DNA of 64,000 nt from an uncultured Gemmatimonadales bacterium (GTDB lineage: Bacteria; Gemmatimonadota; Gemmatimonadetes; Longimicrobiales; RSA9): NCBI GenBank assembly GCA_963741945.1, contig CAVUKA010000002.1, positions 96,001-160,000 of the forward strand, written 5' to 3'. A program made the translations under genes and the position numbers. The notes beneath the pieces were generated by a model. It was not told the origin of the DNA, did not search any database, and saw only the letters and a program-made list of their open reading frames with translations. Each line of letters opens with the position of its first letter. Within the stretch, counting starts at the first letter, position 1. Below, piece after piece: positions 1 through 64,000 of this stretch.

Positions 1-150
1 CCTGCGGGAGGGGAGCGTGCGCGTCGCGGCGGGGGAGGCGGTCGCGGCCGGTCAGCCGCTGGCCCGCGGGGGGACCTGACCCTCGAGCATCGCCGCTTCC
101 CGCCTGCTCCAGCGCCACTCCCCATCGCCGGGTCCGGCCGGGCGTCGGCC

Positions 151-894
151 TCAGCGGCTGAAGAATGCCCCGATGACCTGCGGCAGCGCGGCGATGATCC
201 ACACCAACCCGGCCGTCGCCCACGCTTTCCCGCGCGGCATCTTCGCCACCACTTCGAGTCCGATGGCGATGAGGGCTGTCGCCCAGAGCGTGAACACGTC
301 CGCCCGCGTCGCCAGGTTCAACAGCACGGGCGAGGCGGACGGCTGGGCCATGAAACGAGCGGCGCTGAACCCCACGTCGTGGATCGAGTCGAGCCGGCTC
401 ACGTCCATCACGAACGACTCGATCAGCCCGGCAACGAACTGCGGCACACGTACGATCTGCGCGTAGGTCACCACCAGCATCATGGCGGCGAACGTGGTGA
501 CCGCACCCATGGCCCGCGCCACGATCCACGTGACGAGCGCGGTGAGCGCCACCCCGATCGGGAAAGTGACGGCGAACCCGATCACGCCGAACATGCGGCC
601 GATGCGCCGCATCTGCTGGATCTGGTCGGAAGTCAGCTCCGTCCCCTCCGCCAGCCGCTTCATGGCCGCCCGCTGCATCTCCACGTCCAGGATTGCGCCG
701 AACGCGTGCTGCCAGGCATAGAAGAGAGCCACCAGCAGCAGCGTGAGCACCAGAAGGACGGGCCACGCCTTCCCCCCGCGCCGACGCTCGTAAACCGCCC
801 TGGGCTCGTAGAAGATGTCGATGAAATCTTCCCACACCGCGGCCTTTTCCGGCTGTGGCTGGGCCGCCGTGGCAACGCCGCCTGACTCGAGCAT
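151..894 (-). CDS. Yip1-family multi-pass membrane protein
   Basis: 'WEDFIDIFYEPRAVYERRR' N-terminal motif followed by about 5 TM helices; ATG at 894 with GGAGG RBS at 901-905. Confidence 0.8.
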   Translation of the reverse strand: MLESGGVATAAQPQPEKAAVWEDFIDIFYEPRAVYERRRGGKAWPVLLVLTLLLVALFYAWQHAFGAILDVEMQRAAMKRLAEGTELTSDQIQQMRRIGRMFGVIGFAVTFPIGVALTALVTWIVARAMGAVTTFAAMMLVVTYAQIVRVPQFVAGLIESFVMDVSRLDSIHDVGFSAARFMAQPSASPVLLNLATRADVFTLWATALIAIGLEVVAKMPRGKAWATAGLVWIIAALPQVIGAFFSR

Positions 895-1030
895 TTCGAT
901 CCTCCGCGAAGGTTGGGCGGTCGGAATGAGAGGCCGGATCCACCGTAGTCGACCACGCCCTCCCGTGTCAACGACTCTGGCCGCTCCGGCCACCGGTCGC
1001 GCTCCGTACGTGCCCGCCCCGGGTTTCCTT

Positions 1031-1078
1031 CCCCGCGGCGGGTGGGGGCGCGGCCCCCGCGGCGGGTGGGGGCGCGGC
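1031..1078. repeat. 24-bp perfect tandem duplication (CCCCGCGGCGGGTGGGGGCGCGGC x2), intergenic
   Basis: Read directly: 1031-1054 = 1055-1078. Confidence 0.9.
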
Positions 1079-1081
1079 GTC

Positions 1082-2512
1082 TCAGGGCTTGCGATCCCCC
1101 CGGCGGGCGTCGCGCAGTGCGCGGGAGAAGGCCAGGGCGGGACCCCAGTGGCCCCGCCGCCGCAGCCACCCCACCACGCGCTGGGGATCCACCGCCCGGG
1201 CGCCGGCGAAGATCAGGAACCCGACGGTGGAAGCGCGGGCGGCGATCCAGAACGCGCGCTCCCAGGTCGCGCCGGCGGCGACCACGATGGCGATGATGAG
1301 CGCCACGGGTAGCACGAAGGAGGGCCGTGCGAGGTCCCGGAACCCGAGCGCGGCGGCGCTCCGCCAGCTCCCGTCCTTCCGCCCGACGGGAAGCCCGGCG
1401 GCGCCCCGCTCGAAGATCCGGCGCACGCGACGGGGGAGAGTCCGTCGCCGCCAGGCGTAGACGGTCACGGCGGCCGAAGCCACGCCGTGCAGCGCAACCC
1501 AGATCGCGATGACCGCTCCGATGGCGGGCCCCGTGAGGCCGAGGGTCTGCTCGAGCCAGGTCACGGCCGCCTGATAGGCCCGGAGCAGCTCCGTCCCCAC
1601 CAGGAGGTACTGGATCACGATCCCCTGCGCGGCCGCCCATGCCCCCACCAGCCAGCCGCCGACGGCGGCCCCCAGCACGTTCCACCCGAACACTGCCGTG
1701 GAGCCGCCGAAGAGCACTCCCTGCATGGCGATGGCCAGCATCGGCCGGAGCCGGTTCCCGGCGGGCGAGAGCGCTTTCAGGCCCGCGGCGATGAAGGACA
1801 CCCAGACCACCCGGATCCTGTGCGCCAGTCCCGCACCCGCGAGCACGAGCACCACGCACTGGAGCGAGGACAGCGCGAGTCCGCGCAGCGGGACCTGCGC
1901 CCCGTGCAGCGCAGAGCCGAGTGTGGTCTCGATCGCCCCGGCGCCCGCGCCGTACACGCCGACCCGGCCCCAGTCCGCACCCGCCAGGCAGACATCCCGC
2001 AAGCGCTCCGGCGCCCGTGGTGAATCGGCGTCCAGGAGCAGGTCGAAGCGCTGCCCCAGCACGGCTTCCACGCGCGGCGCGATTCCCGGGCGCATCGTGA
2101 TCACCACTACCCCCGGATCCGTTCCGCGCACGGCGGGCCACACGCCCGCATGCCCGCCACCAGCGGCTTCCAGCGGGCCGAATTCGTCCAGGATCACCAG
2201 GTCGGGCGGGTCCGCGGCGGCCAGGGTCTCCGCCCACGCGGCCTCCCGGGCTGCGGCGCCCGGGTGCACCCGGTATGGCGGTCCGCCCGTCGCAACCAGG
2301 TCAGGGTCGCGCTCCAGGAACGGCGACACGGTGCCATCGTGGAGCCAGCGCAGCCGGTAGCCCTCGCTCCCGCGTCCGCGCGCCCCTCGCTCGCCGGCCG
2401 GCGCCGTGAACCCATCCACGCGGAGGCCCCGGGCCACGGCCCAGCGCGCCAGCTCTTCCACGAGCGACGTCTTCCCGCTCCCGATCTCTCCCACGCACCC
2501 GACCAGCAGCAT
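1082..2512 (-). CDS. P-loop NTPase (NTPase_1/DUF2478-like) fused to a multi-TM domain
   Basis: Walker A GEIGSGKT, 'LRVDGF', Walker B 'LVILDEFGPLE', then about 7 hydrophobic helices; GGAG RBS upstream of ATG 2512. Confidence 0.7.
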   Translation of the reverse strand: MLLVGCVGEIGSGKTSLVEELARWAVARGLRVDGFTAPAGERGARGRGSEGYRLRWLHDGTVSPFLERDPDLVATGGPPYRVHPGAAAREAAWAETLAAADPPDLVILDEFGPLEAAGGGHAGVWPAVRGTDPGVVVITMRPGIAPRVEAVLGQRFDLLLDADSPRAPERLRDVCLAGADWGRVGVYGAGAGAIETTLGSALHGAQVPLRGLALSSLQCVVLVLAGAGLAHRIRVVWVSFIAAGLKALSPAGNRLRPMLAIAMQGVLFGGSTAVFGWNVLGAAVGGWLVGAWAAAQGIVIQYLLVGTELLRAYQAAVTWLEQTLGLTGPAIGAVIAIWVALHGVASAAVTVYAWRRRTLPRRVRRIFERGAAGLPVGRKDGSWRSAAALGFRDLARPSFVLPVALIIAIVVAAGATWERAFWIAARASTVGFLIFAGARAVDPQRVVGWLRRRGHWGPALAFSRALRDARRGDRKP

Positions 2513-2558
2513 CTGCGCTCCCGTGCCCCTCTCTCGTCCTGCGCCCTCGTTCCCGCCG

Positions 2559-5500
2559 CTATGGTCGCCGTTCCGGCTTCCGCCGGACCAGGAGCGTGCG
2601 GATCTCCCATGGCCGGAGCCGGACCGCAATGCCGTCCTCCGCCGTCCGCGCGGGCCCGGTCGCACGTTCGAGCAGGTCGGCCTCCCTCACCTCGAAGCGC
2701 CCTGGCAGAACCAGCCTCGTCGTGCTCGTCCGCCCCTCCCGCTCCACCAGCCGCACCACCAGCACCGCCGGGTCGGCCTCGGCCCGCTTGAGCGCGCTCA
2801 ACACCGCCGTCCCGCCCTCCAGCCGGAGCAGTCCCGACCGGACGCCCGCCCCCTCGTGCCCCGTGACCGCCACCGCCCGCATCGGCCGGTTCAGCTCGTC
2901 CGCGGCCGCCAGCACTTCCGACGCACGCCAGTCCCCGGGATGCGGCACCACGCTGTACGTGAACGTGTGCGTGCCCATGTCCGCTTCCGGGTCCGGCCAC
3001 TTCGGCGCCTTCAGGAGCGTGAGGCGGACGGTGTCGCCCTGGACGTCGTAACCGTACTTGCCGTCGTTGACCAGCGCCACGCCCACGCCCCCCCGGGACG
3101 CGTCTACCCACCGCTGCATCGACAGTTCGTACCGCGCGCTGTCCTCCCGCGTGGCGGGCACGGCCGGGCGGCCCATGGCGCCATAGGGGATCTCGGCCCA
3201 GACGCTGTCCGGGCTCACGGCCCAGGGGAACGCAGCCTTCAGCAGACGGTGCGACGCCGACCAGTCCACGGTCGTGACCATGTCCAGTCGCTTCGCCATG
3301 TCCGGCAGGACGTAGCGCTGGCGAACCCGGACGCCCTCGCCCGAGCGCGTCACCTCCACCCACTTGCCCAGACCATCACGCATGACCGGTCCAACGCTCA
3401 CACTGCCGCGCACGGGCGTCCAGGGCCCGTCCACGCTGTCGATGTTCCACGCGTCCCACTGCTTCGGCTCGTCCGGCTGCGTCATCAGGACATTCGCCCG
3501 CGACCCGGCGGCCACCATCTCGCGCCCCGTGGCCCGATCGACCAGCGACGCGATCTCACCGGTGACCGGATCGATCTCCACCCGCATGGCCGCGTTCTCC
3601 AGTACTTTCGGCGCCGGCGGGCGGCGCAGCATGCGACGGAGCCACCGGAACGGCTCCGCCACCGGCTCCCCGTTCCGGGCCTCCTCACCCTGCCGGAGGA
3701 ACACCAGCTTCCCGCCCGTGGCCGGCACGTCCGCCACGCGCACGAAGATCGTGTCCCCGACCCGGGCCGACGGAAGCCAGCTCCCTCGCTCGTCCACCAC
3801 TTCCGCAGCCCACGCTTCGTCCGCGTCCGCCCCGCGCGCCGGGCCGCGGCCCCTGGCCTGGAGCGGGATCGCCGCCACCCCCGCCCGCACCCGTCCCGTG
3901 GGGTTCAGCACCAGGAACGCCCGGTCCGCCGAGCGGGGGCCGCGCGTGTCCAGCGGGGAGGCAATGGCCTGCGCAGCATCGTCCAGGACCGACGAGGCGA
4001 GCGCTTCCGCGACGCGGTACATGGAGTCCGCGTCCTCGTACACGGGCCCGATGCCGGAGCCCGGGAGGATGTCGTGGAACTGGTTGAACAGCGTCAGCCG
4101 CCAGGCATCCCGCAGCCGCTCCCGTGGGTACGACAGCGCCGCGGTTGCCGCGGCCGTTTCCGCAGCGCCCAGCAGCCCCTCCAGTCTGCGGTTCCACCGC
4201 TTGGTCTCCGCCTGCGTGGTGAGCACGCCACGATGGTACTCCAGGTAGAGTTCGTCCCGGATGATGGGCGCGTCCGCGGGCATGGCGGCGCGCATGCGCG
4301 CCAGCACGGAATCGGGCGAGGCATCCACGACGGGCGGGAACGTGGGAATCCGGGCCAGCGAGCGACGCCGGTCCAGCATCTCCATGGTGGGACCGCCGCC
4401 ATGGTCGCCCACGCCATAGAGGGTGAGGGTCTCCGGAACGGCGCTGCTGTCCGCGGTCGCCCGCCACTCCCGCGCCAGGCGTTCCGGCTCCAGATCGTGG
4501 TCGTAGCCATACGGGATATACGTCAGGATGCGGGTCCCGTCCCGACCTTCCCACCAGAACATGTTCCGGTCGGCGGTCCAGTCGTTCGTATCGTTCCAGC
4601 GCAGCTTCTGCGTCACGAAGGACTCGAAGCCGGACTGCCGGAAGATCTGCGGCAGCTGCCACGTGTAGCCGAACGTGTCGGGGATCCATGCCACGCGCGC
4701 GATGGCGCCGAACAGCCGCACATACTCCTGCTGACCGTACAGCGCCTGGTGCGCGAACGACTCGCCGGCCGGCATGTTCGCGTCCGCCTCCACCCACCAC
4801 CCGCCCACCGGGTGCCACCGGCCGGCCGCAGCGAGCGCGCGGATGCGCCCGAGCAGTGCCGGGTCGCGCTCCTCCAGCCAGTCGTAGTAGCGCGCCGACG
4901 ACGCCGCGAGCTGCATCTCGGGGTACTTCCGCATCAGCTTCGTGGCCGTGCCCCAGGTGGCGTCTACCACGTCCACGGTCTCGGGCCAGCGCCAGAGCCA
5001 CGCCGCGTCGATGTGCGAGTTGCCCACCGCCCAGAGCGTGTCCCGCTTCGCCGCAGCGATGGCCGGCGCCAGCGCCGACAGACGGCGCGCGATCAGCGAC
5101 CGGTACTGCGCCCGCCCCGCCTCGAGCACTGCGGCCAGCGCCGAGTCCGCCGCCGCGGCCGATGGCGTCGAGTACGCGCTGTCGTCGGTGAAGAACCGGG
5201 CCCAGCGCGCGCCTTCCGTCACTTCGCGCCACCCGGCATCGCGAACCCGCAGCCGCGGTGGGTCCCACCACACTTCGCGGCCGGGGCGGATCACCACGTC
5301 CAGCCCGTCCCCGGCGGCGCAGCGGGAACAGAGCGGGAGCCGGCCCAGGGAATCGCGTGCGACGCCGCGGTCGTTCACGACGAACGAGGCATCCGCCCCG
5401 TACTCCGCCGCTTCCAGCTCCAGCGTCAGGCCGTCCAGCGCGGGCGGCACGGCGAACGCCACGCCGATGGCGCCCGCCGCCGTGTCGCCGGGCTCGGTGG

Positions 5501-6545
5501 GCTCGTGACCGGGGAGTGGCGTCCAGGCCGCCCCGCGAGCCGTGCGCGCCCGTGCGTCGGCCGTGCGGCGCCACCCCCGGATCTCCATCGGCCACGACAA
5601 CAGGGAGAGGAGGTCGCCGCTTCCCAGCCCCACCGGCGCGCCCGCAACTTCCCGCCCTCCCGCCACTGCCACCACGGCCGCGCCTCGCCGCAGCGCCTGC
5701 CGGGCCAGCCCCGTCCAGGATGCGCCCATGGTGACCGCATCCGAGGGCGCCAGCCCCACGCGGCCGGGCACCGGCACCCGCCCGGCGCCGACCTGGAGCT
5801 CCACGGGCCCGTCCATCCCGCCCCAGCGCGTGATGGGAATCACGAGCGGGAGCGCCAGCGTACCGCTCTCCACGTCCAGGACCGGCAGCCCCTCCAGCCG
5901 CACGGGACCGAGCGTGAGCCAGGGCGACGGCGGTCCGGACAGCGCTTCCGTCGGGGGTCGCGCCGCGGACGCCTCGAGACCCGCGAGGGCGTCCGGCCCC
6001 ATGTCCAGCAGCCTGGCGCCCATCCCGAAGCCGCCCGATCGGTTCACCACCTTGTACAGCAGCCGGTTCACGCCTCGTGACAACCGCAGTGTGACCGTGT
6101 CCGCGCGCGTCACGCCGCGGGCCACCTCCCGCGAGTAGACCAACCGCCCGTTCAGCCAGAGCCGCCCATCATCGTCCGTCTCCACGGCCAGCGAGACGGT
6201 TCGCTCCGCGGGACTGGTCACGTACGTCATCGCGTACGCCGCCGCCTGCTCCGTCGGACGGCCATCCGCGAACACGCGGTTGAAATCGATTCGCCCGAGG
6301 TCGTCCGCCTCCGCCACGCGCCAGCGCCACCGTCCCGCGGCTTCCCCCGCCCTCGGCGCGAGTGTCGGCTCGGGCAGGTAGGCACGCGTCAGGCGAGCGG
6401 GGCCCGTGTCGACGGGGAAGGTCCCGGCCACTAGCCACGGCCCGAGTGGGTGGCCGGCTGCGGCCGACCCGGAATCCTGCGCCCGGAGCGGGAGCGCGGC
6501 CGCAAGGGCGAGCAGCGCTGCGGAAACGACGGAGTGCGAGGTCAT
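2559..6545 (-). CDS. Secreted alpha-mannosidase, GH38, with long N-terminal extension
   Basis: GH38 motifs SHIDAAWLW, WIPDTFGY, ELYLEYHRG, NQFHDILPGS, NDGKYG; signal peptide ending LRA-Q. Confidence 0.9.
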   Translation of the reverse strand: MTSHSVVSAALLALAAALPLRAQDSGSAAAGHPLGPWLVAGTFPVDTGPARLTRAYLPEPTLAPRAGEAAGRWRWRVAEADDLGRIDFNRVFADGRPTEQAAAYAMTYVTSPAERTVSLAVETDDDGRLWLNGRLVYSREVARGVTRADTVTLRLSRGVNRLLYKVVNRSGGFGMGARLLDMGPDALAGLEASAARPPTEALSGPPSPWLTLGPVRLEGLPVLDVESGTLALPLVIPITRWGGMDGPVELQVGAGRVPVPGRVGLAPSDAVTMGASWTGLARQALRRGAAVVAVAGGREVAGAPVGLGSGDLLSLLSWPMEIRGWRRTADARARTARGAAWTPLPGHEPTEPGDTAAGAIGVAFAVPPALDGLTLELEAAEYGADASFVVNDRGVARDSLGRLPLCSRCAAGDGLDVVIRPGREVWWDPPRLRVRDAGWREVTEGARWARFFTDDSAYSTPSAAAADSALAAVLEAGRAQYRSLIARRLSALAPAIAAAKRDTLWAVGNSHIDAAWLWRWPETVDVVDATWGTATKLMRKYPEMQLAASSARYYDWLEERDPALLGRIRALAAAGRWHPVGGWWVEADANMPAGESFAHQALYGQQEYVRLFGAIARVAWIPDTFGYTWQLPQIFRQSGFESFVTQKLRWNDTNDWTADRNMFWWEGRDGTRILTYIPYGYDHDLEPERLAREWRATADSSAVPETLTLYGVGDHGGGPTMEMLDRRRSLARIPTFPPVVDASPDSVLARMRAAMPADAPIIRDELYLEYHRGVLTTQAETKRWNRRLEGLLGAAETAAATAALSYPRERLRDAWRLTLFNQFHDILPGSGIGPVYEDADSMYRVAEALASSVLDDAAQAIASPLDTRGPRSADRAFLVLNPTGRVRAGVAAIPLQARGRGPARGADADEAWAAEVVDERGSWLPSARVGDTIFVRVADVPATGGKLVFLRQGEEARNGEPVAEPFRWLRRMLRRPPAPKVLENAAMRVEIDPVTGEIASLVDRATGREMVAAGSRANVLMTQPDEPKQWDAWNIDSVDGPWTPVRGSVSVGPVMRDGLGKWVEVTRSGEGVRVRQRYVLPDMAKRLDMVTTVDWSASHRLLKAAFPWAVSPDSVWAEIPYGAMGRPAVPATREDSARYELSMQRWVDASRGGVGVALVNDGKYGYDVQGDTVRLTLLKAPKWPDPEADMGTHTFTYSVVPHPGDWRASEVLAAADELNRPMRAVAVTGHEGAGVRSGLLRLEGGTAVLSALKRAEADPAVLVVRLVEREGRTSTTRLVLPGRFEVREADLLERATGPARTAEDGIAVRLRPWEIRTLLVRRKPERRP

Positions 6546-6651
6546 GAGGGATGCTAGGCGCCCGGCTCGCGCCCGCGCAACAGCCGCCGGTCGCGGGCTC
6601 GCCGCCACGGAGTCCGGTCGGGCTGCCGGCCCCCGCCGGGTGGGCGCGGGG

Positions 6652-8016
6652 TCAGGCGTCGAGTACTTCGCGCAGGCGCCGAACCAGCTGGTCGGGCGTG
6701 AACGGCTTGGCCAGGTAGGGCAGCTCGAAATCGAAGTCGCTGCGCGCGTATCCGGAAATCAGGAGCACGCGCAGCCCGGGCGCGACGGAGCGCGCGGCCT
6801 CGATGAGCTGCACCCCGGTCATTTCGGGCATGATCGCATCGGTCAGGAGAAGGTCGAACGGTCCCTCCCGCCGCAACAGCTCCAGCGCTTCCCGGCCGTT
6901 GCAGGCGCCGTGAGCCCGGTACCCCCGGCGGTCCAGCACGCGGGTGACCAGCGTGCGGACCGCGTCGTCGTCTTCCGCCACCAGCACCGTCTCGGAGCCG
7001 GACATGGTTCGCGCCGGCTGCGTCTCCTCCCCCTGCGCCGGCGCGGGCGCGGGCTCACGGGACTGCGGCAGGTAGACGTGGAACGTGGAGCCGACGCCCG
7101 GCTCGCTCTCCACGCTGACATGACCGGCCACCTGCTTGACGATGGCGTACACCGTGGCCAGCCCCAATCCAGTCCCGACCCCTCTCGGCTTGGTCGTGAA
7201 GAACGGCTCGAAGATCCGCGCCTGCATCTCCGCATCCATCCCGACGCCCGTGTCGCTGACGTCCACGCGCACGTACTCACCGGGGCGGAAGGGGAACGGG
7301 AACGCACGGGCCGCCTCCTCGTCCACCCGCTCCGCGGTCGTGTGGATCCGGAGCCGCCCACCCTCCGGCATCGCGTCGCGTGCGTTGATCGCGAGGTTCA
7401 TCAGCACCTGGTCGAGACGGCCCGGGTCCGCGCGCACCGCCGGCAGCGCCGGCGAAAGATCGGTCACCACCTGGATCCGCTCCCCGATCAGCCGCTTGAG
7501 CAGCGACGTCATGCGCGCGATCAGCGCATTCACCTCCACGCGCTCCGGTCTGGCTTCCTCGCCCTGGCGGAACGCCAGCAGCTGGCGCGTGAGATCCGAC
7601 GCCCGCTCCGCGGACTCCGCCGCCTCCCGTACCTCTTCCGGCACATCGCCCGGCTCGAAGCGCGCGCTGTAGCTGGCCAGGTTCCCGGAGATCGCCGTCA
7701 GCAGGTTGTTGAAGTCGTGGGCGATTCCCGCCGTGAGCTGACCGACCGCCTCGAACTTCGACAGGACGGAGAGCCGCTGCTCCAGCCGCGCCCTGTCGTC
7801 CAGCGTCATCTCCCGCTCCCGCGCCCAGCGCGCGGCGAACGCGTAGAGCAGCACGGCGCCCACGGCCACGAACAGGAGCCCCTTGACCAGCTGGATGGCC
7901 GGGTGGACGGCGCCACTCCTTTCCCACAGCCAGTCCGTCCCCAGCACCCACACCCCACCGGCCAGGAAATAGGCGAGAGCAATGCGCCGCGCCGTTCCGA
8001 ACGTGAGCCGGCTCAT
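6652..8016 (-). CDS. Hybrid sensor histidine kinase/response regulator (2 TM, HisKA, HATPase, REC)
   Basis: AGIAHDFNNLL H-box, MNLAINARDAM N-box, DTGVGM, FEPFFTTK, GTGLGL, C-terminal REC (VLVAEDD, LLTDAIMP, KPF). Confidence 0.92.
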   Translation of the reverse strand: MSRLTFGTARRIALAYFLAGGVWVLGTDWLWERSGAVHPAIQLVKGLLFVAVGAVLLYAFAARWAREREMTLDDRARLEQRLSVLSKFEAVGQLTAGIAHDFNNLLTAISGNLASYSARFEPGDVPEEVREAAESAERASDLTRQLLAFRQGEEARPERVEVNALIARMTSLLKRLIGERIQVVTDLSPALPAVRADPGRLDQVLMNLAINARDAMPEGGRLRIHTTAERVDEEAARAFPFPFRPGEYVRVDVSDTGVGMDAEMQARIFEPFFTTKPRGVGTGLGLATVYAIVKQVAGHVSVESEPGVGSTFHVYLPQSREPAPAPAQGEETQPARTMSGSETVLVAEDDDAVRTLVTRVLDRRGYRAHGACNGREALELLRREGPFDLLLTDAIMPEMTGVQLIEAARSVAPGLRVLLISGYARSDFDFELPYLAKPFTPDQLVRRLREVLDA

Positions 8017-8543
8017 CGGCGCGACCCGCTCCCCACACGCCTCGAGGAGTCCCCGCCGACCGCGCCGCGGGACACGGGATCCGCCTGCTCCGCCCGAAGC
8101 ACCCGACCCACGTCCCGACGACTCCCCGTGTTCAGCTTGGACAGCACGCGCTCGGTATGCCGCCACGCCGTCTTGTCGGCGATTTCGAGCGTTCGCGCGA
8201 TCTCCTTGTTCGATCGCCGCGACGCCAGGAGCAGCGCCACTTCCGCCTCCCTGGGTGTCAGGCCGAAGCGACGCCGCAGCTCCAGCGGGCTGGGCGCCCG
8301 TGGGCGCGGCGGCGTCACCACCACCACCACGGTGGTCGAGCCGCCGCCCACCTCCTCCGAAACGCCGGTGTAGACGTCCAGCTCCACCTCCGACGACCCC
8401 ACGCGCAGAGCACGGCGCACGTACCCGGCTGGCGCCGCCGTCGATTTCACGACGGCCTCGGCCACGGAGCGCACCTCGGCCCAGAGATGTCGTTCCTGGA
8501 CCGGGTCATCGTGAATGGTTACTGTGCTTCGTTCCGCATACAT
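8013..8543 (-). CDS. LuxR-type HTH transcriptional regulator (no receiver domain)
   Basis: FGLTPREAEVALLLASRRSNKEIARTLEIADKTAWRHTERVLSKL; stop overlaps the kinase start (ATGA). Confidence 0.85.
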   Translation of the reverse strand: MYAERSTVTIHDDPVQERHLWAEVRSVAEAVVKSTAAPAGYVRRALRVGSSEVELDVYTGVSEEVGGGSTTVVVVVTPPRPRAPSPLELRRRFGLTPREAEVALLLASRRSNKEIARTLEIADKTAWRHTERVLSKLNTGSRRDVGRVLRAEQADPVSRGAVGGDSSRRVGSGSRR

Positions 8544-8706
8544 GTGTTCGCAGGGATGTGCCTGTTCATTTTTCGATTGCAGGGCTGCGTGGCGATCGTC
8601 GCTCGCGCCCCCGCAGATGGCCGCGTGGACATATACTCCGGGTGCGTGAGCGGGCCGTGACCCGCGGGATCACGCCCCGGGAAACCGCCCTCCGCCAAAC
8701 GAGACC

Positions 8707-11109
8707 ATGGTCCGGCTGACGATCCTCGGAGACGTTGATCTGCGCGCGGACGACGGCGTGGCCGTCGGCTCCGTGCTGACTCAGCCGCGCCGGTTCGCGC
8801 TCCTCGTCTACCTCGCCCTCGAGTCTGGCGCGGGCGGGATCCAACGCGACCGCCTGCTCGGCGTCTTCTGGCCGGAGACCACGCAGGACCGCGCGCGGCA
8901 GTCGCTCCGCAGCGCGCTCCATTTCCTTCGCCGCTCCCTCGGACCGGACGCCATCGTCACCCGCGGCGACCTCCTCCTTCTCGATCCCGCGCACGTCTGG
9001 TGTGATGCGGTGGAGTTCGGCACCGCTCTCGACGGCGGCCGCGCGGACCACGCGCTCCGGCTCTACGGCGGAGACCTCCTGCCCGGGTTCTTCCTCGACG
9101 AGGGGCCGGTGGAGTTCGAGCGCTGGCTCGAAGAGAGCCGGACCGGGTTCCGCCGGCAGGCCGCCAGCGCCGCCTGGGATCTCGCGCTCGCCGCCGAGCA
9201 GGCGCAGCGACTCCCCGCGGCCGGCGCCTGGGCCCGCAGGGCGGCCGAGCTGTGGGAGCACGACGAGGCCGCCACGCGCCGCGCCATGGACCTGCTCGCC
9301 CGCATCGGGGATCGCGCGGGCGCCCTCGCCGCCTATGATGACCTGGCCCGCCGACTCCGCGATGAGTTCGACAGTGAGCCGAGCCCGGACACGCAGACCA
9401 CGGTCGCGCGCATCCGTGAGGCCGGACCGGCACCGGCGACGGAGCCCTCGCCGGCTCCTCGTCGCACGCACGCTCCGGAGCCATCACCGGCCCCGCCCAC
9501 CCCATCGCGCTGGGCTCGCCGCATCCGACCGCTCACCTCGGGGGCGGTGACGCTGATCCTGATGGCGGCGTTCTTTTCCCTCTGGGGCGTGACCCGGGCG
9601 AACTCCGGACCGGGGCCCGCGACCCCGACGATCCGGCCCGTGGTCGCGATCGAGCCGCTCCGGGACTTCTCCGCAGACGGCAAGGGCGCCGACCTGGCTG
9701 GCGCGCTCACGCTGGAGCTGGTCTCCACTCTGGGCGCCACGCCGGGGTTGACCGTGGTTCCCATCACGGGCCCCGCCTCCGCGGCCGACCCGGACGCCGC
9801 CCGGCGACCGGGATTCATTGTTCGGGCCGGACTGCTGCGCACGGATTCCGCGGTCCGGGTCACCGCGATCCTGCTGGACGGCGAGTCCGGCGCGACGCTC
9901 GGGCGTTTCACCGCCGAGCACCCCCTCGCGGAGAACGCGGTCGTGACGGTCGAGCAGCTGGTGGCGTCCCTCGAGCCGGAAGTGCGGCGCAAGGTTGGTC
10001 GGGCGATGGCCGATTACGGGCGACGCGCGGAAACGCGCAACCTCCGCGCGCTGGGGCTGGTCCGGGACGGCATCCACGACTACACCACCGCCGATTCACT
10101 CCGGAAAGCCGGCTCTCTGGAGACGGCCGCCATGATGTTCGAGGCGGCGGACTCCCAGCTCGTTCTCGCCCAGGCCGAAGCGCCCCGGTGGCCGGAGCCC
10201 TCCGTCCGTCTCGCCGAGTCCGCCCTCGCCCACCTCTGGCTCTTCCTCTTCCAGCCGCAGCGCGACACTGCCGCCGTCGCCGGCACACTGCGCCGCGGAG
10301 CGGCCGCCGCCGAGCACGCGCTCCGCGTCGCCGGCGACGATGCCGCCGCGCTCGAGCTGCGCGGTCGACTCCGCTACTGGACCTGGCTGACCCGATCGAG
10401 CGGCTCGCCAAGCGGCGACCGGACGGCGCTTGCCGGCGCGGAGGCCGACCTCCGGCGGGCCACCGCCCTCGACCCCGGCCGCCCGTTCGCCTGGGCCGTC
10501 CTCAGCTCGATCCTGGAGGCCCGCGCCGATTTCGCGGGCGCCAACATGGCCGCGCTGCGGGCGTATGACGCGGACCCGTACCTGGCTGCCGGGAACGACA
10601 TTCTCGTCCGCCTGTTCACCACCGCGGTGGAGCTCGGCGATGCCGCGGCCGCGGACCGCTGGTGCCAGGAGATCCAGCAGCGGATGGGCGGTGCGTGGCT
10701 GTCCGCATACTGCCAGCTGGAACAGATGGCGTGGACCGGGCTCGGGGGCGTCACGCCCGACTCCGCACTCCACGTTGTGGACCGCGCCACCCGCGGCGAT
10801 CCGGCCGCGGCCGTGGTCCGGCCCAGGCTGCAGCTCCTGGCCGCCGTGGCCATGGCGCGCTCGAAGTTCGACCAGGATGCCAGGCGCACCGTGGCGGCCG
10901 CAGATCCAGACGCGGCGGGAGACCCGGAAACGCAGCAGCTGGAAGCGTGGGCGTGGCTCGTCCTGGGAGAGAAGCAGCGGGCGCTGGACCTTCTGGCGCA
11001 GGTCGCGCGCGCGAATGTCCACGCCCGCGAAGCGCTGCTCCGGAGCCGCCGCTTCGATTCGCTGCGCGACGACGCCGGCTTCCCCGCGATCAGCCTTCCC
11101 CGGGACTGA
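8707..11109 (+). CDS. Transmembrane BTAD/SARP-like regulator: wHTH+BTAD, TM helix, TolB-like N domain, TPR repeats
   Basis: LLVYLAL..RDRLLGVFWPE..ARQSLRSALHFLRR, LYGGDLLPGF, EFERWLE; one TM (LTSGAVTLILMAAFFSLWGV); Ala-rich TPR-like C-terminus. Confidence 0.85.
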   Translation: MVRLTILGDVDLRADDGVAVGSVLTQPRRFALLVYLALESGAGGIQRDRLLGVFWPETTQDRARQSLRSALHFLRRSLGPDAIVTRGDLLLLDPAHVWCDAVEFGTALDGGRADHALRLYGGDLLPGFFLDEGPVEFERWLEESRTGFRRQAASAAWDLALAAEQAQRLPAAGAWARRAAELWEHDEAATRRAMDLLARIGDRAGALAAYDDLARRLRDEFDSEPSPDTQTTVARIREAGPAPATEPSPAPRRTHAPEPSPAPPTPSRWARRIRPLTSGAVTLILMAAFFSLWGVTRANSGPGPATPTIRPVVAIEPLRDFSADGKGADLAGALTLELVSTLGATPGLTVVPITGPASAADPDAARRPGFIVRAGLLRTDSAVRVTAILLDGESGATLGRFTAEHPLAENAVVTVEQLVASLEPEVRRKVGRAMADYGRRAETRNLRALGLVRDGIHDYTTADSLRKAGSLETAAMMFEAADSQLVLAQAEAPRWPEPSVRLAESALAHLWLFLFQPQRDTAAVAGTLRRGAAAAEHALRVAGDDAAALELRGRLRYWTWLTRSSGSPSGDRTALAGAEADLRRATALDPGRPFAWAVLSSILEARADFAGANMAALRAYDADPYLAAGNDILVRLFTTAVELGDAAAADRWCQEIQQRMGGAWLSAYCQLEQMAWTGLGGVTPDSALHVVDRATRGDPAAAVVRPRLQLLAAVAMARSKFDQDARRTVAAADPDAAGDPETQQLEAWAWLVLGEKQRALDLLAQVARANVHAREALLRSRRFDSLRDDAGFPAISLPRD

Positions 11110-11148
11110 TCGGCCGGGCAGACCGGCTCCGCCGCCGGCCGCGGCCGA

Positions 11149-11325
11149 TCAGAGGTCGGGGGAGCAGTGGATCACACCTTCGATCCACACGCACTCGCCG
11201 CCCTGATCCTGCGTGGATTCCCCCACACCCAGTACGGCGCCATCGCCGCACCCGGAGAATGCGCCGAGCAGCAGCAGCAGAATCGCCCCGGTCAACCCGA
11301 GCCGTACGTTCGAGCGAGTCACCAT
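11149..11325 (-). CDS. Small lipoprotein (58 aa), absent from the ORF track
   Basis: Manual translation MVTRSNVRLGLTGAILLLLLGAFSG|CGDGAVLGVGESTQDQGGECVWIEGVIHCSPDL*; GGGAGG RBS just upstream; lipobox FSGC. Confidence 0.75.
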   Translation of the reverse strand: MVTRSNVRLGLTGAILLLLLGAFSGCGDGAVLGVGESTQDQGGECVWIEGVIHCSPDL

Positions 11326-11430
11326 CCGTCCCTCCCATGTCAGTGGCGTTCACCTGCATGGAAGGTCATCCCGGACGCCCGCGCGCGCATGGGGAATTTT
11401 CCCCTATGTCGTTAACACGCTACTAATTAG

Positions 11431-11455
11431 GGGGGTGTGGACTTGCGTGTGGACG
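11431..11455 (+). repeat. Left terminal inverted repeat, containing GTGTGGAC twice
   Basis: Exact reverse complement of 14342-14366. Confidence 0.95.
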
Positions 11456-11575
11456 CAGAGACTCAAAAACAAGCGTTTAGGCTGAAGATCCGGACGTGCG
11501 TATACCCCGCTGGAGTGGTGGTCCCGAGGCCCCGCCCCCGTTTCGCGACTCGGTAGCCACTCGACGGTCCCCTCC

Positions 11576-11605
11576 TTGACGCAGGTATCGGTAAAACGCT
11601 ATAGT
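11576..11605 (+). promoter_or_regulatory. Sigma70-type promoter of the passenger operon, probably leaderless
   Basis: TTGACG (11576-11581)-N18-TATAGT (11600-11605); ATG 11612 follows after a 6-nt gap; no Shine-Dalgarno. Confidence 0.65.
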
Positions 11606-11611
11606 TGATCC

Positions 11612-12211
11612 ATGACCAGAGACGAGTTGTTGGAAGCGCTCAGGCGCTTGGGCGAACTGGTTCCCCCGAAGGCGCAGATCGTTATCGCCGGGGGCGCCGC
11701 ACTCATTCTCGGCGACTACGTTGACCGAGCCACCGGCGACGGCGACGTAGTGTACGCCAATCCGCCGCTGGCTCATCTCCGGTCGGCGATTCTGCAGGTT
11801 GCGCAGGAGAGGGGGCTTTCCCCCCGCTGGCTGAACGACGGTGTCAAGGCGTTCGGTGACGTCCTGCCCGATGACTTCGACCAACGCACGGACAGAATGG
11901 GCACCTTCGGCAACCTGCGGGTCCTGTTGCTCGGGCGGATGGACTTGATCCTGAGCAAGTTCTACGGGGGACGCGAGGTCGATCTGGAGGACTTGGCCGC
12001 ACTGCACCCGACTGACGAAGAGATCAAGTTCGTCCTCGCCCAACTCGATCGCATCGCGCGATTCCGGCCAGACAAGGCGCTCCGAATGCAACTCTACCTC
12101 GAGCAGGGCGCGGGGAGAGGGGAGCAGGAGGATGAGGCGCCCGTCGTCGATGACGAGGAGGAGCCAGAAGGCCCTTCTCTCGGGGGCGGGAACACCCGAG
12201 GTGGTCCATGA
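11612..12211 (+). CDS. DUF6036/AbiEii-like nucleotidyltransferase
   Basis: IVIAGGAALIL..RATGDGDV (GG..RxTxDxD-type motif), WLNDGV, DLILSKF..R..DLEDL; acidic C-terminal tail. Confidence 0.8.
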   Translation: MTRDELLEALRRLGELVPPKAQIVIAGGAALILGDYVDRATGDGDVVYANPPLAHLRSAILQVAQERGLSPRWLNDGVKAFGDVLPDDFDQRTDRMGTFGNLRVLLLGRMDLILSKFYGGREVDLEDLAALHPTDEEIKFVLAQLDRIARFRPDKALRMQLYLEQGAGRGEQEDEAPVVDDEEEPEGPSLGGGNTRGGP

Positions 12212-12975
12212 CACACGATCAAGAGCGAGATCGACTCGCGGCGGAGTGGGCGCGCGCCGGCGGAGGCTTCATGGTCGAACCGGCGACCTACGCTATCGAC
12301 CTGGAGCAGCTCGTCGGGCGGACAGCGGTAGCCGCACCCAGGGACTACAGAGCACTTGCGGTTGCCACCACCTGGATCGCGCAGCACTCGCAGCTCGTGA
12401 ATGTGCGACGGCTCGGGAAGGTGGCGAACGAACTTGAGGAAACCCCTGCGGCCATTCTCGGCGCGATGATCGAGATCGCTTACGAGACCAACTCGGCGGT
12501 CGACCGGCTGAAGCCCGCCCAACGCCACTGCCGGCCACTACGAGAACCTCGGGCTCTATTCGACCGTACCCAGGCGAATCCAGTCCTCCGGCGCTTCGCG
12601 AAGGAGGGCGCCCTGCCGGCGTTCAAGTCATGGGGGCTGTGGCAGGACGAGCTGACGCTCAAGTTCGACGCACTACGTCCAGTCAGCTGGATCCTGGAGC
12701 ACTGCCCTGAGCTTCGGCTGCGCGCACTCTATGGCCCTGGTCTCGAGGCGGAGGTCATGCAGGTGCTCGACCGAGGGCCTGCAACGATTGCTGCCATAGC
12801 TCGAGAAGTCGACGCGAGCTACTCGGCTACTCACGCCGCCGTAGTCCGGTTGGAGGGTCGCGGTAGCGTTGTATCCCATGATGGCCAAGGCGTTGAGCTC
12901 AGCCCGCCAGTTCGGAGTTGGATCGACAGGTATCCGGCTGTAGCCAGGAAGCACCGAGCGCGGCTGGCGTCGTAA
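12208..12975 (+). CDS. Hypothetical protein with C-terminal winged HTH; partner of the nucleotidyltransferase
   Basis: ATGA overlap with the upstream gene; C-terminal 'EVMQVLDRGPATIAAIAREVDASYSATHAAVVRLEGRG' HTH pattern. Confidence 0.75.
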   Translation: MTHDQERDRLAAEWARAGGGFMVEPATYAIDLEQLVGRTAVAAPRDYRALAVATTWIAQHSQLVNVRRLGKVANELEETPAAILGAMIEIAYETNSAVDRLKPAQRHCRPLREPRALFDRTQANPVLRRFAKEGALPAFKSWGLWQDELTLKFDALRPVSWILEHCPELRLRALYGPGLEAEVMQVLDRGPATIAAIAREVDASYSATHAAVVRLEGRGSVVSHDGQGVELSPPVRSWIDRYPAVARKHRARLAS

Positions 12976-12988
12976 CGGCTGACCTCGG

Positions 12989-14287
12989 TCAACCCTCCGG
13001 AGCCCGCTGCCGTGCTCCACGCAGTCCGGGATATAGCTCGGGCCTGTCGACCAAGCGGCGTGGCGGCGGAGTGCCCTGGTAGCCGAGGTGCTGATCGTGA
13101 AGCACGTGCGCCCACTGGTGCGCCTCGGCGAGCCCGATCTGCGCCAACTGGAAGAGCACGAGGAGGTGCCTTAGCCGGTCGGGGTTCCGTAACGCGAACC
13201 GCCGGTCGAAGAGCGAGTTTTTCACCACCCGGAGCGGCTGCTCCAGCCCGCCTGTGCTCCACGGTGCGTGCTCATTATCGAGGTTGAACTCCACCTCGGG
13301 CGCGATTGCTTCCGCCCACCGGCGAAGCGCCTCAAGCTGGTTCCGCTCCTTTCGGCTCAGCGACTCGACGTGCCCGTCGTCCTCGAGCGTTTCGAGGTTC
13401 AGCCGGAACCAGCCCCAACTCGATTCGCTGGTGAACGTCGTCTCCTTGATGGGCCGCCCGAAGGGGGTTTCGCGGAGCCCGGCCCGACGGACGTGTTCCT
13501 GCGCTTGCATGGTGAGGTGTGCCGTGCACCTGAACACCGGCATCCCGGGCCAGTGCGCGTTGATCGCACCGACGATGGCAGGGTCACCGTCGCAGACGAC
13601 GTAGAGGGGCTGCCCTGGAAGTTGGCGGAAGAAATCAACCCAGGAGGCAACGTCGACCCTCTTGTACGCTCCGTAGCGCCAGACTCGCGGTCTCCGCCAC
13701 TCTGCGTGTGCGTCATCGACCGTACCGTCGCCGTAGGAAAGAGCGCCCAGAACGGAGAACAGGTGACGACCGGACGGCTTCGGGCGGCCATCTGCGTACC
13801 TGGCGCGCCCGTGAAACGGGGCGGAGTCCAGAACCAACACCTCTGGCCACTGCGCGTACTTCGGGTAGTCGTGCAGGAGCTGGGCTTGGAGGATGGGTGC
13901 GTACATGCTCACCCAGTCCCCGGCGATCCGGCCGTCTGCAGAGATCTCGCCGCCTCGTTGGAGCGCTCGTCGGCGAGCGCGACGCGACGCCTGGCGGTAC
14001 GTCGTCCCGTACGCCATCTGGACCAGCGCCTCGGCCTTCTCCCTCAGCGAGAATCGGTCTGTGCGCGCACACGGAAGCCCATCCCCGGGAGTCCAGTTCC
14101 GTTCGCACTCCATGCAGCCGTCCCCGACCGCCTTCCGTGGCAGTGGAGTCGGCTGGAAGAGGTGCGAGTCCCTGCGCCCCCCGCCCGGTGGCACACACCG
14201 CCAACGCTGGTACTGGCCGTTCTTGCCGTACCGTCCGTCACGCCAGACACGACCGTTCGGGTGCTGTGGGCACAGGGGTGTGCGCAT
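12989..14287 (-). CDS. DDE transposase, IS256/Mutator-like (N-terminal Zn ribbon as in the IS1249 group)
   Basis: CPQH..RDGRYGKNGQYQRWRC, second CMEC; catalytic VLVLD, VVCDG, FRCTAH (CxxH), STGGLEQ; lies inside the TIRs. Confidence 0.82.
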   Translation of the reverse strand: MRTPLCPQHPNGRVWRDGRYGKNGQYQRWRCVPPGGGRRDSHLFQPTPLPRKAVGDGCMECERNWTPGDGLPCARTDRFSLREKAEALVQMAYGTTYRQASRRARRRALQRGGEISADGRIAGDWVSMYAPILQAQLLHDYPKYAQWPEVLVLDSAPFHGRARYADGRPKPSGRHLFSVLGALSYGDGTVDDAHAEWRRPRVWRYGAYKRVDVASWVDFFRQLPGQPLYVVCDGDPAIVGAINAHWPGMPVFRCTAHLTMQAQEHVRRAGLRETPFGRPIKETTFTSESSWGWFRLNLETLEDDGHVESLSRKERNQLEALRRWAEAIAPEVEFNLDNEHAPWSTGGLEQPLRVVKNSLFDRRFALRNPDRLRHLLVLFQLAQIGLAEAHQWAHVLHDQHLGYQGTPPPRRLVDRPELYPGLRGARQRAPEG

Positions 14288-14341
14288 ATATGCATTCCTC
14301 GCCTATGCGTGGGGCAAGAAATGCCAATTTCCTCACACAAC

Positions 14342-14366
14342 CGTCCACACGCAAGTCCACACCCCC
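14342..14366 (-). repeat. Right terminal inverted repeat
   Basis: CGTCCACACGCAAGTCCACACCCCC followed by CTAATTAG. Confidence 0.95.
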
Positions 14367-14416
14367 CTAATTAGCGGCACGCATCGCGTCCGTCTCAGCG
14401 CGCCGGAGCCCCGCGG

Positions 14417-14566
14417 TCAGAGAAATCTGCGGATGATCCAGACCACCAGCAGGATCACCCCGATGATCAGGGCCAGGTTGATCAGGAATCCCGCCACCTT
14501 GAAGAGGACGACGGCGACGAGCCAGAGCACGAGCAGGACCACGCCGATCCACAGCAGAGAGCTCAT
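14417..14566 (-). CDS. Small 2-TM membrane protein (DUF5670/lmo0937-like)
   Basis: MSSLLWIGVVLLVLWLV..AGFLINLALIIGVILLVVWIIRRFL; GGAAGG RBS. Confidence 0.75.
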   Translation of the reverse strand: MSSLLWIGVVLLVLWLVAVVLFKVAGFLINLALIIGVILLVVWIIRRFL

Positions 14567-14667
14567 TGCGCACCTTCCAGTCTCATAGGTTTCCGCCCGC
14601 CTGGTGACGGGCATCCGTACGCGCGCTGCCGCGCGCGTGTGTCAGTTCGGTTCCCGGTCGGCATCCA

Positions 14668-15101
14668 CTACCGCATTGGCGACGGCGCCGCATCCGCCGG
14701 GGCGTGCCGCGCGATTGCGGCGGCCATTCTCACGGACCAGGTCGGCGGACGTCGTATGCTGCCAGCCATGACCCTTGCTCGGTCGCCCGTACCGGAACAC
14801 GCCCGGTAGATGCGGGTCCGTGGTCGTCGCCAGGAACCGCTCCAGGTCCATCACCGCCAGGTTGAGGTAGAAGTTGTCCATGTCGCCCACATCGATGTGG
14901 ATCTTGTCCACCAGCTTCGGCCCCACGGTGGCCCAACGACTGCGCCGCGGCAGCCCCGGCAAACGCCAGCGCGAGCGTCATCGCGAGCCCCGCATTGAGC
15001 GCGGCGGCGAGCCACCGGACCGGGCGCCCGAGCGCGCGGCCGCTCCGGCGCCGCCCCGGGTGGATCACCTGCGGCGAGCGCGCCCGTGGCGTGCGTGCCA
15101 C
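14668..15101 (-). pseudogene. Remnant of a secreted esterase-like protein: signal peptide joined out of frame to the C-terminal ~80 aa, plus a +1 frameshift
   Basis: Signal-like ..AMTLALAFAGAAAAQS, frame change at ~14935 to WATVGPKLVDKIHIDVGDMDNFYLNLAV..YGRPSKGHGW; removing an extra A at ~14728 restores LVREMAAAIARHAPAD..*. Confidence 0.65.
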
Positions 15102-15155
15102 TCATGGTAGCGTCACCCGCCCCCGGGCGTCCATGCGCAATCCCGATCCCGGCTT

Positions 15156-15411
15156 CCCCGGGAACGGCATTCACGCGAAGACGCGGAGAACGCTGAGGGC
15201 ATCGAACGCGGGGAGACTGTGGCGGCCGGGCACCCTCCCGGGCGAGGCTTCCCCGGCCCAGCAGCCGTCCCGAGATACTCCACCCCGAAGCTGCCGGGCG
15301 CGGGATCGTTGCCTGCCCCGGGAACGGCATTCACGCGAAGACGCGGAGAACGCGGAGGGCATCGAACGCGGGGAGACTGTGGCGGCCGGGCACCCTCCCG
15401 GGCGAGGCTTC
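15156..15411 (+). repeat. 96-bp direct repeat, two copies 160 bp apart, 1 mismatch
   Basis: 15156-15251 vs 15316-15411 (CGCTGAGG vs CGCGGAGG). Confidence 0.92.
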
Positions 15412-15477
15412 GAAGATGGGGATCACGGGCACCATCGATGCCGCTGGAAGCCGAGCCGTTGCCTGCCCCGACAGGCC

Positions 15478-15540
15478 CTCCGCGTTCTTCGCGTCTCCGC
15501 GTGAAACGTTGTTGCGGTTCTCCGCGTTCTTCGCGTCTCC
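15478..15540 (-). repeat. Inverted copies of the TCACGCG(A/G)AGACGCG(G/A)AGAACGCGGAG REP-like motif
   Basis: 15478-15504 is a near reverse complement of 15331-15357; partial copy at 15520-15540. Confidence 0.8.
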
Positions 15541-15752
15541 GGGCTTCCGCCCCGCGGCGGCACCTGCCATATTTCGGACATTCCGGGGGCGAATGAGACT
15601 CCAGGCGCCCCGGGCCCATGTCCGACCACGCACGATCCCGGTGGCGGAATGTTCCTTCAGGCTCGTGCCGTCGCGCGCCCGTCTGCCACCACGTCAGGTG
15701 AGACCCTCCCCGCCCCGCGGGGTTTTTCCCCCTCAGTGATGAGGTGTTTGAA

Positions 15753-16616
15753 ATGCGCGGACGAACTCTCCGGCTCGTTCCCGTGGTACTGGCGACGCTC
15801 GCTGCGGCTGCCTGCGACACCACCACGACCCCTCTCGCTCCTGATGGCGCGGCGCTGGCGCGCGCCGGCTACGACTCGCCCGGGGCGCACAGGCAGTACG
15901 GCGTTCCGATCAGGCTGGGCGACGGCATGGCGCGTGTCTACGTGGTTCTCGACGCCAGGCAGGAGGGTGCGCCGCTCGAGATCGGCATCGCCCTGAGTGA
16001 AAAGGCACTGAACAACCTGTCCGCGTCCGGCCCCACGACATACATGCTTCCGCTCCCGACGCACGCGCCCGAGCCGTACACGTTCGCGATGCTGGACTGG
16101 AACCCGCAGGGCCACGAGCCGCCGGGCGTCTACACGGTTCCGCACTTCGACTTCCACTTCTACACGGTGCCTGAAGCGCAGGTGACCGCGATTCTCCCGT
16201 CCGCCCCCGACTTCGCCAGCGAGGCGAACAACGTCCCCACCGGCGATTTCGTCCCGCCCTATTACGTCGTGCTCGGCCCTCCGGGAAGTGAGCCGGTCGA
16301 CGTGGCGGTACCGCAGATGGGGGTCCACTGGAGCGACGTCCGCTCCCCCGAGCTGCAGGGCATGCTCGGCCACCCGGAAGATTACGAGCCGTTCACGAAA
16401 ACGTTCATCTACGGCTCCTGGGACGGGGAGTTCACGTTCCTCGAGCCGATGGTCACGCGCGGCTACCTGCTCGGCGCGTCGGACGAGATCATCGAGATCC
16501 CGACGCCGGCCGCGCGACCGCAGCCGGGCTGGTACCCGTCCGCATACCGGATCACGTATGACCCGCAGGCGAAGGAATACCGCATCGGACTCACCCATCT
16601 GACCTGGAGCAACTGA
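15753..16616 (+). CDS. DUF5602-like lipoprotein
   Basis: Lipobox AAAC; DWNPQGHEPPGVY.VPHFDFHFY, VPQMGVHW, FIYGSWDG..TFLEPMVT. Confidence 0.8.
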   Translation: MRGRTLRLVPVVLATLAAAACDTTTTPLAPDGAALARAGYDSPGAHRQYGVPIRLGDGMARVYVVLDARQEGAPLEIGIALSEKALNNLSASGPTTYMLPLPTHAPEPYTFAMLDWNPQGHEPPGVYTVPHFDFHFYTVPEAQVTAILPSAPDFASEANNVPTGDFVPPYYVVLGPPGSEPVDVAVPQMGVHWSDVRSPELQGMLGHPEDYEPFTKTFIYGSWDGEFTFLEPMVTRGYLLGASDEIIEIPTPAARPQPGWYPSAYRITYDPQAKEYRIGLTHLTWSN

Positions 16617-16678
16617 GCCGGCCGAGCCCGGCAGTCGGGCGCCGCCGGCACCCGCGCCTGCCGGGTGGCTGAACGGCC

Positions 16679-17419
16679 TCAGCCGGGCCGCTGCAGCGGG
16701 GCGGGGACGACGGCGAAATCGCGCCGGCGGGCACCGGCCGCGGCGTGCTCCCGTCGCACGAACCGCTGCAGTGCCCACCGGTCCCTGAGGGGCTCGCCGT
16801 GGCCGAAGCAGACCACGGCCGGGTCGAGGTCGGCCAGGCGACGGGCCGATGCGAGGTTCCGCTCGTAATCGTGGACGAGGAAGCGGTAGGGCCACGCCAG
16901 CCCGTGCTGCAGCGTCAGGGGATTGCGGTGGAACAGTACATCGCCCAGCACCAGGACCCGGTCCTGCTCGCGCCAGAACGCCAGGTGACCGGGCGTATGT
17001 CCGGGCGTCTCCAGGACCGTGAACCCGCCCACGACGTCGCCCTCACGGATCACCCGGGTCACGGCGTGGCCGGGCCCCGCGAGCCGCCGCGCGAGCCGCG
17101 CGATGAAGCGATCCCGATCCGGGTAGAGGAGAGACCCGTCTCCCGCCTCCACGGCCTGACGCTCGGGGCCGCCGCACGCCAGCGGGATTCCGAGCGCGTC
17201 GCAGAGGCCGTGGGCCCCGCCCTGGTGGTCGAAATGACCGTGGGTCAGGGCGAGGCCGGCAACGCGCTTGCCGCCCAGCCTCTTCAGGATCCGGCGCACG
17301 GCTCCCGGCCCGCCCGCGTCCACCAGGACATCGCCCATCAGGTAGACATTGACCAGGTCCAGCGGGAGGAGGGCCAGCCGGAGCAGGCCGGGCACCACCT
17401 CGGTGAAAGCCGCCATCAT
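16679..17419 (-). CDS. Metallo-beta-lactamase-fold hydrolase
   Basis: THGHFDHQGG, TPGHTPGH, GD, FGHG motifs. Confidence 0.88.
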   Translation of the reverse strand: MMAAFTEVVPGLLRLALLPLDLVNVYLMGDVLVDAGGPGAVRRILKRLGGKRVAGLALTHGHFDHQGGAHGLCDALGIPLACGGPERQAVEAGDGSLLYPDRDRFIARLARRLAGPGHAVTRVIREGDVVGGFTVLETPGHTPGHLAFWREQDRVLVLGDVLFHRNPLTLQHGLAWPYRFLVHDYERNLASARRLADLDPAVVCFGHGEPLRDRWALQRFVRREHAAAGARRRDFAVVPAPLQRPG

Positions 17420-17610
17420 GCGCACCTCGGAGGATCTGCGGGATGACCGGAGTCCCGGCCCATCGCCTGCCACAATGTGGTCCCGGCGGGCCGGGGTAAC
17501 AAGGCGCCCGCAACCGCGACGCGTGGCAGCGGCTGACACCCAACCCTATGGGATCCCGTAGTGTCCAACCGTCCGAAGCCACGACTCGTGACCCCGACCT
17601 GTGAACTGCC

Positions 17611-20355
17611 GTGACGATTCGATCGCTGTACCGGACGGCCCTCGTGATGGGCGCCTGCGCGCTGCCCCTTCCCCTGCTGGCCCAGTCCGCCGCGCCGCCC
17701 GAGAGCGGGCAGACGGCGCCCTCGAGCTCGGTCCGGCCCAGGGCGATGGCCGCGGCCGCGGAGGAAGAGATCACCATCGATGGTCGGCTCGAGGAGGGCT
17801 CGTGGCAGGCGGCGCCGCCCATCACCGCATTCTGGCAGTCGCAGCCGGAAGAAGGGCAGCGGGCATCGCAGGACACCGAGGTTCGCGTGCTGTTCGGGCG
17901 CTCGGCGCTGTACATCGGCGCGCGGATGCAGCAGGCGGGCGGCGTCGTCGCCCCGCTGGCGAGGCGGGATCAGCTGCTGGACTCGGACGGCAACAACGGC
18001 TCGTTCAACTCGCTGACCACGGACAAGCTCATCGTCCAGCTCGACCCGTACCACAACCGCCTGGACGAAGTCTGGTTCGAGGTGAACCCGGCGGGCGTGA
18101 AGGGTGAGCAGCTGAACGGCGATCCTTCCTGGGACCCGATCTGGGATGCCGCCGCGCGGGTGGATGCGGATGGCTGGACGGCCGAGATGCGGATCCCGTA
18201 CAGCCAGCTCCGCTTCTCCACCGACTCGATCCAGACGTGGGGGATGCAGATCCTCCGGTACGTGGACAGCCGGAACGAACAGGACATGTGGTCGTTCCGC
18301 CGGCGCAGCGAGCCGTCCGGGCCCGCCTACTTCGGTGACCTCACCGGGATCAGCATCACGCACCGGCCGCGGCAGCTGGAAGTGCTGCCCTACCTGGTCA
18401 CGGGGAACACGTTCCGACACGCGGACCGGGCCGACCCGTACCACGACGGGAGCGACGCGCGCCTCGCCGCCGGCGGAGACATCAAGTACCTGCTCACGTC
18501 CAACCTGACGCTGGACGCCACCATCAACCCGGACTTCGGCCAGGTGGAGGTGGACCCCGCCACGCTCAACCTGAGCGCGTTCGAGACGTACTACGACGAG
18601 AAGCGCCCGTTCTTCGTCTCCGGCGCCAGCGCGTTCCGTTTCGGCGGGATGTGGTGCATGTTCTGCAGCAACGCGTCGTCGCTGAACGCCTTCTACTCAC
18701 GGCGGATCGGCCGACCGCCGCAGCTGGACGGCTACGTGGATGACAATTCGGCGTTCGCCGACACCCCGGACAACACGGGCATCCTGGGCGCCGCCAAGAT
18801 CACCGGGCGCACGGCGGGCGGGTACAGCGTGGGGCTGCTGAACGCGGTCACATCACGGGAAACGGCCACGTTCCTCCCGTCAGCCGGCGCCGCGGAGGAG
18901 TCGCAGGTGGTCGAGCCGGTGAGCAATTACTTCGTCGGCCGCGTCAAGAAGGAGTTCCGCGAAGGCGCCACCACGTTCGGCGGGATCCTCACATCGGTGG
19001 TGCGCAACACGTCCGATCCGCTCGTGAAGGATCGGCTGCGCGGCCATGCGGAGGCGGCCGGTTTCGACTGGAACCACGCGTGGCACAACCGCGAGTACAG
19101 CTGGATGGGGAACACGCTGTTCTCCAACGTGGGCGGCTCCACCGACGCCATTGCGAGGACCCAGCGCTCCAGCGCCCATTACTTCCAGCGCCCTGACCGC
19201 CACGTCGACCGCGATGGCCTGTTCGGCACCGCGTACGATCCATCGGCCACGTCGCTCCGCGGCTACGGCCTGTACACGCGCGTGGCCAAGAACGCCGGGA
19301 CCTTCCGCTGGGAGGCCATGAGCAACGTCCGGAGCCCCGGCTTCGAAACCAACGACCTGGCCTTCCTGAACGAAGCGGACTACGTCTGGCTCAACGGCAA
19401 CATCGCCGGGAACTGGACCACGCCCACCAGCTGGTATCGGAGCATTTTCACCTCGTTCGGCGGCGCCACCCGCTGGAACTACGACGGCGACCGCACCGAG
19501 GCCGCGCTCCAGACCTTCTTCGCCATGGAGCTCCCCAACTACTGGAACATCCGGATCATGGGGATCCACAACGCGGCGGCCTTCGACGACCGGCTCACCC
19601 GCGGCGGGCCAGTGGTCAAGAAGGACGGCTACGATGTGGCCAGCATCAACGTGTCCACCGACGCTCGCGCCGCCGCCGTCTTCGACCTCGGCATCCAGGG
19701 CGCCCGGGGGCTCAGCGACGGGACCCGCTTCCTCCAGGTCACTCCCGGCCTCGCCCTCAAGCCGGCCGCCAATGTCTTCATCCAGCTCTCGCCCAGCTAC
19801 CGCCATGACGAGAACGCGGCGCAGTACGTCACCAGCGTCGACGACCCCGCGGCCACGGCGTTCTACGGCGAGCGCTACGTGTTCGCCTACATCACCACCA
19901 ACACGGTGTCACTCGACACGCGCGTGAACTGGACGTTCACCCCCAACCTAACGCTCCAGCTCTTCGCCCAGCCGTTCATCGCCAGCGGCGACTATTCCTC
20001 CTTCCGGGAGTACGCTGCCCCGCGCACGCTGCAGCAGAACGTGTACGGCAGGGACGCGGGCACCATCGCCTACGACAATCAGGACAATGTCTACACCGTC
20101 GACCCCGATGGAGCCGGACCCGCCGGGACCTTCACCTTCGACAATCCCGACTTCACGGACCGCGCCCTGCGCGGCACTGCCGTGCTGCGGTGGGAATACC
20201 GCCCCGGCTCCACCCTCTTCTTCGTCTGGACCCAGCAGCGGTCGGGGAGCAGCGCGAGCGGAGCGTTCGACTTCGGCCGCGATGGCGGAGCCATCTTCCG
20301 GGATCGTCCGATGAACGTGTTCCAGATCAAGGCCACGTACTGGCTCGGGCGATAG
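17611..20355 (+). CDS. CBM9-like/DUF5916 outer-membrane protein
   Basis: ITIDGRLEE..W, GWTAEMRIPYSQLRF, LDATINPDFGQVEVD, EKRPFF, FYSRRIG, LRWEYRPGSTLFFVW, C-terminal KATYW. Confidence 0.88.
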   Translation: MTIRSLYRTALVMGACALPLPLLAQSAAPPESGQTAPSSSVRPRAMAAAAEEEITIDGRLEEGSWQAAPPITAFWQSQPEEGQRASQDTEVRVLFGRSALYIGARMQQAGGVVAPLARRDQLLDSDGNNGSFNSLTTDKLIVQLDPYHNRLDEVWFEVNPAGVKGEQLNGDPSWDPIWDAAARVDADGWTAEMRIPYSQLRFSTDSIQTWGMQILRYVDSRNEQDMWSFRRRSEPSGPAYFGDLTGISITHRPRQLEVLPYLVTGNTFRHADRADPYHDGSDARLAAGGDIKYLLTSNLTLDATINPDFGQVEVDPATLNLSAFETYYDEKRPFFVSGASAFRFGGMWCMFCSNASSLNAFYSRRIGRPPQLDGYVDDNSAFADTPDNTGILGAAKITGRTAGGYSVGLLNAVTSRETATFLPSAGAAEESQVVEPVSNYFVGRVKKEFREGATTFGGILTSVVRNTSDPLVKDRLRGHAEAAGFDWNHAWHNREYSWMGNTLFSNVGGSTDAIARTQRSSAHYFQRPDRHVDRDGLFGTAYDPSATSLRGYGLYTRVAKNAGTFRWEAMSNVRSPGFETNDLAFLNEADYVWLNGNIAGNWTTPTSWYRSIFTSFGGATRWNYDGDRTEAALQTFFAMELPNYWNIRIMGIHNAAAFDDRLTRGGPVVKKDGYDVASINVSTDARAAAVFDLGIQGARGLSDGTRFLQVTPGLALKPAANVFIQLSPSYRHDENAAQYVTSVDDPAATAFYGERYVFAYITTNTVSLDTRVNWTFTPNLTLQLFAQPFIASGDYSSFREYAAPRTLQQNVYGRDAGTIAYDNQDNVYTVDPDGAGPAGTFTFDNPDFTDRALRGTAVLRWEYRPGSTLFFVWTQQRSGSSASGAFDFGRDGGAIFRDRPMNVFQIKATYWLGR

Positions 20356-20471
20356 TCCGCGGACGGCGGCGCGGCGCGCGGTCCGGCCCGTGAAAGTGGA
20401 CGGACCGTGCGCGCCGACGCCCGATCGGGGGCGGCATCCAGGTCTCGCTGCAGCCCGACTGGGGCACTCCC

Positions 20472-20843
20472 CTACTGGAGCACGGACAGCGTGTTCGCGC
20501 GAATCTGCCACCGGACCTGTGCGCCGTCGAAGAGCGTGAACTCGCGGGAGATGCTCGCGGCGCCGCTCGGCTGGTCGGACACCAGGCGGAAGTTGCCGGA
20601 GAAGTCGGCCGCGGAGTAGGTCAGCGTCCGCTGGTCTCCGGCCTCGATGGTTCCGAGCGTCGCCACATCCTTGTCGTTCCTGCGCAGCTTGATGGTCACG
20701 CGCGCCTGGGGCTGCACGTCGTTGTAGACGATGAACGAGGCCTGCTTCTCCTCACCGCCACCGCCCGAAAGGATGCCCAGGCACCCCGTGCTGAGAACGG
20801 CCAGGGCCAGAACGGCGATGATGCTCGATATGCGTGGCTTCAC
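20472..20843 (-). CDS. Small hypothetical lipoprotein
   Basis: GTG start with GGAGG RBS; MKPRISSIIAVLALAVLSTG|C lipobox; beta-rich body. Confidence 0.7.
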   Translation of the reverse strand: MKPRISSIIAVLALAVLSTGCLGILSGGGGEEKQASFIVYNDVQPQARVTIKLRRNDKDVATLGTIEAGDQRTLTYSAADFSGNFRLVSDQPSGAASISREFTLFDGAQVRWQIRANTLSVLQ

Positions 20844-21184
20844 AATGTCCTCCGGCGAGGGGTTGAGTACAGGCCGCAAGGTTGATGCGGATGTCGTGCC
20901 ATGGCCGCGCCCGACCGGGTGGCGGCCGTGCCCGCTCCCGCGCGGAGAGAGGCGCGAACGAAAGGCTTGCGCCCGGGGCCCCCCGCTGCAGAGTTGTCGC
21001 TCCGCCGTTGCGTGGCGCTCCCAGGGAGAGATCGCGCGGCGGCCGGGCGCCGACTGCCCCCCACCCGCAGTGCGGCGTTCTTGCGGGAGTGGCGGTCGAC
21101 ACCCGCTCGGCACCCCCGCCCGGGGGTGCACGAGTTCGGCCCGCTCCGGCGCGGGCCGGTCCCTCTATCATCCGGAGGTCGCTC

Positions 21185-21820
21185 ATGCGCACGATGCCCC
21201 TACCCGCACTCACCCTCACTCTGGCGACCGCCGTTCTCGCGCCCGGGCTCTCGGCCCAGGGCGCAGCGGCGCCCAGGGCCGGCTCTCCCCCACCCTCCGA
21301 GCTCGCGGCGATCCGCGTGGCCACCGAGAAGTACAAGGACATCGACGCCGCCCTGGCGGACGGCTACGTGGACCCGCTCCACATGTGCGTCAGCGCGCCC
21401 ATGGAGGGGCAGCCGAAGCAGCTGGGCGCCATGGGCATCCACTACGTCCGCCCCGACCTGCTGGGGATCACCACGGACCAGCCGCGCGTGGACGGCACGG
21501 GGACGAATACGGATTTCGTCCACCCCGCCGTCCTGATCTACGAGCCCGAGGCGGACGGCTCCATGGTGCTGGTCGGGATCGAGAACCTGGTCTGGGCGAA
21601 GGCGTGGAAGGACGCGGGCAATCAAGGGCCGCCCACCTTCCACGGCAACGAGTACTACTACATGGAGGACAATCCGGGGACCGCGGTGGACGAGGCGCAC
21701 GGCTTCATGCCGCATTACGAGCTGCACTTCTGGCTGTACCGGGAGAACCCCGCCGGCATGTTCATGCCGTGGAACACGGCGGTGACCTGCGCCAACTTCC
21801 ACCCCGGAAAGACCGACTGA
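21185..21820 (+). CDS. Secreted hypothetical protein (GAMGIHY / LHxW..NPxG family)
   Basis: Signal peptide; KYKDIDAALADGY, CVS, GAMGIHY, LIYEP, YELHFWLYRENPAGMFMPWN..C; GGAGG RBS. Confidence 0.75.
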   Translation: MRTMPLPALTLTLATAVLAPGLSAQGAAAPRAGSPPPSELAAIRVATEKYKDIDAALADGYVDPLHMCVSAPMEGQPKQLGAMGIHYVRPDLLGITTDQPRVDGTGTNTDFVHPAVLIYEPEADGSMVLVGIENLVWAKAWKDAGNQGPPTFHGNEYYYMEDNPGTAVDEAHGFMPHYELHFWLYRENPAGMFMPWNTAVTCANFHPGKTD

Positions 21821-21943
21821 ACCCGGGAGAGCGGCACACCCGTGGCGTGCGCTCCGGCGGATGACACCGTCGTCCCGGGGCACCGGGCCCGTCCGCCGCG
21901 CGGGCGGGCCCGGGCATGCGTGGAGTCGCCGCCGCGGCGGGCG

Positions 21944-22150
21944 CTATTCGAGGGCGATCTCGCCGCTGATGACGTGCTCGTCGAGCACACCATCGATGCT
22001 CAGGACGGCGCGCACCTGGAGCGTCTCCCGGCCGCCGAGGCGGCCCGACTCCACGGCCGCGCGTACGGCCCGCTCGATCTCACGCTGCGACGTTACGCCG
22101 AACGTTTTCAGGAACTTCCGGATCTCCATGTTGAAGCGTTCCTCGTTCAT
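21944..22150 (-). CDS. DUF6494-family small protein
   Basis: MNEERFNMEIRKFLKTFGVTSQREIERAV; AGGAG RBS. Confidence 0.8.
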   Translation of the reverse strand: MNEERFNMEIRKFLKTFGVTSQREIERAVRAAVESGRLGGRETLQVRAVLSIDGVLDEHVISGEIALE

Positions 22151-22315
22151 GGCTGGCTCCTGATTGGAAAGGGGGTACGCTGCCGTCGAAAGGAAATGGT
22201 TGTACCGGCGATGTCCGCGACGCAAACTTCCGGGGTGCACCGCGCTCTCCGGCGCCCCCACTCCTCCGACTCCCACGGACCGATGCCGCTGACAACCACC
22301 CCGCCCACCCCACCC

Positions 22316-22984
22316 ATGCGGACCACGGCCACTCGCCGGTCCTTCGCGGTGCATGCCGCCGCGGCCGCCGCGCTCTGGCTGGTCCTGGCCGGCCTCGTGC
22401 TCCCCTTCGGAGTCGCCTCCCTGGCCGGGCTCACTCACCTGGAATCGTCGGTCCCCGAGTACGTGCTGGCCACTCTCATCATGCTCGCAGGCGGAGCACT
22501 CGGCGGCGGCGGATTCGGCCACTTCATGGGCCGCCACGCCGGCGGCGACGCCCGCCGGAGCGCGCGCGCAGCCGCCCTCGGGTTCGCGCTGCCCGCCCTC
22601 ATCGCGGCCATCCTCCTGGGCACCGCCGAGCCGGTGGCGCTCCGTCTGGCCGCGGCCGGCCATTTCAAGATCCACGTCATGTTCACGTTCATGTTCGCCT
22701 CCGCCACGCTCGCCGTGGCCGGCGTTCTCGGGCTCGTGCTCGGCCGGACGCTCGGGGGCGAACGGCTTGCGCGCAGGACGGCCGTGAGGGGGGGCATTGC
22801 CGCGGCATCGGCGTTCCTGGTGGCGGACGTCGCGCAGGATCTGCTCGGCCGCCGCGTGGGCGGCCCGGGCGCCGCCGCCACGGCCACCATGCTGACGGTG
22901 GCGGGCGTCTGCCTCATCGTGGCGGCGGCAGCGGCGGGCGCGGCCATGGCGCGCGTGATCGAGACCCGCGCGGCGACGCGTTAG
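22316..22984 (+). CDS. Hypothetical multi-pass membrane protein
   Basis: About 6 Ala/Leu-rich TM helices; start uncertain. Confidence 0.65.
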   Translation: MRTTATRRSFAVHAAAAAALWLVLAGLVLPFGVASLAGLTHLESSVPEYVLATLIMLAGGALGGGGFGHFMGRHAGGDARRSARAAALGFALPALIAAILLGTAEPVALRLAAAGHFKIHVMFTFMFASATLAVAGVLGLVLGRTLGGERLARRTAVRGGIAAASAFLVADVAQDLLGRRVGGPGAAATATMLTVAGVCLIVAAAAAGAAMARVIETRAATR

Positions 22985-23020
22985 GCCGCGAGCAGACGGC
23001 GCGAGGCCGCCCGCCTCCAC

Positions 23021-24544
23021 TTAGGGGATCGGCCGCTCGATCACCGCGATCCGGCCGTCGACCTGCGGGACGAGCAGCTCGCTGCCCCGGACGGCCAGCG
23101 CCACGGGCTGGACGATCCCCGGCACCGTGAACGCGCCGGTCACGCGCTTCCCGTCCAGGTCGATGAGGAGCAGCGTGGAGAACGCCGCGCTGAAGGCGTA
23201 CAACGTTCCGTCGGCGACGGTGGCGCCCGTCACCACGTAGTCGCCGAGCTCGCGCCCCGGCCCGGCCAACGCCAGTCCGGGCGCCAGCTCCGGCACGAAC
23301 TCCGAGGAGAGCACGAGGTCCCGCCGATCGAAGCGCGAGACCACCAGCTGCCGATGGCGCGGGGATGGCACGCTGACCGTGACCAGCGCGCCTGCCGCCA
23401 CATCGTAGGCGAGCGAGAGCGCGTACATCTGCCGGGCGCGCACCGTCGCGAAGCGGGAGCGGCGCAGCTCCGTTACCGCCCCGTCCGTTTCCAGGAAGTG
23501 GCGCCACTCCAGCGCCTCGTCCGCCGCGGGGTCGGGGCGGAGCAGCACATAGCTCTTGTTCCGGGAGAGCACCGCCGCCGTGTCGCCCAGGAGCGCGGCA
23601 CCGGCCAGCGGCGTGAGATCGATGCTGAAGCCGGGATCGAGGACCACGCGGTGCACCACCCGGGACATTGTCGGGTCGAGCCAGTACACGCCGAAGCGGT
23701 CCGTCACCGCGAGCACGGAGCCGCCTTCGCCCGCGACGGCGCCCGGATCCGCGGACGGCCCGGGGGCCGTGACCGGGGACGTCGCCAGCCCCGTCAGCTT
23801 CCCGTCCAGTGCCGCGCCGATCCGCTCCCAGCCCACGATGTCCAGCCGGGGGAGGCCCGTCAGCGGCCCGTGCGCCGGATCCGCATCGACCTCCAGGTGC
23901 GCCGGGTCCGGCGCCGGGATCGTCCAGGACCCGCGCCAGGAGATCGCCCCCGTCGCCTCCTCCTGCGACCAGACCCAGTGCCGCGGATTCCACGACAGCC
24001 GGATGGGATCGCCCTGGCCGAAGTACGGCGGCGGTCCGGTGGACGCGAACGCCTGCACCGCGTTGGCCCCGGTGAGGACCACGAGCAGCGCCATGGCGAA
24101 GCGGCCAACGCGCCCCGGCCTCAGCGCCGGATCGCCCTCCAGCGGGCCGCGGAAGAAGAGCAGGAGCACGCCCGCCACCACCAGCACGATCCAGTGGATC
24201 ACGCCCGCCCAGACGTAGGTGTGGGCGCCCAGGATGTTGCCCGCGAAGCCCTGGCCCACGTCGCGCGCCAGGTGCAGCGCCGAATGCCGCAGCGCCATGA
24301 ATGCGCCCCACGCCCCGAGCAGCACCAGCATCCCCAGGTAGCGCGGGCGGGGGCCGTAGCGGATCACGAACACGCCCACCAGCGCCATGAGCAGCATGGA
24401 CGTGCGCTGCGCCCAGCACAGGATGCACGGGGACTCGCCATGCACGAAGCCGAGCCAGAGGGCGCCGCCCACGGGGACCACGAGGAGCGCGATCACGAGC
24501 CACGCCAGCACCTGCCGCAGGCGGGCGTCCGTGAGCCCGGTCAC
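23021..24544 (-). CDS. dsbI: DsbB-family protein of Campylobacter DsbI type with C-terminal beta-propeller
   Basis: GESPCILCWAQR CxxC, DVGQGFA...GAHTY.W, NAVQAFASTGPPPY.GQGDP.R, long periplasmic C-terminus. Confidence 0.8.
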   Translation of the reverse strand: MTGLTDARLRQVLAWLVIALLVVPVGGALWLGFVHGESPCILCWAQRTSMLLMALVGVFVIRYGPRPRYLGMLVLLGAWGAFMALRHSALHLARDVGQGFAGNILGAHTYVWAGVIHWIVLVVAGVLLLFFRGPLEGDPALRPGRVGRFAMALLVVLTGANAVQAFASTGPPPYFGQGDPIRLSWNPRHWVWSQEEATGAISWRGSWTIPAPDPAHLEVDADPAHGPLTGLPRLDIVGWERIGAALDGKLTGLATSPVTAPGPSADPGAVAGEGGSVLAVTDRFGVYWLDPTMSRVVHRVVLDPGFSIDLTPLAGAALLGDTAAVLSRNKSYVLLRPDPAADEALEWRHFLETDGAVTELRRSRFATVRARQMYALSLAYDVAAGALVTVSVPSPRHRQLVVSRFDRRDLVLSSEFVPELAPGLALAGPGRELGDYVVTGATVADGTLYAFSAAFSTLLLIDLDGKRVTGAFTVPGIVQPVALAVRGSELLVPQVDGRIAVIERPIP

Positions 24545-24708
24545 AGGTTCACCCCGGGCACCAGCGACGTGTGCGTGCCGATCAGGAAGAGCGCGGCCAT
24601 GAGGATGAAGCTGAGCACGAGCAGCATGAACGCCAGCCGCTCACGCTCCGGCCGCCGCCAGACCAGCCATCCCGCCGCCAGGATGATCACGAAGTTTAGG
24701 AATTCCAT
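24541..24708 (-). CDS. dba: Dba-like DsbI accessory small membrane protein (55 aa)
   Basis: MEFLNFVIILAAGWLVWRRPERERLAF...VNL; overlaps the dsbI start (GTGA); size, position and pattern fit Dba as I recall it. Confidence 0.7.
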   Translation of the reverse strand: MEFLNFVIILAAGWLVWRRPERERLAFMLLVLSFILMAALFLIGTHTSLVPGVNL

Positions 24709-24837
24709 GGGCGGAAAGGATGGCGCGAGCGGCGGGAGCGGGCAAGCCGGCGCATCGCGCGGTCCTTGTCCGATCCGGCAATGTCGCGGCACATTGTCCC
24801 GCGTTCGTCCTTCCCACAGCCACCTCGGAGTGTTTCG

Positions 24838-27660
<2,823 letters not shown>

Positions 27661-27677
27661 GCCGCCGGACCGTGCAC

Positions 27678-27706
27678 GGCCGCGGAGCTGCCCCGGCTCC
27701 GCGGCC
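27678..27706 (+). terminator. GC hairpin downstream of the S9 gene (no U-tract)
   Basis: GGCCGCGGAGC-N7-GCTCCGCGGCC perfect 11-bp stem. Confidence 0.4.
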
Positions 27707-27779
27707 CGCAACGGTTGCGGTGCGCGCCGGGTGTGCGGCAAATTGCATCCGCTTACCGTAGCCCCTGCCCGGAGATCGC

Positions 27780-30122
27780 ATGCCCTCTTCCCCCCTCGAG
27801 CGCCTGCTCGCGGAGCTGAAGCGTCGTCGCGTGTTCCGCGTTGCCGGCGCCTACCTCGTCGCCGCCTTCGTCGTTCTGCAGGTGGCCGACCTCGTCCAGG
27901 AGCCGCTCCATCTGCCCGCGTGGACGCTCACCCTCCTCATCGTGCTCCTGACGCTCGGACTCCTCCTCGCGGTGGCGCTCGCGTGGGCGTTCGACGTCAC
28001 CCCGGACGGCATCCGCCGCGCCGACGCCGCCGGAGCCGCCGGAGCCACCGGCGACGCCCCGCGCACCCGCCGCCGGCGGCGCCCGCGGGTCGCCCTCGCC
28101 GCCGCCGTCGTCGGGCTCGCCCTGCTCGGCCCGGCCGGGTGGTGGACGTGGACCGCCGCCCACGCCGACGCGATCGAGCTCGACCCGGGACTCGTGGCGG
28201 TGCTCCCGTTCCGGGTAGCGGGCGCGGACCCGGGGGTGGCGTACCTGGGCGAGGGGGTGATGGACCTCCTGGCGGCGAGGTTCCGGACCGATGACGCGCT
28301 CCGGGTGGCGCCCGCCCGGGACGTGGTCCGGGCGCTCGGGGCCGCGCCCGACTCCCCCGGCGATCCCGACTTCGACGCCGCGGAGGCGACGGCGCGGGCG
28401 GTGGGCGCGGGCGCGGTCCTGCTGGGGGAAGTCGTCGGCGACGCGGGCCACCTGACGCTCACGGCCACGCTGCTGGACGCGGGCAGCGGCGAGGTGCGGG
28501 CGCGGGTCATGGTGCCGGGCTCCGCGGACAGCCTGCACGCGCTGGTGGATGGGCTTGCCGGGCAGCTGCTGGCGGCCACGGCCGGGACGCCGACGGAGCG
28601 GCTGGCGGACATCACCACGCGCTCGCTTCCGGCGCTCCGCGCCTACCTGGACGGCACGCGGGCCTTCCGCGCCGGCCGGCCCACGGAAGCGGCCGGCGCG
28701 TTCGACCGTGCGCTGGGCGAGGACTCGACGTTCGTCCTGGCCGCGTTGGGGCTGCTCCAGGCGACGCTGTGGGCCACGTTCGTGGACGCCGAGAACGAGG
28801 CGCTGGCGAGCCGGCTGGCGTGGCGGGAGCGCGGCCGTCTCGCACCCGCCGATCGCCTCTACCTCACCGCCATCCTGGGGAGGGACTACCCGGCGTCGAC
28901 GCCGCGGCGGGCGAGGCTCGAAGACCTCCTCGACGCCACCACCCGCCTGCCCGAGGTGCCCGAGCTCTGGTACCTGCTGGGGGATGAGTACTACCACGAG
29001 GGCCGGCTCCTCGGGTTCGACGACGCCGTCGACCGCGCCGAGCGCAACTTCGAGCGCGCCGTCGCCATGGACTCGCTCTACGTGGAGCCGTGGCTGCACA
29101 TCTTCGACATCGCCGCCTTCCGCGGCGACACGGCCACCGCGCGCCTGGCCACCGAGCAGCTCGAGGCCGTGGACGCCAACAGCGAGGAAACGCTCCGCAA
29201 CCGCTTCTTCCTCTCACGCATGGGCGTGCCCATGGCGGATGCACCCGCCCTCGACACCCTGCCTCCGCGGATCCTCGCAGACCTGGCCACCGCCAGCAGG
29301 TGGACCGGCGTCGCCGCCCACGAGCTCGGCGACGCCCTCGAGCGGGCCCGCAGGGATGAGGAGGTCTCCGCCAACCTGCTGTGGGGCGCCTCGTTCCAGC
29401 TGGCCGGGCGACGCGGCCGCATCGAGGAGATCCGCGACCTCCTCGACCGCGGCGTTCAGGAGCCGTACTGGCCGGGCGTGAACCGTCTCGTGGTGGAGAT
29501 GTACGTGGCCACGGACACGGCGCGCATGCGCGACGCGGTGGACCGCTGGCGCAGCCGCGCGCCGGCGCCCGACGCCGACCCGAGCTCCGCCCTCATGGGC
29601 GACTGCCTCGTCGAGCACTGGAAGCTCGGGCGCGGCGACACCACCACGGCGCGGGCCACGATCGCCCGGCACCGCGCGGCCGCGCAGGACACGGCCTACG
29701 GTCGGTACCGGCCGACGTTCGAGCTCTGCGCCCGCACCCTCACGGCGCTACGGGATCACGTGGTCGGGAGCGACAGCGCGGAAGCCAGCATCGCGGCCGT
29801 GGAACGCTTCACCCACGAGGGCATCTACGCGGACGTCATCTATCGCGAGATCGTCGCGTTGACGATGGCGCGCATACTGGACGAGCGGGGACAGCCGGCG
29901 CGCGCGCTCTCCGCCAGCCGCCGCACCGTGACGCCCGGGTATTTCCTCGCCACCCGGCTCCGCCTCGAGGAGGCACGCCTCGCGGAGGAGATCGGCGAGC
30001 GTGAAACGGCACTCACCGCCTATCGCGACTACCTGCACTGGTACCGCGATGCCCAGGGCCCCCTCCGGGATCAGGTGCGCGCGGTGCGCGACCACGTGGC
30101 CGAGCTGGTCGGAGAACGCTGA
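27780..30122 (+). CDS. Membrane-anchored TolB-like/TPR protein
   Basis: ELKRRRVFRVAGAY N-terminal motif, 3 TM helices, VAVLPF, TRSLPALRAYLDG, TPR-like helices. Confidence 0.8.
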   Translation: MPSSPLERLLAELKRRRVFRVAGAYLVAAFVVLQVADLVQEPLHLPAWTLTLLIVLLTLGLLLAVALAWAFDVTPDGIRRADAAGAAGATGDAPRTRRRRRPRVALAAAVVGLALLGPAGWWTWTAAHADAIELDPGLVAVLPFRVAGADPGVAYLGEGVMDLLAARFRTDDALRVAPARDVVRALGAAPDSPGDPDFDAAEATARAVGAGAVLLGEVVGDAGHLTLTATLLDAGSGEVRARVMVPGSADSLHALVDGLAGQLLAATAGTPTERLADITTRSLPALRAYLDGTRAFRAGRPTEAAGAFDRALGEDSTFVLAALGLLQATLWATFVDAENEALASRLAWRERGRLAPADRLYLTAILGRDYPASTPRRARLEDLLDATTRLPEVPELWYLLGDEYYHEGRLLGFDDAVDRAERNFERAVAMDSLYVEPWLHIFDIAAFRGDTATARLATEQLEAVDANSEETLRNRFFLSRMGVPMADAPALDTLPPRILADLATASRWTGVAAHELGDALERARRDEEVSANLLWGASFQLAGRRGRIEEIRDLLDRGVQEPYWPGVNRLVVEMYVATDTARMRDAVDRWRSRAPAPDADPSSALMGDCLVEHWKLGRGDTTTARATIARHRAAAQDTAYGRYRPTFELCARTLTALRDHVVGSDSAEASIAAVERFTHEGIYADVIYREIVALTMARILDERGQPARALSASRRTVTPGYFLATRLRLEEARLAEEIGERETALTAYRDYLHWYRDAQGPLRDQVRAVRDHVAELVGER

Positions 30123-30147
30123 CGGCGATCAAACGGGCGCCGCCCCG

Positions 30148-30585
30148 TCACCACCCGTCGCGAGGGTCGTTCACCGCCTTGATGTCCACCACGGGCGTGC
30201 CGTCCACGGCTTCCAGCGGCTCCACGCGCAGCCGGCGCCCATCCACTTCCAGCACACGCACCCGGTGCAGCCCGAGCGGGTTCGGGCGGACCGGCGCCCG
30301 CGTGCCGAAGACACCGCGCAGCGGCGCGTCCGGGTGGTGCCCCGGGTGGACCTGCAGGATGTCGCGCTCGGACAGATGCAGCCACGTGACGACGACGGCG
30401 TCGCCGCCCGGCTCGACGCCGAGCAGCCCCTCCGCGTAGCGCTCCTCCAGCTCGATCCACGCCGACGGCGCGCCGAGCCACCCCTGTCGGGGCGCGTCCG
30501 CGCGCCGCGTGAGGGAGGACCGGACCACGCCGATCGGACGGACTTCGTATCGGGTTCCTGGATCGGGATCGCTCATGAAGGGCAT
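30148..30585 (-). CDS. tsaA: TsaA/TrmO-family SAM-dependent tRNA methyltransferase-like protein
   Basis: RPIGVVRS, APRQG, GVFGTRAPVRPNPLGL, DGTPVVDIK. Confidence 0.85.
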   Translation of the reverse strand: MPFMSDPDPGTRYEVRPIGVVRSSLTRRADAPRQGWLGAPSAWIELEERYAEGLLGVEPGGDAVVVTWLHLSERDILQVHPGHHPDAPLRGVFGTRAPVRPNPLGLHRVRVLEVDGRRLRVEPLEAVDGTPVVDIKAVNDPRDGW

Positions 30586-30892
30586 GGTAGCGCCCGGCCC
30601 GCGCGCGGCACAGGGGCCGGGCGGCCGCCCGGGGCACGCGCGGCGCAGGGATGCGAGGCCCCCGGATGAGCGCGCGGCCCGGGAGCCGAGGCCGCCCTTC
30701 GCCGCCGACCTGAAACTGCAACGCCGGAGTTCCGGTACGGTCCGGGGACGAACCACCGCGTGGTTCCCGCGGCTGTGCGCCGAGGGCGACGCCGACGTGG
30801 ATGCGCTCATCGCGGCCTATCGCGCCCGCCGCGACGCCCTGAATCGCTGACCTGACGCTCGGGCGGAAACGCGCGGGCATGAGCCGTGACCC

Positions 30893-30940
30893 TTGACCGT
30901 CCGCCTGCGTCGTCTTAATAATGAACAAATAGATCACTAA
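30893..30940 (+). promoter_or_regulatory. Promoter and candidate TetR operator upstream of the tetR-family gene
   Basis: TTGACC (30893-30898) followed by AT-rich TAATAAT; imperfect palindrome TAATGAAC-N5-GATCACTA. Confidence 0.5.
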
Positions 30941-30955
30941 ACAGTCGGTGTCGCG

Positions 30956-31579
30956 ATGCCACAGGTGCTGAAGGAAGAAGTGGAGGCGCGCATCCGCGGG
31001 GCGGCGCTGGCGGTGTTCGCGGAGGCGGGGTATCCCGCGGCGCGCATGGCGGACATCGCGCGCCGTGCGGGCGTGTCGCAGGGGAACATCTACCACTACT
31101 TCGCGGGAAAGGAGGCGCTGTTCCGGGCGGTGGTGCCGCCGGCGCTCGCGCGTCGGCTGCTGGAGCTGCTCCGGGCGCGCCTGGACGCCGCCCGGGCTGC
31201 GTCCACCGCGGGCGACGCCCTGGGCCCTCGAGACTCGACGGCGTACGGCGTTGCGGCGGAGGCCACCCTTTCGTTCGCCCTGGCGAACCGCTTCGAGACC
31301 ATGATTCTGCTCGGTCGGGCCGAGGGCACGCGGCACGCCGGCCTCGCGGAAGAAGTGACGGGTATGCTGGTGGAGGGAGCCGTGCGGCATGCGCGCCTGC
31401 TCCACCGGGATCGCCCGCTCCCGGCCACGCTGCGCTTCGACCTGGAGCAGATCTACCGGAGCTACGTCCGCGCCTGGGTGCGGCTGCTCGAGCGGTTCCC
31501 CGCGCCGGACGAGTTCAGGGATGCGCTCGCCGGCTACGAGCGCTACCACCTGGCGGGGCTCCAGGCGCTGCTCTCCTGA
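30956..31579 (+). CDS. TetR/AcrR-family transcriptional regulator
   Basis: MPQVLKEEV..RIRGAALAVFAEAGY..ARMADIARRAGVSQGNIYHYFAGKEALF. Confidence 0.92.
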   Translation: MPQVLKEEVEARIRGAALAVFAEAGYPAARMADIARRAGVSQGNIYHYFAGKEALFRAVVPPALARRLLELLRARLDAARAASTAGDALGPRDSTAYGVAAEATLSFALANRFETMILLGRAEGTRHAGLAEEVTGMLVEGAVRHARLLHRDRPLPATLRFDLEQIYRSYVRAWVRLLERFPAPDEFRDALAGYERYHLAGLQALLS

Positions 31580-31645
31580 CCGCCACTTCCCGTGACGCCG
31601 CGGGCCCGGGTTCCCGAATCGCGCCGGAGGGCCGAGCCACGTACG

Positions 31646-31660
31646 AATAATGAACGAATA
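31646..31660 (+). promoter_or_regulatory. Second copy of AATAATGAAC(A/G)AATA upstream of the NmrA gene
   Basis: 14/15 identity to 30917-30931; AT-rich island in GC-rich DNA. Confidence 0.5.
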
Positions 31661-31682
31661 ATTTCTTTTAGGGAGTGAACGG

Positions 31683-32570
31683 ATGGGAGACACGATTCTG
31701 GTCATGGGCGCCACGGGCGAGGTGGGCGGCCGGGTGCTGAGGGGGCTGAGGGCGGCGGGCGTGGATGCGCGCGGCGCGTCGCGGGATCCGGAGGCCGCGG
31801 CAGCGGCCGCGGGTGGGGCGTGGGTGGAGCTGGATCTGGAGCGGCCGGCCACGTTCACCGCCGCGCTGGAGGGGGTGAGCCGGCTCTTCCTGGTGTCGCG
31901 TCCCGGCGACGATTCCCCCGACGGTCCCGCCGCCCCGCTCCTGGAGGAGGCCGCGAGTGCGGGCGTCCGGCAGGTGGTGACGCTGACGGCGATCGGTGTG
32001 GAGCGGGAGCCGGGGTTCGGGCTGCGTCGCCTGGAGCTGCTCGTGGAAAGCTCGGGGTTGGGCTTCACCCATCTGCGGCCGAACTTCTTCATGCAGCTCT
32101 TCGCCACGCCGCCGCTGCTCGACAGCATGCGGGCGACGGGCGCGTTGCGCCTTCCCGCGGGCGATGCGCGGCTGTCGTACGTGGACACGCGGGACATCGC
32201 GGAGGTGGCCGTGGCGGTTCTGACGGGGGAGGGACACCACGGCCGCGCGTACACGCTCACGGGGCCCGAGAGCCTGGACCACGCGGAAGTGGCGCGCCGG
32301 CTGTCGGAGGCCGCCGGCCGCGAGATCGCGTACGCTCCGCTGACGGAGGCCGAGGCCGCGGCGCAGATGTCAGCTGCGGGGCTCGGTCCCGCGCGGGTGC
32401 AGCGGCTGCTCGGCTTCTACAGGCGCGTCCGCGGCGGCCACGCCGCGCCCGTCCACGGCGACGTCGAAACCGTGCTCGGCCGTCCCGCCCGGGCGTTCGC
32501 GGACTTCGCCCGCGACTACGCCGACTGCTGGCGCGCGGAGTCCGCGAAGGCGGGGGCGCCCGGAGTCTGA
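31683..32570 (+). CDS. NmrA-family NAD(P)-dependent oxidoreductase (atypical SDR)
   Basis: ILVMGATGEVG, LRPNFFMQ, SYVDTRDIA, YTLTGPE. Confidence 0.9.
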   Translation: MGDTILVMGATGEVGGRVLRGLRAAGVDARGASRDPEAAAAAAGGAWVELDLERPATFTAALEGVSRLFLVSRPGDDSPDGPAAPLLEEAASAGVRQVVTLTAIGVEREPGFGLRRLELLVESSGLGFTHLRPNFFMQLFATPPLLDSMRATGALRLPAGDARLSYVDTRDIAEVAVAVLTGEGHHGRAYTLTGPESLDHAEVARRLSEAAGREIAYAPLTEAEAAAQMSAAGLGPARVQRLLGFYRRVRGGHAAPVHGDVETVLGRPARAFADFARDYADCWRAESAKAGAPGV

Positions 32571-32613
32571 CCGCGCTCCGTCACGCCCGCTGGGCCTCGC
32601 GCCCGGTGGGCCG

Positions 32614-33066
32614 TCACGCCCGCTGGGCCGTCGTCGCTTCGGCGAGCTGCGCCAGCTCGCGCTCGTATACCGGCCGCATGATGTGCGGGATCAGCCACCG
32701 CTTGATGGCGCCGGCGAGGCCGCCGCGGCTCATCTCCGTGGTGAAGGTGACGAAGGAGTGGCGGCCGTCGTCGCGCGGCTCCACCGTGAACGTCGTGGTC
32801 ATCCCGTTGTCGTTCGTCTCCACGAGCACGCGGCCGGGCTCCGGCTCGCTGACCGTGGCGCGGAACCACGACGAGCGGCCCAGCACCCGCATCCGCACCA
32901 GGATCACCGTCCCCTCGCCGCGCCCGCCCCGCTCCACGTCCAGCGAGACGAAGGGCGGCCGAGGGAGGATCCGGGGGTGGCCCTCGCGGTAGTCGGCGAT
33001 GACTTCGTAGACCACCGACGGCGGCGCGGCAATGAGGGCGGAAGCGGCAAAGCGGTGTGGGGGCAT
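32614..33066 (-). CDS. SRPBCC (START-like) family protein
   Basis: IAAPPSVVYEVIADYREGHPRILP, GGRGEGT, EPEPGRVLVE. Confidence 0.85.
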   Translation of the reverse strand: MPPHRFAASALIAAPPSVVYEVIADYREGHPRILPRPPFVSLDVERGGRGEGTVILVRMRVLGRSSWFRATVSEPEPGRVLVETNDNGMTTTFTVEPRDDGRHSFVTFTTEMSRGGLAGAIKRWLIPHIMRPVYERELAQLAEATTAQRA

Positions 33067-33179
33067 CGGGTGTTCTCCGGAGAGGGGAGATCCATGGCTA
33101 TACCCGGTCGTCCGCCCCCGCAAGAACGTCGTGGCGGGTGGGGGCGGGGGCGTGCGGTTGCGGTGTGCGAGCGCGGGAG

Positions 33180-33822
33180 GGTGGGGGTGGGGCCGGGGGC
33201 GGGGCCGGGGGGCCGGGGGTGGGGCCGGGGGCGGGGGGCCCGGGGGGGCCCGGGGGGGCGGGGGGGCGGGGGGGCGGGGGGGTCCGGGGTCCGGGGGTCC
33301 GGGGTCCGGGGGTCGGGGGTCGGGGGTCGGGGGTCGGGGGTCGGGGGTCGGGGGGGCGGGGGGGCGGGGGGGCGGGGGGGTGGGGGGGGTCCGGGGGTCC
33401 GGGGGTCCGGGGGTCCGGGGGTCCGGGGGTCCGGGGGTCCGGGGGTCCGGGGGTCCGGGGGTCGGGAGGCCGGGGGTCCGGGGTCCGGGGGCCGGGGGCC
33501 GGGGGGCCGGGGGGCGGGGGGGCGGGGGGGCGGGGGGGCGGGGGGGCGGGGGGGCGGGGGGGTCCGGGGGTCCGGGGGTCCGGGGGTCCGGGGGTCCGGG
33601 GGCCGGGGGCCGGGGGCCGGGGGCCGGGGGCCGGGGGCCGGGGGCGGGGGGCGGGGGGGCGGGGGGCGGGGGGGCGGGGGGGCGGGGGGCCGGGGTCCGG
33701 GGCGGGGTCCGGGGTCCGGGGTCCGGGGTCCGGGGTCCGGGGTCCGGGGGTCGGGGGTCCGGGGTCGGGGGGCCGGGGGGCCGGGGTCCGGGGTCCGGGG
33801 GTCGGGGGTCGGGGGTCGGGGG
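33180..33822 (+). repeat. Low-complexity G-rich tandem tract of 7-9-bp units (GGGGTCC, GGGGGTCC, GGGGGCC, GGGGGGC)
   Basis: About 640 bp; the + strand has essentially a single A; non-coding. Confidence 0.95.
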
Positions 33823-34148
33823 CCCGCCCTTCTGGCGGCGGAGATGCCGCCCATTGTACACGGCTCACGCGGGCGACCGCGGGTTGAACGATCTCCGGCT
33901 CCATATGCCGGAGATCGCACTCTCGACTCCAGGCTTCCGTTTCACTGAACACTTTCCGGCACCATTCGCCGGCGATCGTTCAGCCCGCTTCGAGAGCGCG
34001 CTCGGTTGTGCATTCGACCGCAGCCGCCGCCGGGACTCCAACGCGGCGAGCGATCCGCCCGCCCTGCGGCAGCTGCCGCCAGGAGCCCCGTCCGGCGAGC
34101 GATCCGCCCGCACGGGCCTCGGTCGAGGATGAGGCGATCGCGATGGCT

Positions 34149-34805
34149 CTACACCCCGGCAGGCGGCTCGGGCATGGCGGCTGCCGGGGCGTACTCACGC
34201 GTGAGCGCCGCGGCGATGGCGGCCGCGATCCGCGCCCCGCCGCGCTCGCCGGGCTCGATCGGATTCCAGTAGTCGTCCGGGCTGGCGCACACCCGGCGCA
34301 GCTCCACCACGGGGACACCCCGCTCGGCGCCGGCATCCACGATCTCCTGGTCGAACACGCGCAGCGCCGTCTCCACCATGGCCTGGTACGAGGCATCCTC
34401 GAACGCGCCGTTGTAGACGGTGCAGATCACCAGGGGCAGCGCCGCTTCCAGCACGGAGTCCAGGAGTGCGCGGTATCCGGCTCCGAAGTGCTGCGCCGTG
34501 CGACGGATCCGCAGCAGCCCCTCGCCCACCGACGACACCGGCTCCGTCAGCACGTCGATCATTCCCAGCAGGTCGTTCCCGCCCGCGCTCAATGCGACGT
34601 GGGTGGGAGGATCCGGCTCGAGGGCAAGCTGCCGCAGCTGCCCCAGCTGGGCACGGACGTTCGACAGAAGCGCCCCGTCCCGGGCGAGAAGCGTGGCGCG
34701 ACTTCCGCTCCCCAGCAGATCGCGCAGGTGTTCCACCACGGCGCGGCCGCCGTCGGTGTACGCGCCGTTGTCGAACGTCGAGTCGCCGAGAAGGACGATA
34801 TGCAT
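34149..34805 (-). CDS. SGNH/GDSL hydrolase
   Basis: HIVLLGDSTFDNGAY, SAGGNDLL, DY.NPIEP..GG..IA. Confidence 0.85.
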   Translation of the reverse strand: MHIVLLGDSTFDNGAYTDGGRAVVEHLRDLLGSGSRATLLARDGALLSNVRAQLGQLRQLALEPDPPTHVALSAGGNDLLGMIDVLTEPVSSVGEGLLRIRRTAQHFGAGYRALLDSVLEAALPLVICTVYNGAFEDASYQAMVETALRVFDQEIVDAGAERGVPVVELRRVCASPDDYWNPIEPGERGGARIAAAIAAALTREYAPAAAMPEPPAGV

Positions 34806-34916
34806 GGCTGTCTCCGTTGGCGGGAGAGGCCCGGCCGGACGCCGCGTGGCCACCACACCCGATCCGCCGCGCCCGGGCGCCCGGGCCACGCCGCGTGCCC
34901 GGGCCGCGCCGGACCT

Positions 34917-36126
34917 TCAATCTAGGGTCAGCCAGCCCGCGTCCGCGACCCAGCGATCTCCCGGGACCGCAGGACGCGACCGTTCGTCCCTACGCTGACC
35001 ACGAAAGGGCGAAAAGCGGTTTCCATGGCCGGAACGCGGCCACTCCGCCCCGATCAGCTGCGCCAGGATCCCTACGGCGATCTCGGCCGGCGTGCGGGCG
35101 CCGATGTCCAGCCCCACGGGCGCCCGGATCCGGGCGATCCCCTCCTCCCCCACCCCCTCCTCCCGCAGCCGGGCCAGCCTTTTCGCGTGCGTCCTCCGGC
35201 TCCCCAGCGCCCCGACGTAGAACGCGGGGGAGTCGAGCGCGGCCACGAGCGCCGGGTCGTCCAGCTTGGCATCGTGGGTGAGCGTGACCAGGGCGGTGCG
35301 GTGGTCCGGGCGGATCTCCGCCAGGCCCTTGGCGGGCCACGCGTGTACGAGGCGCACGCCCGGGAAGCGGTCCTCCGTGGCGAAAGCGGCGCGTGGATCC
35401 ACCACGTGCACTTCGATCCCGGCCGCCGCCGCCATGCGGGCGAGCGGCGCCGCGATGTGCACCGCCCACCACGATCAGCCGCACCGGCGGGTTGTACGCG
35501 CGCAGGAAGACCTCGCCGGCCCCGTGCTCGACCAGGACGGAGCGGTCGTCGAGGAGCGCGTCGCGCGCGGCCGCAATTGGCCACGCTCCCTCAGGCATCT
35601 CTCCGGCGCCGCTCAGCGGGAAGAGGAGCGCCGACTCCCCGGTCTGCATCCGCGTGGCCCGGACCACCGGCCGCTTCTCCGCGAGCGCCCCCACGAGCTC
35701 CGGCAGTAAGCTCCCCGGTCCGATCCGCTCCACGTGGATCGCCACCTTCCCGCCGCACGCCAGCCCGACTTCCCAGGCCTTCTCGTCGGTCACCCCGTAT
35801 TCCAGGCGACGCCCGGTCCCCGACCGGATCACCTCCCCCGCGGCCTCGATCACCGCACCTTCGACGCACCCTCCTGAGACGGAGCCACAGAACCCCCCCG
35901 TCCCGTCCACGGCCATGTGGCTCCCCGCGATCCGGGGGGCGGAGCCCCACGTGCGGATGACGGTGGCGAGGGCCACGCCTCGCCCTGCCGCCACCCACGC
36001 GGCGGCGCGGTTCAGGACCTCCTGGTCGGTATTTTGAGCGGACGGTTCTGCGGGCGTCTCGATGGTGGCCACGGTAGGAGCGGTGCGGGGGTCGGGGACG
36101 GCGGCGTCCGGAGGACGCTGCGTCAC
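34917..36126 (-). pseudogene. xdhC: XdhC/CoxI-family Moco-insertion chaperone, frameshifted at ~35462
   Basis: ALATVIRTWGSAPR, GSVSGGCVE, VGLACGG in one frame; VHIA..THDAKLDD..YVGALGSRRTH..PVGLDIGARTPAEIA in another. Confidence 0.8.
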
Positions 36127-36383
36127 AGATAGGGCGCGCCAGGCAGCCGCGTCAAGCCGCCGCAACGGACGCGCGACGGCCCGGACCGGGGACGCGGGAC
36201 TGATCGTGGATGCGGCCGACGCCGGCCCCGTCCAGCCCGGCGGCGACGACACCGCCGCCCCGGGGCACACGAGCACCCCGGAAGCAACGACGAACGGGCC
36301 GGGCACGTAGGCCCGACCCGCTCGGGTCGGTGCGGGGGGCGGGCCGCGGCCCGGCCGCCCCGCGTGGCTGGACCCCCGGTGGC

Positions 36384-38240
36384 TCAGGGAACGCTGATGC
36401 TCTGCACCGTCGAGCACACGTCGGTGCCGCCGGCGTTGCACACCTGGTAGCTGGCCGTCCCCGTCCAGTTCTTCCCCAGCTTGTCCGAGTACGACCCGCT
36501 GTTGGACGTGGTGACGTACAGCGTCAGGTTGCTGGTGTTCAGGCCACGATAGATGTCCACGCTCGCCGCGCTCGAGCCGCTCCACGTCAGGTCAGCGAAG
36601 ACGTTCGGGCCGTGCGAGGACGTGGAGACAGACAGCGTGATCACGTCGCCGGACCCGCCGCCGGAGGTGACGGTCACGGCGTGGCTGACGGTGTCCGGCA
36701 GATTGCCGCCGTCCGTGACGGTGAGCGTTACGGTGTACGTGCCGCCCGCGCTGAAGGTGTGGGACGGGGTCTGCGCCGTGGACGTGCTGTTGTCGCCGAA
36801 GTCCCAGCTCCACGCCACGATCGAGCCATCATCCGTGCTCTGGTCCGTGAACTGGCAGGTCAGATCCGCGCAGCTCCAGGTGAACCCGGCCGTGGGCGGC
36901 TGGTTCGTGGTTCCGCCGCCATTTCCCGGGTCATTCGCCGGATCGAGCGTCGTGTTCATCACGGCCCGATACGTGTTGACGCGTCCGTTGCCGAAGTTCG
37001 TGTCATACCCGCTGGCGCCGAGGTCGTCGGCGGTTCCCAGGATGTGGGAGAGAAGCGACGACCCCGTGAGCCCGGTCTTCGACGCCACCACCGCCGCCGT
37101 CCCGGTCACCTGCGGCGCGGCCATGGACGTGCCCTGCAGGTAGGCGTAGCCGCCACCCATGTACGCGCTGTAGATCCCGCCGTCCTCGCTGGTGTTCGAG
37201 TACATCTCGCCGCCCGGCGCCGAGATGTCGAGCCCGGCACCCCAGTTCGAATAGTAGGAGAGCGCGTCCTGCCAGTTCGTGGCCGCCACGGAGATGGCCT
37301 TCGGATCGCACGCCGGGCAGGAGACCGTCCCGGTCCCGTCGTTCCCCGCGGACGCGATCACGAGCGCGTTCTTGCCTGTGGCGTACGCGATCGCCTCCTT
37401 CTCCGCCTGCGACTCGCTGGCGCCGCCCAGGCTCATGTTCATGGCCACCACGCCGTAGTCGGCGGCCGCGCGGATCGCGTTCACGATGGCGGTGGTCGGG
37501 CACCCCTGGGCGCCGCACACCCGCTGCACGAACACCTTCACGTGCGGCCCCGCGCCGGAGACGCCCGCCACGCCCACGGTCCGGCCGACCATGGTGCCCG
37601 TGGTGTGCGTCCCGTGGCCGTCCTCGTCCGAGGGATCGTTGTCGCCGGAGTACCAGTCCTGGCCCTTGATCAGCTGTCCGGACAGGAACTCCGTGTGGTT
37701 GAAGTCGACGCCGGTGTCGATGCTCCCGATGACGACGTCGCTCCCGCCACTGCCATAGTTCTCGATGTTGTCCTCGTCCGCGTCTGCCACCGACTCGTAC
37801 CCGGACACCGGTTTGCCGTTGTTCCTGCCGCGGGTGTAGTAGAGCTGGAGCCCGCCCGGGTTGTAGAACGCCCAGAGGCGCGGATCGATGGTCGTGGTCT
37901 GGCGCAGGTAGTTCGGCTCCGCGTAGACGACGCGGGCGTCCTGAGCCACGGCCCGGGCATTGGCATGCTCGGCACCCATGGCCCCCCGGAAGATCCTGAA
38001 GGCATCGTGATACCCGGCACGGCCCAGCTGGAGGCCGTGGGCGGCCGCCACAACGGCGGGATCCGCCCCGTCCTTCAGCTTCACGATCACCTCGCCGCCC
38101 ACCACGCGGTCGCGACCGCTCTGCACGGACGCCTGCGGGGCTACGGAGGCGAGGGGCGCCTGTGGTGCGGTCTGCGGCTGGGTGAGATCCTGACACGCTG
38201 CCGCACCGAGAGCGAGCAGCAGGACGAGTGAGCGACGCAT
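36384..38240 (-). CDS. S8 subtilisin-like serine protease lipoprotein with PKD domain
   Basis: IDTGVD, GHGTHTTG, GTSMAAPQV triad; PPTAGFT..WSWDFGD PKD; lipobox AAAC. Confidence 0.92.
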   Translation of the reverse strand: MRRSLVLLLALGAAACQDLTQPQTAPQAPLASVAPQASVQSGRDRVVGGEVIVKLKDGADPAVVAAAHGLQLGRAGYHDAFRIFRGAMGAEHANARAVAQDARVVYAEPNYLRQTTTIDPRLWAFYNPGGLQLYYTRGRNNGKPVSGYESVADADEDNIENYGSGGSDVVIGSIDTGVDFNHTEFLSGQLIKGQDWYSGDNDPSDEDGHGTHTTGTMVGRTVGVAGVSGAGPHVKVFVQRVCGAQGCPTTAIVNAIRAAADYGVVAMNMSLGGASESQAEKEAIAYATGKNALVIASAGNDGTGTVSCPACDPKAISVAATNWQDALSYYSNWGAGLDISAPGGEMYSNTSEDGGIYSAYMGGGYAYLQGTSMAAPQVTGTAAVVASKTGLTGSSLLSHILGTADDLGASGYDTNFGNGRVNTYRAVMNTTLDPANDPGNGGGTTNQPPTAGFTWSCADLTCQFTDQSTDDGSIVAWSWDFGDNSTSTAQTPSHTFSAGGTYTVTLTVTDGGNLPDTVSHAVTVTSGGGSGDVITLSVSTSSHGPNVFADLTWSGSSAASVDIYRGLNTSNLTLYVTTSNSGSYSDKLGKNWTGTASYQVCNAGGTDVCSTVQSISVP

Positions 38241-38502
38241 CGGCGCACTCCTTGGTTGAGGGCTTCTTTTCTGCCGGCGGGTCGGGCGCGGCCATGGTGG
38301 CGAGCGCCCGCGGAGAGTCACCGGACCACAGTGTCCGGAATTACGGCAGGCTCTCAAGGGTAAGAAGGACGGCGCCGCACATCAAGGATGTCTGACGACG
38401 GGGGCGATGGGGGATCACGGCCCGCCGCGCTTGACGGTGAACGCGGGAAGCGTGAGGTTTTGCGGGTTCCTTCCCCGGCCCCCTCCCCCTGCCCGGACGC
38501 AC

Positions 38503-40611
38503 ATGAAAACACGCCGCGCGCTCCCCGTGGCGACCTTCGGGTTCGCCCTCGTTCTCCTTTCATCCCCGGCCGTGTCGCAGCAGCTGCCCGGCTACACCCC
38601 GGCCGGCTCGGACCGGGAGCGGGCGCTCGAGACGGACGTCGTCGCGCGGCCGGATACCGCCGACGCGCGCACCCACTCCCGTGCGCTGAGCCGGGAGCCG
38701 CACGTGGCGGGAACGCCGGCGCAGGCCCGCACGCGCGACTACGTGATCAGCCGGATGAAGTCGTGGGGGCTGCGCACGTCCGTGCGCAGCTACAGCGTCT
38801 TCCTCCCGCACGCCACCGGCGTCCGGGCCTGGCGCGTGCGCCCCGACTCGCAGGAGCTGTCGCTCGCGGAGCCGGCCATCCCCGGCGACCCGGCGAGCGC
38901 CAGGCCCCAGTACCCGACGGTGAACGGGAGCAGCGCGGCGGGCGACGTGACCGCGCCGGTGGTCTACGTGAACTACGGTCTCATCGAGGACTACGCGCGG
39001 CTGGACTCCCTCGGCGTTTCGGTGGACGGGAAGATCGCGGTGGCGCGCTACGGCCGCTCCTTCCGGGGCATCAAGGCGCGGGAAGCGGAGAAGCATGGTG
39101 CCGCCGCGCTGTTCATCTACAGCGATCCCGCGGACGACGGCTACGCGCTTGGCGACGTCTACCCGGACGGTCCGATGCGGCCGTCGTTCGGCGTGCAGCG
39201 CGGGAGCGTCATGAACGTGGAGGGCGACCCGACCACGCCGGGCTATCCGAGCACCGCCGGCGCCGCGCGCGTGGACCCGACCCCGGTGGTGCCGCACATC
39301 CCCGTGGTGCCGGTCTCGTACGGCAACGCCGCGGAACTGCTCGAGGGACTGCGCGGCACCGACATCCCGCAGGACTGGCAGGGGGGACTCCCGTTCCGCT
39401 ATCACGTCGGCCCCGGCCCGGTGGTGGCGCGGGTGCAGGTGACCACGGACGAGGACACGAAGCCGTACAAGGACATCTGGGACACGTTCGGGATCGTGCG
39501 CGGCAGCGAGTTCCCGGATGAGGTCGTGGTGGTCGGCGGCCACCGCGACGCGTGGGGGCCCGGCAGCGATGACAACGTGAGCGGCTCGGTCACCGTCCTG
39601 GAGATTGCCCGCGCGGTGGCGGAGCAGCTGAAGGAGGGGAAGCGGCCGAAGCGGACGCTGGTCTTCGCCACGTGGGACGCGGAGGAATGGGGGCTGGTGG
39701 GCTCCGTCGAGTACGTCGAGGAGGACTCGCTCCGGCTGCAGAAGGGGGGCGTCGCCTACCTCAACCAGGACATGATCGCTTCGGGTCCGCGCTTCCACGC
39801 CGGGGGCTCGCCATCGCTGCGGGCGGTGCTGCGCTCCGCGGCGCAGCGGGTGCCGGCCCCCGACTCCGCGGGGAGCCTGTGGGACGCCTGGCGCGCCGGG
39901 GCGAGCGTTGGCCCCGCGGAGATCCCGGACATGGGCGACCCGGGCGGCGGCTCCGACTACGCCGGCTTCTACAACCACCTCGGAATCCCCATCCTCGACT
40001 GGGGCTTCGGCGGCCCGCAGGGGATCTACCACTCGGCGTACGACGACACCGGATGGATGGAGCGCTTCGGCGACCCGGGATACCGCAACCACGTGGCCGC
40101 GGCCCGGCTCGGCGCCGCCATCGCGCTGCGCATCGCCAACGCCGACGTCCTCCCGTACGACTACGCCGAGTTCGCCACGACCATGCGCGGCTATCTGCCC
40201 GCGCTGGACAGCGCCTTCGCGAAGAGGGGGTGGGACCCGGACAGCGACACGCTCTCCGCCGCCATCGACCGGATGGAGTCGGCCGCCCGCGCGTTCGCGG
40301 CGGCCCGGGACTCGGTGCTGGCCGGGTCGTCGCCGGCGGCGAAGGTGCTCGAGCGGACCAACGCCGCGCTCCTGCGCGTCGAGCGCGCGCTCACTCGACC
40401 CGCCGGGCTGGTGGGCCGGCCCTGGCAGCGCAACCTCATCTACGTGGCCGACCTCGACAACGGTTACTCGAACATGGTGTTCCCGTCCGTCAACGAGGCG
40501 GTGCGGGCGAGCGACGAGGGGCGCGCGAAGCGGGAGATCGCGGACCTCTCGGCCCGCTTCGACCGGGCCACGACGGCGCTGAAGGACGCGCGGGCAGCGC
40601 TCATGCGGTGA
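38503..40611 (+). CDS. M28 glutamate carboxypeptidase II-like peptidase (PA and TfR-dimerisation domains)
   Basis: HRDAW..G.DDN.SG, WDAEEWG, GSDY, YHSAYD; signal peptide. Confidence 0.9.
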   Translation: MKTRRALPVATFGFALVLLSSPAVSQQLPGYTPAGSDRERALETDVVARPDTADARTHSRALSREPHVAGTPAQARTRDYVISRMKSWGLRTSVRSYSVFLPHATGVRAWRVRPDSQELSLAEPAIPGDPASARPQYPTVNGSSAAGDVTAPVVYVNYGLIEDYARLDSLGVSVDGKIAVARYGRSFRGIKAREAEKHGAAALFIYSDPADDGYALGDVYPDGPMRPSFGVQRGSVMNVEGDPTTPGYPSTAGAARVDPTPVVPHIPVVPVSYGNAAELLEGLRGTDIPQDWQGGLPFRYHVGPGPVVARVQVTTDEDTKPYKDIWDTFGIVRGSEFPDEVVVVGGHRDAWGPGSDDNVSGSVTVLEIARAVAEQLKEGKRPKRTLVFATWDAEEWGLVGSVEYVEEDSLRLQKGGVAYLNQDMIASGPRFHAGGSPSLRAVLRSAAQRVPAPDSAGSLWDAWRAGASVGPAEIPDMGDPGGGSDYAGFYNHLGIPILDWGFGGPQGIYHSAYDDTGWMERFGDPGYRNHVAAARLGAAIALRIANADVLPYDYAEFATTMRGYLPALDSAFAKRGWDPDSDTLSAAIDRMESAARAFAAARDSVLAGSSPAAKVLERTNAALLRVERALTRPAGLVGRPWQRNLIYVADLDNGYSNMVFPSVNEAVRASDEGRAKREIADLSARFDRATTALKDARAALMR

Positions 40612-40649
40612 ACATCGCCGTGGCCGCGGCGCCGGCCGCAGGCTGACGC

Positions 40650-41018
40650 TCAGCCGCTCTGCATCTCCCGCACGATCCGGATCAGCTCCCGCTCCCGGGC
40701 GTGCGCGCACGGGAGATCGCACATCCCCATGTCGTCCAGCGACCTGCAGTGCCCCGGGCACTGCTCCGTCCCCCGCAGCGAAGGCAGGCCGTCCGTATCC
40801 ATCTCCGGCAGGAGGTGGCGGAGGCGGGCCGTACGAATCGAGACGGTGCTGCCGCAGCGGTGCTCGAACACGAGGAGATTGGCCTCGGGCACGGGCGCGT
40901 AGCCCTGGAACCCGAGCAGACGCACGTCCACGTCGGTCACGAACGCCTCCCAGCTCGGCCACCGGGCGTGGCACGACCCGCAGCGGGCGAAATCCTGGTC
41001 CGTGGCAATGGCGCTCAT
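40650..41018 (-). CDS. Small Cys-rich hypothetical protein
   Basis: CGSCH, FEHRCGST, CPGHC, CDLPC; 122 aa. Confidence 0.7.
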   Translation of the reverse strand: MSAIATDQDFARCGSCHARWPSWEAFVTDVDVRLLGFQGYAPVPEANLLVFEHRCGSTVSIRTARLRHLLPEMDTDGLPSLRGTEQCPGHCRSLDDMGMCDLPCAHARERELIRIVREMQSG

Positions 41019-41120
41019 GCCGGAAGCTAACCCGCCGGCGGCGGCGAGGAAGTGGGGGCGGCAGCTCACCCCCGAACCCTCGATGCCCTCACTCAGCCCC
41101 CTCCGCGCGAAGCGCCGTTC

Positions 41121-41190
41121 CTCCGCGCTCTTCGCGCCTTCGCGTGAGACGCAGTTCCTTCGCGCCCTCCGCCGCCTTCGCGCCCTCCGC
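41121..41190 (-). repeat. REP-like motif related to the 15.2-15.5 kb repeats
   Basis: CTCCGCGCTCTTCGCGCCTTCGCGTGA (41121-41147) followed by degenerate 9-bp units. Confidence 0.7.
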
Positions 41191-41191
41191 C

Positions 41192-42370
41192 TCATTCGAA
41201 CGTGCCGACCACCCTCGCCTCCCCCTCCTCCACGAACACGCGTCCGCGCGCGATGACCCACGACGGCTTGAGCCCGGAATCCAGGAGCACGAGGTCCGCG
41301 TCGGCGCCGACCGCGACCCGCCCCTTCCCGGTCAGACGCAGCAGCCGCGCGGGCGTGGCGGTGACGGGGAGGAGCGCCGTCTCCATCGGCAGCCCTTCCT
41401 CACGGACCGTGTCCCGCACTTCGCTCCAGAGCGACTCCGGCCGGCCGGAAGTGAGCGACACCAGCTCCCCCCGGGCATCGAACTGGGGGAGCGAGCCGCC
41501 GGCATCGGACGTGAACGTGATGTGATCCAGCGGGACGCCGGCGTCCAGGAGCTCGCGGAGCGCCCGGGACGGCTTCACCTCCTCGTCGGGGAACGCCGGC
41601 CACGCGGACGTGGTGATGTCCAGGGTGGCCTCTCGGCCGTAGGACCTGGCCGCTTCGAACACCGCGCGGCTCCGGTTCGCGTGCGTGGGGTGGAACTGGC
41701 GGTACGTGAGCTCGCTGGTGGCCACGGCGTCGCGGATCAGGCGGAACGGGTCCTCGGCGTCGCCCATGTGGAGGTGGACCAGGCCGCACTTCCCGCCGAG
41801 CATCCCGCCGAGGCGCACCGCCTTGGCCAGCACCACCAGGTCGTGGACGGTGGGGCTGGACGAGCGGTGGTCGGCGATGGCGATCTCCCCCGCCCCGATC
41901 ACTTCCTCGATGAGCGCCAGGTCGCGCGTGATGTCGCCGGTTATGGTGGGCGTGGGGATGCGGTAGGCACCAGTCCAGATCCACGCGGAGATCCCTTCCG
42001 CCCGGAGCGCCTTCGCCCGCATCAGCACGCTCTCCACGTTGCGCGTGGCGCCGTCCGTCCCCAGCAGCCCGACGACGGTCGTCGTCCCGCCGGCCACGAG
42101 CCACGACAGCGGCACTTCCGGCGTTCGCGTGGCCGGGCCGCCCTCGCCGCCTGCCCCGGCAATGTGGACGTGGCCGTCGATCAGGCCCGGGATGACGGTG
42201 CGACCGCCCGCGTCCACTTCCCGGGCCCCGAGCGACGCCGGGATCGTCAGCTCCGGGGCCACCGCCACGATGCGGCCGCCCGCGCAGAGGATGTCGCGGC
42301 GCCCGAGCGGTTCCGGGGCGTAGACCTCCGCGTCACGGACGAGGAGCGGAGCGGGCGTGTGGCTGGTCAT
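41192..42370 (-). CDS. iadA: Isoaspartyl dipeptidase (beta-aspartyl peptidase)
   Basis: VYAPEPLG, PGLIDGHVHIAGAGGEGG, VVGLLGTDG, TGAY, DHRSS, HLHMGD, PTHANR, SDAGGSLP. Confidence 0.93.
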   Translation of the reverse strand: MTSHTPAPLLVRDAEVYAPEPLGRRDILCAGGRIVAVAPELTIPASLGAREVDAGGRTVIPGLIDGHVHIAGAGGEGGPATRTPEVPLSWLVAGGTTTVVGLLGTDGATRNVESVLMRAKALRAEGISAWIWTGAYRIPTPTITGDITRDLALIEEVIGAGEIAIADHRSSSPTVHDLVVLAKAVRLGGMLGGKCGLVHLHMGDAEDPFRLIRDAVATSELTYRQFHPTHANRSRAVFEAARSYGREATLDITTSAWPAFPDEEVKPSRALRELLDAGVPLDHITFTSDAGGSLPQFDARGELVSLTSGRPESLWSEVRDTVREEGLPMETALLPVTATPARLLRLTGKGRVAVGADADLVLLDSGLKPSWVIARGRVFVEEGEARVVGTFE

Positions 42371-42448
42371 GGGCGGACCTCGATGGAGTCGGTGGCGGCC
42401 GTCGCCGGCAGCGGTCGGTGCGTGAAGCGCATCGTGAGGTGCGGTGTC

Positions 42449-43975
42449 TCAGTGGTACCCGATGGCCACCGCGAACACCACGAACGCGGAAGCGGCGATG
42501 ACCAGGGCGAGCAGGAACTTCCAGATGAAGCGGGCCCAGATCGCCCATTCGACCCGGGCCACGCCGAGCGTTCCGATGAGAGCGCCCGACGTGGGCACGA
42601 TGATGTTGGTGAACCCATCGCCGAGCTGGAATGCGAGGACGGCCACCTGGCGGGTGACGCCGGCGAGGTCGGCGAGCGGGGCCATGAGCGGCATGGTGAG
42701 GGCCGCCTGCCCGGACCCGGAGACCACGAAGAAGTTGAAGATGGACTGGAACACCAGCATGAGCCACGCGGACGCGGCGGCCGGAAGGGTGGCGATCACG
42801 CTCGCTTCGTGCAGGAGCGTGTTGAGCACGGACGGGACGGTGGGCGCATCGCCGCCCAGGACGAGGACGATCCCCTTGGCCATGCCCACGATGAGCGCCG
42901 CGTCCAGGATGTCGCGGGCACCCGTCCGGAATGCCCGGCCGATGTCGTTGACGCGCATGCCGTTGAGCCGGAAGAGCGCGCCGATGATCCCGGCCGCCAC
43001 GCCCATGACGAAGAACTGAGTGGCGATTTCGGGGATGTAGTACTGCCGGGCGACCACGCCCCAGACCACCCAGACCACGGTGGCGAGGACGGTCAGGAGC
43101 ACGAGCTTGTGCCCGAACGTGAACGCCGGATCGAGCGCCCGCGCCTCCTCCACCTCCTTCGCCAGCGGGTTCGGGATGCCGAAGAGCGGCGAGCGCTCGG
43201 GCGTCTGGCGGACCCGCTGGGCGTACCACCACGTCCAGCCGGTCCCGAAGAGGGTGAAGAACGCCCACATGGCCATGCGGAACGGCGCACCGGACATCAC
43301 GGGCACTTCCGCCACGCCCTGGGCGATGGCCACGCTGAACGGGTTCATCCACGACGTGGCGAACCCGATCTGCGTGGCGACGTAGGTGATGAGCACCCCC
43401 ACGATGGCGTCGTAGCCGAGGGCGAGGACGAGCGGCACCAGGATCATGGCGAACGCGATCGCTTCCTCGCCCATCCCGAAGACGGCGCCGCCCACCGAGA
43501 AGAGCACGAACATCACGGGAACGATGAGCGCTTCCGCGCCGGCCGTCCTCTTGATGACCGCCAGGATGCCGGCCTCGATGGCGCCCGTCCGCAGCACGAT
43601 CCCGAACGCGCCACCGATGACCAGGATGAAGGCGACGACGCCGATGGCCGCCCCGAACTTGTTCCCGGAGACCAGCCCTTCGAACGCGTAATTGAAAACG
43701 CCGACGCCCCCGCCCGGGGCGAAGGCCGGCACACCGCGCCGCACCGGCTCGCCCGCGGCGTTGCGCAGCAGCTCGAAGCTGCCGGGCACCAGCACCTCCC
43801 GCTCCTGGGCCGCGCCGGCCGCGTCGATGAAGTGGACGGTGGTGGTCTCGAACGATCCCGCCGGCACCACGTACGTCAGCAGCGCCGCGAACAGGATGAC
43901 GAAGAAGATGATGACGTACGTGTCCGGCGCCTGGAACCGCGGCCGCCCCGGCTCCCGCGCCGCCGCTGCTGTCAT
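42449..43975 (-). CDS. yfcC: YfcC/DcuC-family transporter (putative basic amino acid antiporter)
   Basis: PDTYVIIF, LTYVVPAGSF, FGMGEEAIAF, SWMNPFSVAIAQG, VSGSGQAALTMP, AFQLGDG. Confidence 0.9.
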   Translation of the reverse strand: MTAAAAREPGRPRFQAPDTYVIIFFVILFAALLTYVVPAGSFETTTVHFIDAAGAAQEREVLVPGSFELLRNAAGEPVRRGVPAFAPGGGVGVFNYAFEGLVSGNKFGAAIGVVAFILVIGGAFGIVLRTGAIEAGILAVIKRTAGAEALIVPVMFVLFSVGGAVFGMGEEAIAFAMILVPLVLALGYDAIVGVLITYVATQIGFATSWMNPFSVAIAQGVAEVPVMSGAPFRMAMWAFFTLFGTGWTWWYAQRVRQTPERSPLFGIPNPLAKEVEEARALDPAFTFGHKLVLLTVLATVVWVVWGVVARQYYIPEIATQFFVMGVAAGIIGALFRLNGMRVNDIGRAFRTGARDILDAALIVGMAKGIVLVLGGDAPTVPSVLNTLLHEASVIATLPAAASAWLMLVFQSIFNFFVVSGSGQAALTMPLMAPLADLAGVTRQVAVLAFQLGDGFTNIIVPTSGALIGTLGVARVEWAIWARFIWKFLLALVIAASAFVVFAVAIGYH

Positions 43976-43979
43976 GGCG

Positions 43980-44879
43980 CTACTCCTCGATCACGCGCCG
44001 GCGCGCGAGGTCGTAGCGCTGGCCGCTCCCGAGCAGGTGGAGCTTCAGCCCGTGGCCGACCAGGTCGCCGTCGTCGTCCACCCCGATGCCCGTGGCTTCC
44101 GACGCGTCGATCACCATGACGGTGTTGTCCCCGAAAACCTCGAACTCGGCCGGGCCGGACGTGATGACGGCGGTGGCCTCGTCGATCCCCACGCCCACCA
44201 GCTCCGGGTGCTCCAGCACCAGGGAGATCAGGCGGTTCTCCCGCTGGCGCGCGATGAAGTGCTGGTCGATGATCGCGCGCGTGACGAAGCCGAAGCCCGG
44301 GGCCGTGACGACGTTGCCCCGCTCGATGGTCGTGAACGGGTACTCCGCGTCCGGGTGCAGCGCCTCGTCGCCCGTGACCATGATCTCGCTCATCACCGCG
44401 GCGCCGGCGCTCGTGCCCGCCAGCACACCGCCCTTCCGGTAGATCTCCCGCGCACGGTCCAGGACGCGCGTGCCGAGCATGTGGCGGGTGAGCCGGTTCT
44501 GGTCGCCCCCGGAGAAGAAGATACCGGTGGCCCCGTCCAGCGCGGCCACGGTGGCGTCATCATTGGCCGTGACGCTGTCGAACTGGACGAAGCTCACGGC
44601 CGGGCAGCCCGCGTCCCGGAGCTGCTGGCTCTGGTACTCCGCCACGTCCACCGGCTCCGCGCTCGCCATGGGGATCACCACCATGCGGCAGGCGTCGCCG
44701 CCCGCCAGCTCCACGATCTTCTCCATGAGGTAGGCGGGGCGGTCGCCGCCGCCGATGATCACCAGGTGGCCGGGACCCGCTGGCGGGGTGAAGCCGGCCG
44801 CTGGCGGGGTGAAGCCGGCCAGCAGGAAGGCGCCGAGCAGAAGGGCTGCCGGGCGCGCGCGCGCGACGTGACGATGCAT
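43980..44879 (-). CDS. Exported cyanophycinase (peptidase S51, CphB/CphE-like)
   Basis: LVIIGGG, IFFSGGDQ, GTSAGA, IDQHF..RQR..RL, GVGIDE; N-terminal hydrophobic signal. Confidence 0.88.
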   Translation of the reverse strand: MHRHVARARPAALLLGAFLLAGFTPPAAGFTPPAGPGHLVIIGGGDRPAYLMEKIVELAGGDACRMVVIPMASAEPVDVAEYQSQQLRDAGCPAVSFVQFDSVTANDDATVAALDGATGIFFSGGDQNRLTRHMLGTRVLDRAREIYRKGGVLAGTSAGAAVMSEIMVTGDEALHPDAEYPFTTIERGNVVTAPGFGFVTRAIIDQHFIARQRENRLISLVLEHPELVGVGIDEATAVITSGPAEFEVFGDNTVMVIDASEATGIGVDDDGDLVGHGLKLHLLGSGQRYDLARRRVIEE

Positions 44880-45033
44880 GGCTCCGTATCCGTTCGTTGA
44901 TGTCCCGGCCGGGGGCCCGGCGGGCTGCGCGCCCGCGGACCGTCCACCAGGTCGATTTGCCGCACCCGCCCGGGAGCGGGACGGCCCGGTCAGACCGCAG
45001 TCTACGCGGTGGAGCGCGCGCACGCACGCACGA

Positions 45034-46419
45034 CTACGCCGGCCGCACGTTGTGGTTGCTCCGGAAGAAGTTCTCCGGATCCCACTTCGCCTTGATCCGC
45101 GCGAGGCGGTCGTGGTTCTTCCCATACGCCGCCCGCGCGCCGTCCTCCTCGTCGCCGCCCAGCAGATTCACGTACGTCCCCCCGGTGGCGTGGGGAGCCA
45201 GGTCGGCATGGAAGCCCCGCGCCCAGTCCATCAGCGCGGCGTCGTGGGCCGCCTCGGACCAGCCGGGGAAGATGTGGAGGGCGTACTCCGCGCGGCGGTG
45301 CGGGAACGCCGTGGCTTCCGGGTCGACGCGGCCGATGGCGCCGCCCTCGCGCTCGAAGTAGACCATGGTGAACGGGCCGGGGAGGTCTTCGGTGCCGGCG
45401 AGGGTAAGGTCGATGGCGTCGTCGGAAAGCGCATCGAGGTAGTGGGCCTTCGAGTACCAGCGCAGCCCCTCCGGCGTGCCGGCGTCGAACGCGCGCTGCA
45501 CGTCGACGTACGGCTGCGGCGCCACGAGCTCCAGGATGGGGGTGCCGAAGTCGCGCAGCGGCTTCATCTCGGCCTCTCCTTCGGCGATCACGCCCGCGTA
45601 GCAGAAGACCAGGAAGAGCGCCACGCGGCCGCGGTGCTCCTCCGGGAACGGCTCCACCGGCGGCACGCGGATGAGGAAGGCGTAGACCTGCAGCGAGTCG
45701 GGGGCGTCCGCCATGAAGTCGCGGTAGAAGCGAAGCACCCGGCCGGCGTCCTCGAAGGGGTGGACGATCTGGCCCGCCAGCACTTCGGGGCCGACCTCGT
45801 GGAGCCGGAAGTCCAGCGACGTCACCACGCCGAAGTTCCCGCTCCCGCCGCGCAGCGCCCAGAAGAGGTCCGGGTTCTCGGTGGCGGACGCGCGGACGAT
45901 GCGGGCGTCGGCTGTCACCACATCGGCACCCGTCAGGTTGTCCAGCGCCAGCCCGTGCTTGCGCGCCAGGTACCCGGTGCCGCCGCCGAGCGTGTAGCCG
46001 GGCACGCCCACGGTGGAGACGGTCCCGCCGGTGGTGGCCAGTCCGTGCGCCTGGGTCGCGGCATCGAACGCGCCCCAGCGCGCGCCCGGTCCGACGCTCG
46101 CCGCCCGCTCCCCGGCATCGACATCGACGCCGCCCATGGCCGAAAGGTCGATCAGCAGTCCATCATCGATGCTGGAGTTGCCGGCGTAGCTGTGGCCCCC
46201 GCTCCGCACTGCCACCCGGATGCCGTGCTCGCGGGCGGCCCGGATCGCCGTGACGACGTCGCCGGCGGCCGCGCACCGGGCAATGGCTCCGGGGCGGCGG
46301 TCGAAGCGGCCGTTCCACCCCCGGCGCGCCGCGTCGTAGCCGGCGTCGCCCGGCGCAATGAGGCCACCGCTGAGGTCGGTGCGGAGGGATTGGAGCAGTG
46401 CGGTCGGAAGCTGGGTCAT
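45034..46419 (-). CDS. FAD-binding oxidoreductase (VAO/berberine bridge enzyme family)
   Basis: VRSGGHS, DLFWALRGGSGNFGVVT, YVN, KAKWDPENFFR. Confidence 0.92.
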   Translation of the reverse strand: MTQLPTALLQSLRTDLSGGLIAPGDAGYDAARRGWNGRFDRRPGAIARCAAAGDVVTAIRAAREHGIRVAVRSGGHSYAGNSSIDDGLLIDLSAMGGVDVDAGERAASVGPGARWGAFDAATQAHGLATTGGTVSTVGVPGYTLGGGTGYLARKHGLALDNLTGADVVTADARIVRASATENPDLFWALRGGSGNFGVVTSLDFRLHEVGPEVLAGQIVHPFEDAGRVLRFYRDFMADAPDSLQVYAFLIRVPPVEPFPEEHRGRVALFLVFCYAGVIAEGEAEMKPLRDFGTPILELVAPQPYVDVQRAFDAGTPEGLRWYSKAHYLDALSDDAIDLTLAGTEDLPGPFTMVYFEREGGAIGRVDPEATAFPHRRAEYALHIFPGWSEAAHDAALMDWARGFHADLAPHATGGTYVNLLGGDEEDGARAAYGKNHDRLARIKAKWDPENFFRSNHNVRPA

Positions 46420-46540
46420 GATGGGTCCAGTGGGAGAGGGAGCGAGAATAGGGTATCGCCGGCGAGGGACGGGCGCGCCCCCGTGATCCGGGGAGGCGCC
46501 CGCCCATCGATTGTGCCGGCCGAGGGCCCGGCGTGTCAAA

Positions 46541-47320
46541 TCAGAAGCCGCCCGGGCGCCTCACGTGCTCGTCGATCGGCAGCGCGAGGCCCTCCGCGAT
46601 CGAAGCGAACCAGGTCTCCACGCCCAGCAGTGAGGCCGTGCTGGCGCCCGTGGGAAGACCGCGCTCCGTCAGCAGCGCGCCGCCCGTCCGGCCCGAGAGC
46701 TGGAAGTCCGCCAGGAGCGCGCCGTCCGCGTCGTGGAACCGGAACCGGAACGCGTACCAGCCCGCGTCCGTCACCGCGTACGCGGCACCGCCCGCCGTCA
46801 CTTCCAGCCCGCCGGCGGACGGCTCCACCACCACCTGGGCTCCGCCCGGGTAGCCCCCGGCGTCGTCGAAGAAGAGCTCCGTCAGCGTGAACGCCGTCGC
46901 CGGCGAGCCTGCCGGGTCCAGGTAGATGTCCAGCTGGTCCACGAAGCCGCTGGCCGGGAACCGGCTCCACGTGCCGGCCCCGATGGAGTACGGGCCCGTC
47001 GGCGCGAACACGCTGTAGGCGGCGACGCAGCCGCCTTCTTCCACCGTCGCGTACCCGGCGCCCGCCGACGGCGCCACCGGGCCGCCGCCCCGGGCGTGGT
47101 GGTTCACCGTTCCGCACCAGCCACCGTCGTACCCGTACCACCCCTCGGCCCCGTGATTGAAGCCCTGGTGCCATACGGGGAACGGCGCGCTGGACAGCGA
47201 CGGGGCCGCTGCGGCCAGCGACCGGGTGGGCGCCGGGGCGGTGGCGCTTTCGCCACAGCCACTGGCCGCGAGCGCGGCCGCGGCCAGGGTCAGGATCAGC
47301 GTGGTGCGGTCTGTCGACAT
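46541..47320 (-). CDS. Hypothetical lipoprotein
   Basis: MSTDRTTLILTLAAAALAASG|C; AAGGAG RBS; divergent from the BTAD regulator. Confidence 0.75.
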   Translation of the reverse strand: MSTDRTTLILTLAAAALAASGCGESATAPAPTRSLAAAAPSLSSAPFPVWHQGFNHGAEGWYGYDGGWCGTVNHHARGGGPVAPSAGAGYATVEEGGCVAAYSVFAPTGPYSIGAGTWSRFPASGFVDQLDIYLDPAGSPATAFTLTELFFDDAGGYPGGAQVVVEPSAGGLEVTAGGAAYAVTDAGWYAFRFRFHDADGALLADFQLSGRTGGALLTERGLPTGASTASLLGVETWFASIAEGLALPIDEHVRRPGGF

Positions 47321-47443
47321 CGTTCTCTCCTTCGCTCGGGAACACGGGTACGGGTTCGTCTGTGCTCCGAAGCTGGGCGCGGTGTCTTTGCTCACCGTCA
47401 TGGCATGATTAGAATGCGTCTAAGACTCTTCCACGGAGGTGAC

Positions 47444-49672
47444 GTGATCCGTTTCCACCTGCTGGGACCGCCCGACCTGCGCGACGCCGAGGGTCGGCCG
47501 CGGGCGATCACGGGCGCGAAGCGTCTGGCGCTGCTGGCGTACCTGGCGCTCGAGTCACGGCGGGGGCCGGTGCGGCGGGACACGCTGGTGGGGCTGCTGT
47601 GGCCGGAGTCGAGCCAGAAGCGGGCGCGCAACGCGCTCAGCAACGTGGTCTTCCACGTGCGGAAGGCGCTCGGTCCCGACGTGTTCACGGCGACGGGGAC
47701 GGAGGAGCTCGGGCTGGCGGCGGAGTCGGTCTGGTGCGACGCGCTGGCGTTCGAGGCGGCGGTGGGGGAGGGGCGGCTGGGGGAGGCGCTGGACCTGTAC
47801 CGGGGGGACCTGCTGGAGGGGTTCTTCGCCCCGTCCGCGGGCGCGGAGTTCGACCACTGGGTGGACGGGGAGCGTGCGCGGCTGCGTCGCCTGGCCACGG
47901 ACGCGGCCCGGCGCCGGATCGAGGAGGCGGAGGGTCTGGGCGACCGGGTGGAAGCGCTCCGGATCGCGCGCTGGCTGTGCGGTCTCGCGCCGGAGGACGA
48001 GGCGGCGGCGCGTCGCCTGATGTCGCTTCTGGACAGCTCGGGGGATCGGGCGGGCGCGCTGCGGGCGTACGAGCGGCTGGCCAGTCGGCTGGAGCGCGAG
48101 CTGGGGGTGGAGCCGACCGCGGAGACGCGGGCGCTGGCGAAGCGGGTGCGGCTGCGCGACGAGGGTGCGACGGGTGCCCGCGCCGCGGCGCCGGGCCACG
48201 GAGACGCCGCGGGCGAGCCGGCCCGTCGCGAGCCGGCCGCGCCGGAGCTCCCCGTGCGGACCGTAGCGGTGCTTCCGTTCGCGAACCTGGGCGCCACGGC
48301 GGACGCGGAACCGTTCGTGGCCGGACTGCACGACGACCTGCTGACGGAGCTGTCGCGGATCTCGGCGCTGCGGGTGATCGCGCGCACATCGGTGCTCCGG
48401 TACCGGGGGACCGACCTCCCCGTGGCGGAGATCGCGCGGGAGCTCGGGGCGGGCACGATCGTGGAGGGCGGCGTGCAGGCGGCCGGGGATCGAATCCGGG
48501 TGAACGTGCAGGTGGTGGATGGCCGCGACTCGGCGCACCGGTGGGCGGAGCGGTTCGACCGCGAGCTGAGCGCGGAGACGATCTTCGAGATCCAGCAGGA
48601 GCTGGCCGAGCGGATCACGGGCGCGGTGCGCGCCGACCTGACCGATGCCGAGCGGAAGCGCGGGGCGGTGCCGGCGACGGAGGACCTGCAGGCGTACCGT
48701 CTCTACGTGAAGGGGCGGGGCTATCTCGACCAGCGGACGGAGATCGGCATCCTGAAGTCCATCGCCTTCTTCGAGCGGGCGGTCGAGCTGGACGAGCGCT
48801 ATGCGCTGGCCTGGTCCGGGCTCGCGGATGCGGTGGTGCTGCTCCACGACTACGGCTTCGACGACGCCGCCCACGACCTCACCGTGGCCGAGCGCGCGGT
48901 CGGGCGAGCCCTCGAGCTCGGTCCGGAGCTGGCCGAGGCGCACGCCTCGCTCGGCATGGTCCACAGCATCCGGCGCCGCGGGACCGAGGCGCTCGCGGCG
49001 CTCGCGCGGTCGGTGGAGATCAGGCCCGGCTACGCGGACGCCCACAACTGGCTCAGCTGGCACCGCAGCGTGTTCGGCATGCCGGGGCCGGCGCTCGAGA
49101 GCGCCCGGCGGGCCGTGGAGCTCGACCCCGTGGCCCCGGAACCCGCGTCCAATCTGGCGCTGTCGCTCCTGATCAACGGCCACCTGGAGGAGTCACTCGC
49201 CGCGGCGCGGCGGACCACGGAGCTCCAGCCGGACTGGACCACGGGGAGGTTCACCGAAGGCCTCGCCCTCTACGAGCTCGGCCGGTTCGAGGAGTCCGCC
49301 GAGGTCCTGCGCGGCCTCCGCGTGGAGTGGGTCGACGACGGCCCGCGCGCCGCTTTCGCCGTGGCGTGCGCCGCCATGGGCAACGTGGTGGAAGCGCGCG
49401 CCCTGCTCGACGCGTTCGAGCGCCTCGACGACTCCTTCTCCGCCGGCCTGGTCCGGCTCGCCCTCGGAGAGCGCGACGCCGCGTTCGACCATTTCCGGCG
49501 GATCACGCGCTGGACCTACTGGCCCACGCTGGCCATCCACCACTTCTTCCGCGCCACCCTCGCCCCCCTGCGCGCCGACCCCCTGGGCGACACGCTCAAG
49601 GCGAGGATGGCCGAGGCCTGGGGGCTCGGCCGCCCCCGCGCCGCATACCGGCCCCGCGCCGGCCACGGTTGA
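47444..49672 (+). CDS. Cytoplasmic BTAD/SARP-like regulator with TolB-like domain and TPR repeats
   Basis: GTG start with GGAGG RBS; LALLAYLAL, RDTLVGLLWPE, LYRGDLLEGF, VAVLPFANL, LRVIARTS, AYRLYVKGR; no TM seen. Confidence 0.88.
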   Translation: MIRFHLLGPPDLRDAEGRPRAITGAKRLALLAYLALESRRGPVRRDTLVGLLWPESSQKRARNALSNVVFHVRKALGPDVFTATGTEELGLAAESVWCDALAFEAAVGEGRLGEALDLYRGDLLEGFFAPSAGAEFDHWVDGERARLRRLATDAARRRIEEAEGLGDRVEALRIARWLCGLAPEDEAAARRLMSLLDSSGDRAGALRAYERLASRLERELGVEPTAETRALAKRVRLRDEGATGARAAAPGHGDAAGEPARREPAAPELPVRTVAVLPFANLGATADAEPFVAGLHDDLLTELSRISALRVIARTSVLRYRGTDLPVAEIARELGAGTIVEGGVQAAGDRIRVNVQVVDGRDSAHRWAERFDRELSAETIFEIQQELAERITGAVRADLTDAERKRGAVPATEDLQAYRLYVKGRGYLDQRTEIGILKSIAFFERAVELDERYALAWSGLADAVVLLHDYGFDDAAHDLTVAERAVGRALELGPELAEAHASLGMVHSIRRRGTEALAALARSVEIRPGYADAHNWLSWHRSVFGMPGPALESARRAVELDPVAPEPASNLALSLLINGHLEESLAAARRTTELQPDWTTGRFTEGLALYELGRFEESAEVLRGLRVEWVDDGPRAAFAVACAAMGNVVEARALLDAFERLDDSFSAGLVRLALGERDAAFDHFRRITRWTYWPTLAIHHFFRATLAPLRADPLGDTLKARMAEAWGLGRPRAAYRPRAGHG

Positions 49673-49706
49673 TCGCTGCGCGGCGCGGGCCCCTGCCGCC
49701 GCCCGC

Positions 49707-51434
49707 CTACAGCGGCAGCGCGATGGAGTGGATGAGCGAGACGTGCGCCGGCCTGCTGGCCGCCGTCTCGCCGTAGAGGTTGAAGCCCCAGCCGTAGAGG
49801 CGGCCGGCGCCGTCGAGGGCGAGGGAGTAGTCGTCGCCGGCGGCGATGGCGCGGAGGTCCTTGCCCTCGCTTTCGGCCAGCGGCGCGGGCGTCGGAGAGC
49901 ACGGGTAGTTGTCGGCTCTGCACGTGGTCTGAACCGCGCTGCCGGTCTGCCCCACCCCGCTCGCGCCCCAGCACCAGGCCCCGCCGCTCTCGGTGATGGC
50001 GCAGGCGAAGCCGGTTCCGGCGGCCACGGCCTTCGCGGGTGGCACGCCGACGGCGAGGGTCGGGATGGTGGCCGGGTCATCGGAGCCGTTGCCGAGCTGG
50101 CCCTGGTCGTTGTGTCCCCAGCAGACCACGTCCCGCTGCTCATCCACGCCGCAGTACCAGGGCAGCGTCCCCAGGGCGAGATCATCGAACCGGAGCGGCG
50201 CTCCCCACGGGATCGGGGACCGGTGTCGCCGTGAGTACGCCGTGATCCCCTCGGAGTGGTCGTAGAGGAAGCCCCAGCATTCGGCGGCGCCGTCCGGCGT
50301 GAGGCCGCACACGCCGCCTCCGCCCGCCACGAGGGCGTCGTAGGGGCCGCCCGCCACGGCCACGGCGCGAACGGCGGGCGTGTCGAGATCCTGGCCGTCG
50401 CCGATCTGCCCGCCGCTCCGGGCGCCCCAGCACCAGGCCTGGCCGGCCGCTTCCCGGCCGCACGTCACGCCCCGCCCCGCGGCGATGTCGACGAAGGCGT
50501 GCCCTTCCGCCGCGGGCACGGGCGCCGCGCGATCGGTGGTGGTGCCATCGCCAAGCTGGCCGACGTCGTTCTGCCCCCAGCACCAGGCCGCGCCGGCCGT
50601 GTCCAGGCCGCATGCGTGGGAAACCCCGACGGTGACCGCGCGCAGCCGCAGCTCGGGGAACACCGCCACCGGGTGCGGGTGGCACGGGACCCCGGACGCG
50701 CAGGCCTCCGCCGGCGCGCCGCCGAAGAGGCCGGCATCGGCGCCCCAGCAATAGAGCCGCCCCTCCGTGGTGACGGCGCAGCTCGTGGCCCCGCCGGCGG
50801 CCATCGCCGCCCAGCCGACCACGACCAGCCGGGTCGACACGCGCGCGCTGTCCAGCCTCGCCGTCACCACCGCCTCGCCGCTGGACCGGACCCGCAGCCC
50901 GGCTCGATCCGCGAGCACCACGCTCGTGTCCGCCGATGTCCATTTCGGCGCCCGCTCCGTGACAATGTTCCCCCACCGGTCGCGGAAGACGGGCACGGGC
51001 GGCTCGAAGGGATCCACCGCCACCCGCACGGAGTCCGGCAGCGGATCCGCCCGCATGGCCTCGCCAGCCAGGATCGTGAGGTGGACCGTCGTCGCACCCC
51101 CCGGCGAGCCGACCGGGGAAACCTCCGCCGACGCGCCACCCGCCACGGTGTCGCCCCGGACGACGAGCTCGACCCGCCCATCCGCGTCCGTTTCCAGCAC
51201 CGTGTCGCGCGGCGCGCCCCGGTCCAGGGTCCAGCGGAGCCGCGCCCCTGCGACGGCCCGGCCGGCGGGGTCGGTGGCCTGGAGGACCACCGGTTCCGGG
51301 AACGCGCTACCCGCGCGGGTGCTCTGCTGGTCTCCGGCGACCACGGCCAGGCGCACCGGCGGGATGGCCGCGTCCGTGGCATCGCCGCACGCGGCGAGCG
51401 CCAGCGCCAGCAGCGCGCAGGGGAGACATCGCAT
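49707..51434 (-). CDS. RCC1-repeat lipoprotein with Ig-like domains
   Basis: Lipobox LAAC; VAGDQQ Ig motif; repeated G.A.CWG.N..GQLG. Confidence 0.88.
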   Translation of the reverse strand: MRCLPCALLALALAACGDATDAAIPPVRLAVVAGDQQSTRAGSAFPEPVVLQATDPAGRAVAGARLRWTLDRGAPRDTVLETDADGRVELVVRGDTVAGGASAEVSPVGSPGGATTVHLTILAGEAMRADPLPDSVRVAVDPFEPPVPVFRDRWGNIVTERAPKWTSADTSVVLADRAGLRVRSSGEAVVTARLDSARVSTRLVVVGWAAMAAGGATSCAVTTEGRLYCWGADAGLFGGAPAEACASGVPCHPHPVAVFPELRLRAVTVGVSHACGLDTAGAAWCWGQNDVGQLGDGTTTDRAAPVPAAEGHAFVDIAAGRGVTCGREAAGQAWCWGARSGGQIGDGQDLDTPAVRAVAVAGGPYDALVAGGGGVCGLTPDGAAECWGFLYDHSEGITAYSRRHRSPIPWGAPLRFDDLALGTLPWYCGVDEQRDVVCWGHNDQGQLGNGSDDPATIPTLAVGVPPAKAVAAGTGFACAITESGGAWCWGASGVGQTGSAVQTTCRADNYPCSPTPAPLAESEGKDLRAIAAGDDYSLALDGAGRLYGWGFNLYGETAASRPAHVSLIHSIALPL

Positions 51435-51435
51435 C

Positions 51436-52707
51436 TCAGACTCCGGGAGCGCTGCCGCCAAGCGCCTGAAGGAACATCACCACCGCCAGGTAGACCATCG
51501 CGGCCGCGAGGAAGCGCACCAGCACCACGCCGGAAAGCCGTCCGGAGACGCGCGCGCCCACCCATGATCCGACCTGGATTCCCAGGGCTGCCGGGACGGC
51601 CACGGACAGGTCGATGATACCGTGGGCGTAATAGATGTAGGCGCTGGCGGACACCGTGATTCCGACCATGAAGACGCTGGTGGCCGCGGCCGCCTTGACG
51701 GGGACGCCCATGATCCCGTGCATCACGGGCATCTTGATGACACCGCCCCCGATGCCGAGCATGCCGGACAGCATGCCCCCGGCGAAGCCGGCGCCGGCCC
51801 CCAGCCTTAGTCGCCGGGGGATGTATCTCACTTCGGACCCGGACGCCCGGTCCCGGTACATTCCACCCACCTTCAGCGGGTCCGGCCCGGAGCTCGCCGC
51901 CACGGCGCCGGCACGGCGAAACACCATGATCACCGCCATGCCCAGCAGCGCGACCGCGAAGATCAGCCGGAGCACCTGCGGCGCCACCGCCACCACCACG
52001 AAGCTGCCCAGAACGGCACCGGTCACGGTGGTGAGCTCCAGCAGCAGACCGAGCTTGATGTTCGGGATCCGGTCCCGCAGATACGTGGACGTCCCCGAGA
52101 GCGAGTTCACCACCACCGAGACAGCGCCCGCGCTGATGGCCACCTTCATCGGGACGCCGAAGAACGCGGACAGCACGGGCACCAGGAACACCGCCCCTCC
52201 CAGCCCCACGGAGACGCCCAGGCCGCCCGCCAGCCCCGCGGCGGCGAGAACCCCGGCCTGCGTCGGCACGTCCAGGCGCGGCAGCGCCGTTGCCACGCGC
52301 CCCCCGCTGGTGAGCAGCGAGACGGCCAGCCCCGTGACCACCACGCCCAGGATCACCCCGGCGGCGCCGGCCAGGAGGCGCTGACCGTTGCGGGCGGCGC
52401 ACACGCCGACGCAGATCACCGCCACGGGGGGCGCGGCCAGCAGGACCAGGATCCCCAGGGTGGCGATCCCGGCGTCATTCAGGTGCAGCAGGTCCCCGGG
52501 CAGCGAGAAAAGCGCGGCCGCCCCCGTGGGGAGCCGACCGTGCCGCAGGAATCCCAGCGTCCCTCCCACGAGTACCAGCAGGATCCCGACGCCGAGGATC
52601 GACCGGACCACGGACGCGAGGCCCGACAGGATGTCGAACGGCACGGTGCCCGCGCTCCGCTCCATTGCTTGCGTCGAGCCCTCCTTCCCCACCCGCGCGT
52701 TTGCCAT
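51436..52707 (-). CDS. DUF1634-like domain fused to TauE/SafE (TSUP) transporter
   Basis: N-terminal GILVLLAAP 3-TM block, then VGLGGAVFLVP, GLLLELTTVTGA, SGMLGIGGG..K, VPVKAAAATS.FM.G; start may be 52666. Confidence 0.8.
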   Translation of the reverse strand: MANARVGKEGSTQAMERSAGTVPFDILSGLASVVRSILGVGILLVLVGGTLGFLRHGRLPTGAAALFSLPGDLLHLNDAGIATLGILVLLAAPPVAVICVGVCAARNGQRLLAGAAGVILGVVVTGLAVSLLTSGGRVATALPRLDVPTQAGVLAAAGLAGGLGVSVGLGGAVFLVPVLSAFFGVPMKVAISAGAVSVVVNSLSGTSTYLRDRIPNIKLGLLLELTTVTGAVLGSFVVVAVAPQVLRLIFAVALLGMAVIMVFRRAGAVAASSGPDPLKVGGMYRDRASGSEVRYIPRRLRLGAGAGFAGGMLSGMLGIGGGVIKMPVMHGIMGVPVKAAAATSVFMVGITVSASAYIYYAHGIIDLSVAVPAALGIQVGSWVGARVSGRLSGVVLVRFLAAAMVYLAVVMFLQALGGSAPGV

Positions 52708-52843
52708 GCCGATCCTCTACCCGCGATACCGCTCCGGTTTCCCTCGGCCCGCCGGCCGATCTCCTCGAGCCATCTCGCGTTGGCGGCCCCGTCTGGACCC
52801 GCTCCCGCCCCGCACGAAGCACGCCGGCGCGCCCCCCGTCCCG

Positions 52844-55408
52844 TCAGAACGCGTTGCCGAAGAACACCGCATTCAGGAACAGCCCGTTCGTGCCATACCA
52901 GAAGCCCCGGAAATTCGGGTGGTCCAGGATGGCGACGACGCGGCCGCGGCCCACCCGCCCTGCGATCACCGCCGCGCCCCCCGCCAGCTGCGCCCGCCTG
53001 GCCGCGGACGCGTAGCCGCTCAGCACGGGCGAGCCGGTGTAGCGGGCGACGACGCTCCCGGGCTCCTTCGTCGGCTCGTACACGTCCTCGCCCTGCCGGA
53101 ACACAGGCACCACACCCTCGTAGCCGTAGGCCAGCGGGTGCGTCGGGTCCACGCGCGCGCCCAGGATCGCCCCGCCCAGCACCTGCGCCCCCCGGGCGTC
53201 CTCCAGATCCGCCCACGGCTTTCCCGCCACCAGGCTGTCCACGTCCAGGACCCGCGGGTCGAGGTCGAGGAGGCCGGTGCGGTCGAGCCACGCGGCCGCG
53301 TCGCCCAGCGCCACCAGCCGGCCGCCGCCCCGGACCCACGCGGCCACCCGCTCGGCGTCGAGGCCGTCGTACGAGCCGCCGGCCAGCACCAGCGTGTTGT
53401 AGCGGTCCAGGTCGGCGCGCCCCACGGCCGGGACGTCCAGCAGCGAGACCGGGATGCGGAAGCGCTCGCTGAGCAGGTGCCACGTCGCGCCCGTGTGGTA
53501 CGAGGCCGTACCGTCACCCGTCAGGAGCGCGATCCGCGGCCGCTCCAGCGCCACACCCGATGCGCTCCCCAGGTCGTAGCCCTCGGGCGTCAGCCCCGTG
53601 CCCGTGGCGAAGATGCGGACCTGGTCCGAGTCGGCGGCCGTTCGCACCAGCGCGTGCACCGTGCCCGCGTCCACGTCCGCCTGCGTCACCGGGATCACCA
53701 CGGTGCCGCGCTCGAACCGCTGCGGCCGCCCGCCGATCGCGGCCGAGAACGGCGATGTCATGAGTCGGGCCCGCACCCCGGCCGCCTGCAGCCGATAGAG
53801 CGCCCGCGCGGCGAAGTAGCGGTCCCACGGCATCAGGTAGGCATACGACGCAGGGCCGCCCACCACCTCGCCGCCATCGGCCATCACGGGCGGCAGCTCC
53901 GCACCGAGGTACCGCTCCGCGTCGCCCCGGAGCGTGGCGTGGCGGACGCCATACGCCAGCGGGAGGGTCCAGGTGGAGATGTCGTAGAAGAGTGAGTCCT
54001 GGAACTCATTCATCGCCTCCATGGACGCCGCGATCAGGCGAGCCTGCCGCTGGTCCACCGGCACCACGTACGCCTCGCCCGGCTGGAAGCGGGTCCCGTC
54101 CACGTCCAGCGACCGGGCCAGCGCGTGGACGCGGACGCCGTGGGCCTGGAGCAGCGCCGCCAGCGCCTGCGCCCGCGTCCGGTGAATCGCGAGCGAGACC
54201 ACGTAGCCCTTCGCCTCGTGCTGCCTCGCCCAGGCGTGGGCGCCGGCAAAATAGTCGCGCTGGTAGCGGAGCAGCCGCTCGCGCATCTCGCCCACGGCCC
54301 GGAGCGTGGAGAACGACGCCAGGACGTGGTTGCGGATGGTGAACGGGAAGGTGAGGACGCCGTTCGCGGTCGCCCGCTCCAGCGCCCGCGAGGACGCCTG
54401 CTCGAACAGGATCCCCACGGTCCCCTGGACATCGGGGTACGTGGAGCCCTTGCCGTAGAAGAAGTCGTCGTACCCCTCGGCGCTGTAGTAGAGCGCGCCA
54501 ATGCCGTCGAGCGCCCGCGCGTGGTACTGCGCGATCTCGGCCGTCAGCTCCTGGTTGATGGCCGGCGTGAACGGGTTCGCGCGGCCGGCGTGGCCGGGCA
54601 TGAAGAAGAACGTGTTGTCGCTCCCCATCTCGTGGTGGTCCGTCATCACCTGCGGCCGCCAGGCCTGGTACAGGGCGACGCGCCCCCGGGACTCCGGGTG
54701 CACCAGCGGCAGCCAGTCCCGGTTCAGGTCGAACCAGTAGTGGTTGGTGCGCCCGCCTGGCCACGGCTCCCGGTGCTCCCGGTCCTGCGGGTCCGCCACC
54801 GCCACACCGCCCCGATTGCGGTTCGCCCAGTCCGTGAACCGGTCCCGCCCGTCCGGGTTCAGCATGGGATCCAGGATCACCACCGTGTGGTCCAGCACCG
54901 AGTCGATGGCGGCGCCCCGGCCGGCCGCCAGGTGGTACAGCACCAGCATGGCCGCCTCCGACCCGCTCGCCTCGTTGCCGTGGATGCTGTAGCCCAGCGT
55001 GACCACCGCCGGCATCCCGGCGAGCTCCGCGTCCCGGACTCCCGCCGGGTCGTCCGACAGCCGCAGGCTGGCCCGCCGGATCGCTTCCAGCCGCGCCTGG
55101 TTCCCCGCGGACGTCACGATGGCGTGGATCAATGGCCGGCCCTCGTAGCTCCGGGCGTGCTCCTCCACGATCACCCGGTCGCTCGCCGCCGCCACCCGCT
55201 GGAAGTAGTCGACGATCTCGCTCGGCAGCGTGTGGCGCTCGCCGACGCGGTAGCCGAGAACGTCCGCCGGCGATGGGATCCCGGGGCTGTACGTCACGCC
55301 GGCGGGCACCGGCGTCTCGATGGCGATGGGGAGCCCCTGGGCCGGGAGGGCGGTCGGGGTCAGCACCGGCAGAAGCGCCAGCAGCAGCGCGAGGGACGGC
55401 TTCGTCAT
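52844..55408 (-). CDS. M14-family zinc carboxypeptidase, secreted
   Basis: SIHGNEASG, NPDGRDRF, GRTNHYWFDLNRDW, DHHEM; C-terminal NFRGFWYGT. Confidence 0.9.
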   Translation of the reverse strand: MTKPSLALLLALLPVLTPTALPAQGLPIAIETPVPAGVTYSPGIPSPADVLGYRVGERHTLPSEIVDYFQRVAAASDRVIVEEHARSYEGRPLIHAIVTSAGNQARLEAIRRASLRLSDDPAGVRDAELAGMPAVVTLGYSIHGNEASGSEAAMLVLYHLAAGRGAAIDSVLDHTVVILDPMLNPDGRDRFTDWANRNRGGVAVADPQDREHREPWPGGRTNHYWFDLNRDWLPLVHPESRGRVALYQAWRPQVMTDHHEMGSDNTFFFMPGHAGRANPFTPAINQELTAEIAQYHARALDGIGALYYSAEGYDDFFYGKGSTYPDVQGTVGILFEQASSRALERATANGVLTFPFTIRNHVLASFSTLRAVGEMRERLLRYQRDYFAGAHAWARQHEAKGYVVSLAIHRTRAQALAALLQAHGVRVHALARSLDVDGTRFQPGEAYVVPVDQRQARLIAASMEAMNEFQDSLFYDISTWTLPLAYGVRHATLRGDAERYLGAELPPVMADGGEVVGGPASYAYLMPWDRYFAARALYRLQAAGVRARLMTSPFSAAIGGRPQRFERGTVVIPVTQADVDAGTVHALVRTAADSDQVRIFATGTGLTPEGYDLGSASGVALERPRIALLTGDGTASYHTGATWHLLSERFRIPVSLLDVPAVGRADLDRYNTLVLAGGSYDGLDAERVAAWVRGGGRLVALGDAAAWLDRTGLLDLDPRVLDVDSLVAGKPWADLEDARGAQVLGGAILGARVDPTHPLAYGYEGVVPVFRQGEDVYEPTKEPGSVVARYTGSPVLSGYASAARRAQLAGGAAVIAGRVGRGRVVAILDHPNFRGFWYGTNGLFLNAVFFGNAF

Positions 55409-55591
55409 GGTAGCTGTTCTCTTGGTCGGTGGATGGGGCGCGCCCGGGGAGCCGGCCGCCGACAGCGCGCTTTCCGGCAACCTACAGGATGGGTGCTACG
55501 GCCGCACAGGGAGGGTGAAGGAGAAAGCGCTGCCACTTCCGGGCTCGCTCATGGCTGCGCAGGATCGCGTCGCCCCCGGGCGAGCGGCCGC

Positions 55592-56905
55592 TCACCCGTC
55601 CACGAGGGCGCCCTGCCCCTGCCGGACGGCCGCGTCCTTCAGCGCGGCCAGGAAGCGGGAGCGGAGCAGGTCGCTCATGAGCGCGCGCTTCACCGGCGGG
55701 ATGCGGAGGAAGCCGCCGACCACGGCCCGGGCGAACCCCTGGGTCAGGCTGGAGGGGTCATCGAAGAGCTGGTTCTGGAGCGTGCCCCGCTCGAGGCACT
55801 GGAGGATGATCCTCTCGAACGTGGTCTCGGGGTGCAGCACACGCTGCTCGCGCTGCGTCAGGCGCATGGCGCCCGGCTTGCACCGGACCGTGCACACGCC
55901 GCAGCCGAGGCACAGCTCCTGGTTCACCACCGGCCGGCCGAACTTGCGGTACTTCGGGTCGGGGTCGGGGATCCGGTCGATGGCGCCGATGGGGCACTGG
56001 CGTGAGCAGATCCCGCACCCGATGCACTTCTCCGGGTCCGACTCCGCGATCCAGTTGGACGTGACCACGGCATTGGTGTAGCCGTGGCGGTTGATGCCGC
56101 CCAGCACGTTGCAGCAGCAGCCGCAGCAATGACAGAAGAAGCTGACGCCGCGCTGCACGTTGTCGGCGTTGATGACCAGCCCCAGCTCCCGCGACCGGTC
56201 CACGTTCTCCAGCATCTCCTGCTTCGAGACCTCCCGGGCCAGACCGTTCCGGACCATGTAGTCCACGGAGCGGGCGCCGAGCGTCGAGCACGTCTCCAGC
56301 GGGGCATCGCAGTCGTTCGCGCCCAGGTGGCGGTGCTCGTGGCGGCACGAGCAGAGCCCGATGGCGAAGCGGTCGGTGGCCTCCACGATGGCCGACGCCT
56401 TCTCGTAGTCGAACACCTCCACGTACTCCTCGGGACGGACGGAGCCATCGTGCGGCACCGCGCGCATGATGGAGACGCGCTTGCCATCCCCGAACATGGC
56501 CTCCGCGAACGGCCCCTCCTCCAGGTAGTCCCGGAAGAGCGCGGCCCACTCTTCGTACGGCAGTCTCCCGCCCGTGCGCATCATGGTGAACTCGAAGACG
56601 CCGATCACCATGGGCGACGGAGCATAGCGGAACCGGCCGCCCGCCCACACGTCGATGACCAGGCCGCGCGGGCAGAGGCTGGCCAGCAGCCGCTCGAGAT
56701 CGGCGCGGGGAGTCCCCGTGACGCGTTCCAGCCGCCCGAGGGTGGAGAAGCCCCACGGCATGGCCGCCACCAGGCGCGCATCCTCCTCGCCGTACAGCGC
56801 TTCCAGCAGCGCGCGAAGCGTGTCGCTCCACGGCGCCCGGGCGCTCAGCCCATCGAGCTTGCGGCCGAGCTGACGGTACACGTCCTTGCCCACGGTGTGT
56901 CCCAT
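55592..56905 (-). CDS. 4Fe-4S dicluster-binding protein
   Basis: CSCRH, C..P.ETC, FCHCCGCCC, CIGCGICSRQCP, CLGCGVCTVRC. Confidence 0.88.
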   Translation of the reverse strand: MGHTVGKDVYRQLGRKLDGLSARAPWSDTLRALLEALYGEEDARLVAAMPWGFSTLGRLERVTGTPRADLERLLASLCPRGLVIDVWAGGRFRYAPSPMVIGVFEFTMMRTGGRLPYEEWAALFRDYLEEGPFAEAMFGDGKRVSIMRAVPHDGSVRPEEYVEVFDYEKASAIVEATDRFAIGLCSCRHEHRHLGANDCDAPLETCSTLGARSVDYMVRNGLAREVSKQEMLENVDRSRELGLVINADNVQRGVSFFCHCCGCCCNVLGGINRHGYTNAVVTSNWIAESDPEKCIGCGICSRQCPIGAIDRIPDPDPKYRKFGRPVVNQELCLGCGVCTVRCKPGAMRLTQREQRVLHPETTFERIILQCLERGTLQNQLFDDPSSLTQGFARAVVGGFLRIPPVKRALMSDLLRSRFLAALKDAAVRQGQGALVDG

Positions 56906-56940
56906 TGCGACCCTCCACTCGAGCCGTGCTCAGCCCGCGC

Positions 56941-59900
56941 TCACCGGCCGGCCGGCGCCGCCCGGCTCAGCGTCTGCCACTTCGCCATCACTTCCGCCGC
57001 ATCCGTCCGGGCCGCGTCGCACGCCGCCACTTCCCGGGCCGTGGGCGCCACGTCCGCGTCCTGCATGGCCATGGCCGCCCGCATCATCGCCTGGCTCACG
57101 CTCTCCAGCGTGGGCGGGCCGGAAGGCGCACCGCCGAAGTAGCGGCGCCCCCGCGCGTCCGGCACGGGCGCCGGCGCCAGCGCCTCCACGCGCTTCCGCA
57201 GCGCCACGGCTTCCGCGTCCGTCGCCCCGTCGAGCCGAGCGACGAGCGCCCGCGCCTGCTGGTACGCCGCGTGGGCCGCCATGGCCCCGTCGTACATCGC
57301 GCGCGTGAGCGCGGCCAGCCGGTCCAGGTCCGCCGCGGGAGTGGTGACCCGCGGATCCAGGCGGAGCGACAGCGGCTGCGTGGACGTCCGGCCGGCCGCC
57401 GTGAGTCGGACCGCGTACGCTCCCGCCGGCGCCCACGGCGCCTCCACCGACGGATAGGTGTGGTGCGGCACCGCCCCCTCCCCGCTCGCTTCACGCGGCT
57501 CGGGCCCGATGGGATCGAAGCGCAGGTCCCAGCCGAACCGGTGCATCCCCGCCCGCGTGGACAGCACCCGCTGTGGCGCCGGCCAGTACAGCGGCACGTT
57601 GCAGTTCGGCGCGTCCGGGTCCTCGCGGCAGACGCGGTCGTAGCCCTCGGGGTCGAGCGCCGGGTCGGGCTCGAGCACCGGGTCGTCGCTCGAGTAGGAG
57701 CGGATGACCGTCCCGCCGGCATCGAGCACCTCGAGCGTGACCGGCCCCGCCACGTCCTCGGCCAGGTAGTAGTCGATGATCCCGCCGGCCGGCGGGTTCT
57801 CCCCCGCGGGCAGCTCCGGCGGCCATTCGGTCGGGTCGTTCGTGCCGAAGCGCACGCGCACGGCCGTGGCCGGCCGGAACAGGTAGGCGACGCCGGGTCC
57901 GGCCTCGGTGCTGGCGTCGCCGGCGCCGCCGGCAGCCCCTGCGCCGAACCGGCCCGCCGTGGCGGCCGCGGCGTCCGCCGCCTGCCGCAGCGGGGTCACG
58001 TCGTCCAGGATCCAGAAGCCCCGGCCGTGCGTGCCCGCCACCAGGTCCGAGCAGAGGCAGGTGGAATCGTCCTTCACCTGGATGTCGCGCACGGAGATGG
58101 CCGGCATGTTCAGCCGCAGCGAGTGCCACACGCCGCCGTCGTCGAACGAGACCCAGACCTGCGTCTCCGTGGCGGCGTACAGCAGCCCCGGCGTGCGCGG
58201 GTCCTCCCGGATCGAGTTCGCCACCGCGCCCGGCGTCAGGCCGCCGTCGATCTCCGTCCACGTCTTCCCGCCATCGTGGGTGCGGAAGAAGTGCGGGTCC
58301 ATGTCGTCGATCCGCATGGTGTTGGCCGCGGCGTACGCGGTCCCCGTATCGAAATGCCCGGCCTCAATGTTGAAGATCCGGGTCCACGGCGCGATGACCG
58401 GCGGCGTGACGTTGCGCCAGTGTGCGCCGCCGTCCGTGGTCACCTGGATGTTGCCGTCATCGGTGCCCGCCCAGATCACGTCCACGTCCAGCGGCGACGC
58501 GCTGAGCGCGGTGATCGTCCCCTGCGCGCTCGCTTCCACGTGCTTCGCGTACTTCCCCGCGCTGGCCGGCACTTTCCACGACTCCCGGGCCAGGTCGGGG
58601 CTGATGCGCGTCCAGGAATGGCCGTGGTCGGTGCTCTTCCACACCACGTTGGACGTGTAGAAAAGCACGTCCGGGTCCACTGGCGACCACTCGATCGGCA
58701 TGGTCCGCACGTCACGGTTGAACGGCCCGCCCCGCGGCCCCATGTCCGGGCCCACGTGGTTCGTCTGACGCGTCCGCCGGTCGTACAGCGACACGTCCGT
58801 GCGCGCGCTGCCGTACACCAGGGCCGGGTCCCGCGGGTCGGGCGCCGCGATGCCGTACTCCTGGATGTTCACCGGATGCCAGTCGTGGAACGTGATCTCG
58901 CCGTCGTCCGACCGGCTCTGCACGCACGCCGAGCCCGCGTCCTGCTGGCCGCCGCACACCCGGTACGGGAACGCGTTGTCCGTGCTCACGTGGTACATGG
59001 CCGCCGTGGGCTGGTTGTACCAGTTGCTCCACGACTCGCCGCCGTTCGTCGAGATCACCGCGCCCTGGTCCGAAACGGTGAAGATGACGTTCGGATCGTC
59101 CGGGTGGATCCAGATCTTCTGGTAGTCGTCGCCGCCGTAGGCGCCGCGCACCGCCGACCAGTGCTCGCCCCCGTCCCGGCTCCGCCACATCACCACCGTG
59201 GCGCTGTACACGGTATTCGGGTCCTTCGGGTCCACCGTGATGGTGGGGAGGTCACCCCCGCCGATGCGACGCAGCGGCCGCGCGTCCACGTGCGCCGTGG
59301 CCTCGCCCACCGGCCCCGCCGGCACGTCCACCGGCGTCCAGTGCTCGCCACCGTCGGTGGACCTGTAGAAGCCCACCACGCCCGTGACACCACCATCCCG
59401 GCCCGCGCCCGAGACGGTGCCCGGGCCGGCCGCGGCCGCGTCGATCGACCGCGGCGTCCCCGCCACCATGGCGTACACGGTCCGCGGGTCGCTCGGCGCC
59501 ACCGCCAGATTGGCCTCGATCACGTTGGGCAGCCCCGCCGTCAGCGGCCGCCACGTGTCGCCGCCATCGGTGGACTTGAAAATCCCCGTGCCGTTGCCCG
59601 CACCGCCGAACTCCGCGCTCTCCCGGAACCCCTCCTGCTGCTGCCAGAGCGTGGCGTAGATGGTGTTCGGGTCCAACGGGTCCATCACCACGTCGTTCCC
59701 GCTGGTGTACTCGTCGCGGTAGAGCACTTTCTCGAACGTCTTCCCGCCATCCACCGACCGGAAGATCCCGCGCTCCGGGTTCGGCCCGTACGGGTGTCCC
59801 AGCGCGGCGACGAAGAGCCGGTCCGGGTTCGTCGGGTCCACCACCACGTCCGCGATCATCTGCGTCTCGCGCAGCCCCAGATGCGTCCACGTCCGCCCCG

Positions 59901-60306
59901 CGTCCGTGGACCTGTACACCCCGTCACCCGTGGCCAGGTCCGGCCGGATGATCCCCGCGCCGCTCCCCACGTAGATCACGTCGGGGTCCGATGCGGCCAC
60001 GGCGATGGCGCCGATGGAGCCCGTGGGCTGGTCGTCGAAGATCGGCTGCCACGTCGAGCCGTAATCCGTGGTGCGCCAGATCCCGCCATTGTCGAAGCCG
60101 GCATAGAACACCGTCGGGTTCCCCGGCACGGCCGCCAGCGCCCTCGTGCGACCGCCACGCACGGGTCCGATGGAGCGCCAGTGCATGTCGGAATAGAACG
60201 CGGGCCCGGGCGCGGCGTCCCGGGTCGGCGTCTGCGCCGCGGCGAACGACGCGGCCACGGAAAGGAACGCGAGAGCCGCTGCGATGCGGCTGAAGAGCGT
60301 GCGCAC
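56941..60306 (-). CDS. Secreted VPS10/BNR-repeat glycosyl hydrolase-like protein
   Basis: WRSIGP.RGGR, multiple Asp-boxes (STDGG.TW), GGQQD, GTHGRGFWILDD; GGAGG RBS. Confidence 0.88.
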   Translation of the reverse strand: MRTLFSRIAAALAFLSVAASFAAAQTPTRDAAPGPAFYSDMHWRSIGPVRGGRTRALAAVPGNPTVFYAGFDNGGIWRTTDYGSTWQPIFDDQPTGSIGAIAVAASDPDVIYVGSGAGIIRPDLATGDGVYRSTDAGRTWTHLGLRETQMIADVVVDPTNPDRLFVAALGHPYGPNPERGIFRSVDGGKTFEKVLYRDEYTSGNDVVMDPLDPNTIYATLWQQQEGFRESAEFGGAGNGTGIFKSTDGGDTWRPLTAGLPNVIEANLAVAPSDPRTVYAMVAGTPRSIDAAAAGPGTVSGAGRDGGVTGVVGFYRSTDGGEHWTPVDVPAGPVGEATAHVDARPLRRIGGGDLPTITVDPKDPNTVYSATVVMWRSRDGGEHWSAVRGAYGGDDYQKIWIHPDDPNVIFTVSDQGAVISTNGGESWSNWYNQPTAAMYHVSTDNAFPYRVCGGQQDAGSACVQSRSDDGEITFHDWHPVNIQEYGIAAPDPRDPALVYGSARTDVSLYDRRTRQTNHVGPDMGPRGGPFNRDVRTMPIEWSPVDPDVLFYTSNVVWKSTDHGHSWTRISPDLARESWKVPASAGKYAKHVEASAQGTITALSASPLDVDVIWAGTDDGNIQVTTDGGAHWRNVTPPVIAPWTRIFNIEAGHFDTGTAYAAANTMRIDDMDPHFFRTHDGGKTWTEIDGGLTPGAVANSIREDPRTPGLLYAATETQVWVSFDDGGVWHSLRLNMPAISVRDIQVKDDSTCLCSDLVAGTHGRGFWILDDVTPLRQAADAAAATAGRFGAGAAGGAGDASTEAGPGVAYLFRPATAVRVRFGTNDPTEWPPELPAGENPPAGGIIDYYLAEDVAGPVTLEVLDAGGTVIRSYSSDDPVLEPDPALDPEGYDRVCREDPDAPNCNVPLYWPAPQRVLSTRAGMHRFGWDLRFDPIGPEPREASGEGAVPHHTYPSVEAPWAPAGAYAVRLTAAGRTSTQPLSLRLDPRVTTPAADLDRLAALTRAMYDGAMAAHAAYQQARALVARLDGATDAEAVALRKRVEALAPAPVPDARGRRYFGGAPSGPPTLESVSQAMMRAAMAMQDADVAPTAREVAACDAARTDAAEVMAKWQTLSRAAPAGR

Positions 60307-60458
60307 GGGCAGCACCTCCTGGAGGATTACGGCAGCATGCCGGATGATGTGGGCTTCCGGACGGATTTCTGGCTCAAGATGGGGATCCGTCCACCCCTCC
60401 ACCAGCACGTCCCGCGCGGGTCCGCCGGATCGATGCCCCGGGATGCTCGCGCCTGGCG

Positions 60459-61556
60459 TTACGTCCCGCGGTCCATCGGTACGCTGAAGTGGAACGTGGT
60501 GCCGCTGCCCGGGTCGCTCTCGACCCAGATCTTCCCGCCGTGCGCTTCGACGATCCCCTTGGCGATCGAGAGCCCCAGCCCCGCACCCGCGCGCTGGCTC
60601 TTCTCCGCCTGCCAGAACCGGTCGAAGATCCGGGGAAGATCCTCCTGCCGTATCCCGCGCCCGCTGTCGCGCACGCTGAAGACGACGTCGTCCGATCGGG
60701 CCGTCGCCTCCACCCGCACCCGGCCGCCCTCGGGGGTGTGCTCCAGCGCGTTCGAGAGGAGGTTCCCGAACACCTGCAGGATCCTGTCGAAGTCGACGAC
60801 GATGGCGACGGCCGGCATCTCGCCCTCGGAGATCGCGATCGACCGTGCCTCGGCCAGCGGGGCCTGGGACTGGACCGCGGCGCGCGCCAGCTCCGCGCAG
60901 TGCCAGCGCTGCGGGGCGATCCGAAGGCCACCCGCCTCGATGCGAGAGGCCTGGAGCAGGTCGTCGATCAAGTGCTGCATCTGATCGACCGCCCGGCGGA
61001 TGATCGCCACCTGCCCCCGCTTCTTCTCCTCCGAGATGTCCTCCAGCAGGAGCGAGCTGGACATCACCATGGTGTTGAGCGGGTTCCGGAGATCGTGGCT
61101 GACCACGGCCAGGATGTGGTCCCGCTCCTTCACGGCCGCCCGGGCCTGCTCCAGGGCCCGCCGGACCTGCTCCTCCGCTTTCTTCCGCTCGGTGACGTCG
61201 ACGCCGATCCCCACCTGCCGGTCATCGGTCAGCCGGATGTTCGCCCAGCTGGCGGGCACCATGGATCCGTCCTTCGCCCGCATGTCGAAATCGCGCCACT
61301 CCGGCTCGAGCGCGTCCATGAACCGCCGGACCTCCGCCCGGTACTCCGGGTCGGGGAAACAGATCGCCATGACGTCCCCCTCCTCGAGATCTTCGGGCGT
61401 CCACCCCAGCACCCTCTCGAAGTGGCGGCTGACGAGGACGTCCCGAACGGCCGGGTCGTAGATCACGACCATGACCGGAATCTCGTTGATCAGTCGCTCC
61501 AGCAGCTCGCCGTCGCCCTCGAGGAGCTGGTCTTCCTGGATCAGCCGTGTCGCCAT
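60459..61556 (-). CDS. PAS-domain sensor histidine kinase
   Basis: PAS ending DVTERK, VSHDLRNPL, NLLSNA, DSGRGI, FDRFWQ, GAGLGLSI. Confidence 0.92.
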   Translation of the reverse strand: MATRLIQEDQLLEGDGELLERLINEIPVMVVIYDPAVRDVLVSRHFERVLGWTPEDLEEGDVMAICFPDPEYRAEVRRFMDALEPEWRDFDMRAKDGSMVPASWANIRLTDDRQVGIGVDVTERKKAEEQVRRALEQARAAVKERDHILAVVSHDLRNPLNTMVMSSSLLLEDISEEKKRGQVAIIRRAVDQMQHLIDDLLQASRIEAGGLRIAPQRWHCAELARAAVQSQAPLAEARSIAISEGEMPAVAIVVDFDRILQVFGNLLSNALEHTPEGGRVRVEATARSDDVVFSVRDSGRGIRQEDLPRIFDRFWQAEKSQRAGAGLGLSIAKGIVEAHGGKIWVESDPGSGTTFHFSVPMDRGT

Positions 61557-61806
61557 GAGCCACACAGGGGCTGGGGGTCCGTATCACGAAGAATGTCAAA
61601 GATACGGCGGCGCCGCGCAGCAGGGAACGGGATTCGCGGTGGCACTCCGCCCGGCCGTGGCTTTCCATCCGGGATGAGGCCCAGGCGGCCGCTTCTCCTG
61701 GCGCGTGTCGTGCATGGCGTGCCCGCAGCCCGAGCCGGAGCAGCCGTATGCACGCACAGTCGAGACACCCCGCCGCTGCCGCGCGCGGAACGGGTGAGCC
61801 GAACCC

Positions 61807-62667
61807 GTGAGCGACCGCCGCGGCGCCAGCCACTTCTGGAAGGGCATCGCCCGCGGCTTCGGCGGCGCCCTGCTCTTCTCGCTCCCGCTCTACATGACCA
61901 TGGAGATGTGGTGGCTCGGGTTCTACATGAGCCCGCTCCGGCTGGCGGCGCTGCTGCTCTTCGGACTGCCCCTGCTCGTGGGGCTCGCCTCCGTCTCGGG
62001 GATCGAGAAGTCGCACGGGTTCACCGAAGCGCTCCTCGGCGGGACCACCGCCTACGGCATCGGCCTGGTTTCCAGCGCGCTGCTGCTCGGCGTCCTCGGC
62101 CTGATCGGCGCCACCGACCCGCTCTCCGACGTGGCCGGGAAGATCGGGGTGCAGGCCCTCCCCGCCGGCATCGGAGCCTCCCTCGCCCGCAGCCAGCTCG
62201 GCGACACCGGGAGCCAGGGCAAAGCGCAGGAGCAGGACGGGCCGGGGTCATCGCGGAAGCCGCAGAAGCACGGCGGTTCCTATGTGGCCGAGCTGTTCCT
62301 GATGCTGGCCGGCGCCATCTACGTGGCGTTCAACGTTGCGCCCACACAGGAGATGAACCTGCTCTCCTACATCGCCCGGCCGGTCCACGTGCTCGCAACC
62401 GTGGTCCTGACGCTCGTGATCATGCACGCGTTCGTCTACGCGATGGACTTCCGCGGCGCCCCGTACGGAGGCGCCGACACACGCTGGTGGAGTCAGCTGC
62501 TCCGGTTCACAGTGCCCGCCTACGTGGTCGCTCTGGGCGCGAGTGCGGTGCTGCTGTGGGTATTCGGGCGTCTGGAGAGCAGCACCCTGGAATGGGTGGT
62601 CCTGCGGTCGGTGGTGCTGGGCCTGCCCGCCGGCCTCGGCGCTGCGGCCGCCCGGCTCGTCGTGTGA
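61807..62667 (+). CDS. TIGR02587/DUF2391-family integral membrane protein
   Basis: GGALLFSLPLYMTMEMWWLG, FNVAPT.E, VVLGLPAGLGAAAARL. Confidence 0.85.
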   Translation: MSDRRGASHFWKGIARGFGGALLFSLPLYMTMEMWWLGFYMSPLRLAALLLFGLPLLVGLASVSGIEKSHGFTEALLGGTTAYGIGLVSSALLLGVLGLIGATDPLSDVAGKIGVQALPAGIGASLARSQLGDTGSQGKAQEQDGPGSSRKPQKHGGSYVAELFLMLAGAIYVAFNVAPTQEMNLLSYIARPVHVLATVVLTLVIMHAFVYAMDFRGAPYGGADTRWWSQLLRFTVPAYVVALGASAVLLWVFGRLESSTLEWVVLRSVVLGLPAGLGAAAARLVV

Positions 62668-62674
62668 GGGCACC

Positions 62675-63079
62675 GTGACGGAAACCAACGATGGCAGCGG
62701 CCACAGCAACACCCCGGCCTGGGAATGGCTGGTCGCCTCGATCAGCACCGCGCTCGTGCTGGCGCTCATCGCCTACCTCATCTACCTCGGGGTGACGGCG
62801 CCCCACACCCCGCCGCAGGTGATGGTCTCGCGCGACGCGGTCACGGCCATGGACGGCGGCTTCGTGGTCACCTTCTCCGCCCACAACACCGGCGGCGCCA
62901 CGGCGGCCTCGGTGCAGGTGGACGGGGAGCTGAAAGCCGATACCGTGATCATCGAGAAGCGGAGCGCCACGCTGCGCTTCGTCCCGGCCGGCGCCACTCG
63001 CCGGGGCGGCCTGTTCTTCACCCACGACCCCCGCTCCTACCGGCTGGTGCTGAACGCGAGCGGCTACGACCGGCCCTGA
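62675..63079 (+). CDS. TIGR02588-family protein
   Basis: EWLVASIS TM, N.GG.TA..VQV.GEL, GGLFF..DPR; follows TIGR02587. Confidence 0.8.
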   Translation: MTETNDGSGHSNTPAWEWLVASISTALVLALIAYLIYLGVTAPHTPPQVMVSRDAVTAMDGGFVVTFSAHNTGGATAASVQVDGELKADTVIIEKRSATLRFVPAGATRRGGLFFTHDPRSYRLVLNASGYDRP

Positions 63080-63198
63080 CCGCCCCGGATGGCCGCTTCG
63101 ATGGCGGCGGCCAGCTCCCGCCGTCGGACTCCCGGGTCCGCCCCCCGGCGCCGGCCTCGCGTTGAAGCAAACGCGCGCCTCGACCGTAGGCTGAAGTC

Positions 63199-64000
63199 AT
63201 GTACTCGACCTGTCTCTTCTGCAATTCCGATCTCGGCCGCAACGAAGCGCTCCTCGATTTCCCGGTGGGCCGCCGGCTTGCGTTCGACCCCGTCAAGGGC
63301 CGGCTGTGGGTGGTGTGCCGCCACTGCGAGCGGTGGAACCTCGCCCCGCTCGAGGAGCAATGGGAGGCTCTGGAGCAGGCGGAGCGGCGCTACCGCGACG
63401 CGAAGCAGCGCGTGTCCACCGAGAACATGGGGCTCGCCCGTCTCCCGGACCGCACCGAGCTGGTGCGGATCGGACGCCCGATGCGCCCCGAGTACGCCGC
63501 GTGGCGCTACGGCGACCAGTTCGGAAGACGACGCCGGCGTCGCATGCTCGTCGCGGGCGGCGGCGTCGCGGCTCTCGGCGCGGTGCTCGCGGGCGGAGCC
63601 GTGGCCGGGATGAGCGTGGCGGCGTTCGGCGGCGCCATCGGGCAGGGCATCAACACCATCGTACACGGCCGCCCGAACGCCGTGGTGGCCCGGCTCCGGA
63701 CGGAGAGCGCGGGCACGATCGCGGTGCGGCGTCGCCACCTCGCCGAGACCCGGCTGGTGCCCGGCACGGACGCGCCGCTCGCGCTGCACGTCCGCTTCAA
63801 GAACGGACAGGCGCGGCTCGAGGGACGCGAAGCGCTGCGCGTGGCCGGCGCGCTCATGCCCCACGTCAACCGTTTCGGCGGGAAATCGGCGATCGTGCAG
63901 TCCGCCGTCCGCTCCCTCGACGAGGCCGGCGGCGCCGACGGCTACCTGGAACGGCTCAGCCGCTACGCCTCCGACGCCACCACGGTGCCGGTCCGCCGCC
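63199..64000 (+). CDS. Hypothetical Zn-finger membrane protein, runs off the window end
   Basis: Manual translation MYSTCLFCNSDLGRNE..FPVGRRLAFDPVKGRLWVVCRHCERWNLAPLEEQWEA..WRYGDQF..; no stop before 64000. Confidence 0.75.
   Translation, partial: MYSTCLFCNSDLGRNEALLDFPVGRRLAFDPVKGRLWVVCRHCERWNLAPLEEQWEALEQAERRYRDAKQRVSTENMGLARLPDRTELVRIGRPMRPEYAAWRYGDQFGRRRRRRMLVAGGGVAALGAVLAGGAVAGMSVAAFGGAIGQGINTIVHGRPNAVVARLRTESAGTIAVRRRHLAETRLVPGTDAPLALHVRFKNGQARLEGREALRVAGALMPHVNRFGGKSAIVQSAVRSLDEAGGADGYLERLSRYASDATTVPVRR

Follow-up and report, generated by a model that had tools for sequence, protein, structure and literature searches.

A transporter insertion sequence of an unclassified Mutator/IS256 clade, with a two-gene cargo, in an uncultured Gemmatimonadales bacterium

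A real transporter insertion sequence (IS) of 2936 bp occupies positions 11431-14366 of the window, that is, of the whole 64,000-nucleotide stretch of DNA analysed here from an uncultured Gemmatimonadales bacterium. It is delimited by perfect 25-bp terminal inverted repeats (TIRs) with CTAATTAG on each side, and contains three uninterrupted open reading frames (199 and 255 aa on the forward strand, 432 aa on the reverse strand). We regard as very probable the account in which this element belongs to an unclassified clade of the Mutator/IS256 superfamily, uses an 8-bp AT-rich target, carries a captured two-gene cargo and entered the genome horizontally. An earlier note, made from the sequence alone, had described an intact transporter IS at this place, and the perfect TIRs, the uninterrupted reading frames and the passenger genes lying inside bear it out; the repeats, the same 8-mer on both sides and a GC content lower than that of the host were all confirmed in the sequence. 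The features are as follows.

11423..11430, no strand: left copy of the target duplication, CTAATTAG; the same 8-mer stands at both ends, and the flanks differ at other family ends
11431..11455, plus strand: left TIR, 25 bp, with two GTGTGGAC units; a cargo-form contig from run X2 starts exactly at 11431
11455..13025, no strand: putative captured cargo segment, 1571 bp, skipped in the short form from run X2
11576..11605, plus strand: promoter-like site TTGACG-18-TATAGT, 10 of 12 consensus matches, 6 nt before cargo gene 1
11612..12211, plus strand: cargo gene 1, DUF6036 nucleotidyltransferase, 199 aa (Pfam PF19502)
12208..12975, plus strand: cargo gene 2, 255 aa, helical N-terminal domain and C-terminal winged helix (AF2 model, structure comparison)
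12989..14287, minus strand: DDE transposase, 432 aa (reading frame, fold, conserved residues, profile alignment)
14342..14366, minus strand: right TIR, 25 bp, with the start codon of the transposase gene 54 nt farther inward
14367..14374, no strand: right copy of the target duplication, CTAATTAG (identical 8-mer, inverted-repeat search, genome count)

An inverted-repeat search of the window returned one 33-nt inverted repeat, 100% complementary, with arms at 11423-11455 and 14342-14374. Each arm consists of CTAATTAG and the 25-nt repeat GGGGGTGTGGACTTGCGTGTGGACG, which holds two GTGTGGAC units 12 nt apart, and a perfect match of 33 nt within 64 kb cannot have arisen by chance. A search of the whole genome (4,088,639 bases in 8 contigs) that allowed the 25-mer up to 3 mismatches found it at the two ends of the element only, against 0 control matches. 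The search for other copies proposed in the earlier note thus recovered the TIR at these two ends and revealed no further copies there, the element being single-copy in this 4.09-Mb genome. GC content is 0.652 within the element, compared with 0.700 in the genome and 0.723 in the remainder of the window, and the GC3 of its three genes (0.71-0.80) compares with 0.88-0.92 for two adjacent host ORFs; a third window ORF outside the element (15657-16895) has a GC3 of only 0.65.

The 432-aa protein contains the catalytic core D154, D233, C254xxH257 and E349, which is kept in its relatives: among 50 family members, D154, D233 and H257 occur in all 50, E349 in 48 and C254 in 44. Its AF2 model (mean pLDDT 90.9, pTM 0.87) gave eight Foldseek matches at E <= 0.001; the five highest-ranking chains come from ISCth4 (best E 1e-7), and Hermes and Mos1 are next. 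Structural alignment with VIA-align scored ISCth4 at Z 14.1 (rmsd 5.2, 265 residues aligned, model residues 76-386), compared with Z 11.6 for Hermes and at most 9.7 for integrases. When a profile of the 50 sequences was aligned by hhalign with the canonical IS256 transposase that this genome also encodes, the match reached a probability of 96% (E 4.9e-9) across 222 columns, covering the catalytic core. The supposition that this is a divergent Mutator/IS256-type DDE enzyme, for which a fold check had been suggested, is upheld by these two comparisons, the predicted model matching the ISCth4 transposase best, and by catalytic residues and fold the protein is a member of IS256/Mutator. According to the partial text of its description (PMC7780238), ISCth4 is 1503 bp long, makes an 8-bp duplication and has D175, D241, C262/H265 and E348 as its corresponding residues; the two enzymes share the DDE spacing, a C/DxxH motif 21 residues past the second D and an alpha-helical insertion domain. 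They differ at the N-terminus, which in the same excerpt comprises helical dimerisation and DNA-binding domains in ISCth4, whereas the first 75 residues of the present transposase form a strand-containing Cys/His domain (C6, H9, C31, H42, C58, C61) and helices occupy about residues 81-145. The unusual Cys/His N-terminus pointed out earlier is real: its six residues are conserved, and it is a hallmark of the wider family. Pfam returned nothing meaningful for the N-terminal 80 residues alone, searches of PDB sequences with phmmer and the family profile yielded no transposase match (the profile did not recover the ISCth4 sequence), and none of the three element proteins matched PHROGs.

Curated family models do not name this enzyme. 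It scores 21.8 bits (22.7 in the genome scan) with NCBIfam NF033543 (IS256; cut-off 150), a model with which the genome's own canonical IS256 copy attains 334.5 bits, 21.7 bits with NF033544 (IS1249; cut-off 300), 11.6 bits with NF041731 (ISH6; cut-off 240) and 14.0 bits with Pfam PF00872 (Transposase_mut; gathering threshold 21). Its relatives behave similarly: 0/40 reach the IS256 cut-off and 0/40 that of IS1249 (best 35.5 bits), the best ISH6 score is 23.9 bits, and PF00872 is passed by just 5/40 (23.2-34.5 bits), so that the clade touches the Transposase_mut family only at its edge. The element resembles IS256 in its single transposase ORF, its repeats of about 25 bp, a probable 8-bp duplication and a size of 1365 bp for the apparent cargo-free form; both the 25-bp TIRs and the identical flanking 8-mer agree with the repeats and 8-9-bp duplications of that family, the duplicated length being readable as 8, 6 or 4 bp. 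It differs from IS256 in carrying cargo and in lacking the subterminal TGTAAA motif, noted as conserved in IS256 repeats in the available part of PMC7780238, its own TIR having TGTGGA twice instead; the canonical IS256-family element of the same genome (about 1477 bp) begins TGTAAG. With IS1249 it shares a sub-threshold score equal to that for IS256, and it departs from IS1249 in an N-terminal region that falls outside the profile match. A neighbouring Atlas cluster was automatically named IS1249 family (score 0.94), and the closest Atlas clusters are most frequent in Actinomycetota. IS1249 is commonest in Actinomycetota. We therefore place the transposase in a clade of the prokaryotic Mutator/IS256 superfamily that is unclassified and known mostly from metagenomes. 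As an IS-like element with its own repeats and passenger genes inside, it corresponds to the ISfinder class of transporter IS (tIS) as outlined in part of PMC9330008: two genes lie between the left TIR and the transposase gene, and the same pair also stands alone elsewhere. No IS256-type tIS with this cargo was found by the literature search in the texts and extracts that it covered.

The 8-mer CTAATTAG is target DNA and lies outside the repeat, as the differing flanks at other ends of this element family show. At the same position, five other ends (one in locus L008, where the left TIR also adjoins an 88%-identical transposase, a left and a right end in run X2, a right end in run X9 and a remnant in genome G428) have GATAAGAG, CATAAGAG, CCGATTAG, GCCAATAG or GTAATCCG, and these different, AT-rich flanks support the earlier view of CTAATTAG as target. 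That the palindromic 8-mer belongs to the element as part of 33-bp repeats lacking a target duplication, which the sequence of a single copy would permit, is scarcely credible in view of these five ends. In the five flanks outside the window, position -1 is G in 5/5, -2 is A in 4/5, -4 is A or T in 5/5 and -5 is A in 5/5; together with the one complete duplication they fit an AT-centred, roughly palindromic octamer of about CTNATNAG, which we infer from the six flanks to be the target. In the genome, CTAATTAG occurs twice, both times adjoining the element, with 5.7 occurrences expected from base composition, and only 0.59% of genomic 8-mers contain at least six A/T; the AT-rich target preference suggested earlier is thus favoured by the family flanks and by the rarity of such sites. 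This behaviour is similar to that of ISH6 (p-MULT 2), a distant Mutator-like relative which, in the consulted portion of PMC3942029, duplicates the 8-bp AT-rich palindromic octamer AANATNTT and whose central NATN the putative CTNATNAG shares. However, the motif is not AANATNTT: the outer bases differ from those of the six-flank consensus, and ISH6 elements are mostly archaeal. The target preference also sets the element apart from p-MULT 1 (IS256), for which none was found according to that same portion.

A complete element with its two flanks is available in a single instance, and the palindromic 8-mer there allows a duplication of 8, 6 or 4 bp. It is therefore conceivable, if rather unlikely, that the TIR starts one or two bases farther out (26-27 bp, with G or AG first) and that the duplication is TAATTA (6 bp) or AATT (4 bp). 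G at -1 in 6/6 observed ends, A at -2 in 5/6 and an AG preceding the repeat in a contig from run X6 speak for such longer TIRs. Against them stand the C at -2 in one flank, a variation within the G run in the G428 remnant, and the cargo-form contig of run X2, which begins exactly at 11431, as a graph branch at the tip presumably would if position -1 varies; moreover, relatives of known biology, ISCth4 (PMC7780238) and ISH6 (PMC3942029), make 8-bp duplications in the parts of these reports cited here.

In one soil metagenome (run X2), the element appears to be present in two forms, one with the cargo and one of 1365 bp that lacks it. The cargo form of this second study is a 1685-nt contig covering 11431-13113 with 55 differences and 4 gaps. 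The short form is one Logan contig with only 29 letters on the repeat side and 88% likeness, to which 23 loose letters at 11426 were assigned by inference and in which the joint 11454->13026 leads from the left TIR straight to the transposase 3' end and would correspond to a 1365-bp cargo-free element; joints of this kind can also stem from other organisms or repeats. Transposase relatives are found mostly on contigs of 1.4-2.2 kb. The two cargo genes are adjacent, with neither transposase nor repeat and amid housekeeping genes, in 5/7 loci compared within the same phylum, and window positions 11585-12978 have a counterpart of 82% identity in genome G307, at a locus that lacks a transposase. 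Because the pair is free-standing elsewhere, the joint of run X2 appears to be cargo-free and the relatives lie on such short contigs, the cargo is, as partly shown by these data, a capture in one lineage rather than a subfamily trait, and the same observations run counter to the cargo-carrying subfamily proposed in the earlier note. A GTGTGGAC 8-mer beside a truncated cargo copy in locus L142 was judged to be chance. In L008, the 76 nt that follow the stop codon of the transposase gene do not form a repeat and could not be aligned with the window cargo; a nine-residue likeness to the C-terminus encoded by cargo gene 2 is too slight to be used.

Cargo gene 1 matches PF19502 with E 1.1e-12 (48.5 bits, gathering threshold 23.6), and in 25 sequences G27, G28, D45, D111 and K116 are invariant and D43 is present in at least 90%. 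All but one of its 47 homologues have the DUF6036 family, the sole Pfam match of this gene at E <= 1, where DUF1814/AbiEii does not appear; at the same limit, no named transferase family of Pfam or NCBIfam matches, PADLOC gives no match, and the literature search found no mention of DUF6036. The two cargo genes share 4 nt, where gene 1 stops and gene 2 starts. In its AF2 model (mean pLDDT 94.2), residues 157-255 resemble the winged helices of MarR, ArsR and IclR (Z up to 9.9), and the N-terminal part (155 residues) has no match in the structure comparison; its 62 homologues are all annotated as hypothetical, and the only PADLOC matches are two weak ones to CasR, both in the winged-helix part (E 0.017 and 0.035). 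The promoter-like site, a consensus match alone, is the only one in the element (mean of 0.5 in shuffles), and the cargo operon converges on the transposase gene. Our preferred guess for the cargo is a candidate toxin-antitoxin-like or addiction module that resembles AbiE/MenAT and would help to stabilise or spread the element, a reading to which we give somewhat less than even weight. As far as the available excerpts on these systems go, the resemblance comprises a bicistronic overlapping pair, in which a small nucleotidyltransferase of the Pol-beta type accompanies a winged-helix protein with two domains, and a patchy two-gene islet found also on mobile DNA; in contrast to AbiE, the nucleotidyltransferase comes first and the winged helix is C-terminal. 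The DUF1814-type toxin models of Pfam and PADLOC do not place the cargo in AbiE/MenAT.

Small nucleotidyltransferases accompanied by winged-helix regulators are a frequent arrangement, and this, like the conserved GG...DxD...D motif suggestive of an active enzyme, would suit a small-molecule-modifying nucleotidyltransferase (for example, antibiotic-modifying) encoded with its own MarR-like regulator. We consider this improbable, given that cargo gene 1 does not match any named transferase family in the searches above and that the 155-residue N-terminal domain of its partner is unlike MarR effectors; furthermore, the 4-nt overlap, the patchiness (a cargo gene 2 homologue in 6/400 other genomes of the phylum sample) and the two-gene islet fit addiction modules better. 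Even less can be said for accessory transposition functions, such as a DNA-binding regulator with a helper enzyme. The location of both genes inside the TIRs, a predicted winged helix that could bind DNA and the convergence with the transposase gene are compatible with such a role, yet the pair occurs alone in the 5 loci mentioned above, its close homologues number 62 and 47 against 8 for the transposase, and a cargo-free form seems to exist, which makes this explanation very improbable.

Neither the empty site nor the circle junction that the earlier note had suggested looking for was detected: in G001, a genome of the same genus, only the right flank is kept (from 14401, 81%) and synteny is lost on the left, which leaves no empty site to be read there, and neither the joint 11422->14375 nor a right-to-left junction is among the joints listed for the contigs of four runs, contigs being known to drop rare forms. 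A look for RNA from the element likewise returned nothing. These results, the single copy and the lack of a detected promoter-like site upstream of the transposase gene would be expected of a dead relic, immobile now. Such a state is nonetheless quite improbable, as the TIRs are perfect, the 432-aa reading frame is intact and the catalytic residues are complete, and near-identical cargo-bearing DNA is present in a run of another study, where the repeat stands beside other flanks.

In the account of a mobile, cargo-bearing IS, and judging from IS256 and ISCth4, the transposase would bind the 25-bp TIRs, in which the two GTGTGGAC units are candidate binding sites. The element would be copied out as a circle and pasted into its target with duplication of 8 bp, as assumed from the IS256 family and ISCth4, the proposed target being an octamer of about CTNATNAG, rare in this 70% GC genome. 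The ancestor was probably a 1365-bp one-gene IS, of which one lineage would have captured 1571 bp between the left TIR and the transposase 3' end. This DNA would have been a self-contained two-gene operon (DUF6036 nucleotidyltransferase and winged-helix protein) with its own promoter-like site, and the cargo-bearing element would then have reached this genome by horizontal transfer. The element thus offers a well-delimited, apparently active member of a Mutator/IS256-related clade known almost solely from metagenomic 'hypothetical proteins'. Cargo capture is apparently caught in the act, with cargo-bearing and cargo-free forms in one sample and the cargo free-standing in related genomes, providing a clean natural example of a one-gene IS turning into a gene vehicle. 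The proposed AT-rich palindromic target, parallel to that of ISH6, would offer a handle on target choice in the superfamily, and the cargo, a conserved two-gene module for which the literature search gave nothing, may, given its place on a mobile element, reasonably be considered a candidate new pair of the toxin-antitoxin-like or defence-like kind. Existing knowledge of insertion sequences is not overturned; this is a tidy, not a revolutionary, example of simple jumping genes acquiring cargo. More speculatively, and in its entirety unlikely to be right, the transposase and 679 representative relatives could constitute a sixth, unnamed prokaryotic Mutator-like lineage, defined by six invariant N-terminal Cys/His ligands replacing the helical DNA-binding array of IS256 and homing to about CTNATNAG. 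In its basic 1.37-kb form, the transposase frame would cross the left repeat without a stop, the stop codon being supplied by the target, and one lineage, having captured a new nucleotidyltransferase and winged-helix addiction or defence module, would be spreading it among soil and sediment bacteria.

The argument for transfer is that a full-length transposase was found in 0 of 60 relatives, a 41-aa relic being present in one of them, and in 0 of 400 genomes of the phylum sample; a second phylum sample, picked because Atlas had named Actinomycetota, contained one 136-aa fragment in 1/401 genomes. A tblastn search of plasmids gave no match, and the TIR was not found in viral contigs. Among genome contigs, 26 pattern matches to the transposase included no relative, and the two-unit repeat motif occurred in at least 120 stretches, dismissed as chance matches since none of 128 loci encodes the transposase. 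The TIR itself, with up to 3 mismatches, matched in 2/400 other genomes of the phylum sample against 5 control matches, that is, at chance level, with the exception of the match in G428, which shares 17 exact outer TIR bases.

The element, a 2936-bp insertion sequence occupying positions 11431-14366 of the window, is inserted between genes and is bounded by one pair of 33-nt inverted arms that are 100% complementary, in each of which the octamer CTAATTAG precedes the 25-nt repeat GGGGGTGTGGACTTGCGTGTGGACG, inside which GTGTGGAC is present twice at a spacing of 12 nt. The features of the element and of the insertion site are as follows:

11423-11455 and 14342-14374: the two 33-nt arms
11612-12211, forward strand: cargo gene 1, 199 aa, uninterrupted
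12208-12975, forward strand: cargo gene 2, 255 aa, uninterrupted, starting 4 nt ahead of the end of cargo gene 1
12989-14287, reverse strand: transposase, 432 aa, uninterrupted
11149-11325, reverse strand: 58-aa lipoprotein-like ORF; the element lies about 100 bp upstream of it
14417-14614, reverse strand: 65-aa membrane-protein ORF; the element lies 43 bp downstream of it

The GC content of the element is 0.652, against 0.700 for the genome and 0.723 for the remaining window. The GC3 of its genes is 0.71-0.80 and that of two adjacent host ORFs 0.88-0.92, the contrast being uneven because a third window ORF (15657-16895) reaches only 0.65. One copy of the element is present in the assembly (4.09 Mb, 8 contigs), and no further 25-nt repeat was found elsewhere in it with up to 3 mismatches allowed. 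All features that an earlier note had read from the sequence (the repeats, the octamer at both sides, the lower GC and the 432-aa ORF with its motifs) are borne out and, with its perfect repeats, uninterrupted ORFs and enclosed passenger pair, the element is a real, intact transporter IS, as had been proposed.

The transposase had been described as a divergent Mutator/IS256-type enzyme, and both fold and profile agree with this assignment, while curated cut-offs are not reached. An AlphaFold model built from an alignment of 50 sequences (27-86% identity to the query) is confident (pLDDT 90.9, pTM 0.87), and in a Foldseek comparison with PDB chains the ISCth4 transposase, an IS256-family enzyme, takes all of the first five places (best E 1e-7), ahead of Hermes and Mos1. 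VIA-align superposes model residues 76-386 on ISCth4 with a Z of 14.1 and an rmsd of 5.2 over 265 residues; Z is 11.6 for Hermes and at most 9.7 for retroviral integrases. One canonical IS256-family element lies outside the window in the host genome (L154 1259-2735, contig G000:C6) and served as in-genome comparator: it is about 1477 bp long, its 30-nt repeats are imperfect, and it encodes a transposase of 435 aa that scores 334.5 bits. In hhalign, 222 columns of the family profile, in the catalytic region, align with this transposase (probability 96%, E 4.9e-9); BLASTP picks up just 61 residues around the second aspartate, at 36% identity. The ISCth4 sequence in the PDB was not found by the family profile.

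ISCth4, as described in PMC7780238, is a 1503-bp element making 8-bp duplications, whose transposase has the catalytic residues D175, D241, C262/H265 and E348 and three helical N-terminal domains. The catalytic layout is the same in our transposase, with the Cys-x-x-His lying 21 residues past the second aspartate in both enzymes. However, residues 1-75 of our model are predicted to form short strands and no helix, and they hold six conserved cysteines and histidines. D154, D233, H257, H42, C58 and C61 are invariant in the alignment, C31 is kept in 49/50, C6, H9 and E349 in 48/50 each and C254 in 44/50; the N-terminal Cys/His motifs noted earlier therefore hold, their six residues being conserved in at least 48 of the 50 aligned family members. 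No Pfam model recognises these six residues. By analogy with the family, the N-terminal domains may bind the two GTGTGGAC units of the repeat, and transposition would proceed by copy-out/paste-in via a circle.

Curated models score the transposase below threshold throughout: MULE (17.1 bits) and Transposase_mut (14.0 bits) in Pfam, and IS256 (21.8 bits, cut-off 150), IS1249 (21.7, cut-off 300) and ISH6 (11.6, cut-off 240) in NCBIfam. Word-indexed searching retrieved 8 relatives (41-86% identity), and an exhaustive HMMER search found 679 cluster representatives with E <= 0.001, of which 330 remain at 1e-10 and 45 at 1e-30; the ten nearest clusters consist only of metagenomic proteins, unnamed or called hypothetical. 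None of 40 scanned representatives reached an NCBIfam cut-off, 18 had sub-threshold matches to IS256, IS1249 or ISH6, and Transposase_mut and MULE in Pfam were passed by 5 and 2, respectively. By fold and profile, the transposase truly belongs to the Mutator/IS256 superfamily; judged by these scores it stands outside the IS256, IS1249 and ISH6 families as currently modelled, and it is a new, unnamed branch within the known superfamily. No full-length copy was found in 60 relatives or in 400 sampled genomes of the phylum. One genome of the host's family (G032) contains a 41-residue relic with 73% identity to the C-terminal part of the transposase and no adjoining repeat (L007 1501-1623), which is the decayed trace of a related element.

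Five other ends of the family show what adjoins the repeat. On L008, a metagenome contig coding for a transposase of 88% identity, the 25-nt repeat is identical but GATAAGAG stands where the window has CTAATTAG. Logan contigs of two sequencing runs, from studies other than the source one, have CCGATTAG at a left end (X2) and the complements of CGGATTAC (X2) and CTATTGGC (X9) at right ends. In G428, another genome of the phylum, a solo remnant (L152 8202-8225, G428:C42:46201-46224) matches the repeat exactly over its outer 17 nt and adjoins CATAAGAG; its flank is AT-rich, and no transposase lies within 8.2 kb. Read toward the repeat, these five flanks have G at -1 (5/5), A at -2 (4/5), A or T at -4 (5/5) and A at -5 (5/5), a non-random pattern seen in GC-rich hosts. 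If an 8-bp duplication carries this half-site at each end, the target would be about CTNATNAG, and CTAATTAG fits it perfectly. The host genome has CTAATTAG nowhere but beside the element, once at each end; it has nine CTWWWWAG sites, and octamers with at least six A/T make up just 0.59% of all. The AT-rich palindromic target preference suggested earlier is favoured by AT-biased flanks and by the rarity of such sites, so far as six flanks and a single complete copy can show.

As G is present at -1 in every case, the repeat might just as well be 26 bp long and the duplication 6 bp. Against this division, the X2 contig carrying the cargo form starts exactly at 11431, as a graph branch at the true tip would be expected to, and related families make 8-bp duplications. 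The other alternative, 33-bp repeats without duplication, which the earlier note had itself raised, fails, since the octamer varies between ends and all five other ends carry different flanks. For the proposed palindromic target, ISH6 offers a close parallel in duplicating the AT-rich palindrome AANATNTT (PMC3942029), and section 12 of the same source reports no target motif for IS256 proper.

Cargo gene 1 encodes a DUF6036 nucleotidyltransferase (48.5 bits), and the Pol-beta-type GG...DxD...D signature is kept across 25 sequences (G27, G28, D45 and D111 invariant, D43 in at least 90%). The model of the cargo gene 2 product is confident (pLDDT 94.2), with a C-terminal domain predicted to be a winged helix resembling MarR, ArsR and IclR (Z up to 9.9); two PDB searches with the whole model gave no match to its helical N-terminal domain. 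By consensus match, a promoter-like TTGACG-18-TATAGT, the sole such site in the element, ends 6 nt 5' of cargo gene 1. Close homologues of the two genes (47 and 62, respectively) are mostly 73-95% identical, and those with named sources come from Gemmatimonadota, Longimicrobiales or neighbouring groups; cargo gene 2 has a homologue in 6 of the 400 sampled phylum genomes. The pair stands adjacent without transposase or repeat in 5 of 7 fetched loci, in housekeeping surroundings (flanked by purL/purF, for instance, or next to trpD and truA), and is therefore an autonomous two-gene module captured by the element. The cargo is a recent capture of this uncharacterised module. Homology to window 11585-12978 (82%) is found in G307, also from the phylum sample, and G428 (L142) has a copy of cargo gene 2 that is truncated at the 5' end. 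Run X9 contains the pair (window 11575-13050) at about 90-98% likeness, with no transposase at >=88%; one of its contigs follows the window through only some 60 nt of the transposase 3' end before departing from it at 13050 and, separately, the bare repeat adjoins unrelated DNA.

Our guess, by analogy, is that the cargo might be a toxin-antitoxin-like pair akin to AbiE/MenAT, whose overlapping bicistronic arrangement it shares; its small size, patchy islet-like distribution and ride on a mobile element would fit, and toxin-antitoxin pairs are described as passengers of Tn3 transposons (PMC9330008). However, the gene order is the reverse of that of AbiE, and none of the AbiE, PADLOC or PHROGs models matches the pair.

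Run X2 and the best-matching run, X1, stem from different studies. A 1685-nt contig of X2 aligns with window 11431-13113, from the left repeat through the cargo to the 3' end of the transposase gene, at 55 differences and 4 gaps; the cargo form therefore exists elsewhere. In another X2 contig, 13026 follows immediately on 11454 and the 1571 bp between them are missing, which would make a cargo-free element of 1365 bp, an ordinary IS256 size; the repeat side of this joint is just 29 letters at a likeness set at 88, the sequence between the joined parts is not known, and depths are contig means rather than copy numbers. We infer that the loose X2 flank at 11426 belongs to this same contig. Modelled with the window's own flank, the joint leaves an open frame of 429 aa, whose last eight codons come from the repeat and whose stop comes from the first flank bases, replacing residues 414-432, which are disordered in the AlphaFold model; from these few data, the target may supply the stop codon of the short-form transposase. 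The contigs of relatives (1.4-2.2 kb) fit a one-gene ancestral form. In two X2 contigs 11456 is joined to 14340/14341, so that the left and right repeats nearly abut; the palindrome that would result, about 54 bp long, could be a minimal element derivative or an assembly or library artefact.

No empty site is readable in the same-genus genome G001, since it conserves the right flank alone. The 800-aa ORF left of the insertion (8707-11109, forward strand) resembles a regulator when judged by eye: its N-terminal part looks DNA-binding, and a long part looks like helical repeats. On the other side, some 750 nt beyond the right end of the element, is an intergenic cluster of repeats (15126-15541), in which 15153-15251 recurs as a direct repeat of 99 nt at 15313-15411 with 98% identity, and 31-nt units at 15330-15360 and 15475-15505 are inverted relative to each other.
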